The position numbers and the translations under genes are program-made. A DNA stretch of 62,917 bases, the filler included, from Pelomyxa schiedti (lineage: Eukaryota > Protista > Evosea), in the NCBI GenBank assembly GCA_020536535.1. It is 12 parts of 12 records of this genome, joined end to end, with 100 filler letters (N's around TTAATTAATTAA, not from the genome) between each part and the next. Parts side by side here need not be neighbours in the genome. Positions count along the whole stretch, not along the records: positions 17,134 to 27,074 come from JAHLWZ010001282.1; 11 more parts are not named here. One strand, given 5' to 3'. Under the pieces are notes generated by a model, which saw nothing but the letters and a program-made list of their open reading frames with translations, did no database searches and was not told where the DNA came from. This document shows, one piece after another, positions 1 through 62,917 of this stretch (its first letter is position 1; each line of letters opens with the position of its first letter).

Positions 1-261
1 TGACCCACCCACATAATCCTAACTTTTTTTACAGATGAACAATCCACACATGTGCCTTCACTGGAAACCTCTTCACCCACCTTGCACCTTGAGCCTAGAA
101 ATAACACTGAATAAAACAGCAAGCCACAAGAAAAGCCAGCAGCCCACACACAACCACCCTTGGAAAAGCGGCGCCGCACCTCAACTGATCACACCTCAAA
201 GTCCAAAAAAACACAAACTCCCACCAAGAGAGGGAAAAAAGGGTATTCATTTTAAAAATTG

Positions 262-312
262 AAAAGCCTGACTGATTCTTGGGCAAAAGCCTGACTGGGT
301 TGGCAGGAGCTT
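262..312 (-). repeat. Short dispersed repeat, copy 1
   Basis: Reverse complement taagctcctgccaacccagtcaggcttttgcccaagaatcag matches 54539-54580 closely and 4732-4770 more loosely. Confidence 0.75.
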
Positions 313-545
313 AGGTTGAGAGGAAGCAGTTGTTTGTTAGCGAAAGGGGCCAACACTGTGTAGTGTGTGGCAACTGTTGGGAGCAATCCAGTTGAAGTAC
401 CCGTTGTACACACGGTCCGTGGCTTTGGAACCAACAAAGCTGTGCCTGGTGTGCCATGGTTTTTGATGACCATAGGGGAGACTAATGAACAGACAGTCAC
501 TTGTGTATGTGATTATAAATAAATCCAGAAAGTGAGAATAAACCG

Positions 546-1361
546 ATGGCATCGTCGTCGACCACTGCAGCGGCCCACGAGGGGGTACAACCGTTGTCGT
601 CCGCGGTGCTGCGGGGAAATGGTGGCAGTGGCAGCGTGGAGGTTGTGGTGCGGGTGAATTATGGGACGAGGTGGGGCCAGCACGTGCACTGCTTTGGGCA
701 GCCAAATTGGTTGGGATCGTGGGACCCAAAGAGAGCCCCGTATGCAACCCAACGCACTTATTCTACCCTTATTCTACCACCAGTCGTAGTATAAAATGTA
801 TTTTAATAATATCATCACGGCGCTATTTATTTTCCAATTATTTGAAGATTTTTGAATATTTATTAAACGAAGATACATGAAATACGGCCAATTTCTTTGA
901 CAAGTTATAACAATACTATGTGGGAATCAAATTTTCACACCAACGACAATAGCTCAATGGTGTGGAACAAAGGGAATATGTGGGAAATAACTTTGAAGGT
1001 GGAACTGGCTTCAATTGGACTCAATGGATTGCTCTACAAGTACAATCATCGTTTTTTGTGTATATTTTGGTCTCCCAACAGTTTACACACTCTCTCAGAT
1101 ACGCCATTCTTGAGCACGATAAGCCAGACTGGGGGCTGCCACATATTGAGCCCGGATTGGACAGAGTGATTCCTTACCATGTTCTCGTTTCTGCTACATC
1201 GCCAGTTGTTCAAGAGGACACGTGGGGTGTAGGTTCCCCTTTTTATCCCCTTTAACCATTAATCGCTGGTTATTAGGAACAGCCCAAACTGCACGAAATG
1301 ATGTGGCCGGGTTGGCCATGGAATGGTGCTCTGTTCACAAGTCCCATGCCGTTCAGTTCCA
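546..1361 (+). CDS. CBM20 (starch-binding domain) protein, spliced, 3'-truncated by linker; possibly followed by a phosphatase domain
   Basis: Joining GT-AG introns 740-952, 1040-1098 and 1229-1276 gives VRVNYGTRWGQHVHCFGQPNWLGSWDPKRAPSMVWNKGNMWEITLKV...LLYKYAIL...IEPGLDR...QEDTWG, matching the CBM20 pattern (T-x-x-G, LGxW, W, YKY, E-x-G-x-x-R, DxW). Confidence 0.8.
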
Positions 1362-1461
1362 NNNNNNNNNNNNNNNNNNNNNNNNNNNNNNNNNNNNNNN
1401 NNNNNTTAATTAATTAANNNNNNNNNNNNNNNNNNNNNNNNNNNNNNNNNNNNNNNNNNNN
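1362..1461. other. Artificial assembly linker (N44-TTAATTAATTAA-N44); identical linkers at 2613, 17034, 27075, 50603, 53054, 55173, 56297, 57685, 59754 and 61453
   Basis: The same 100-nt spacer with a six-frame stop core recurs 11 times. Confidence 0.97.
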
Positions 1462-2284
1462 GGGGTGTATGCACAGGTGATAGTGCCGAGCGAGGCTGGT
1501 GGCTACTCGTAACTGGTGATGAAGGTGTGGTGGTTTGCGTTGATTCAGAAGAGCTGTGCCCGGTGATTCCCGGGGATGAAGGCGTGGTGGTTTGCGTTGT
1601 TGACTCGGCAGAACTACTCACAACTAACCCCGAAGGAGGCCGACGCCCCGCCGTGGCCGCTGTTGGTACTGATGATGGCGACGGCGATGGCGACGGCGAC
1701 GGCGACGGCGATGGCGATGGCGATGGCGATGGCGATGGCGATGGCGATGGCGATGGCGATGGCGATGGCGATGGCGATGAAACAGGCTGTGTAGATCGGG
1801 AAGGCGTTGGCGGCAGGGATGTGGTACGATGGAGCGTCGCGGACCGGGGCTTCGTCGACGGAGGGAGAGGACGCGATATCACCCCTCTAGAGGGGGGCCA
1901 CTCTCGCGGTCTTTCTGTGTCGGCCGCGCCGAGGGCCAGACCGCCGCCCCGTGCTTGGGGCCACATCGACACCGGCCGAGGAAGGGGGCGGGGCATAGGT
2001 CGCGCCGGCGTGGGCGGCGTTGTAGGCGTTGTAGGCGTGGCAGGCGTGGCCGTGGGCGTCGGTGTCGGTGTCGGTGGCGGCTGCGCGCCACCAGGGCCAA
2101 CCGGAGGAGTTTGAGGGAGCGCACGAGGGGCACGGGGGAGCGGGCGAGGACTGGCCGACGAGGTGGTAGGAGTTGGGGTCGTTTCGCCCGGCGTCTCCCG
2201 CGGCAGGAGCGTAGATGCAGTCGTCGATGCAGTCGTTGCTTTCGAGCCCGACGTCGTTGCGCCCGTTGGTTGGCGGGCGGACAT
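1462..2284 (-). CDS. Pro/Thr/Ser-rich low-complexity N-terminus of an unknown protein, truncated by linker
   Basis: ATG at 2284 after an A/T-rich upstream region; open frame MSARQPTGATT... with an (SP)n tract running into the gap. Confidence 0.6.
1673..1778. repeat. (GATGGC/GACGGC)n hexamer tandem repeat encoding (Ser-Pro)n on the minus strand
   Basis: Directly visible. Confidence 0.95.
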
Positions 2285-2712
2285 CCTGCTGTTTCGTAGC
2301 TGGCTGTGATGGATTTCTGCGAATCTCCCAGCCTGGATTCACGGGTTCTCAATTGGGTAAATAAAAAAAACACCAGACCATCGCGTTTCTAAAGTTTAGG
2401 TTTTGTTGCTAATCACAACAGATTCGATTAGATCGGTGCTCATCGAATTCAAAGAATAAGAGGTGATCGAATCGATTACGGACGTAACAGCCACAACAGT
2501 GGGGCCATCAATTGTAGCATACCCAACAAATGAACAACACTGTTTAGTGTCTGCAACGTCTTCCGACGTTGAAGACCCTGCTGCAGCGAAAAAGATTGCA
2601 TTCCTTGGTTGANNNNNNNNNNNNNNNNNNNNNNNNNNNNNNNNNNNNNNNNNNNNTTAATTAATTAANNNNNNNNNNNNNNNNNNNNNNNNNNNNNNNN
2701 NNNNNNNNNNNN

Positions 2713-2890
2713 TTGAAGTGGATGAGCAGGTAGACATTGTGGGAGACGACGAGTACGCGCCCGACGACGAGGGCGACGATTCGGTTGCGAAGAGGTGGTC
2801 GCCGCCGATCGGGATCGTAACCGGCATCGGCATAGGCGGTTGTTGATGATCTCCCGCCGCCGTCGTGGTGTGTCGCGCGTCGTCGCCCAT
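2713..2890 (-). CDS. 5' fragment of an unknown gene (MGDDARHTTT...), truncated
   Basis: ATG preceded by an A-rich leader; GC-rich open frame runs to the linker. Confidence 0.5.
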
Positions 2891-3142
2891 CGTTTTTTTT
2901 TGTTTTTCTTCTCTTTGTTGCTTTTTTTTTATCGGTTGTTCCTTCCAATGTGACGATTGATTTTGATGTTAAACGACACTTCGTTTCGTTTCTTTATTTA
3001 TTTATTTGTTCGAGTTTTAAGGGAAGTGGAAATGGAAAATCAAAGTACGGAGAGAAGCCCATTCTGGGTTCATGGGAGGAAGCCGGAATGTCAAATCAAC
3101 AAGGGGACTGGGGAATAGCACACAGTGTGGGGGTGTGTTGTT

Positions 3143-4577
3143 CTAGAATTTGTTTGTCATTGGGTCCATTGGTTGTGGATACTGGCTGGGGGGCATTCCC
3201 ATGTCTCCCTGTGATATTTGTTTGTACTGCGGTAATTTTAGGGTTGGGGAATAATACCATGTATTGAAGAGGGGGTGGGGGTTGAGGTGGCATCATCGGC
3301 TGTTGTACAGGCATGTATCTTGGTTGCTGTAGCATCGACTGTAACATGTAAGGTTGACGCAATCTTTCTGTGGAAAATGTACCTGTACACTATTTGCATC
3401 AACCAATCTAAGTAAGACTTCGATGTGTAAAATGGCATAAGCCAGCTGCGGGTTATTTGATAAAACTGATCGGGCTTGGTCCGGGTTATGCTGACACAAG
3501 CTCTAAAAGCCGTAAGTTGAAGACTGAGTGTGGGATATTCACCTTGAATTGAGACAACACTTCTAGCAGTTGAGGTTGCGTAAGAGACTCCACTGCTTTA
3601 TGGACGTCAATCTGCAGGAATAGTTTTCAGTGGGGATATGGCCGGTTATATGGTTACCTGATTTGTTGAGGCCGGGGAATTCATTGGAGGTTGTGCAGGG
3701 TAAGAGTTGGGATAAGCCGGAGCAGTATTATTGAAAACCGGCGGTTGATCTGTAAGGTATCGTCAACTGTGCAAAAGATGCTAGGCATTATACCAATTGG
3801 CATTGCGGCCTCCTTTCATTATATTAGAAAGAAAGGAAACAGAGGATATCATACCGGCTTAAAGCGGCCTTGTCTTCCTTGATTTGGATGGGGTGGTTGT
3901 GAGGGGTAAGGGTATGATGGTTGGGAGTAGCCAGGAGGGTAGTTAGAAGAGTATGGGGGTTGTGGGTTACTGTAAGGTGGAGGCTGATTTGGTTGGTTTG
4001 GTGGGTAGTTGTATCCTTGGTTGGTGTACGAATAGTTTCCACCTGGTGGTTGCATTCCCATTCCAGGCCCACCTGCTGGTGGGAGTGGCTTATCGTTATC
4101 TGCAAAGTCAACTCTGAGAAGTCTTCCAAAAAACTCAGAATTGTCTAGTGTAAAAAAAAAACAAAAAAAAAAGGGAAAATGTTGTTGGATTAGCAAGTCA
4201 TGTCATAAGAATGTTGCATATAGTTTCTAATTGCACTCTGAGCTGTTTCAGGATCACGATATTCACAAAAAGCATAACCTCGCCTCTTATTAGTTCCAGG
4301 GTCATGCATTAATCTTAGCCATTATCAATCCAACAAGCAAAACGATAGCAAAACGATAAACCTGAACGACACCACAGGACCCACACGCGCAAAGTGCTCC
4401 ACCAGTTGCTCCTCCTTCACGTCATACGGAATGTTCCCAACTGCGAGAAAGAAGGGAAAAAAAAAAACCAAGCAAAACGAATTCACAACATCGGGGGGGG
4501 GTGAGTTACGTTACGACGTTACGTAGGCGTAGTGCGTTTTGTACTCAACTGAACACCACACGCCCTCCACTTGTCAT
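3143..4577 (-). CDS. CSTF2: Cleavage stimulation factor 64 kDa subunit (CstF-64/Rna15): RRM plus hinge domain, spliced
   Basis: Spliced [82 protein letters not shown] (CstF-64-type RRM) and hinge [38 protein letters not shown]; stop TAG at 3145-3143. Confidence 0.9.
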
Positions 4578-4731
4578 CAGTGTCGTGTACGAATTATTGG
4601 CTTAGAGATCAAGGCAGTGATGGAAAATTTCCTGTGGTGCAGTGGCTGAGTTCTGAGTTTCCCAGCAACAAGGTTTTTGGGAATACTGGGTTGGTTTTAT
4701 GTTGCTCTGTGAGTGGTGTCCCTGATGGACA

Positions 4732-4795
4732 TAAGCTCCAACCTCGTCATGCTTGTGCCAATGAATCAGGTTTACAGAACCCAGAAATAACACGC
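4732..4795 (+). repeat. Short dispersed repeat, copy 2
   Basis: tgccaatgaatcaggtttacagaacccag is identical to 54567-54595. Confidence 0.8.
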
Positions 4796-5514
4796 AAATT
4801 AATTTGCCTGACAAACAAAAACGCTAGCCGCTGTGCCACTAGGCACCCCTGCAAAGCCACGTGTTTTCGTTTCGTTTTCTGAAGTTGGTGATCCAAGGCG
4901 ATATCTTTTCCCTCATCTTTTCACTACTTGGCACTTATACCTTTGAGTTGTTACATTGCAACCTCCGTTGCAGCCCTGCTGCCCCACCCTTTTGCAGCAA
5001 TGAAACAGTAAAAACTTCACTCATTGGGTGTGATGATTTTTATGCCAAAGAATGGTCAAGAGTAATTGAGACATTGATTTGAAAGCCAAACAAGGTCTTA
5101 TATCAGCACAATGCAATGTTCCTTGCAACCACACTTTGGGGGATCACCAAAGTTTTCACTCTCCATTGACGATTAAAACATGTTTTTTTTTTGGTATCCT
5201 TTATTATGGGTTAATTTACCACACCTACACTCAATTGTTTCCCATTTTCACTGTGAAGATGGGTAACTTTCGATGATCTGGGTTGATCTGTCTGTTGTTT
5301 TCCTCCCATCAAATTAAAATTTGCCCAACAGTGAAGCGGCATTGATGGTGCGGCAGACCGACAGATCTGTTGGTGTTCTTAATGACTGGTTGTGTATGTG
5401 TGGAGATGGCACCGGTTCCTTTTTTTTTTGGTGGTTCACTCCACATCCCGAGAGGGTACGTTGTTGCTCTTTTTCCTTTCTTTATTAATTGATTTCCAAT
5501 ATTGTCATTTAACA

Positions 5515-5557
5515 TTGTTTTTCCTTTTGTTTTTCCTTTTGTTTTTCCTTTTGTTTT
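5515..5557. repeat. (TTGTTTTTCCTT)x3.5 tandem 12-mer
   Basis: Directly visible. Confidence 0.85.
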
Positions 5558-5972
5558 GGTTAGTTTAGAGCTTGTTCTCACATCGCGGTACCGTGACAAG
5601 AACTAGTGGACACAGCGGTAAATTTCCCTTCGTGTTTTAAGTCTGCCTCACTCTAACATCATGCGCCCCATCCACGCTGCAACTCTGTGGGACTTCTATG
5701 GTCCAAGTCGGAATGCCGTAAAAAAAGAGGAGTAGCAGGCATTTGTGGGCTTCTGTGTTTGGAAACACCACAGCTGTATCTGTAAGTGCCCTCTCCTTTT
5801 TAACATCACTGATCCCCACATAATAGGTACCCACAGGCACCAGGACTGACTAACCAGGCACCGCTGACTAACCAAATTGCACACTCCCTCCCTCTACACT
5901 ACACTTTGAACCTCACACTCTTGGGGATCATCATGCCATTTATGTAAAAACGAAAGAATCCTGTTTCCAAAA

Positions 5973-7500
5973 TCAAATGCTTGGTGCGTGATGTTGGGGT
6001 TGTGGTGGCTGAGGGTGTTGTTGTGCCTGGTTATGTGTTGGTGCCCTTGTTGTTGGTGGTGCTGTTCGGGCTGTGGTTGTGGTCCTAATAGGTGCCTTGC
6101 TTGCTGGAGCTGGTGCCTTTGTACGTGATGCCATTGTGAGTGGCTTACTTATTGTTGGAGCTGGTGCCTTTGTTTGTGAGGGTGACTTTCTTGGTGCACT
6201 GATGAGTGGTGTCCTGTGGTGGGAAAGTGCTTTGGAGCGTGGTGCTGGCTCAGAGTCCTGTGGCACATATGTTAGCTATTTTATGCCAATACAAGGTTTT
6301 TGGGAATACCAAAACTCCTCTAAGAATAGAAAGAGCCATCATTACACGGCTGTATACAAGCATTGTGTTTCCCCGGAATGTGCCAAGTTCTTTCACTAGA
6401 TCAATACAAAACTGTTCCAACTTTTGTCCATCTTGTAGCATCTGCTCCGAGAGCGCGCCTGTCCCCTCCAGTGATGTCAATAAGGCTTTTAGTTTAACTA
6501 TGGGAATAAAGGGTTACCATTGTGTTAACAATAAAAACAGTTTACCTGCCGGCGAGTCTAGATCATGCAATCCAAGGGAATCCTTAAGAATACCTAAAAT
6601 TGCATCACCAACAAAATAAAGAAAAAGAACACACAAATACCAGTCAATCTCTCTGCAAGTTTGCCCAGGTTACAACCTTTGTCTTGAGGTGCTGTACACA
6701 CAGAACCAGGAAAATGAATGGATTCACAATCCTCTTCATCATCCAAAAGAATTTCATTTTCATCTCTGTAAATAACTTCTATTTTTACAGGTGAGTGATA
6801 TCAATGGGGAAAAAGTAATAGTACCTCTTGGTGTGTTCGCCCTTGGTATCCCAGTAATTTCCCCAGTTCCAGGCAATCTGAAGTCTCTGTGATGTGAGGT
6901 ATCAGCTGTCACTTCCTCTTCAGAATCTGAGGATCTACTGCTTGATTCCGATCCCGATCCACTGGCTGATTCTGAATAGTCTCTTTCACTTTCTGAGTCA
7001 GAAGCAGTGTTGCAGTGTTCTTCAACATCTACTGATGGCATCATCATCATCGTTTCTACAATCGGAGTTAGTGCGGGAATATAATTTATATAAATTTAAA
7101 CAGTAGGTAGCACGAAATGAAATGGTGTGAGTGTTGTACCTGTTGGCGAACTTGTTGCGTTGCTTGTGCTTGCTCCTACACCTACACCACCACCGCGAAT
7201 TCGGACTGGGATGTGGATACGTGTGACAGGGTTTTCCTTTGGTGTTGCTGCCGACGACGTGGCTGTAGTCGTTGTAGTTGCAGTTGTGTCAGTGGAGTCA
7301 TTGACCGTTTCTGTTTCGGCGGTGCTGGCGTTGGTGCCGTGTGGGCTTCCATTTGATATTTCTTTGCGAGGCCGCTTCGCAGAACACTGGTGGAGGCTGA
7401 CCAGGGCGTCTCGAATTGGGTCTGCGTGATACGATACCGACCGCTTGGCCGCACGTGGGAAGTACGGCCGAGTTCGTGGTCCTCCCGGCTGGTCACTCAT
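5973..7500 (-). CDS. Hypothetical spliced protein with Thr-rich, acidic Ser-rich and Pro/Thr-rich low-complexity segments
   Basis: ATG at 7500 (MSDQPGGPRTRP...); successive minus-strand ORF blocks are separated by GT..AG segments, e.g. LRGVL|DSEPAPR; no recognisable domain. Confidence 0.55.
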
Positions 7501-7770
7501 TGTTGTTTTATTTTTGTCTATCTTTCTATTTCCAGCTGGCGATAGAAATAAGAAACTTTTCAAAAAAGAGAATTTTCCTCAGAGCACTCTGGTATTAGTT
7601 GGCGTGTAAATGCGATACCGGAGCCCTCGTCCCAAACCACCAGTGAGGCACTCTGTGGCTCTGACACACCTGCAACTGTTGGTACACCACACACTGTCAT
7701 ATCACCCCAGTCAGCTTCCACACCCTCTTCAAAGGCACTATGAGAGTCTTCAGGAATATTTCTTGTCAGT

Positions 7771-8973
7771 TCAAACGACAGATTTGCAGTGGGTGCAATC
7801 CATTGGGGAGGACAGGGTATTCCTCATTGTGAAGACAACAAGCCCAGAAGATGCATCCAGAACATGAACTTTGTTGCCTGTGTCCACCACAATGAGGTCC
7901 CCAGCTTCACTGAGACTAGTGGGAAGGAGGCCGCTCATCCCACAAAGTTGTGGGAACGCAATCACTGTTGGTTCTGGCTTTACAACTGTTTCAGAACCAG
8001 TGGGCCTCAAGTCCCACACCTCACAGGCCTTAGCAAGGCCTTTCCTGGAAACAACTGCAAAGTTGTCCAACATCTCAAATGCCATTACATCCTCACTGAG
8101 AAGTTTCATCTTTGCATATTTTCCCTGGACCCTAAATAGAGAGTTTTTCCTCATCGCCAGTACTGAGCGGGATCCCCAGAAGCAACGAATGAATTCCAGA
8201 GAGTCACCCAAAGGAATTTGGACAATATCCATAGGAACCATCACACCAGACCCAAACGCTTCAGCAATGTCAATGAGATGGTACACGCAGTACCCAAATC
8301 CATTGTAACAGACATCAAAACACCAGTCACTCACAAAGTGCCCAAAAGTCATGCTGTAAGAAGTCCCCATTTCCCCACATGGAACCAGCTTCCTGGGCTG
8401 CGAAACACCCAGTGGGGACCCACGCCCTCCCCTTGCGACCCTCCACGCCACCAAAACCACACTATCCACAATCCACTGGCCCCTGCACTCCAACACAAGC
8501 ACAGTCTCCGCGGTCATCCCAGGCACACAAACCCTCTCCCCAGTCACCACACACTTCAGATAATATGACCCACCAAAAGGTTCCGGGTCGGCGATGTAAT
8601 GCGCGGAATCCAACCACCTGACACACCGACACACTCCATCATACCTTGTGAAATATTCCTCACGCCTGACACAACCATCACCATCACAACCAAGCTCCTC
8701 CGTCGGACGGTGAGTTTTCGCCGGGATGACTCCCAGTGTGGACATTGACAAGCGAACGGCGACTGTGCAGTTGGGCCCGACGCACTGCATGAGCGCGGCG
8801 CCGCGGGCCCATCGGGCCACCATCATGCGGAGCAGCGGGGCGTCGTTGGCCGCGGTCAGGATAGCCGCGGGGCTGCGGCGCCCGCACCGAGGGTGGCTCG
8901 ACCCCATCAGCGCCGCGACTTGGTCTCGGAACAGCACTCTGGGTTCAACAACGCATCTGTCAATGTGTGACAT
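7771..8973 (-). CDS. Intronless ~400 aa member of the expanded lineage-specific family (RCGxxSP N-terminal motif)
   Basis: 400-aa ORF with RDQVAALMGSSHPRCGRRSPAAIL, SMSTLGV, CRGQWIV and C-terminal VLDASSG motifs shared with other ORFs in the window. Confidence 0.8.
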   Translation of the reverse strand: MSHIDRCVVEPRVLFRDQVAALMGSSHPRCGRRSPAAILTAANDAPLLRMMVARWARGAALMQCVGPNCTVAVRLSMSTLGVIPAKTHRPTEELGCDGDGCVRREEYFTRYDGVCRCVRWLDSAHYIADPEPFGGSYYLKCVVTGERVCVPGMTAETVLVLECRGQWIVDSVVLVAWRVARGGRGSPLGVSQPRKLVPCGEMGTSYSMTFGHFVSDWCFDVCYNGFGYCVYHLIDIAEAFGSGVMVPMDIVQIPLGDSLEFIRCFWGSRSVLAMRKNSLFRVQGKYAKMKLLSEDVMAFEMLDNFAVVSRKGLAKACEVWDLRPTGSETVVKPEPTVIAFPQLCGMSGLLPTSLSEAGDLIVVDTGNKVHVLDASSGLVVFTMRNTLSSPMDCTHCKSVV

Positions 8974-9336
8974 CGGTTGCCCAAGCGTTGGGTCGTTGGG
9001 CGTGTGAAAATTTTCTTGTGTGAATTAGCCATGGATGAGATGTTTACAACAACGGTCAATCAACAACAAACCGGCCGGCAACATGGGGGGAGAGTGTGGA
9101 ACAACGGTTGGGTGCTGAACAGAATTGATCACTCTCATTCTTATGCCTTGTCGTACTCTTGGATCAATCGTCGTTCATACAGGTAAAAAAACCGCAGTGA
9201 AGTTCCCGGGAAGAAACAGAACCAACAAAAAAAAAAATTGCCATGGAAGTTCCTACACGGCAATTTTTAACCCTTTTTAACGACACTCTACGCAACAACC
9301 CATAAGTAACAACAAACAAACCAAACCAACACACAA

Positions 9337-10382
9337 ATGACCACCACAGCTACAGTGACGCCTAGTGCAACGGCCTCGGCACCCTCAACAACGTCTAGTA
9401 CCAGGACAACTACCCCGATGCCCACGTTCAAGTGCTTGGTAGTTGGCGACGGCGGAACCGGCAAAACAAGTACCTCCGATTGTTGTTGTATATTGTTTCA
9501 TTGTTAACATATATAATTTGTTGTACTTGTTAACACTTAACGCAATTGTGCAGCATTCGTTAAGAGGCACCTGAGTGGAGAGTTTGAGAAGAAATATATT
9601 CGTGAGTTTCAACCTTTTGTCTAACTAGTTAGTTTCGTTTGTTAGAGTCACTAATTGCTATTTCTAGCCACTCTGGGGGTTGAGGTTCACCCATTGGTTT
9701 TTGCAACAAACTGCGGACCTATTCGGTTCAATGTTTGGGACACAGCCGGCCAGGAAAAGGTATTAATTGGCTTCTTCACTATGAAAATTAATTATTCCTT
9801 AAATTCATGTTACAGTTTGGTGGACTTCGTGATGGATACTACATTCAGGGCAACTGCGCCATTGTGATGTTCGATGTCACCAATAGGAACACCTACAAAA
9901 ATGTACCCAACTGGCACAAAGACTTGGTCCGAGTTTGTACGGCCCCACTAACTAATATTATAAATCACTCAATATTATAGGTGAAAACATCCCTATGGTC
10001 CTCTGCGGAAATAAAGTGGACGTTAAAGATAGGAAAGTAAGACCCAAGCAAATCAACTTCCATCGAAAGAAGAACCTGCAATACTACGACGTCAGTGCCA
10101 AATCCAACTACCACTTTGAGAAGCCTTTCTTGTGGCTGGCCCGCAGACTCACTGGGTTTGTGCAATTCCTTTTTTGGCCTATTTAAATATATATTAAGTA
10201 AATATTATTCTGACCCGGTGCCAAATACAAACAGGAATCCAAACCTGCAGTTTGTTGAGGAGACGGCGCTGAAACCAGCAGATGTTCAATTGGACATGGA
10301 GACAATAAGGGAATACAAGAGGCAACTACAACAGATTAACGTAATACCCCTTCCTGACCCTGGTGAGGACGAGGATTTATAA
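9337..10382 (+). CDS. RAN: Ran GTPase, spliced (5-6 introns)
   Basis: [40 protein letters not shown]...[18 protein letters not shown]...CGNKVD...[17 protein letters not shown] and acidic tail EDEDL*. Confidence 0.97.
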
Positions 10383-10648
10383 CTCCACATCACCCTGTCC
10401 ACCCAACTACCAACTACATGAATCCACAATCTCTGTTGTAAAAAAAAACCAAGCTTTCTTTTCAAGCATGTCCTGTTGAGTTATAAACACACAACACCCA
10501 TCAAAAAATGCTATTTTCCATGACCTGACGGGGCCAACTTGCCACCAACCAGGAGTTTCGAGGAAAAGTGGTTTGTTTTTTCTACAGCCAATAAATTGTG
10601 ATAAAAAAAGAAAGTCTAAGTGGGGGATTGGTCAGTTCGTCCTCTTCC

Positions 10649-13600
10649 TCAGAGGAGAAGAGCAGCCAAGCACAGCAGCATGAGCAGCGAGGCGGCGGCG
10701 GCGCCCAGCGACGGGGCCGAGCACAGCCACAGCTTGCCGCTCCCGTCGCACTCGCCGTCTGGGTACTCGTCGACGGACCCAGTGGCCTCGTCGCAGCTCA
10801 GCGCCGACGAGTAGCTCGTGAACGTGATGGTGCCCTGCTCCTCGCCGTCGTCGGACGTGTGGGTGCACTCGAGCGACCAGCACTCGCCCTCGTCGTTGCA
10901 CACGCAGTCGCCCCCGCGGTAGAATATCACCTCGGTGATTTCCTCGAGGTTGCAGCTGTCGCTCCCTGATGACAGCAGTACGGCTCTGTTGTGGGTTCCG
11001 GTTAGTTGTTGTGTCAATTGCGAAATGAATAGGCACTCACCCTCCCTCGAAGGTGGTTCCTGCCTCGGAGATTGATGACTGGTCCAGGCAGGTCTGGTTG
11101 AGGTATATGCCTGTTTCCTCGTCCTCAAGGTTGCAGTTTCCATCCTCGGAATACCCGCAGAATCTCGTGAGTGTGCCATGTGCGTAAACCGGTCCACCGC
11201 TGCAATCTTTGTTTTTAAATGAAGAGGTAAGTTCAGTTTTGACCACGGTGATAGGTTGATATAAATATATATGTTCATTCAATTGAGTTCCGGGGACTAA
11301 CCATCATCATCGATGAGAATCTCCATGTTGAAGCTGATGAGATCGTTGAACGCGCCACAGCTGAAAATCTGATAGTAATCCGTGTTCAGCTGATTGTCGA
11401 ATGAGCTCCACTGTTCGTTGCACACAGTGGAAGCTGCTGTGGTGGGTGTAACAATGTCATAGGAGTAATAAACAGACTCGAGCGATGTTGGGCACTCTGT
11501 TCCGGCGTATGTTGCGAGCTGTGTATGCATTGATTACAACAATGCCCAGAGAGCAAAGAGGAATGAGTTATCAACACATACAGTGACTTCGGCGTTGTCG
11601 ATGCTGCAATAAGAGAGGAATGCGGAATATGTGGTGTCCATGGCCATGCAATCAAGGTTGTACCACGATGTGTATGTCGCGTTTCCTGTGCAGGTGTCGT
11701 CTGTGAACCATAGAATCTCAACGGGTCTATGCCAACGAGTGAGTGGAACAAGAAAAAGGAGAAATCCCCCATACTCGTCATTGAAGTAATCACCACCCTG
11801 TGGGTCGTCAGTGCCAATCTCGCGGCACTCAGCCTCGTAAAATGAAGAACCAAGTGTTCCGTTTGATTCCTGACAGAACGGGTTGATGTATGTCACAACC
11901 CGGTAGATCGGGTCTGTGCTTTGAGGTTATTTTCGACGTAAACATGATGGGTTGCAACAGACCTTCTTCGTCATACAAGTGCAACTTCACGACTTGCCAC
12001 ATATTGTTGGGTGCAAGGCAGAAGTAATCGGTGGTGTAATAATCTGTGTTCATTCCAGCAGCTGTCACTGTTCCGCTCGTTGAGGCTCCCGTGCAGTCCG
12101 TTGTTGAGAATGACAATGTCTGCAAACAACAATTAAAATCAAGAGTGGAAAACATTGGTAGAATACCGAAATGGAACCAGAGAATGAGGAAGTATCCCAA
12201 GAGCACGAGTGGGAATAACTCGCTGTTGCGGTCTGGTGTTGAACGCACCCTGGATTGTATCCCCATGTGCTGTCAATCGTATCATCTTCCGAGTTGATAA
12301 CATGAATAACATAGGCACTATTTGGGTGTTGGTGAGGAAGAACGAAATTTGTGGAGAGGATCAATCGTACTCATTCCATAGGCCATAAATATCGGGTTCA
12401 TCGGCAGTGCAGGAAGCAACCTGAACGACGTTGCCGGAGGCATAAGTCCAACCAATGTCATACTCAACACAGTTCTCTGACCAGAAATAGTGCATGTCAA
12501 TCACCTTGTCACCGGTCGTTTCTGTGAGACATAGTCAGCATACCCAAGGTATTTGGTGGTCCAGGGCGCGGAGCCCGTTGTTTGAGAGAAATGAAAATGC
12601 GATGCCGTAAAACGACTCGAAACATACCCACGACGGTTGGACCAGGGAAAGAATAAACGGCCTGCCACTTTGGGTTGGCGGGAGCACATTCCACAGTCAC
12701 GTAAGAGCTGCTGTCATAATCCCAGAAGCAACCGTCAGCGTACCCGCTCCACCTCGTGGCGTCGACCTCCTCCGAGAAGTAGGAGCACGAACCTCGGCAC
12801 CCGTCCAGCGTGTCTGCGTCGCAGCTGTACACCTGTTGTGTGTGTTTGTTGTTGTGGTTGTGTTACGATTTCGTAAGCGTCTTCTGGTGATAGACTCCTT
12901 TTGATGAATTGACTGAGGGGAATACCTCTACGTCGGCGTAAGAGTCGTCGGCGGAGCACGTGACGTGATAAGAGTCGGTTGTGATGTCAGAGTCGTGGCA
13001 CTCGGGTGAGTAGTAAGCCCAGTGCTTCTTGGGTGTTGTGCATGTAGAGTCTGAGAACTGTGTCACGGTGATCGCCCTGTGGTTGGTTTCAACGAAAAGT
13101 AAGTAACGTGGGCTACAGAGAAAAAAACAGGGATCACATGTCAATGTCGATTGTGAGTGTGTCGATTGAAGCTTGGCATGTGTAGTCGAACGCGAAGTTG
13201 GATGACGTTGGTTCAACCTCGGTGCAATAGTCTGTGTAAAACACCTCGACTGAAATAAGCTCCGCTGTGAAAAATGTGAGGAACTTGGGAAACAACTATC
13301 CAAACTCATACTCTTTGCGGCGTCAGTGTATGTCTTCATGATTTGATAAGCTGGGTTGGGTGGATCACAGTGAAGCTCAGAGTAGCTGTAGTCTGTGTAG
13401 GCCCCGGCTAGACAGTAGTCCATTTTCATTCCACTGGAGGAAGAGTAATCAATGTAGTAATAAGTTCCTCCAGTGCAATTGGCATCACCGTTGGACCAGA
13501 ACTGTTCTTTTTGATTAATGCGAAATACATGGCTTTCCAAAGTGGAGAAAACGCACCCTCAAATCAGATGAGGTGGCAGTTGATGAGCAACCAAAGTGCG

Positions 13601-15372
13601 AGTATCCTTTCGACGAGTCTTGATCGGCAACGCAATCTCGAGTCATTGCCCTTCTGAACAACCAGTCATTGCCTTCGCTGCACGACGAAGCCTCCGTTCC
13701 GAAGTACAACTCCAAAATAGCACTGAGGCATATCGTTAGTGCGCGTTTGAACTCGCTGAAGTGTGTAACACACTCATCCCAGTAGTCAAATGGATCAGGG
13801 AGATTCTCGGCGTCTGTGCAGAACCAGTTTGCGAAGGACAATCCGCCATCGTCCGTCTGTGTAAGACAGTGCTCAGTGTAGAACTGCTCAATCATGATCT
13901 TGGTTGCTGTGTGGAAAAAAATCAGTTCCAATTGCACACTCATGAATGAATAAGGTATTCAAGTCTGAACCTGATGTGTTTACACCGGCAAAGTACTCGA
14001 TCGTCTGGTACGCCTTGTTAAAACTCCGCTCTTGGGACAGTGAGTAAAAAATTCCATCGTATGATGTGGTCTGGTAACAGCCTGGAACTACTTCGTCACC
14101 ACCTTTGTAAATGTATTTATCCCACGTGTAGCCGCTTGTACAATCAGCAGCGTAATTAAAGAGTTCAAACTGGCGATTGAGATGAAAGGAGGGAAAAATG
14201 AAAAATGTAACTTACCTTCAAGTAGGAACCGGTATCAACAATCTTAATGGAAGTACTGGCAGAAGTTGCCATGCAAGTTGAGGCCCACACTTCAGTGGTG
14301 GTCACCTCATCACTGCTGCAGAAGTTATCATTGTGAGAGAAATATCTCAGCACAAATGGTCTGGAAAATCTCCTGTCAGAGAACACAATCAAAAGAAGTG
14401 AGGAGCGCACGGGTTGGTGGTGTCAGGAATGAGAGTCCAGGGGTCGGGCTCTGCTGTCACACATGACCAGGTCTCCATCCAATCGGGGCCAGCAACGCAG
14501 TCATATGAGTTGCAATCATCAGTGTAATAGTACTCGTACCCAAGGATCGCTGTGGTTCCATCACATGCTCCAACTGTTGCGATGTTATCCGTGGTAGGTG
14601 AATGAGGAATGCACTCCGCGCAAGCACACACCATCAGTTGAAATTGCATGGTAAGTGATGAGCTGATAGTCCGCTGTTGGAGTGGCAGCGGCTTCACAAT
14701 CCAGAGAAAAGTAGCCGCTTCCCGAGGAGTAGAAGCACTCGCCGTGGCGATACCCGTAGTAAGGAGTGATCATATCATATTCATAGCCTGCGGCGCATGT
14801 AGAGTCGTCGTAGTTGGCCGTTTTCTGGAACGAGTCAGAGAAGAAGGAGAAAAGGAAGGAATTTACATAGAGTTCAGCTATTGCTTTGTTGCATGTCCAG
14901 CCACGGTAGGATGTCATATAAGTAGAGAACACACAAGATTCCTTGGCAACTACAAAATGAGTCACGTCTTTTCCGTTGCACTCATCTGACCACTGAGTGT
15001 AGGCATAATAACTTGAACAAAGTAAGCCGAAGGAAGAAGAATCCCCATACATACGGATCATCAAAGTAGGAATCGATTGCCGGCATAACGTCGTGGCACA
15101 CAGTCTTGTAATTATAGTCATATCCCCAAGAGCAAATAGTGTCTTCGGTGCAGCTTGAAGTCAGTTCCACGTCCACGTAGATCACGTTGTTGCATGCAGT
15201 CGAGTCTGAGAGGGTGAGAGTGATGAGGTACAAATGCAAAAAAAAAAACGGAAACCAGAACAGATAATCGGAGAAAACTACCAGTCATTTCGTAGTAGGT
15301 GACTTCTGTCCATACGGCTGACGTTGTGCTGAGGAACGCACAGAAAAGGGATACCAGAAATGTGCACCTCAT
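10649..15372 (-). CDS. Large multi-exon Cys/Tyr/Ser/Thr/Asp-rich secreted protein with signal peptide and GPI-type C-terminus
   Basis: N-terminus MRCTFLVSLFCAFLSTTSA (signal-like); many exons with repeated Y/F-x-x-x-x-C units; C-terminus SAPSLGAAAASLLMLLCLAALLL* is hydrophobic with no cytoplasmic tail. Continuity of every exon was not checked. Confidence 0.7.
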
Positions 15373-15668
15373 CCTTGTGTGATTGTTTTCGTGGTGGTTT
15401 TTGGAGCTTGTTCGTGGCTTTTTAAATCTGATAATTGCACATTTGCATTAGCTGAAAGGGACACAGAGATGTGAATGAATCTGACACTCAGTTTATCACT
15501 GTGAAAGAAACACGTTTCAATGTGCAAGCACTTTTTTTTGGGACCCCTCACTATTTGTTTTTTCTTTATCCCACGAGTTTTGATTGTCCTACGTTGCCAT
15601 CAGAAGCTTGGGATGGTTCGACAGCATACAAGAGGCTTTTTTTTTCCCCTCTTTCCAGTGTCGTAGAT

Positions 15669-15868
15669 CTGGCACCGTCGCTGTTGCTTGGGCAGTACTC
15701 CCTGATTAACAAGGGAGCAGGGCCGGCACGTCGCCGCTCACAGTGCGATGGGCGTCGTGGTTACACAAAGGAGAAAAAAATAGGATTCCTTCTGCTAAGA
15801 GATGGTGCCAGTCCCAGAGGTGTACTCACTCCCTTGGGACGAACTTCTATATTAGCGTCATAGAAGTG
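15669..15868 (+). ncRNA. Candidate structured RNA (cluster of hairpins)
   Basis: ctggcaccgtc/gatggtgccag 11-bp stem encloses ctccc/gggag and aagga/tcctt; followed by gtccca/tgggac and acttctat/atagaagt. No family recognised. Confidence 0.3.
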
Positions 15869-16049
15869 ATGGTCATTGTTAGGTGTCGGTCTTCTGTGAC
15901 AGTGTTGTTGCCTCCTACATATTCAGCCCAGCATAGCTCCTGCTAACTCTCGTCTAATCTAACTTCTAAATTCGATCTCTTACTAGAAGACTATTTCCTG
16001 AAAGCTGGGGAGATTTTTATACAACGAAATTCAGGTTGGTTCCTGAAAC

Positions 16050-17000
16050 TCACAGAAGCAACAACCAAGAAGCCACAAGAAGCAACACCAACAAAGACGC
16101 AATCGATGCCGGAGACGGGGCAGAACACAGCCACCTCATGGTGACTCCCTCTCTGACGAAGCACTCTTGCTCCGGCATCTCCTCTGGTACGGTTGTGCTG
16201 TCACACTTTCCATCAGCAGTTTCGAAGCTGGTGAAAGTGACTGTTCCTGGCTCCTCGTCGGTTGTGTGGGTGCACTCGAGCGACCAGCACTCGCCCTCGT
16301 TGTCGCACACGCAGTCGCCCCCGCGGTAGAAGCTCATCACAGTGATTTCCTCGAGGTTGCAGGTGTCACTCTGTGAGACAAACAGAACGGCTCTGTGTTG
16401 TGTGTGTTTTGTTTTTTGCGTCAGGCATCTCATATGGGGCATAGAGAGGAATTTGGAGAGAGGAATGAATGATGGATAACACTCACCCTCCTTCCAAGGC
16501 GGTTTCTGCTTCGGAGACTGATGATTGGTCAAGGCAGGTTGTGTTCTCGTATGTGCCTGTTTCCTCATCCAGTATGTCGCATGTACCATCCTCTGGATAC
16601 TCGCAGAACCTTGTGAGTGTTGCGTATCCCCAAAGGGGAATTCCACTGCAATCTGTGTTGTTGGTTTCCAGAGTCAGATCATACATACATACATTTTGGA
16701 TGTATTTTATTGGATAAGATTGCGTGAGGGGGAGGGAGGCGAGAAAAAACTAACCATCAGAATCGATGAGAAGTTGCGCGTTGTATTTGATGAGATCGTT
16801 GAAGGCACCGCAGCTGGAGAGCTGATAATAACCGGTCGTGAATGTGTCTCCAAAGGAATACCAGGCCGAGTTGCACTCGGTGGACGGAGTGCCAGTTGGT
16901 GACACAATGTCGTAGTAGCTGTAAATTGATTCCAGAGAAGACGGGCATTCGGTGCCAATGTAGAACGCCAGCTGTATGTTTATTGTTACGGTTGGAAATG
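16050..17000 (-). CDS. 3' part of a tandem paralog of the 10649-15372 surface protein (5' end lost at linker)
   Basis: Exon-for-exon similarity (GTECPSSLESIYSYYDIV, CGAFNDLI, TRFCEYPEDGTC, FYRGGDCVCDNEGECWSLECTHT) and hydrophobic C-terminus ASIASLLVLLLVASWLLLL*. Confidence 0.85.
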
Positions 17001-17133
17001 GAACGAACACGAGAGAGGGGGGGGGGGGGGGGGNNNNNNNNNNNNNNNNNNNNNNNNNNNNNNNNNNNNNNNNNNNNTTAATTAATTAANNNNNNNNNNN
17101 NNNNNNNNNNNNNNNNNNNNNNNNNNNNNNNNN

Positions 17134-17426
17134 AGGCTGCGGCGCCGCAGGCAGGAGGGCCCGCGCGGGGCGCACTCGACCTCGAGGACGAAGCGCGTGA
17201 GGGTGGGGGCCACCCACTCGTGCCACAGGGCGCGGACCAGCGCGGCGGCTTGGTCGCGGCCCATGACGCGGAACAGGGCGCTGCCGGCGCCGCACCGCGC
17301 GATCGCGGCCCCCGCGGCGAGGGCGCCGAGCTGCCCGCGCGTCGTCGTAGGCTCCTCGCCGCTGGTGTCTGGGGAAATGTCGAAGTAAGTGTCGGAGGTG
17401 ACGCCGGTTACGTTCCACGTTGCCAT
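17134..17426 (-). CDS. 5' fragment of an expanded-family member (truncated)
   Basis: RGQLGALAAGAAIARCGAGSALFR...LVRALWHEWV matches the family N-terminal motif. Confidence 0.65.
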
Positions 17427-17613
17427 TCGGTTTTCCAAGGAAACGCCCCAGAAAGTGATGTGTTTCTTAAGGGGGTTCCACCTGTTGACAATCCCACATG
17501 CCCACCCACGATTGCGCCAGCTCCTCCTACACCCACCATTTTGGAGAGGGATTCAGCAAGAGGGGGAGACCGACCTACCAATCAAAAAAGTTGTGATTGT
17601 CGTTGGGTGCACC

Positions 17614-19536
17614 ATGATGTCAGGGTCAGGCAGCGGGGCCGACGAAACGGTGTCGGGAGGGGCATCGTCATGCACCAGCACTAGCAGTAGCAGTAGCACT
17701 AGCAGTGCGCCCACCACCACGACGACCACGGCGGCGGCATCGTCCTCGGCCGCGGGGGTGGGGGAGTACGACGAGGGGCGGGTGAGGGAGGCGACCAAGG
17801 AGGCGGAGGGGGCGCTGGGGCGGGGGGAGTACGAGGCCGCTGCGGAGATACTGGCGGGGGTCTGCGAGGCAAAGTAAGTCCGTCCCCGCGCCACGCCACC
17901 CCCCCCGTCATTGTTCCCCCCCCATCTTTGCGACTTGCTTGGGTTTTTTGTTTTTTTAATTTGAACAACAGCAGTGTTGTATCATTTATTTATTTATTAT
18001 TTTTTATTGTTGATTCTTTTTTTTTTACTTATACACTAGGACTATAATACATATTATTGTTCTTTTTCATCCCACCTTTTGGCAGACAGAAAAAATTTGG
18101 AGAACTTTCCCCGGAGCTAGTGGACTGTTTTGTTTTATATGGCCGGGCTATGTTGGGGCGAGTGAAAGAGTTACCATGCTCCTCGTTACTTGACGTAAAA
18201 CCTGGAGCCAAGCAGGCTCAAAAAAAGGGAAAAGAAAACGATAGCAGTGAGGAAGAGGGAGGTGATGACAACGAAACCACAAGATTGGAAAAGACTGTGG
18301 TGAGCGACTCTGATGACAGCAACAGCGATGGTTTTCTATCTTTGCCATTTTCCTTCCTTACTTACCTTACTTCAGAAGAAGGTGGTCTTAGCAGCGCCGC
18401 AAAGGTATCAGTCAAAGCGGCTTGGGAGGTGCTTGAAGTTGCTCGTGTGATTGCTGAACGTCATTTTGCTAATACCGCGAAACTTGCGGACATACATATC
18501 TCCATTGGCGATGTATGCCTCGAGTCAGGTGCGCTGAAAATTAACGTACCGCGATTTTTCACCACTTCATATAGATATGACAGATCAAGCCCATGAAGAG
18601 TACTCTAAAAGTTTGGAGTTGAGGACAAAACTTCAGGCTGATGATCATCGGTCCATGTCGGAAGTGTAAGAGCTTCACATACTGTCTTTCGTTGACCAAC
18701 AAAGAAACTAGACACTTCCTTCTCGGAACTGCATGTGCTATGAGTAAATCGCACACAACGAAGGAAGCCATTCAGCACTACTCTACTGCTAGGGAACACC
18801 TTCAGATTGCACGTGAAGCGGCTCTTAAAAAGTCAGATCTCAAGACAGTTCAGGATTTAGATACTTTTATTGATGACATTGACAACAGGGTTCGCCATTT
18901 AACACCTTATCAAATTCTTATGTTCCCAAACAGATTAAAGACTTGCAGACCTCAGTGATGGACCTAGTAAAAAGTACCATTGCCCAAATGTTGCCCCTCC
19001 CGCCGGAGCCGGATTTCCCGCCAACGACCTCCTCCAGCGTTACCACAATAACCGCAACATCAATAACAACTTCTCCCGCAAAACCCACATTGCCAACGCC
19101 AACACCAACACCGGCCCCGGCAAATGGAATTCCCACAACACCAACCCATGGAATTCCTCCAACCCAATCACCATCACACACCAACGCAAACACCAACACA
19201 CCACAAGAACAACAAAACACCACCAGCTCCCCCGGACAAGCCACAACGCCAGCCGCAGCTGCAGCTGCAGCCCCGGCATCACCATCAAGTCCCCCAGTCA
19301 AGATAGTGAAGGACTTTGGTGTTGTGGGCAGGAGAACAAGAAGAGGAGGTTCCACGGCTGCCTCCACAACCCCACAACGCCCCCCTCCTCACTCAGCAAC
19401 ATCATCATCAGCAGCTGCAAGCTCCATAGAATCATCACCTGAATCCTCACTCCTTGGCAAAAGGCCTCACACTGATACTCTCACATCGTCGCCACAACAA
19501 CCCACTGCTCCACAACAAAAAGCACACAAACACTAG
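17614..19536 (+). CDS. NASP/Hif1/Sim3-like histone chaperone (SHNi-TPR), spliced
   Basis: GEYEAAAEILAGVCE..KKFGELSPELVDCFVLYGRAML, acidic insertion, AAWEVLEVARVI..LADIHISIGDVCLES..HEEYSKSLELR..RSMSEVHFLLGTAC, and basic C-terminal GKRP/KAHKH. Confidence 0.85.
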
Positions 19537-19779
19537 TGGTACATAGCCAGCATCAGTACCAAACAAATAACAAATTCAGATTCGCAACAGATCGTCTTTT
19601 ACCGTAACGTCCCTTCCGCGCAACCAAAAATTAAAACAAAGAAAAATAAGAGAAAAACGCTCGAGGCGAGCCACAACAAGCAACAAGGGAAAATTAAAAA
19701 CAACAGCGAAGAGGTAGTCGAAAAAATTGGAATATTTGCCAACTACTGTTAGCCCAAAACAGGTCTCCAACAATCCCCA

Positions 19780-22700
19780 ATGTCGATGTTGAAGCTGTCC
19801 AGTAATTCCTCGGGACTCTTCAAGTCCCTTTCGCGGTTGGCGACGCAACCAAACCTTGGTTGGCTCTTTTCCCCTTTTTTTCCCCTTTTTTTCCCCCCTT
19901 TTTTCCTTTTTCTCCCTTTTTTTTTTCTTTCCCCAGCTACTTGCTTTTGAGGTTTCACATTTTTATTATCTAAATAACAACAGCGTTTGATAAGGAGTAC
20001 CTTGTTGCATCAAGGCTTGTACTGGAAGCACTGGCCATCAGAAAGAAATATGCAGTGGCTGGCGGTTTCGATTCACCTTCACCTTCCGACTCTACTGCTG
20101 CTGTGGCTACAACCACTGCAACCTCAGGTTCAACAGGGACTCCGCCTGAACGAACATACTCTTTTGCGGATGTGGAGGGTGTCGTTCAGGCGTTTTACTC
20201 TACACCTGGTTCCTCCGCTAAAAGTGAGTCACATGTCGCCGTCTTACCACTCTTCTAAGTTTCTAAACAGCTCCTCTTTCTGCTATCCCCACCTTTGTTG
20301 ACTACATGCGAGATTTTGATCGCATTATGGAGGTTACTATCCTTCTCCACAGTAAAACCTAATTTCAATAAAGATAACTAGCAAAGGGGAAGTTGTTTCA
20401 TTTTGCAGTGCTCGGCTACAGGTTTAATGATTTATAATATCTAAATTGTTTCACACCTATCTAGATACTGGAGTACCAATTCAGATTCCACAAATTACTA
20501 AACTCACTCCTTGAATTACAGGATAAAAAAGTGAGTATGATGTAGAATGTATAACTTCTCATATCAATTGAACAGGTTAACGGGCAAGATTTCATGTCAA
20601 CACCCAAAGTGGACACACGTGCGTCCAACAATCAATAATAGTCAGAACATAACACTCAATGTAGATGTTCACCTTGCTGCTGCTATGACTGAAAAGCAGA
20701 TGCTTGAATTTATCAAAGAAAAGCTGAAATCACCCGTAAGAGTGCATTTGCTGTTATCTTTATAATTCCAAAAGGAAGTGGTCATTGTAAAAAATGGCAC
20801 ACCTATGAAACTGGCTGAAGTTTTTCAGCATCTTAATATAGACACCGCAAAGTTAAATGTGCACAGTCTAGATGTTCGTGCTGGCTCCAAGACATTCCAT
20901 CGATTTGATAAATTTAATGAGTGTTACAATCTCTTTGGTGATTCGTATGTGAGCCCTGAAGAGGGACTTTTTTTTTGACCTCTTTTTAAATAGTGACTTG
21001 CGTACCATCTTTTTGAAGACTGCAAACCAAATTTCTGGAAAATACTTCGCGGAGATTACTCACCAAGTGCAGCAGAGCCCTCCTATTCCTTTTTAATGCT
21101 CCAACAGGTTTTCAACAGACTACAGGAAACAAATACCAAAGCCGAGTTCCGTATGTCGATTTATGGAAGGTATTTTTCTCTATTATCCTTTTCTTATGTT
21201 TTTAACCTGTTTCCATTCTTCAAAGATCCCCAAAGGAGTGGGACGAACTTGGTAATTTTGTATTTTGTTGTTTGATTTTGCTAATTCAATTTTTCAGCTT
21301 TGTGGGTGAAGACATTTAATCTCCATTCCCCCTGTAACAGGTGGATGATACAAATTCCCAGACTGTTTAACCAGTTCTGTGGAAAGGGTATCACCAGTTT
21401 TTCGCAGTACATGGACAGTATGTTCCCTTCTACACATTTTGTCTTATGATTTTTCAGATATTTTTCTACCCTTGTTCGAGGTTACAGCCAATCCCAGCTC
21501 ACATCCTCTCTTGGAAGAACTGTTACAGGATATCAGTGGTATCTGTTTATTTTTATTTTCCTCCATCCACGCTTACCTCGAGACTTATAGGATTTGATTC
21601 AGTTGACGATGAAAGTAAACCAGATGGCAGAATTGAGTATATTTGCAATAATGTTATTCAGTATTCCTTATCGTTCTTCATGTAGGTTTTCGTCACCATC
21701 AACCTGGAATACCCCTGTAAATCCACCATATTTGTACTACATGTACTACATGTACGCCAACATTGCTAGTCTCAATGCCTTCCGGGCTGCTAAAGGCCTT
21801 AGTGCGCTTTTTCTTTATTCAACCTCATCTTACAGCCTCAAGGCATATTCGACTATCGACCACATTCGGGAGAGAGTGGAAGTGAAAAACATCTTTCTGC
21901 AACATATTTGACAGCCAAGCACATAAACCACGGCATCAATCTCGCTGCTAATACCTCTCTACAATATCTGTGAGCCCTCCACTTCCAACGAACGAAACTC
22001 ATTCTTGTGTATACCAGGTACTACCTCACGCAGATTGGATTGGCAGTCTCTCCGTTGAGTAATAATTCGTTATTCCTCAACTATTCCGAAAATCCTTTCC
22101 CGGTCTTTTTCAAGAGGGGTCTAAATGTATGTTTGCTGGGATATCAGCACTTCTAACTGCCAAAAGGTTTCATTGTCTACGGACGATCCACTTCAGGTTT
22201 TCCTTCGTTACAGCTCAAATCTGAATTTACTTTCTGTAGTTCCACTCGACACAATCTCCTCTTATTGAAGAGTACGCCGTTGCTTCCAGGGTATGTTAAA
22301 ATCCTTTTTTGCCAGTCAACTGTCTTACTGTCGTCGGAAAACCTAGCGCTGGCGCTTTAATGACATTGACATGGACGGTATAGCAAACGAAAAGTCACCA
22401 ATATCAACTAATCTTCCCTAGAAATTGCACGGAACAGTGTCATTCAAAGTGGCTTCCCTCAATCCGTCAAAGAAGCTTGGCTTAAGTCCTTCCGGAAACC
22501 AACTTCCACAAGTAGGGAAACAAGATGTTTCGTAGATTAACTTCTTGCAGAACCATCCATGAGACTCTCGTTCCGGCAGTTGCTTATGGATGATGAAATT
22601 GCGATGATCAAGACTCTCTCGACCTGGACAGGTCCATCACCTCCAGTCATTAGGGGATCAATCAAAGCTCCCAGAAAAGATCTTGGTAACACAGAGTGAA

Positions 22701-25245
22701 TCAAACTCACTTCTAATGCCTTGTTAGAGGATGTTGAAACTGCAACTGCCATTTCCCAAGTTTCCACGGCATTTAAGTTACGAAGTCAATATATGACACC
22801 TCTTGATGTTGCAGAAGAAGACCTTTCCATTCCCTGCATTGTGTGTAAGTAATGTTCTTGTAGTGGCTAATTCGCACAGCATATATTTAAGATGCACAAT
22901 GGAATTATGCAACTTTTTGAAAGTCAGAAAGGTAGAGTCTCTGTTATCTCTGTGTTCTACTCCTAACAGATTGTCACAGTTCTGTGCAGTCATGATGAAG
23001 TTGAGATGGCTAATATGCATTGCGTTGATTGCAACAGGAATTTTTGCAAAGAGTGTTGCACTGTGCTGCATAAGTCACCTGCGAGTCACAACCACCGCAT
23101 TACTCCAATTAATGGTACGCCGTTGAATTGGATGTATCACACTGAACCAACATTCTTTAGTTGCAAGCCCAATGTTCTCTCCAGTACAATGGACAGAATT
23201 TGTCAATGATTACAAGCATCTAGTCGCAATATCATGCAATGGCCCTGCGCATTCTTTCACTTCACATCGATTGTCTATTCTTCGTGAAAGGTTTTCCATT
23301 ACCTTTGTCACATTACACAGCCTTAAATAAATTAGATTCCGCTTCCATCGGGTGACAAAAGACAAAGTGGAGGAAGCAAAAGTTAAAGAATCCGGGATTG
23401 ACTTCTACAATGTGACCAAAGTTGACACACATGTTCACGCCAACCGAGCCATGTCTGCAGAGCAACTGTATAATTTCATAATAGAAAAATTAAAGACAGA
23501 GGGTGATGTATGTATCTCTCTATTTCATTTCAAAAAAGTAACGGCATTAGCGGGTTGTGTTCAAAGATCTCAAGGGGGAGAAGAATGTTTCCCTAAGAAG
23601 GGCCTTTGTTCTTCTTGGATTGGATCCTGACCACTTGTCAAGAGATGCCTTAGGAGTCATGGTTTGTTGTTTTTTCACAGCCAACCTCGAATAACTCACA
23701 AGTTTTACAGTCCGGAGAAGAAACTTTCGAACGATTTGAAGTTTGGTTGGCCAAATATGATCCCTTTGGAAAGCCAGAACTCCGTAATTTGTTCCTGAGG
23801 GTCACTGAGAATGACATTGAAGGTGCTTACCTTGGGGAGTTGATAAGCACCACTGTGTTTAAGACACTGAGTACTACTCCATCAAACAAGACTGAACTGA
23901 GGGGCTCAATATCCGGCGGGTTGTGTTATTTTTTATGCTGTAACTCTCTATCCTAAATTAATTATTTCTTTACAGGGATCTCTCAGAGTGGGATACTCTT
24001 GCTAAGTGGGTTATACGTTACAATTTACTTTCTCCAAACAATAAATGGAGCATCCCCATACCTCGTGTGTATGGAGAACTGCTAAGAAAGGGGAAAATAC
24101 ACAATTTCCAAGAGTCTCTTCACAGTATATCCCAGATTTGTTATGTAAACATTTTCCTTTACCCATAGTGCACAGATATTTTTCAGCCCCTGTTTGAAGC
24201 GACGCAGAATCCTGACAAACATCCTGAGTTGACAGTATTCCTCCAAAATGTTGGAGGATTTGACACCATTGGTGATGAACATACAGTTGATGCTTCCTTA
24301 GACTCGGAGTGTGTTTGTATTTTTCAAAAGGTATCTATCTCACTTGTTGCAAGGTTACCTCTACCACAAAACTGGACTTCAGAAAAAAGTCCTCCCTATG
24401 GCTATTGGTTGTATTACCTTTACGGTATTGTTTCTATTAGACAATTTCTTCTTTTTACCAACTATTCATAGCAAATATTCGAATATTGAATTACTTCCGG
24501 TCCCTGAGAGGAATGAGTATGAGAACCCGAACATTTCTTTTTTCCCTAACCCTAATATTTTCCAGATGTGTTTACATTCAGGCCACACTGTGGGCAGTGC
24601 GGAGAAGTGTTTCACCTTGCAGCTGGTTACCTTCTCTCGGATGGAATTACACATGGAACCAACCTCGAAAAGTCACCTGTTCTCCAATATTTGTATATTC
24701 CCAACCCTCACTCTTTCTGGACTATACCCAGCGTTTTTTTAAAGGTACTACCTGAGCCAAATCGGAATTTCTTGCTGCCCACTCAGTGAGAGCAGTCTCT
24801 ACACCCGGTATGAGAAGTCTCCGTTCAACCGGTTCTTTGAGAAAGGCCTAGTAGTCACACTTTCCACTGACAACCCAATGCAACTCCATCTCACCTCTGA
24901 GCCGTTACTGGAGGAATATGCTACTGCGGCCCAGGTATATCTGATTACTTGTCAACCCGGAACTTTCTTTCCCTCATCATCGCTTTCTAGATGTTCAAAC
25001 TCAGCACCACCGACCAATCGGAATTGGCACTCAACAGTGTTATTGCATCCAGTTTCTCTGCTGTGGAAAAGGAGAAATGGATAGGCTCGTTTGTGGACTT
25101 CCCGGAATCCAACGGTAAGTATTCCTGACCACGTTCACTTTCATTGACAACAATAGATATCACAATGACCAATGTCCCGACTCTCAGGCTCGAATTCCGC
25201 TATGACTCGTGGCTTATAGAAATGACCCTCAACGACCTCCTCTAG
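19780..25245 (+). CDS. AMPD: AMP deaminase with two tandem AMPD domains and a B-box zinc finger in the second, about 30 introns; start approximate
   Basis: Domain 1: [51 protein letters not shown]. Domain 2: [44 protein letters not shown]. The junction at 22420-22850 splices in frame. Confidence 0.88.
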
Positions 25246-25279
25246 TAATTATTGGCTAATCAAAACACCAAGACTTAGT

Positions 25280-26935
25280 TCAGGATTTATTCCCCTTTGG
25301 TGATTTTTGTGGTGTTAGTGTCCCGGCACTGGGTTTGTGTCTCTTTGGAGTTTGCACAGGAATGGAATTCTCATCATCAACATCAATAGGGTTCAGTGGG
25401 TGCTCACCTTGTCGCTGCTGAGCACTTGTTGAAACTGCAGTTGTGGAGGTTTGTGGTGTTATTGCTTGTGATTGGGAGCTTGTGGTAGAATTTGAGGTTT
25501 CGATTGCTTGGGGTGATTCTGATTGTGATTCTGAGTCGGATGATGACGACGAGGAATCATGTAGTTTGCACCTGGGGCGTGGAATTGGTGTGTGTTTGAT
25601 GTGGGGCATCGGTTCCTCAGTGTGCTTTGGGTAGAATTTTCTGGCTACTTTTTCTATACAAGTGGGTACTTGGCACCTGTTTGTTTGGTTTTTTGTGCCA
25701 GTTATATCTTTGGTAAGGAGGACATACAAAACAATGCATCGTCCTGTGTGATCTCTCTTGGCATATGTCTCAATAAGGGACTCCATAAAGGCCACTTGCT
25801 GGTCAGAGGTGAGCCAACTCCACTCCTGGTCACTTATCAAATGAAAGAAAGGGTAAAAGAAAGGAATACCTTGACATAGAAATCACTGGCTTTCCAAGAA
25901 GAGGTCTTATTCTTGTTGGCCGCAAGAAGTGCCTGTAGTTGGTTCCTTGTGGAGAGCGGTGTTGCTTCATTGAAGAACCGAATGCACCGAATTCCTTGCT
26001 TCCAGTGACGTTGGGAAGCCGTCGGACACTGTGAAGACAGCTCAGCCAGGATTTGATCTTTCGACCAATCCGGGTGGTTTTTCCTGTTGAAAATGAGTCG
26101 GTTGTTGGAGGAGGAGAGAAGGAACAGAGGGCTACACACTCGATTTCTTCTTCTTTGCTGCATATTGTGACAAAGTCGAAATATGTGTTGGATGTTTGGT
26201 GGTGGATCCGTAATTTGAGTTGCTCGTTTGCCGTCTGCAGTGCCTGGTTTGTTTCTGTCAGAGTTTTCAATTCTTCTTTTAGTCTGGTGTTCTCTTTCAG
26301 AAGCCCAACAACAAACTCCTGGATGGCCGTACATTTGTCAATGTGTGTCACTTGTTCTTTTCTTTTTCCATTCCATTTGCACAAAAAGACAGAAAACGGG
26401 CACCGAACCTTATCGGTGAGTGAATATGAGATGGAATGGAGAGATGTACCATGGTTTCCGGACAGATGGTGCTGTGATCTGCTTGGTCTTTTGGGGCAAT
26501 ATGCTGACCGCATCCTTGCGGGCATTCTAAAGGATATGTTACTTATAATGAAAATAAACGGTGCAGGGAAAAAAAAGGAAACCGGAGTTGGGCACACCAA
26601 TTGGGCATGACAGTTTGTGCTCCATCAAGGATTTCCGGGGCACAGAGGCTAAGCATTGCTCACAGTGCACGGCATTTCCCGGGCAGGTTTCGTTGTGGAC
26701 CTTCAAATCTGAAGGTGCAACGAGTTCCTCACAACCATTTGGGCAATCTTTTTTTTTCCCCCCGTAATTACTGTTTAAGTAATTAAAGTACATTGAAGTA
26801 CACACCAGTTGGACAGTGATTATAGTGATCAATGACATCCACCCTCTTCACAGATATCTGACATGATGGGCAAACCACAAGTAAACCGTTCAACTTTGTC
26901 GAGTCAGTGAATGAATTGAATGTGAAGTAGGTCTA
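25280..26935 (-). CDS. TRAF-type zinc finger and coiled-coil protein, spliced; 5' part (probably RING) missing beyond the contig end
   Basis: KLNGLLVVCPSCQISVKRVDVIDHYNHCP|DCPNGCEELVAPSDLKVHNETCP..VHCEQCLASVPRKSLMEHKLSCP; coiled coil LLKENTRLKEELKTLTETNQAL. Confidence 0.7.
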
Positions 26936-26954
26936 AAAAAAAAAACATTCCTAA

Positions 26955-26960
<6 letters not shown>

Positions 26961-26985
<25 letters not shown>

Positions 26986-27074
26986 CAAAACAAAACAAAA
27001 CAAAACAAAACAAAACAAAACAAAACAAAACAAAACAAAACAAAACAAAACAAAACAAAACAAAACAAAACAAA
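26961..27074. repeat. (CAAAA)n microsatellite at contig end
   Basis: More than 20 perfect units, directly visible. Confidence 0.98.
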
Positions 27075-27174
27075 NNNNNNNNNNNNNNNNNNNNNNNNNN
27101 NNNNNNNNNNNNNNNNNNTTAATTAATTAANNNNNNNNNNNNNNNNNNNNNNNNNNNNNNNNNNNNNNNNNNNN

Positions 27175-27755
27175 AGAATCTCTAGGCAAGGTTGAATCAC
27201 GCACACAAAGCAGGCAGGTACCTCCAAAAAATACCGCACTGTTATGGCAGAGTTCCACATACTGGTCGTAGGTACTCTGCCCTCAAACCATCCTGAAAAA
27301 TGTTATGAGTGACACAACAGAAATCAACAGAAACAGTACCTTGAAACTCCGAGAGGAGGCTGAAACAGCACTTTGTCCCAAAAACGTGGGTGTGCTCGAA
27401 GGTGTGAGCCAAGGAGACCTCGAAGGCGTTAAGGTTGAACGTTTGTCAAGGCGGAAAACGTTAAACCTTGGGCGGAAAGTTAGGGTACGTGTCGTCAAAC
27501 GATATCCAGAAGTGCAACACGAGGCCCGGGAACTCAGACTCGTCTGCGGCCAATCAAAAATGTTGAAAAATGAAGGGTGCAAACAAACCAGGGAAAAAGA
27601 TGTTGCAACACCACTCCTTGATGTTGTTCTCCGAGGGTGCTGCGTTAACCCTGTACAACGGGTGGCTCACAAGTTCCACATAGTGCTATACAAGATAGAT
27701 CTTAGTACTCCCAAAGAGCATCAAACTCTACCTTCTGCAAGAACTTGACCGCCAT
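27175..27755 (-). CDS. Ubiquitin-conjugating (UBC/E2) domain protein, spliced, 3'-truncated
   Basis: Spliced MAVKFLQKHYVELVSHPLYRVNAAPSENNIKEWCCNIFFPDESEFPGLVLHFWISFDDTYPNFPPKVSLAHTFEHTHVFGTKCCFSLL..WNSAITVRYFL follows the UBC motif order (YPxxPPKV, H-x-x-V, C-[FL]-S-L-L, W). Confidence 0.8.
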
Positions 27756-28056
27756 GGCTATTTGACTGTACGACCTCGGTTTTTTGTGGAAAAATGGTTC
27801 GTACAGGAACGGGAAAAAACCCCTGCAGGGGTTTCAGGTCAGAACAAACAACAATCTCGAAAAAAAAAGTCTTCTCAGAGCGTGACAAGATTTTTATACT
27901 CATGGGTAGTTAGTACAATGGAAAATCATCATGAGGCACTCGCACCTCAAGGGGTTCTGTTCGGTTCAGACACAGAGGCTCTTCCTGTAAGTTCTAATTG
28001 TGGGATGGTGCACCAGTTAGGAGAAAACAATACGCCTAAGGGAAACACACAGGCCG

Positions 28057-29394
28057 ATGGAGCACGTGCTCAGGGACGCCGCAACAGCGATCGTGACGAT
28101 CGAAGGGTGGGACACATCGCGCATCGCCACATACGCAGTACCGTCGACGACTGTACCGACGGCCAAGTCACAAGTCCTCGCAATGTTGTGCGCCACGCTC
28201 CCACCGCCACCACCACATGTTGTCCGACAACCCCCGTCATCGCCGTCGTCACCATCAGCAACAACGATGGCAGCTCAACAAACAGCAACAACGGCGATGA
28301 GAGAGTGGGCACAGTCGACTGCTATTTTCAGGGCCTGGGCTCAGGACTGGGTGCTCAGGCCTGTGGGCGCTGGTGCCGCGTTCCGGCTTCCCATAGTTGC
28401 GGGAGGTCGGCGCGACAACCACCGCAAATGGCTGCTGTGCGTGAGCCTGTCGCCAACCCTGGGGCTCACCAGCCGCTGCCTTGTCTTCTGCGACCGCGTT
28501 CGTCCCGTCTTGGGCTGGGTTGGCACCAATTCCCTGCTGATTCTGCAGGAGTCCGTCCTCGGCAACTCCTACGACTGCAACGGGAAGTGGATTGTGGGAT
28601 ACCGCCCCACTCCGCAATTGCGCGTCCGCAGGGTCGAAAAGAGCGCCGACGAGGCTATTTTTGGCCCTGAGATATTTGGCCCAGAGGTGGTTGTTCCACT
28701 ATCACGTGGAAGCTTCCACGGATTCAGGTTCTCGCCTCTTAGTGATGACGTTCTGGTATTACATGGTACAGATTCTCCAAGTGGAAATGGTTTTGTTTCA
28801 TTTGTGGACTTGGAAGCAACTGTGAAAAAGAAGGTGTGTGTAATCATTTCAAAGAGCACTATTTGTGGGATTACCTTTCCCCCAAAGAGTGTAATTGGTG
28901 CCACTTGGTCTGCTTATGATGGTTCAATGTGTGCAATGACTAGGAATGTAATCCAACATTCTGTGACACTTGTGGAACCAGCAACAGGAGACACACTAGG
29001 TTGGTTTCCACCATTCACTGATGTGGAGCCCATAGGCAAGTCACACCTGTTCATCCCCCCAAAGCCAGCACTGAAGCACGAGGAGGACGAATGGACACAC
29101 ATGTTCAGGGTTTACCAAATTGGTGACCTAACAAAGCCATCCCTTTGTGTGCCATGCACTTGGGCTTGTCCAAGTAGCCAATCAGGCCTCATTCTGTCAA
29201 CATCAGTCAGTGACCGAAAGCCATCCCTTTCCATGCCAGCTACTTGCTCAAGTAAACAGTCATGCCTCATTCCCATACCCAGTTTCATTGAAGAGTCCAC
29301 CCAGTTGCACTTCTCACTCCATGATGCAGCCACAGGTCTCCATTTGGGTGTGTTTACTGTCCCAGTGTCGTTTCCCTTCCACTTTGACCCATGA
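28057..29394 (+). CDS. Intronless 445 aa expanded-family member
   Basis: TAKSQVLAMLCA..REWAQSTAIFRAWAQDWVLRP, LSPTLG, CNGKWIV, FSPLSDDV, VPCTWA, LHDAATG; clearly paralogous to 51094-52272. Confidence 0.85.
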   Translation: MEHVLRDAATAIVTIEGWDTSRIATYAVPSTTVPTAKSQVLAMLCATLPPPPPHVVRQPPSSPSSPSATTMAAQQTATTAMREWAQSTAIFRAWAQDWVLRPVGAGAAFRLPIVAGGRRDNHRKWLLCVSLSPTLGLTSRCLVFCDRVRPVLGWVGTNSLLILQESVLGNSYDCNGKWIVGYRPTPQLRVRRVEKSADEAIFGPEIFGPEVVVPLSRGSFHGFRFSPLSDDVLVLHGTDSPSGNGFVSFVDLEATVKKKVCVIISKSTICGITFPPKSVIGATWSAYDGSMCAMTRNVIQHSVTLVEPATGDTLGWFPPFTDVEPIGKSHLFIPPKPALKHEEDEWTHMFRVYQIGDLTKPSLCVPCTWACPSSQSGLILSTSVSDRKPSLSMPATCSSKQSCLIPIPSFIEESTQLHFSLHDAATGLHLGVFTVPVSFPFHFDP

Positions 29395-29939
29395 TTGTTT
29401 TCTGTGGCACTCTGTTATGCTGGTTTTCCCTTGAAGGCATAATAATAAACCCAAACCACTTAATGTTATTATGGCGTTCTTGCATAGTGGCTTTGGAGGT
29501 ATCGAGTTATCTGCAAGATTATAGTGCAAAGGAGCGTTCTGGTATGGTGGAATCGTTATGTTGATCGTGATGTTGTGGAATGGCGTATTCAGCCGACACA
29601 GAAGCGGACATTTTCGGCATGGGAGCGGATATGTCCGGCACTGAAGCAGCACTACGAGCATGCACCCTGCAATGAGATTAGACAAAGATCTCATCAACTG
29701 AGCAGAAAGGGGAAAGAAGTGACTGTAGTCCATCCCCGGTGTTTTCGGAACTGCGAACTCACCGAGGATTTTCTATGTATAGGAGATTGTATCCTTTCTC
29801 GAATCTGTTTTGGGAATCCCCTAAACTTAGGGAAAACGCATTATGTGCATGTTTCATAACATGATGATGTTTTCTTCTTCTTCTAAGCGTCTCAATAAGA
29901 AACATTAAACATTAATTCGTGTTATCGGCAAACGGGTGT

Positions 29940-31477
29940 ATGAGAACTCGGACTGTGCTGGTGTGGTTGTGTTTCGTTGGCTCCAGTTTCGGTGCGCATT
30001 CCTTTTTTTGTTGTGCCAACAACTCAGTTGTTGTGTAGGTCAAATATGTTCAGTTTTCACCACAGTCACTCTCCCATACCATGGGTTGGGCACCTTGAAT
30101 ACCTCAGCCCCAACACCAACTCCATGTTCGCCGACTCAAACTTACCGTGGTTTGTAGCACCTTTTTACAGGAAAAACCAAAACCCAGCCAATTTCTTTCA
30201 CTAGGTGACCAGTACAAGTTCTCTGTGCCTGCCGAGGGAACGTTGACAGTGACTCTTTCGCTCACTGGCTACGACTGGTACCTGGAACTGGCAACTGGTG
30301 CTTGTGAATGCTTCAGTGAAGTGAGCTTTTCGATTTAACGGCAATGCAATTCCCACTTTCCCCAAAGGGTCAGTCAACAATAGAAGTCGCTCTTACCAGC
30401 AGTGGAGAGTACATTGCGGTTGTTTCCCAGAACTCGGAGATTGAGTTTGGGAATTATGTACTTGATATCTACGTGGTCCCGCCACTTGGGACGTCATCAG
30501 AATCACTGTCATCTTCATTGGAATCCTCATCTCAGTCATCATCTCATTCCCTATCTTTGTCATCCTCTTCTCACTCGTCATCATCCATTTCACAGTCATC
30601 CTCCAATTCCCCATCTTTATCATCATCCATTTCACAGTCATCCTCCAATTCCCTATCTTTATCATCATCTCTATCACAGTCATCATCGGGTTCTCTTTCT
30701 CAGTCACTGTATTCTCAGTCATCGTCACATTCAGTTTCTTTGTCATCACCCCATTCCCTATCTTTGTCCCAATCGTCTTCTGAGTCAATTTCACAATCAC
30801 AACCACTATCGTCATCAAGTTCATTCTTGGTATCTGGTTCCGCCTCACGAAGTGAATCAGAGTCCCAGTCAAATTCTGAGTCAGTTTCCCGATCTCTATC
30901 ACTCTCAGAATCTCTTCTGCAATCACCATCCATTTCAGAATCAGTGTCGTCATCAAACTCACAGTCTTTCATGACCTCAGATTCCCACTCTGGGTCAAAC
31001 TCACAGTCCTCTTCCCTCTCACAGTCCTGCTCACGCTCACTTTCCAATTCTCAGTCAGCATCAATGTCCGATTCTGAATCAACCTCACAGTCACATTCAG
31101 AATCACAGTCCTCTCTCCTTTCTCTCTCCAAGTCACTTTCAACGTCCTCTTCCACTTCAGAATCGATATCCACTTCAACATCCACTTCAGAATCGGTATC
31201 CACTTCAACATCCACATCATCCTCAGCCGATCTTTCACAGCCATCATCATCCTCCTCTTCTTCGTCAGTCATTTTGAGCACTTCAGTCATTAGCACCAGC
31301 AGTGACAGCAGCAAGGAGAGCATTTCAGGAGGGTGGTGGGTGGTGCTTTCGTTTGGGTTTGTTGCTGTGTTTGGAGGGTGTGCGTTTGGTGCGTACATCA
31401 CACACATGTGGTGCAGAGCCAGAAAGAACACCAACTCACTCCCTGATTCAACGGAATTGAATGATTTGCACGTGTAA
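29940..31477 (+). CDS. Type I membrane protein: signal peptide, small extracellular beta-domain, Ser-rich stalk, one TM helix, short tail
   Basis: MRTRTVLVWLCFVGSSFG signal-like start; spliced exons; ~270 aa Ser-rich tract; TM WWVVLSFGFVAVFGGCAFGAYI; tail RARK..ELNDLHV*. Confidence 0.75.
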
Positions 31478-31876
31478 CACACGATGAGTTAAATTTTGAT
31501 TTGCCGTGAAGGTAACATTTGGTGTCGCGGTTTCCGTCCTTCAAGCGAACGTTGGTTACGAAACTCAGACCCGCTACACCCGATGCACCTTTCGCCATCA
31601 CCAGCGCGAACCTTTCTCTGAATGTAATCTGTGGTTCTGAATTCCAGTTGCGCCAACACCTTTTCTGCCTTTACGGCACAGTGACACTGGTAGGTGGGCT
31701 TCTTGAGCACCTGCCAGTGGCAGCAACAAAGAAAACAAAAGGCTTGAAGGAACGGGTGACAACACCCATGGTGATACTGACGTCGGTTGTCACCGCCGCA
31801 CAAACACCATGAGCACTACCACAGTCACAACAAAACCACGAACCAAAAAAAAACCTGCCAACCAAACACCACATTT

Positions 31877-32494
31877 TCAAGCATCAAGGTTGTGGCACAG
31901 CCAGTCAACAGCTTCTTGTATTCCCAGGCCAAATGTTGCACTGCTTTGCATCACAGTCCACTTCCTGCCTGTCATTGTGTCTGCTCTTGTACTGAGGCCA
32001 AGCCTCTCAGCAATCACGGACCCCTCAACGGCTCCTGGTAGGTCCTGCTTGTTGGCTAGAACAAGTACTGAGGCACATGCAACAAGCCTCTGTTGTTTAA
32101 GGAGGTTGTGGAGCTCAAAATTGGCATCACTCAGTGCTTCTGTGTCGTTACTATCTACTACAAATATAAGCCCAGCCGGTGTATTCTGCATATACTGCAC
32201 CGACTTTAGTATTTTGAAGAAATAGGTTCCAACAATTACTACGGGACCTTCTGTATTGGGTGACTTTACCTGTAGCCACAGAGGCTTTATGTTATATTGG
32301 CCCACAAAATCAAACACGGTGAAGTGAACCTTGGAGTTCCTTGTTTTGTAGATTGCAGTCTCCCAATTGTCAGCCATAGTAGTCACCCCGTTGGGGCACA
32401 ACCAATCAACAACAGTGGTCTTTCCAGCACCAAAAAGTCCCACGACAATCACATGCAAATCGCGCCCCCGCTCCGTTGTCAATGACCCTCCCAT
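31877..32494 (-). CDS. Divergent Arf/Arl-family small GTPase with one in-frame intron (~32195-32270)
   Basis: MG start, VIVVGLFGAGKTT, FDFVGQ..IKPLW, GLIFVVDSND, VLVLANKQDLPGA, SSATFGLGIQEAVDWL. Confidence 0.88.
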   Translation of the reverse strand: MGGSLTTERGRDLHVIVVGLFGAGKTTVVDWLCPNGVTTMADNWETAIYKTRNSKVHFTVFDFVGQYNIKPLWLQVKSPNTEGPVVIVGTYFFKILKSVQYMQNTPAGLIFVVDSNDTEALSDANFELHNLLKQQRLVACASVLVLANKQDLPGAVEGSVIAERLGLSTRADTMTGRKWTVMQSSATFGLGIQEAVDWLCHNLDA

Positions 32495-32657
32495 GTGCTC
32501 GTACTCTCTTTGTTTCTTTTTTAAAAATAATAATATCTCAATTATTATTTACAAACGGCCCTTCAAATTGATTTTGCGAGTGTGAATTGTTTGATTGATA
32601 TTTGTTGCATAAACTTTGAGCGTGGAGGGGCTATGGTGACTTGTGTGGTTGTGGTTA

Positions 32658-45895
<13,238 letters not shown>

Positions 45896-46140
45896 CACTA
45901 CGGAGAGAGCGATAAATAAATATTTTTCTGTTTTCTCCTAAAGGATTTTTGTTTTTTCTTCTGAGGGCAAGGACTTGAATACTCAAGGAACTGCCTTGGG
46001 GAAGATCTGCCTTACAATCTAATTTGCACTTTGCATACAAACCCACAAATTAGATTTAAAATTCCAAAATGCTTTGTTTGTTCCTGCCAAATCAAATCTT
46101 AGTCAATATAATACACAGTGTGTTTAAGTGAGAAGACGGT

Positions 46141-47172
46141 TTACACAAGACGGCTGCTGCTGCCTCTGACAGACCCTGTTGTTGAGTTAGGAGTGTATCA
46201 AATAAAACGAAAAAGAGAGATTGGGGGAGGGTGAAACAAAAAAAAAAGGAAAAGCGGAATTGAAGGTTATAAGATAACATACAAATTGTGACAGGGGTTG
46301 ATTGAGCACCAACTGCGTTTACTGACACAATCACACCCTTTGTGGTGATATACACCCTGGCTCCAGACTGTGCCCCGCAGTGCACCTCGACTGTGCCCTT
46401 TGTGTAGTCACATGTGGCTGGGTCCAGCGTGGACAGGGATGTCCGGGCTTGTGTGAGTCCGCACGTGGTTACTACCATAAGGTCGTCCTTATCAGGTGTC
46501 AGAGAGTAAAGCTGCCCACTTTGTGCTGTTTGTGTTGTAAGCTGATATATGTTTAAAAAATAACCACACTATCCTTAACTGGCCGGCACTTTATTTACAT
46601 CGAAAAATGGTGCTTACATAAAAACAAAGGGAAAAAAAAAAAATCAAAAATTAATAAGTGGTGGAGGCCAACAAACCTTGAAATGAGACCGGCAGGGCAC
46701 CAGTGACTGGAATGGCGTCTCCACAGGGAGTACTATAAACATTGTGGGCCACCACGGCAGCCGCGGCACCAACAGTAAGTACTTTTACCGTCACAGGCCC
46801 CTGCTCCCGGTCCCCTAATTCTTTCCACGCCACGTCGGTCACGGCCGAACTTCTGACCACTTTGAGAATCGACGCCGCCCAGGCGCCCCGGCCCAAACGA
46901 GTGGCTCCCTCCTCGATGATGTTGTTGTTGTTGTTCTCGTTTGTGTTTGCTGTGGCGGCAGCGAAATTATCGACTCGACCTCCTCCTCCTGCTGCTGCCG
47001 CTCGTGCTTGTGGCGAGACGGCACCGTCGTCGGTGTTCGCGGATGTCGCCGATTGGTGGATGAAGAGACACGCGGAAGCGACGACGAGAACGGCCGCCAC
47101 GCACAGTGCGAAGACGACGACGAGTCTCTTTTTTGTGGTGGCACCCCAACACGCGTAGCGGCGTGGGATCAT
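46141..47172 (-). CDS. Type II membrane or secreted protein of unknown function, copy A (spliced)
   Basis: MIPRRYACWGATTKKRLVVVFALCVAAVLVVASACLFI (basic residues then TM); downstream exon TTCGLTQARTSL..CGAQSGARVYIT; paralog at 48768-49979. Confidence 0.7.
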
Positions 47173-47349
47173 GTGTGTTTTTGGGGTGTGCTGGGACGCG
47201 AGTTTCGGGTGATCAAACCGTCAGGTGTTATTTCAGGAACAATGAAACATCTGATGAATAATAGTTTAAGATTTCCATCAACGTAATCCGTCGACCGGAA
47301 CGTTCCGGCTGTAATTTTCCTAGTAGTAATCTCAGATAGGTCGGACGAC

Positions 47350-48645
47350 ATGGGGACAGAGGAAAGGTACGTGGGGGAGGTGTTGGTGACGGGACCTGGT
47401 GCTGTGGGTAAGACAGCTATGTTGGAAAGGTGTGTGATTTGGATCTGGGTTGTTTCCTTTGTCGCGCCGAACACCAACCCCCATAGGTTTTGCAACCACC
47501 AGTTTTTCTGCTACGAACATGAGTATACGATTGACTTTTCTGTTGCAGTCCTGAATTTCTTTGGTGTACTAAATTTCGATAGTATAAAAAGCAGTTCTCT
47601 GTTGATGGGCATGATGTAGTGTTGGATTTTACTGAGGCGTACTCTTTTCTTTCTTTCCCCACTTCCTCTTACTTGTAGAGCAGTCCTGGCCAATATGAAT
47701 ACTCGGCAATGCGGGATCAAGAGCAAGTTCTTCCCTTTGGTGAAAGTTTTTAACGTCTTCCATATTAGTATTTCCAGTGCCAATGTCATCCTTTTGTGCT
47801 TCTCTGTTGTTGACCGAAACACATTTGAGGAGGCATTGTATGTCTTCGGGCGTCAAATTCGAAGAATATCCATGGTAAAAGCATCTTTCTACAACTATGC
47901 TACAACTTTGTAGGCTGCTGTCCTCCTTGTTGGTTTGAAGTTGGATCTTATTGGGACAGAGGTACGCTCACTTTATTGAGATCCCTAGAGTAATCCTCGT
48001 ACTGGAAAAGACCCAGCACTCTAGCGTATCCCTGGAGGAAGGCTTCTCGGCTGCCATCGAGCTTCAGGCGTATGGTCACTTTCAATGCAGGTTACTTGCT
48101 CTATATTACCATTACCCAGCGAAAAACCTCCACAGCTCCAAAAAGAATATTGGGGTGGAGAATCTTTTTGTGGAAGTTTGTAGGGCTGGCACTTTTGCAG
48201 GTACCTTTTGCAGCCCAAAAAAGCCAGGGTTCTTCTCTTTCTTCTCCAAAAAGCCCCACAGAAAGCCAAAAAGGTATTTTTTTTTGTTCGGCTTTTCTTC
48301 TTCACGTTATAAAAGGTATAAAATCCATTCTCCCGATGTTGTCCAAGCTCCATTGGCTGTTATTCCAAACAATATTTGGTTTGGTGTGTATCTCTAACTT
48401 CCAGTGCCTGCTCTTCCTCACCAACAACAGAAATAATTTATTACTTAGACTTTATTACCCTCATCAGACTATCACGCACCTGCAAGCATTTCTATCACCT
48501 CACAAAAACCGAGCCGCACTGGACCAACATGTCACGCACAGAGTGGACCTACACCGGCCACAGCACCACAGCCAGTTTGGGCCGGAAGGCCCAGTCCTTC
48601 TCCTGGGATGCCAACAAATGCTTCTCCCGCACTACCTCCCTCTAG
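47350..48645 (+). CDS. Ras-like small GTPase with a C-terminal F-box domain (spliced)
   Basis: VLVTGPGAVGKTAML, EYTIDFSYKKQFSVDG, FTEAPGQYEYSAMRDQ, LLCFSVVDRNTFEE, LLVGLKLD, CSSKKNIGVENLF, then LAVIPNNIWFEIIYYLDFITLIRLSRTCKHFYHL..PHW (F-box pattern). Confidence 0.78.
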
Positions 48646-48767
48646 CCCCGCTCCTTGGTGCCTTTGTACCCAAACTTTTCTGTTGAAAAATAAAAAGTGT
48701 TTTCTTTTTGAAAGTCCAAAATTAGTTACAGAGTCAATATAATACACAGTGTTCTGACGTTTTAAAG

Positions 48768-49979
48768 TTACACAAGACGGCTGCTGCTGCTTCTGACAGA
48801 CCCTGTTGTTGAGTTTAAGAGAGGTAATGAAAACACGTCGTGCGTGTTTATGGTAAAAAAAAAAGGCGGGGTAACATACAAATTGTGACAGGGGTTGATT
48901 GAGCACCAACTGCGTTTACTGACACAACCACGCCCTTTTGGGTGATATACACCCTGGCTCCAGACTGTGCCCCGCAGTGCAACTCGACTGTGCCCTTCAC
49001 GTACTCGCACGTGGCTGGGTCCAATACGTCGAGTGACGTCCGGGCTTGTGTGAGTCCGCACGTGGTCACTACCACAACGTCGCTCTTATCGGTGTTCAGA
49101 GAGTAAAGCTGCCCACTTTGTGCTGTTTGTGTTGTAAGCCGATCTTCAACGGAAATGTTTCTATATATATATGCATACACTATCCATAACCGGCACTTAT
49201 TTGCATAAGCTTTATAATACTAATACATACAAAAAAAAAAAATTAATAAGTGGTGGAGGCCAACAAACCCTCAAATGAGACCGGCAGGGCACCAGTGACT
49301 GGAATGGCGTCTCCACAGGGAGTACTATAAACATTGTGGGCCACGGCGGCAGCCGCGGCACCAACAGTAAGTATTTTTATCGAATCGAGCTCTTCCTCCT
49401 TCCCCTGGTCCCCTAATTTTTTCCACGCCACGTCGGTCACGGCCGAACTCCTGACGAATTCGAGGACCGACGCCGCCCAGGCGCCCCAGCCCAAACGAGT
49501 GGCTCCCTCCTCGACGATGTTGTTGTTGTTGTTCTCGTTTGTGTTTGCTGTGGCGGCAGCGAAATTATCGGCTCCCCCTCCTGCTCTTAGTGTTTGTGGC
49601 GAGACGGCACCGTCGTCGGTTTTCGCGGATGTCGCCGATTGGTGGATGAAGAGGCACGCGGAAGCGACGACGAGAACGGCCGCCACGCACAGNNNNNNNN
49701 NNNNNNNNNNNNNNNNNNNNNNNNNNNNNNNNNNNNNNNNNNNNNNNNNNNNNNNNNNNNNNNNNNNNNNNNNNNNNNNNNNNNNNNNNNNNCTCCCCCT
49801 CCTGCTCTTAGTGTTTGTGGCGAGACGGCACCGTCGTCGGTTTTCGCGGATGTCGCCGATTGGTGGATGAAGAGGCACGCGGAAGCGACGACGAGAACGG
49901 CCGCCACGCACAGTGCGAAGACGACGACGAGTCTCTTTTTTGTGGTGGCACCCCAACACGCGTAGCGGCGTGGGATCAT
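48768..49979 (-). CDS. Type II membrane or secreted protein, copy B (contains a 100-N gap with duplicated flanks)
   Basis: Near-identical to copy A at the nucleotide level across most exons. Confidence 0.7.
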
Positions 49980-50300
49980 GTGTGTTTTGGCTTTTATTGC
50001 TTGTTTGTGTTGTTTTGTTGTTCTTTGTTGGGCCCGCAACTTCGCGAATGCCTTTTCCCACTTTTTCTTTTTCTGCCGCCTTTTCTCTGATCAAGATTTT
50101 TCGAATTTGTTTTCTCTGCGAACTTTCCAGTTGAACATACGTGATGACTCTTTTCATGCAACGAATCAGAGAGATCTGCGCAACAACGACGTGTCACGAA
50201 GGTTCTTGACATCATTGGACTTTGTTAACTATGTACGGACTTCGTTGTTGTGTAGAAATCAATTGGGCAGTGGAGTGTGTATGCCTATGATAGCAGGCAG

Positions 50301-50602
50301 TTACCCAGCACGCAACCTAACACTCAAGTTATTTCCTTGCATACACCCAACATAAATTTAAGTTTGCTTGGTGATACTCAGTCATTTAATTAATTCGGTT
50401 CTTAATAGTTCGTTAGGTACTACCTCACTACGAGGTGGAGTGTCGACTCCTTCTGGATGTCATAGTCTGCGAGGGTGCGTCCGTCCTCGAGCTGTTTCCC
50501 CGCGAATATTATCCTCTGGTCGGCGAACAGGATGCCCAACTTGTTTTGGAGCTGTCTCTTGATCTGCTCTATCGTGTCACTGCACTCCACGTTCACGTTC
50601 AC
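50301..50602 (-). CDS. C-terminal ubiquitin-like domain (5' end truncated), ending LHLVVRLRAG
   Basis: [56 protein letters not shown]; a GT-AG intron at 50423-50317 adds LRAG*. Confidence 0.85.
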
Positions 50603-50702
50603 NNNNNNNNNNNNNNNNNNNNNNNNNNNNNNNNNNNNNNNNNNNNTTAATTAATTAANNNNNNNNNNNNNNNNNNNNNNNNNNNNNNNNNNNNNNNNNN
50701 NN

Positions 50703-50957
50703 ACACGGCCTGAGAACCCAATCCTCAGCCCACATCCTGAACACTGTGGTTGATTGAATCCACTCAATCATGGACTGTGAAACACAACAACCACGACCAC
50801 CAACACCAAGCCACAAGGAAAGATAAGAGGGACTTGCACGATTTCTTCTTGTTTCAGACATTGGCGCACAAAGAACGGCCATCGCTTGTGATTTGGCCGT
50901 TGTTGTTGTTGTGGTCCCTTGTGTTCGTTGCTGTGTTGTGGATTCGTTCTGTCCCAT
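50703..50957 (-). CDS. 5' fragment of an expanded-family member with MGQNES start (truncated)
   Basis: MGQNEST..TAKSQAMAVLCAPM..MIEWIQSTTVFRMWAEDWVLRPC; tandem paralog of 51094-52272. Confidence 0.8.
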
Positions 50958-51093
50958 AATCGTGGTGCGTGTTGTGCGTCAACGACAACCCGCCGACGGC
51001 TCCTTCCAAGAAATGATTGATTGGGTCATTCACACAGATTGACCCCCAATCAATCATCAAAAAAAAGTTTTTCTTTAAGGCACCACTTCTGTT

Positions 51094-52272
51094 TTATAAC
51101 ACTTTTGGGTTGAAGAAAAACAAGGAGGAGTCGAAGGGAACAGTGAAATCACCAACGTGGAACCCTGTGTCACCCTCATGCACTGAAAACGTGATTTCTT
51201 TGGATCCTTTGTCATTGACAGGGTGTTGGTATGACGTTGATGCAATGAGGCATGACTTGCGTGTGCTTTTTGATGGTGCTGCCCATGTGCATGGAACACA
51301 AATGGTTGGTTTTGATTTCATGTTTCCTGTGTTGAACACCTGGAACTGGTTGTCAGCCCTCACAAACACGTGCATGGTTCCCACTGGAATGACTGCAGCG
51401 AACTGTGGAAAATCCACCACTCGCTTGTTGGTTGCGCTGTTTACAGCGAAATAAGCATTCATGGAATATTCAAAATGAAGTGTGCACATTGAGCAATCAG
51501 GCGTCCACAGCACACTCTCTGTATGGCCACAGATCACTTTTGAACTCACAACCAAATTCCCTTGGTTGGTGCCGGCTTCCAAGTCACAAAAACTCAAAAT
51601 GGAGGTGTCAGCTCTTGAGGGAATTCTTGAAGATACCACAACAACGTCATCATTGAACGGTGAAAAATGAAGCATTGATGACATCTCCTTACAATGCGGC
51701 ATCAACGACTTAGCAAAATTCAGCTCAAGAATACAACCAGGTTGAACCACATCACCATCAACAACCCTCCAAACACACATTTCTCTAGAATTGTGGAATC
51801 CAACAGTCCACTTTCTGTTGCAATACAGCTGTATACATGGTGCATCCACAGTTCCAACTGGTCTTGGCTCTGCTCCATCACAACCAACTTCCACAATTGT
51901 GTGTTTCGTCGCAGAGCTCCCAGTGAGGCGCCAATTCAGCATGAACCTGTGGTGCCCCACACAGCCATACACAATGACAGAGTTTCTCGAGAACCAGGAG
52001 TGCCTGACAACTCCCAGTGTTGGTGACACACTCACAAACAAGAAGTGGTCTCTGATTGGGAGCCTGAACACAGCTTCGTCACACGGCCTGAGCACCCAGT
52101 CCTCAGCCCACGCCCTGAACACTTCAGTTGATTGAATCCACTCAATCATGGACTGTGGGGCACAACAACAACCCCCACTACCATCAACACCGCCATGTGG
52201 TGGTGGCTCCGTTGTTGTTGTTGTTTCTGATGTTAGTCTTCTTCTTGCCATTGGGGCACAAAGGAGGGCCAT
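51094..52272 (-). CDS. Intronless ~390 aa expanded-family member; the upstream MGQNEST start (52381) is out of frame
   Basis: MALLCAPM..EWIQSTEVFRAWAEDWVLRP, VSPTLGVV, CNRKWTV, FSPFNDDV, VPCTWA, VHEGDTG. Confidence 0.8.
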   Translation of the reverse strand: MALLCAPMARRRLTSETTTTTEPPPHGGVDGSGGCCCAPQSMIEWIQSTEVFRAWAEDWVLRPCDEAVFRLPIRDHFLFVSVSPTLGVVRHSWFSRNSVIVYGCVGHHRFMLNWRLTGSSATKHTIVEVGCDGAEPRPVGTVDAPCIQLYCNRKWTVGFHNSREMCVWRVVDGDVVQPGCILELNFAKSLMPHCKEMSSMLHFSPFNDDVVVVSSRIPSRADTSILSFCDLEAGTNQGNLVVSSKVICGHTESVLWTPDCSMCTLHFEYSMNAYFAVNSATNKRVVDFPQFAAVIPVGTMHVFVRADNQFQVFNTGNMKSKPTICVPCTWAAPSKSTRKSCLIASTSYQHPVNDKGSKEITFSVHEGDTGFHVGDFTVPFDSSLFFFNPKVL

Positions 52273-52742
52273 CACTTGTGACTTGGCAGTGGTCAGTATT
52301 TATGGGGTGACATTTCGCTCTCTCTCGCTGTTGTTGTTCCAGTTGTTGTTTTTGTGTCATCGTGGATTCGTTTTGTCCCATTGTGCCTTTCCGTCAGGGT
52401 TGTTATTTCAAGTATGTACTTGGCAGTCCCGTTTTGAAATTTCGTTGCCAAGTACCTGTTAGAGCGTTGTTTTCGTTGAGGTCGCACCTTTTCCCCTAAA
52501 TCAACGTGTGTGGTGAGTCGAGGCACAAAGCTCCTTTTTTTGCTTACTCTCTGGGTTGTTCAACAAGAACCATCTGTAGGGATGAAGGGGTGTAGTGTAC
52601 CCTGCAGGACTACGAACCGACCGTACGAAAAGGATAAGGGATTCTCTTAATTCCCGTTATCGTCTGACGATAACAGACGTCTGTTACATCCCTGCTTTCC
52701 GTTGTCTTTGTTCTGTTACCACAGACTTCATTCACAGAAATC

Positions 52743-53053
52743 ATGAGCGACGAGGTTGTTGTGAGGGTGACGGGGCTCAGGTGCGAGGAGCAGATGCAGG
52801 CACTGGCCGCGTGCACCCTCGCGCGGTGCGGCGCCCGCAGCCCCGCCAGGTCCCTCACCCCCGCTGCCCTCTCTCTCCTGTGGGACTCCCTCACCCGCGG
52901 CGAGCGGTGCATCACCCCCCTCCGCCTGGTGATTCGCCGGCGCCCCGCCTCGGTGCGCACCCCCGCCCGCGCCCCCCACGCCCTCCGCCTGGCCGTCTGC
53001 CCGCTCCTGGGCAGCCTCCTCCTCCCCCTCCCCCGCCCGCCGCTCGCCCCGTT
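52743..53053 (+). CDS. 5' fragment of an expanded-family member (truncated)
   Basis: CEEQMQALAACTLARCGARSPARSLTPAALSLLWDSL..VCPLLG. Confidence 0.75.
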
Positions 53054-53153
53054 NNNNNNNNNNNNNNNNNNNNNNNNNNNNNNNNNNNNNNNNNNNNTTA
53101 ATTAATTAANNNNNNNNNNNNNNNNNNNNNNNNNNNNNNNNNNNNNNNNNNNN

Positions 53154-53407
53154 GCGTAACCCAGGAATCAGCAGAGACCAGCGATGGCAACAGCATCCAC
53201 GCTTGCGTGCTCGATCCAGCGACTGGCACTGTTCTGATCCAACTGAGGCAGGAAGCCATCATCACAAGTGAGGAGGATGACGAAGAAGGGCACCAGTCAC
53301 CGAATCTCCCACGGCCAGCCTCACCCCCTTGGCCCGCACCACCAATCTCACAATCCAGACGCCCGAGGTTCGTATGCACCCGCACCCACGTGGCCACCTA
53401 CTTCTAA
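53154..53407 (+). CDS. 3' fragment of an expanded-family member
   Basis: HACVLDPATGTVLIQL matches the family C-terminal DxxTG motif; may be the end of the gene starting at 52743. Confidence 0.55.
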
Positions 53408-54190
53408 ACCCAATCAATTTCGCTGCACCATCCTCATAGCATCAATATTAAAACTTACTGTTTAAAGACTCGTTGTTACTGTTTTTTTTTCTGGAGAATC
53501 CCCACCCTTGTTGTTAGAGCACTTCTCTGCTACTCTCCCCTCCCACCCCATCCCGCCTCACTTCTCTGCCCTGCACCCCTCCCCTCCGTCCAAGCCTTTT
53601 CTTTTTTTGTTGCCCCCCACACCCAGCAGTTTTTTTTTTTCAGCCCCACTTTTGGCTACACAGGGGGCGAGTCAAATGAGAAAAACAGAATTTTTTAGTG
53701 AGCAAGGCAGCGTGAAGCGGCCCGATTTGTTGATGTTTTGTGCCGCGGGGCGGTTGGCGCTGCACCGCGGCGGCACCCGAATCGGGTCTCGCCGCGGCTG
53801 CGCGGCCTTTACATAAATGGGTTTTGGTGATTGTTCAGTGGCTGGGTCTTTTGATTATCACTAGAACCACAAAAAAAATCGACGAGGGGAGGCCATGCCA
53901 CCAGGTGGTGAAGAGGAACAAGCAGTGGACAAGCAGTACCCATTTGCTTTTTGTCTTCTTCACCACAACTTGTTATTATTTTATTTATCAGAGTGTTTGT
54001 GGCGGGGAGCCGCGGAGGGGTGGTTAGAGCTATAGAACTGGGGAAGCGGATTTTAGTGGGATGTGTGGGGATAGCTTGAAAGCCGAATCTCTCAGAGGCA
54101 CAGTGGGGAGCAAACAACCGCAAACCCACACCAATAACACCACTGAGAAAAAGGGGATTGTCTTAGTTACTCCCGCACTATGCGGCTTCA

Positions 54191-54345
54191 CCACCACAAA
54201 CTACTTCTCTAATTTACGGTGGGTGTTTCAGGTCTTCTGATAGAGGAAGCCTGGAACGCGTCACTTGGGATTTGGTGGGAAAAAGCGCTTGTTTGCTCAG
54301 CCAGGGATTCTGGGTCAAATCTAACGAATAGCTCGAATTCCTGGG
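54191..54345 (+). ncRNA. Candidate structured RNA (two adjacent G.U-containing hairpins)
   Basis: gtgtttcagg/cctggaacgc plus tcttct/agagga, and ccagggattc/gaattcctgg; no family recognised. Confidence 0.25.
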
Positions 54346-54538
54346 GTAGCCCAAATCTCGGTTAATATTTTATCTATTATTAATTAAAATTATTAATTAT
54401 TAAAGCCACACCAGTATGTGGCTTCTTCTTTCTTCGTTTTCTCACATGGGATAATTTAGGTGCTGGTGGTTGTTATGTTAGCAGTGGCAGGCAGGTTGCC
54501 CACCTAAGTGTAAAAAAAAAAGCACACCAGTGTGCAAG

Positions 54539-54605
54539 TAAGCTCCTGCCAACCTAGTCAGGCTTTTGCCAATGAATCAGGTTTACAGAACCCAGGAAAT
54601 AACAC
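54539..54605 (+). repeat. Short dispersed repeat, copy 3
   Basis: Shares its 5' half with 262-312 (reverse complement) and its 3' half with 4732-4795. Confidence 0.8.
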
Positions 54606-56396
54606 CCAAAAAGCACAAAATTACCATCAAATTGCAACTCTGTGGTTGATATTGTGTAAAAATCCTTGCTATTTTTGTTCAGTTGAGTGTCATTTTTTGT
54701 GGAAAACCTTGGTGTTCAAAACAAACAGTTGTGTAAAATGCAAGGTGACCACTGGTGTTCTTCATAGCGTGGTACTGGTGGCAGCAAGTTGACAGCAAAG
54801 TGCAATAGTGTTACGTGGCACTTGTTTTAATGTATGCCTTTGTGTGAAGGTGTCAGTTTTGCACCATGCCAAAGGACATATCTAGACATAGTTAGAACAA
54901 GCTGATGCTGAGTGTGATGAAGTCTGATGACTGTTACATAGACTGGGAAAAAAACTTACTTGGTGGCAACATAATAATAGACAAGAGGATAAGAACAAGA
55001 GGTTTCACCTGGGCCTTGAAACAAGTGTTTCCAACAACCCTTTCATTTGCCGGAATAAAGCCAGTTGTGCTCCAGAAGTTCTCTACACCCCACTAAATGG
55101 TAGTAAGGAAAAGTAACTCATTACACAGAACAATGACTCCACTCCATGTGTTGTGGTTATTAACTTAGGTTANNNNNNNNNNNNNNNNNNNNNNNNNNNN
55201 NNNNNNNNNNNNNNNNTTAATTAATTAANNNNNNNNNNNNNNNNNNNNNNNNNNNNNNNNNNNNNNNNNNNNTAACCCCTTTCAGAACAATTCCCGAATT
55301 TGTCACTGTTGTGGCCTTACCTTACTCCGCGTTGCAGCAAGGGCACAGCACCGCTGATGATGGCAAAATTGCTCAAATGAAGCAGTCTGTTACGAGGAAT
55401 ATGTGCAGTACCCATTCCCAGAGCGGAACCTCAAGTGTTTTATGGATGTGATGGCCAAAGCACCAGATCCAACTGCTGAAAGTGTTGCCATTGAACTTGA
55501 GGCTCTCAATGTACACCAGAACTCCCACCCACATTGGCCTAACTCAATGTTCAGCACTCAACAGACCACCGGAAAAGCAATAATTACTGTCAAAAAGCTG
55601 CAACATTCTTCAGGATTGATTGAACCACTTAAGCAATGTTCAGCACTGCCCAGCTGACAAATCTCTCTCTACACAACTTTTCACAGGAGACATACTTCTC
55701 AAAAAGTGTGCTCTTCCATGGGACCTGATTGTAGCAAAAGGAAGAACTAGATTTTCCTTTGCAAGAAGTCTGAAGGAACTAGTTTTCTGAAAAAACTTGA
55801 AGATCAGGAGAAGGGAAACAACTTAATTGCCTATGGGGAGGTTATAAGCTACTATTAGTAATGCTATTCTGAGGGCCTTGCTTCTTTTGGATAATTTTTT
55901 AACAACCTGCGTTTTTACATGACCCACTCAGAATCTCATCACCTCAAAACTTGGTTTTAATGTGTGTGCTCTGGCTCTCTGAGACAACATCAGCTATTTG
56001 GGAATTGAACCTCCTTGGCTGTTGATCAGAGGAGATACCTGAGACAAACATTGATTCACAAGGTATGATAACTGGAAGTTCCACAGTGGAAAAGGCATTC
56101 AGTAACACAGCACTTGGTTCAGACTGATGGGTTCTGTTTCTACAATTAATGTAGTGCATGAAAGAAACACTATTGCAATAGAATCATGAACAGAGGCTCA
56201 ACAGACATGGCAACAGTTGCAACCTCAGCAGCTTTTGACTGCAGTCATACAGTACCAAGCTTGACCTACGCACACCCTGAGGAGGAATCTACACATNNNN
56301 NNNNNNNNNNNNNNNNNNNNNNNNNNNNNNNNNNNNNNNNTTAATTAATTAANNNNNNNNNNNNNNNNNNNNNNNNNNNNNNNNNNNNNNNNNNNN

Positions 56397-57684
56397 ACAG
56401 TTCCATAGGATCCGACTCCAAGTGTGGAAACAACTTTCAGGTCTTTCTCTTGGATTGACATGCTTGATTTGATTCGAACCTTGATTTGAACAACAACTCC
56501 GTTTCTGCTGCCGCTGTCTTGTTGTTGTTCTTGCTGTCGTTGTTGAATGTCACCCAAGGTGATGGATGAATCTGTCGGCAGCAGTTCCTCAGAGTTGTTG
56601 TTTTCTGAACTGGCGGTGAAAATCACTTGTTGTGTTGGTTCAACTCCAAATTTCCTTGAAACGATAAGCTTCACAATCTTTTTTTTGACCAAAACAACCA
56701 ATTAGAAGAAACATTTCAAACAACGGAGAAAGAGAAATAAAAGAAGAAAGGGGGGAAGGCTGCACAAGAAAAGAAAAGAAAGGAAGGAAATCACCATTTG
56801 AAGGGGACAGGATCCACACACAATTTCATCAAAAGAGGGAAGGTTCTCAAACGCGATCCTGAGTTGCGATTGCTTGCAGCCATTGTTGGTATTATTGTTT
56901 TCAGGGAGGAGAATGTTGCGCCACGTGCCTTCTCCTTGTTCAACATGTGACATCACATGATTTGTGTCTGTATTGACAGAATTAGAATTGAGTTGGTGTG
57001 GTGCTGTTATATTGCTGCATGTATGTCGTGTGTGTGTGGGGTTGAGAAAAAAAAAAAGGAGGAGGGGATGGAGTGTGTGTTGAGTGGGCAGCAAGCACAA
57101 ACAGCGTTGGAGATCACGAAATCTTTGTTGGTCAGATGCTCTCTCGTCACAAAACATTTTCAGGTTCTTTGCACTTTCTTCCTCCAATGTTGTTATGTGT
57201 GCCTCCAGTTCCGTGAGTTCTGTTTTTGGAAAAAGGGGGAAAAAAAAACCCCTCAGTGAGGAGGGAGCCAATGATGAGGTGTGTTCAAACCCTTGTTCTT
57301 TGCAGTCATGTCGGACACGGTTTTTTCTTGCAACATTTGGAGCTCCATCTGTGTGTGGATGCATGTTGTTAAACAACAAAACACGCACACGCACACACAC
57401 ACAAGCACACAAGCACACAAGCACACATACACACACCTCTGAATTATGTTTCCCTTGATGATGTGCACCACATGAATGAGATGATGAGAAACGCAAAAAA
57501 AGAAGATCTGAAAGGAGAAGGAAGGAGGAAAGGAGAGCACAAACATTGTTGTTGAAGCTCACAAAATCTTTGTTGGTTGTCTCTTTCTCTTTCTTCATAG
57601 ATTCGTTTCATTTCTTCAATTCTTTGTCGAGTGGACACATGTTGTTTTCTTTCTTCGTGGAGAAGATTCAGGTTCTTTGTGTTT
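56397..57684 (-). CDS. Internal fragment of a protein kinase gene: coiled-coil repeats, possible ubiquitin-like segment, start of kinase domain
   Basis: Repeated ..ERxxDQQRF.. coiled-coil exons; IVSRKFGVEPTQQVIF; IQEKDLKVVSTLGVGSYGT (Gly-rich loop) at the linker edge. Confidence 0.7.
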
Positions 57685-57784
57685 NNNNNNNNNNNNNNNN
57701 NNNNNNNNNNNNNNNNNNNNNNNNNNNNTTAATTAATTAANNNNNNNNNNNNNNNNNNNNNNNNNNNNNNNNNNNNNNNNNNNN

Positions 57785-57850
57785 GACACAGACACAGACA
57801 CAGACACAGACACAGACACAGACAACACACAGACACACATACACACACCT
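57785..57850. repeat. (GACACA)n microsatellite at contig start
   Basis: Directly visible. Confidence 0.9.
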
Positions 57851-57882
57851 CAACACACTCAACTCAACCAACTGAAAATGAA

Positions 57883-58986
57883 GGAGTATCAAGAGCCCTC
57901 CAGCAGCACCAAATCGGCCGTGGGAGTAAACCAGCTCTGATTGGGAGTTTTACAAATGGGGCCGGAACACCGATTTACTTGCCACCACAGATGCACACTG
58001 GGCACTACGGAATTCAAGGTATTTGGATGTTGTGTGTTCATCCTGTTGATAGTTCACTCAACGTTAATTCCGCACCACACATTAACGAACACATTCAAAA
58101 GGAGACATGTGGGAGTTTGCAGTTTTGTTGAGTGAACTTCTTCAAGGCGAAGTTCCATCAGTCAAGATGCCAAAGTCCGGTGCCCAAGTAGCAGAATTGA
58201 TGCGAGTCCAGCAGGCATCACTCTCAGCCCCGGAAATTGCGGGTTAACAATAAAAGCCAACCCTTCCTCGCGTAACACACACACACAGAAGTGGACCGGA
58301 TTTGTGATGACGCTGGAGATTATGCCGTTGTGGAGTGCCTCAGCCGGAAGATTGCAATAACTTCCGCGTTACGTGACTCGCCCAAGATGAACAACGTGCA
58401 CCGCGCGTGCGTTGGCCTCTTCCGTCTCGTTGTTGAATCCTGCCTCTCGCTCCTCGGTTCGTTTTTTCCTTCCCGTTCTGTCCCTCCTCGCCACTCACGC
58501 TCAACCGCACACACGCACAGAGGCCGACCGGCCGTCATTCCCGACAATTGACAAGGTGTTGATGGCGTGTGCCGAGATCGTGTTCAGTTCCGGACCTGGC
58601 CTATCAACAACAACAACAAGCACCGTGACCGACGACAGCAACAATACTCCCATAACTGACAACGACGTTACCGGACACATCAGAAGGTGCCTCGCCAACA
58701 TCGCAGCATCCTTCCCTGGCCGCCGCAATCNNNNNNNNNNNNNNNNNNNNNNNNNNNNNNNNNNNNNNNNNNNNNNNNNNNNNNNNNNNNNNNNNNNNNN
58801 NNNNNNNNNNNNNNNNNNNNNNNNNNNNNNACAACAACAAGCACCGTGACCGACGACAGCAACAATACTCCCATAACTGACAACGACGTTACCGGACACA
58901 TCAGAAGGTGCCTCGCCAACATCGCAGCATCCTTCCCTGGCCGCCGCAATCACACAGGACCAACAACTGCCACGTCTTCCTCTTGA
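57883..58986 (+). CDS. C-terminal half of a TKL-like protein kinase (spliced, 5'-truncated; spans a 100-N gap)
   Basis: GVSRAL..GAGTPIYLPPQM..QGDMWEFAVLLSELLQGEVP..LVVESCLSL..ADRPSFPTI match kinase subdomains VII-XI. Confidence 0.78.
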
Positions 58987-59040
58987 CCCACAGAGTGTGC
59001 GAGGACTCCCTCCCTAGGAACACTCAACACCATTTCGTTA

Positions 59041-59753
59041 TCATTTTCTCCAGCAAAACAACATCATTTTTTTTTCTTTCATTTGTTGATTTCGGAGTGG
59101 TGGAATAAGAAACAACGATCGTATGCTGTCCTTTGTGATTCCCGAGTGGGCATTGACACGGTGGTGTGGAGTGGTGACACGGAAACAATGCTCATTGGCG
59201 AACTCGGCTGTAACTTGAGGAAACACACGCAACATCCTCCACATTGATCCACTTACTTTTTGTTGCACTCTGACCGAATGTTGAAAGCGCAGTGATTGGG
59301 ATGGATTACGTGAAACAACCACTTGACCACCTTTCCACACCGAACATAGCCACTGCTCTTCAGACCTGCTCACACCACTTTCTGAAGACCAGTGACAGGC
59401 CACACTTCCACAGGAAAGCGTGCCTTCAATGCATTTTGACAAGTGTGGAAATGCTAGATATGCACATCCAAACCATCCAAAGCAACGTAGTATTAGTCCA
59501 ACGTATACAACCCTCCTTTGCAAACAGGATGATGGCCATGTAGTACGCCCCATTTTGTTTTGTGCTTCTTTCTTCTCTCTTTTTCGGAAGTATACAACCC
59601 TCATTCGTTGTTGCCACTGCCTCTGTGAAGCACACAACGCTGCTGTGAGGTGTTGCCACTGTTGGCAGATTCGTGGGAACCGTAAGAATAGCTGTTAGTC
59701 ATCAACGTCATACGTTATGAATGAGACTGTAAGCCGCTCTTGTGATGCACTAT
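59041..59753 (-). pseudogene. Degenerate copy resembling the C-terminus of the 62056-62917 family
   Basis: SMWRMLRVFPQVTAEFANEH..SGITKDSIR weakly parallels AGWQAILGHY..IDASFIRTH..FGITLDEIR; the upstream region is broken across frames. Confidence 0.35.
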
Positions 59754-59853
59754 NNNNNNNNNNNNNNNNNNNNNNNNNNNNNNNNNNNNNNNNNNNNTTA
59801 ATTAATTAANNNNNNNNNNNNNNNNNNNNNNNNNNNNNNNNNNNNNNNNNNNN

Positions 59854-60480
59854 AGATCGAGTGGGATGTATTACTTCCTGCTTGGAAACAGAGCTTGTGA
59901 ACTCAAGGTGTTGGTGTTGAACACAGGCGAGGTTGTCACATTGAGTGAAGGCTCCCAATCTGCCAGGAAACTTATTGTGGAGGCAGTTGACGAAACACAC
60001 CTGAGCCTCACAAAGCGTGGCCATAACACAGTGACACAAACATCAGCTAAAACCTCAGTTTATTCTCTGTCGGAGCTGATTTCATCATCTACTGCGTTGC
60101 CGCCACCACACTCTGAATCATCCTGTTTTGACCAAGTCACTCCAATCCACGTTCACCACTTTTCACCAGGATCATTGGTTTCTGCTGTTGGTTGCGGCAT
60201 TGTAACATCAAGTAACCTGTCAATGTCATCATGGCACCACTCCTCAGAGCCAAAGAGACCAAGGCTCTCCAACACGAGGGACAGAACAATCTCCAAGAGG
60301 TTATCCATCCCACAGTTCCTCATGTCACATGAGTTCCTCGATGCAACAACCGGGACTGCGTTGTTCCAAGTTAAGCAGACAGATGTGCAGGTCGCCCTGC
60401 TTCCAGTTGACATCCATCCTGTTCCATTCCACAATCCATTTCCTCTCAAACAACACATGGAAAGTACACAAGAACTGTGA
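59854..60480 (+). CDS. 3' fragment of an expanded-family member
   Basis: Open frame from the linker; VLNTGE, AVGCG and HEFLDATTGTALFQV motifs. Confidence 0.7.
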   Translation, partial: RSSGMYYFLLGNRACELKVLVLNTGEVVTLSEGSQSARKLIVEAVDETHLSLTKRGHNTVTQTSAKTSVYSLSELISSSTALPPPHSESSCFDQVTPIHVHHFSPGSLVSAVGCGIVTSSNLSMSSWHHSSEPKRPRLSNTRDRTISKRLSIPQFLMSHEFLDATTGTALFQVKQTDVQVALLPVDIHPVPFHNPFPLKQHMESTQEL

Positions 60481-60706
60481 AATGGAAAAAAATGAACGTA
60501 ACCCTTGTGAGAATTGTTGGAATGTAGAAGAGTTTTTGCTTGTGTTTTCCTTTGACTAAGACAATAGACTACAACAGTAACTACATCAATTTTGGGGTCT
60601 GTAATTACGTAACAGTGTGGGCCACCACTCCCCATGGTATTTTTTTTCTCCACCTATCTTTCTCAGGCTGTCAAAAACCGCATTAAAATTCTTAGATCTT
60701 GGGGCC

Positions 60707-61452
60707 ATGCAATCTATTACCGGAGACAAACCACACACCGTTGTCGGAGTGTCGGCTGAGAAACAAATCCTGCAGTTGATAGTCGCAGTGGCAAAGGCAA
60801 CAACACCCACAATTGCGTCCAGGCGACGGCAGTCGTCCCCAGTCGCTTACCCCAGAGACCGCCGAGGCCGCCGCTGCTACGCCGCTGCGTTGCCATTGTG
60901 GGTGGTCGTCGAGTGCGTCGGCAAACGATGGGTGATGAGGCCCGAGAGGAGGGTCATGGTCACGATGGAAGACACTCTTGGGAGCACCACTGGCCGGCGC
61001 TACTTCTTCGCTGTGAGTTTCACACTAGGAATTGTTGGCGTCTGGATGGACGACAAGTGCGTCGGCTGGCTTGGTGGCGAGAACTTCCTCAGAGGTGATT
61101 CTGAAAGACTCAGGGTGAATAGAGTTGATCCTCTAAAGCAGGGTTGTGAGCGCATTTTGTCATGGAAAATGACTGTGAGAAAGGTGTGCTGCAATCAGAG
61201 GTGGGTTGTTGTGGCTGGCACTCACAATGGGGAGTCTGGACTGTTTCTGTCCACAGTGGAAAACGGGTTGCCGCAGTGTTGGCGGGAACCCGGGAAAACG
61301 GGAAACGAGAAGAGAATTTGGGCGGGGCCCGCTCCCGGGAAATGGGTGGGTCTTCCCGGCTCTTCCCGAATCTGCTGGGGAAATCTCTTATGTAAATTTC
61401 TGCTTACAAAGTCCTGAGGAACAACGACGGCGAGGCAAAGGACAGAGTGGAG
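60707..61452 (+). CDS. 5' part of an expanded-family member; apparent frameshift near 61300-61400, truncated
   Basis: SAEKQILQLIVA..LPLWVVVECVGKRWVMRP, VSFTLGIV, CNQRWVV. Confidence 0.7.
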
Positions 61453-61552
61453 NNNNNNNNNNNNNNNNNNNNNNNNNNNNNNNNNNNNNNNNNNNNTTAA
61501 TTAATTAANNNNNNNNNNNNNNNNNNNNNNNNNNNNNNNNNNNNNNNNNNNN

Positions 61553-61754
61553 TGCGGCACGCTCGTGGCACCAGAGGGAACATCGCCTGTGCGAGCCTGA
61601 TCACGTCCAAGCTCGCGGCGCACCACAGGTCGTCGTCGGTTGGCACGTCCAGCCAACCTGGAGCCACAACCATTTCCCACACAACTCGTGACACCCTCAG
61701 AACGCTTTCCACATCGCCTACACATCGTTGTGTTCTCGTTGCCGACGATGTCAT
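61553..61754 (-). CDS. 5' fragment of a second lineage-specific family protein
   Basis: ATG at 61754; DVESVLRVSRVVWEMVV..LAQAMFPLVPRACR is open to the linker. Confidence 0.6.
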
Positions 61755-62055
61755 TTGTTTCCTTCTTTTGGGATTGAAGAGGTGAATAGCATAATCAACA
61801 GACCGGAACGCACATCACATCACATAGGATACAAACAATGAGCAGGAAGCACAATGTGATGCTGAGGAAACCACGCACGGAGAACTGGAGTCTATTCCAC
61901 TATGAAACATGAAATCGAATAACATAAATACTCGTCCATCGAATAGTAGTGGCTACTAATTCGGTGACACTCCTTTTCTTGTGTAGTCGGTGCCGATCAG
62001 GCACAACATTTTGTTGCGTTTTTTTTTGAGCGGGAAACAAAAAAAATCGATTCGA

Positions 62056-62917
62056 CTAGAGATCCAACCAGGGCAAACCAAGCCAGATCTTTGTTTCATC
62101 AGAGAGAGACTTGGTCAGGTTTCCACCACGTATCTCGTCGAGGGTGATGCCGAACCTGCGCATCGTGAACAGGGCCACGGGCGGTGCTGCTGACACCACT
62201 CCCAGGAAGTGTGTGCGTATGAATGACGCGTCGATGGCATCACCGTAGTGGCCCAGTATTGCCTGCCACCCTGCAAGGTCGGTGTGGGAGTTTGGTGCCA
62301 ACCACCTGTTGAACATGCTCACAACCTGTGTTGTGGTTTGTTTTTTTGGTGGTGGTGTCATTGGGTTATTACACTTGTGTGTTTGAGTTTGAAGCACATA
62401 CATCATCCAGGGGGATGTCAAAGGTGTCGAGAAGCCACTGTGCACAGCGGTTCCTCCTGACAGAGAAAAGCCTGAACAAGAGAGCATTGGAATCACTTTT
62501 GATGTGGTTGTACTGCAGGTTGAACTTGCAGATCACCCACTTGACAGTCCTGCTGGATGGAACTGGTTGAACATCCGAAGTGAGGCACGGGCCCATGAAC
62601 TCTGGGGTAAGCAGCGGGGAACCCTCCCCAACAGACTTGGTGATGAAGCGCTGCAGGGCTCCAAGGTCATGCCTCATGAGACCTGTCAGGATGGTGCTCA
62701 GCTGGTGGCGGGGAACACTCTCTGGGAACGTGTCCACCAGCACCGCAACCCATTCCCAAAGATTGAAGCTGACTGCTTCTGAAATGGCGTTGTGAATTCC
62801 GCTCACATGCAACTGCAATGGGTGTGGAAGGTGCTGAAGGAACCATCTCAACCCTGCCGTGTCGGAAGTGTTGAACCCTGTGCACAACTCTGTCAGTGCT
62901 ATCTCAGCACCTCCTGG
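62056..62917 (-). CDS. 3' part of a helical, degenerate ankyrin-like repeat protein; one intron (~62325-62400); 5' end outside the window
   Basis: Repeats LRWFLQHL, VKWVICKFNL, CAQWLLDTFDI; the intron GAT|gtatgt..cacag|GTT joins the two ORFs. Confidence 0.65.

What the first reader, a model, noticed from the sequence alone, without database searches (positions are those of the whole stretch)
19780..25245. Tandem AMP deaminase: an intact domain fused to a probable pseudo-enzyme domain
Seen in sequence: two complete AMPD domains read as one frame when GT-AG introns are removed (..[32 protein letters not shown][26 protein letters not shown]..). Domain 1 keeps all signature motifs (DTHVH, DSVDDES, RPHSGE, STDDP). 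Domain 2 keeps the Zn ligands (DTHVH, RPH, STD), but its catalytic Glu codon is CAG/Gln (24595-24597, RPHCGQ), STDDP has become STDNP (24872-24874), and DSVDDE has become DTIGDE. Established: the Glu in HxGE is the catalytic acid/base of amidohydrolase-fold deaminases. Inference: domain 2 is a non-catalytic nucleotide-sensing or allosteric module in a covalent pseudo-heterodimer. I recall long, apparently duplicated AMPDs in kinetoplastids, so the duplication itself may not be unique.
Basis: partly seen in the sequence, partly recalled or inferred. Interest (0 to 1): 0.8.

Follow-up and report, generated by a model that had tools for sequence, protein, structure and literature searches.

The report
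Tandem AMP deaminase with dead half
This amoeba gene encodes two AMP deaminase units in one protein: the first looks fully active, while the second keeps its fold and metal site but lacks two catalytic residues. The layout is already in public databases and is shared by other amoebae and euglenozoans, but I found no paper that describes it.

Summary
The piece is the 9941-bp Pelomyxa schiedti contig that carries KAH3731959.1, "AMP deaminase", 1241 aa. That deposited protein maps exactly onto 19780-25245 (+) as 37 exons and 36 GT..AG introns.

- **Unit 1** keeps all 82 residues that are near-invariant in canonical AMP deaminases.
- **Unit 2** keeps 72 of the 82, including all four zinc ligands. 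It has Gln for the catalytic Glu (CAG, 24595-24597) and Asn for the second Asp of STDDP (AAC, 24872-24874). RNA contigs carry both codons.

Tandem AMP deaminases are common, at about 45 cluster representatives. In Amoebozoa the C-terminal unit is degenerate. In Euglenozoa it is the N-terminal unit. In Entamoeba invadens the fusion is one uninterrupted ORF, and its unit 2 is orthologous to the Pelomyxa unit 2.

The weak point is the junction. The 42-nt intron that removes the in-frame TGA is not covered by any RNA contig the tool listed, and it has the weakest splice signals in the gene.

That unit 2 is catalytically dead is a strong inference. An allosteric or sensor role is untested. Interest is moderate.

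The parts
19780..25245 (+). Whole coding span of the tandem AMP deaminase gene: 37 exons, 36 introns, 1241 codons plus TAG
   Evidence: Exact mapping of deposited protein P0001 (KAH3731959.1) onto the window. Fourteen introns are confirmed by RNA contig joints.
20151..22630 (+). Unit 1, a canonical AMP deaminase (P0001 aa 83-607) with DTHVH, DSVDDE, RPHSGE and STDDP
   Evidence: HMM domain score 690 bits. 82 of 82 near-invariant residues are kept. Pfam PF19326 hits its exons.
21872..21874 (+). Unit 1 catalytic Glu codon, GAG (E445)
22686..22727 (+). The 42-nt junction intron (GTAACA..GTTAG). It contains the in-frame TGA at 22697-22699, and its removal joins unit 1 to unit 2
   Evidence: Used in the deposited model. 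Its size lies within the 39-56 nt range of the other introns. It has the weakest splice score of the 36 introns. No listed RNA contig crosses it.
22739..22795 (+). Conserved N-terminal helix of unit 2, motif A..L..A..LR..Y (P0001 aa 630-648). The same motif stands before unit 1
   Evidence: R and Y of this helix are invariant, and the flanking EDVE region aligns with the uninterrupted Entamoeba sequence. There is no in-frame ATG between the TGA and this helix.
22985..23098 (+). B-box-type zinc finger inserted in the N-terminal arm of unit 2 (P0001 aa 683-720; exon 22980-23114)
   Evidence: Pfam B-box families at E about 7e-4, below the cut-off, for the window exon. Above the cut-off in the orthologous linkers of P0002, P0005, P0007 and P0009. 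Seven Cys/His ligands are invariant in six proteins. The exon is present and spliced in RNA contig X1 record 1.
23166..25227 (+). Unit 2, an AMP deaminase-like unit (P0001 aa 728-1236) with DTHVH, DTIGDE, RPHCGQ and STDNP
   Evidence: HMM domain score 617 bits. 72 of 82 near-invariant residues are kept. Ten introns are confirmed by RNA joints.
24595..24597 (+). CAG (Gln1076) at the position of the catalytic Glu
   Evidence: RNA contigs of three runs are identical here.
24872..24874 (+). AAC (Asn1151) at the position of the second Asp of STDDP
   Evidence: RNA contigs of runs X2 and X3 are identical here.

Best explanation
One Pelomyxa schiedti gene (19780-25245, + strand) encodes a 1241-aa protein built from two full AMP deaminase units. 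Unit 1 is an ordinary, presumably active, zinc-dependent AMP deaminase. Unit 2 keeps the whole fold, all four metal ligands and the second active-site His. It has lost the Glu that shuttles the proton (now Gln) and the Asp next to the metal-binding Asp (now Asn). It most likely cannot deaminate AMP. It probably serves as a non-catalytic partner that packs against unit 1 the way two subunits pack in ordinary AMP deaminase oligomers, making a covalent pseudo-dimer. A B-box zinc finger sits in the arm that links the units and may mediate further contacts. What is shown: the architecture, the substitutions, expression and splicing of unit 2, conservation in other Amoebozoa, and orthology with Entamoeba unit 2. 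What is inferred: loss of activity, the intramolecular pairing, and any ligand-binding or regulatory role.
For: Two PF19326 units are present. The deposited fused model maps exactly onto the window. Unit 1 keeps 82/82 and unit 2 keeps 72/82 near-invariant residues; unit 2 has E->Q and D->N with the HxH, H and D metal ligands intact. The PDB alignments place Q and N at the catalytic Glu and the second Asp. In E. invadens the tandem protein is a single uninterrupted 3753-nt ORF. Soliformovum and Pyxidicula Trinity transcripts also carry both units. Residues on both sides of the Pelomyxa junction align with continuous Entamoeba sequence. Pelomyxa unit 2 groups with Entamoeba unit 2 at 99/85 support, and a Pelomyxa-only duplication is rejected at AU p = 0.0016. 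The end branch of unit 2 (0.71) is no longer than that of unit 1 (0.75), so unit 2 is under constraint. The AlphaFold2 model of both units has pLDDT 84.9 and pTM 0.78, and matches AMPD2 8hu6 with a TM-score of 0.87.
Against: No listed RNA contig crosses 22617-22909, so the fusion in Pelomyxa rests on the deposited annotation and on homology. The junction intron scores lowest of the 36 introns, and 94 of 149 GT..AG pairs taken from inside exons as decoys score at least as high. It holds an in-frame TGA, so retaining it would give a stand-alone unit 1. Loss of activity is inferred from residue identity alone. P0005 and P0007 unit 2 still have the Glu, so the ancestral unit 2 may have been active. 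I could not inspect coordinates or predicted aligned error (PAE), so the pseudo-dimer packing rests on the pTM value only.
Confidence: 0.65

Rival explanations
1. Two adjacent genes. Unit 1 ends at the TGA at 22697-22699. Unit 2 is a separate gene starting at the ATG at 22793 (MTPLD...) or further downstream. The fused model would then be an annotation artefact.
For: The junction intron has the weakest splice signals in the gene and cannot be told apart from decoys. No listed RNA contig spans it. Genes are tightly packed here: the next gene, on the other strand, ends 35 nt after the stop.
Against: Orthologues carry both units in one ORF without any intron (E. invadens) or in single transcripts. 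The conserved LR..Y helix of unit 2 lies upstream of the first possible ATG, and there is no in-frame ATG after the TGA. The tail of unit 1 and the start of unit 2 align with continuous Entamoeba sequence. The 42-nt size fits the 39-56 nt range of the other introns.
Confidence: 0.1
2. Both forms are made. The weak 42-nt intron, with its in-frame stop, is spliced only partly. The gene would then yield a stand-alone active AMP deaminase when the intron is retained and the tandem protein when it is spliced.
For: Lowest splice score of the 36 introns. The in-frame TGA sits 11 nt into the intron. The natural AMPD C-terminus (..[14 protein letters not shown]) lies just upstream of the junction.
Against: There are no RNA data on this intron. 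Entamoeba has no intron at this point and so no such switch. Splice scores from a 35-intron matrix are noisy.
Confidence: 0.15
3. Unit 2 is still an enzyme, with a different substrate or mechanism. It might be another purine or nucleotide hydrolase or deaminase using the intact metal site, with the clade-specific Glu in CPLSES (N->E) replacing a lost carboxylate.
For: All metal ligands and 72/82 core residues are kept. The paired change N->E (SPLSNN to SPLSE.) with D->N is conserved in all five amoebozoan unit 2s. P0005 and P0007 keep the catalytic Glu.
Against: Pelomyxa and E. invadens P0010 have Gln at the proton-shuttle position. From established knowledge of adenosine and AMP deaminases, this Glu is needed for catalysis. 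Other unit 2s lose further ligands: P0009 lacks HxH, and P0004 has Ala.
Confidence: 0.1

Closest known systems
Canonical eukaryotic AMP deaminase (human AMPD2, PDB 8hu6; Arabidopsis FAC1, PDB 2a3l; Pfam PF19326)
   Same: Both units have the full AMPD fold (Foldseek TM-score 0.85-0.87), the HxH, H and D zinc ligands, and the N-terminal LR..Y and GV motifs. Unit 1 has every catalytic residue.
   Different: There are two units in one chain. Unit 2 has Gln for the catalytic Glu, Asn for the second Asp of STDDP, and Gly in DSVDDE. A B-box finger is inserted before unit 2.
Entamoeba invadens 'AMP deaminase, putative' XP_004261648.1 (P0010, 1250 aa)
   Same: Same order of parts: intact unit 1 (RPHCGE, SSDDP), linker with B-box, then unit 2 with RPHCGQ. 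Its unit 2 is orthologous to the Pelomyxa unit 2.
   Different: One uninterrupted ORF rather than 37 exons. STDTP instead of STDNP. More core residues are lost in unit 2 (63/82).
Euglenozoan tandem AMP deaminases (Diplonema papillatum KAJ9449103.1, Papus, Euglena, Entosiphon)
   Same: Two AMPD units in one chain, one of them degenerate.
   Different: The polarity is reversed: the N-terminal unit is the degenerate one and has lost zinc ligands (e.g. DNSVR, RPNSGE). There is no B-box in the linker. The tree does not resolve whether they share an origin with the amoebozoan fusion.
Yeast AMP deaminase-like paralogues YJL070C and YBR284W (from my own knowledge; not confirmed in the paper library)
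   Same: AMPD-fold proteins that lack catalytic residues and are thought to be inactive.
   Different: They are separate genes, not fused to an active unit.
Active/inactive deaminase pairs such as ADAT2-ADAT3, and the inactive dihydroorotase-like domain of yeast Ura2 (from my own knowledge)
   Same: A catalytically dead copy is kept as an obligatory partner or structural module of an active enzyme.
   Different: ADAT has a different fold and its two chains are non-covalent. Ura2 belongs to a different amidohydrolase family.

Membership tests
AMP deaminase (PF19326), unit 1 | Significant match to the family profile over the catalytic domain | tested here: met
   Exon-wise Pfam hits down to E = 8.7e-17. 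A locally built AMPD HMM gives 690 bits over profile positions 13-550.
AMP deaminase (PF19326), unit 1 | Zinc ligands HxH, H and D, plus the catalytic Glu and the second Asp of STDDP | tested here: met
   DTHVH, RPHSGE and STDDP are present, and 82/82 near-invariant residues are kept.
AMP deaminase (PF19326), unit 1 | AMP deaminating activity | not testable with these tools
   Needs an enzyme assay.
AMP deaminase (PF19326), unit 2 | Significant match to the family profile and fold | tested here: met
   Exon-wise Pfam hits down to E = 6.3e-26. The local HMM gives 617 bits. The model matches 8hu6 and 2a3l.
AMP deaminase (PF19326), unit 2 | Zinc ligands HxH, H and D | tested here: met
   DTHVH, the His of RPHCGQ and the first Asp of STDNP are present.
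AMP deaminase (PF19326), unit 2 | Catalytic Glu in RPHxGE and second Asp in STDDP | tested here: not met
   Gln1076 and Asn1151 align with Glu and Asp of 2a3l and 8hu6. Unit 2 is therefore a family member by descent and fold, but not by its catalytic residues.
B-box zinc finger (PF00643 / PF22586), linker | Eight-ligand Cys/His(/Asp) pattern | tested here: met
   The pattern C-x2-D/C-x8-9-C-x2-C-x4-C-x2-C-x4-H-x4-7-H is present, with seven ligands invariant in six proteins.
B-box zinc finger (PF00643 / PF22586), linker | Score above Pfam's gathering cut-off | tested here: inconclusive
   The Pelomyxa segment scores 20 bits against cut-offs of 24.1 and 27. The orthologous linkers pass: P0005 30.5, P0007 28.9, P0009 27.3 and P0002 26.3 bits.
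B-box zinc finger (PF00643 / PF22586), linker | B-box fold | tested here: inconclusive
   pLDDT is 43-62 over this part of the model, which was built without metal and from a shallow alignment.

The most novel reading that the evidence does not exclude
AMP deaminase has repeatedly been turned into a covalent heterodimer: at least once in Amoebozoa, once in the organism of P0011, and possibly separately in Euglenozoa. One half is then frozen as a metal-containing, substrate-binding but non-catalytic nucleotide sensor that controls the active half. In Pelomyxa the weak 42-nt junction intron with its in-frame stop would add a splicing switch between a free enzyme and the sensor-coupled form, with the B-box finger recruiting partners.
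Probability: 0.15. Interest if true: 0.7.

Novelty: new variant of a known kind. Interest (0 to 1): 0.45.

Why it matters
AMP deaminase sets the adenylate energy charge and is regulated allosterically by ATP, GTP and phosphate, and it normally works as a homo-oligomer. A widespread natural version has one subunit covalently attached and catalytically silenced. It could be used to separate the catalytic and regulatory roles of a subunit, and it would add to the known pseudoenzymes. The degenerate unit is C-terminal in Amoebozoa and N-terminal in Euglenozoa. At least one separate duplication kept both halves intact. This suggests recurrent selection for the arrangement. Entamoeba and kinetoplastid-related parasites, which depend on purine salvage, carry such proteins, so their biochemistry has some applied interest. 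For this window, however, the gene is already annotated and the finding is an architectural reading, not a new gene.

Tried and rejected
- **RNA across the junction:** the single read-laying run listed no contig over 22617-22909.
- **Splice scoring:** a splice-site matrix could not validate the 42-nt intron, which scores like the decoys.
- **Linker word search:** searching P0001:560-780 found only the protein itself.
- **Literature:** four searches for tandem, pseudo or two-domain AMP deaminase, and one for the yeast AMPD-like paralogues, found no description.
- **N->E and D->N as an independent co-variation signal:** rejected, because nearly all co-occurrences belong to one clade.
- **Common origin of the amoebozoan and euglenozoan fusions:** deep nodes are unresolved in the careful tree.
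- **Joined model:** I sent no self-joined spliced model to any search tool. Exons were searched one by one by reference. Whole-protein steps used the deposited protein P0001 that the search returned. Short in-script joins were used only to check reading frames.
Full report
**What is there**

The piece (17134-27074) is eukaryotic DNA with very short introns. Exon-by-exon Pfam scans give AMP_deaminase (PF19326) matches in two separate series on the + strand. One series spans 20766-22537, covering profile positions 214-589. The other spans 23331-25242, covering profile positions 156-623.

I searched all proteins with one unit-2 exon (window:24746-24931). The best hit was P0001, 1241 aa, with two matched stretches. 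P0001 is KAH3731959.1, "AMP deaminase [Pelomyxa schiedti]". It sits on a 9941-bp contig, which is exactly the length of this piece.

P0001 maps onto the window without a single mismatch, as 37 exons and 36 GT..AG introns from 19780 to the TAG at 25243-25245. So the gene and its fused model are already public. According to the genome paper, the model came from Augustus, improved with PASA and EVM using transcriptome data (PMC8887013).

**The substitutions**

| Feature | Unit 1 | Unit 2 |
|---|---|---|
| HxH zinc ligands | DTHVH | DTHVH |
| DSVDDE motif | DSVDDE | DTIGDE |
| Zinc His and catalytic Glu | RPHSGE (E445, GAG, 21872-21874) | RPHCGQ (Q1076, CAG, 24595-24597) |
| Zinc Asp and second Asp | STDDP (D520, GAT, 22185-22187) | STDNP (N1151, AAC, 24872-24874) |

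Alignment to solved structures puts the Gln on the Glu of RPH(S/C)GE, and the Asn on the second Asp of STDDP, in Arabidopsis AMPD 2a3l and human AMPD2 8hu6. By my own count from the chain numbering, these are Glu662 and Asp737 of the Arabidopsis enzyme. The zinc ligands are His391, His393, His659 and Asp736.

I took the 82 alignment columns that are at least 95% identical in 34 canonical units. Unit 1 keeps 82 of them and unit 2 keeps 72. The ten changes in unit 2 include the catalytic Glu, the second Asp, the second Asp of DSVDDE, and the first Asn of SPLSNN (now Glu).

RNA contigs of three single-cell runs cover the RPHCGQ exon with no differing letters, and two runs cover the STDNP exon with none. 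The changes are therefore real.

**Is it one protein?**

RNA contigs confirm 14 introns of 40-56 nt. Four are at the 3' end of unit 1 and ten are in unit 2. A further contig shows the B-box exon spliced on both sides. All of these agree with P0001.

The critical intron, 22686-22727 (42 nt), removes an in-frame TGA at 22697-22699. It is not crossed by any contig the tool listed. Its leave-one-out splice score is the lowest of the 36 introns: 3.1 bits against a median of 9.8. It is no better than GT..AG pairs picked from inside exons as decoys. The other introns that would keep the frame are 75-132 nt, outside the range seen in this gene.

Independent support comes from relatives:
- In Entamoeba invadens the tandem protein P0010 (XP_004261648.1) is encoded by one uninterrupted 3753-nt ORF.
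- Trinity transcripts of Soliformovum and Pyxidicula also carry both units.
- The Pelomyxa residues on both sides of the junction (..KAPRKDL|[22 protein letters not shown]) align with continuous Entamoeba sequence.
- The conserved LR..Y helix that opens every AMPD unit lies between the TGA and the first in-frame ATG. A separate gene for unit 2 would therefore lack it.

I put the fusion at about 0.85. A real possibility remains that the weak intron is partly retained, which would give a stand-alone unit 1.

Exon 22980-23114 encodes a Cys/His cluster, [33 protein letters not shown].
- It hits the Pfam B-box families just below their cut-offs.
- The same insert is present in the linkers of Soliformovum, both E. 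invadens paralogues and two metagenomic relatives.
- In those linkers it passes the Pfam cut-offs, and seven zinc ligands are invariant.
- It sits between the GV motif and the P..F..D motif of the N-terminal arm of unit 2.
- Unit 1 has no such insert, and neither do the euglenozoan linkers.
- The structure model is not confident in this region, with pLDDT of 43-62.

**How common is this layout?**

About 45 of the best 150 cluster representatives are proteins of 900-2300 aa with two AMPD units.
- **Amoebozoa** (Pelomyxa, Entamoeba, Soliformovum, Pyxidicula and unnamed metagenomic ones): unit 1 is intact and unit 2 is degenerate.
- **Euglenozoa** (Diplonema, Papus, Euglena, Entosiphon, Artemidia): the N-terminal unit is the degenerate one. 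In many of these proteins both units have lost zinc ligands.

The careful tree gives these groupings:

| Grouping | Support (ultrafast bootstrap / SH-aLRT) |
|---|---|
| Pelomyxa unit 2 with the Entamoeba unit 2s | 99/85 |
| The same plus P0005 unit 2 | 100/97 |
| Five other amoebozoan unit 1s (Pelomyxa and Entamoeba unit 1 not included) | 100/98 |
| Euglenozoan unit 1s | 100/100 |
| Euglenozoan unit 2s | 100/99 |
| The two intact halves of P0011, as sisters | 100/100 |

The P0011 result means at least one separate duplication. Deep nodes are open, so a common origin of the amoebozoan and euglenozoan fusions is undecided.

An AU test rejects a Pelomyxa-only duplication at p = 0.0016. The caveat is that I named the tested group after seeing the tree.

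Within amoebozoan unit 2s, D->N in STDDP and N->E in SPLSNN are shared by all five. The catalytic Glu is still present in P0005, P0007 and P0009. It is Gln in Pelomyxa and in E. invadens P0010, and Ala in P0004.

**Mechanism**

An AlphaFold2 model of residues 62-1241, built with 32 tandem sequences, has mean pLDDT 84.9 and pTM 0.78. Its best structural matches are AMPD2 8hu6 (TM-score 0.87) and 2a3l (0.85). A pTM that high for a two-unit chain suggests a defined mutual arrangement. I could not inspect the coordinates, so this is only a suggestion.

The end branch of unit 2 (0.71) is no longer than that of unit 1 (0.75), and unit 2 keeps its metal site. It is therefore under selection and is not decaying.

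It is established for adenosine and AMP deaminases that the Glu of HxGE is the proton shuttle. The most likely reading is a covalent pseudo-dimer: unit 1 does the chemistry, and unit 2 is a non-catalytic structural or ligand-binding partner.

**Comparison and novelty**

The protein is an AMP deaminase by descent and fold in both units. Unit 2 fails the catalytic-residue test. Four literature searches for the architecture found no description of tandem AMP deaminases or of an AMPD pseudo-domain. However, the proteins are deposited, and their two-domain Pfam architecture is precomputed in public data.

I rate it a new variant of a known kind, of moderate interest.

I handed no self-joined spliced model to any search tool. 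Exons were searched by reference, and whole-protein steps used the deposited P0001.

Noticed in passing
window 26953-27074: A perfect (AAACA) repeat of about 24 copies runs to the very end of the contig. It could be a microsatellite that broke the assembly, or a chromosome-end repeat.
   Followed up: no
window 25280-26838, minus strand: ORFs of a convergent neighbouring gene on the minus strand end only 35 nt after the AMPD stop codon. One ORF (26542-26838) has a TRAF-type zinc finger, below the Pfam cut-off (24.9 vs 27 bits), and another a coiled-coil-like stretch.
   Followed up: partly
window 19859-19983: The first intron of the deposited model is 125 nt, against 39-56 nt for the other 35. 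It holds a pyrimidine-rich repeat, (TTTTCCCCTTT) x5. The first exon and the start codon at 19780 may therefore be mis-modelled.
   Followed up: no
window 22686-22727: The intron that joins the two units has the lowest splice-site score of all 36 introns and contains an in-frame TGA. Partial retention would give a stand-alone active enzyme.
   Followed up: partly
P0011 (1354 aa, Logan contig, organism unknown): A tandem AMP deaminase in which both halves keep all catalytic motifs and are each other's closest relatives (100/100). This is a separate, younger duplication.
   Followed up: partly
P0009 (E. invadens XP_004254868.1): In this second Entamoeba paralogue both halves are defective, in different ways. 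Unit 1 has RPHCGK, STDKP and has lost the HG His. Unit 2 has lost the HxH zinc ligands but keeps the Glu. It may be a complete pseudoenzyme.
   Followed up: no
P0014-P0018, P0021, P0032, P0033, P0036-P0039, P0055 (mostly unnamed ENA/Logan proteins; the tested ones (P0014, P0015, P0017, P0018, P0021, P0033, P0036, P0037, P0039, P0055) group with Euglenozoa): These are tandem AMPD-like proteins of up to 7575 aa in which both units have lost zinc-binding His residues (e.g. DTNVR, RPSCGE, RPQCGE). They form a sizeable clade of apparently fully non-catalytic AMPD-fold proteins.
   Followed up: no
window 24553 and 25248: The DNA contig of run X4 differs from the window by a 2-nt insertion (AA, inside an intron) and a 3-nt deletion just after the stop codon. 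The deletion is also seen in RNA run X2. This is probably allelic or cell-to-cell variation in the single-cell data.
   Followed up: no
window 17389-19536, plus strand: The upstream neighbour on the same strand is a Ser/Thr/Pro/Ala-rich low-complexity protein with no Pfam family above cut-off. GC content falls from 0.65 at the left end of the contig to about 0.40 over the AMPD gene.
   Followed up: no
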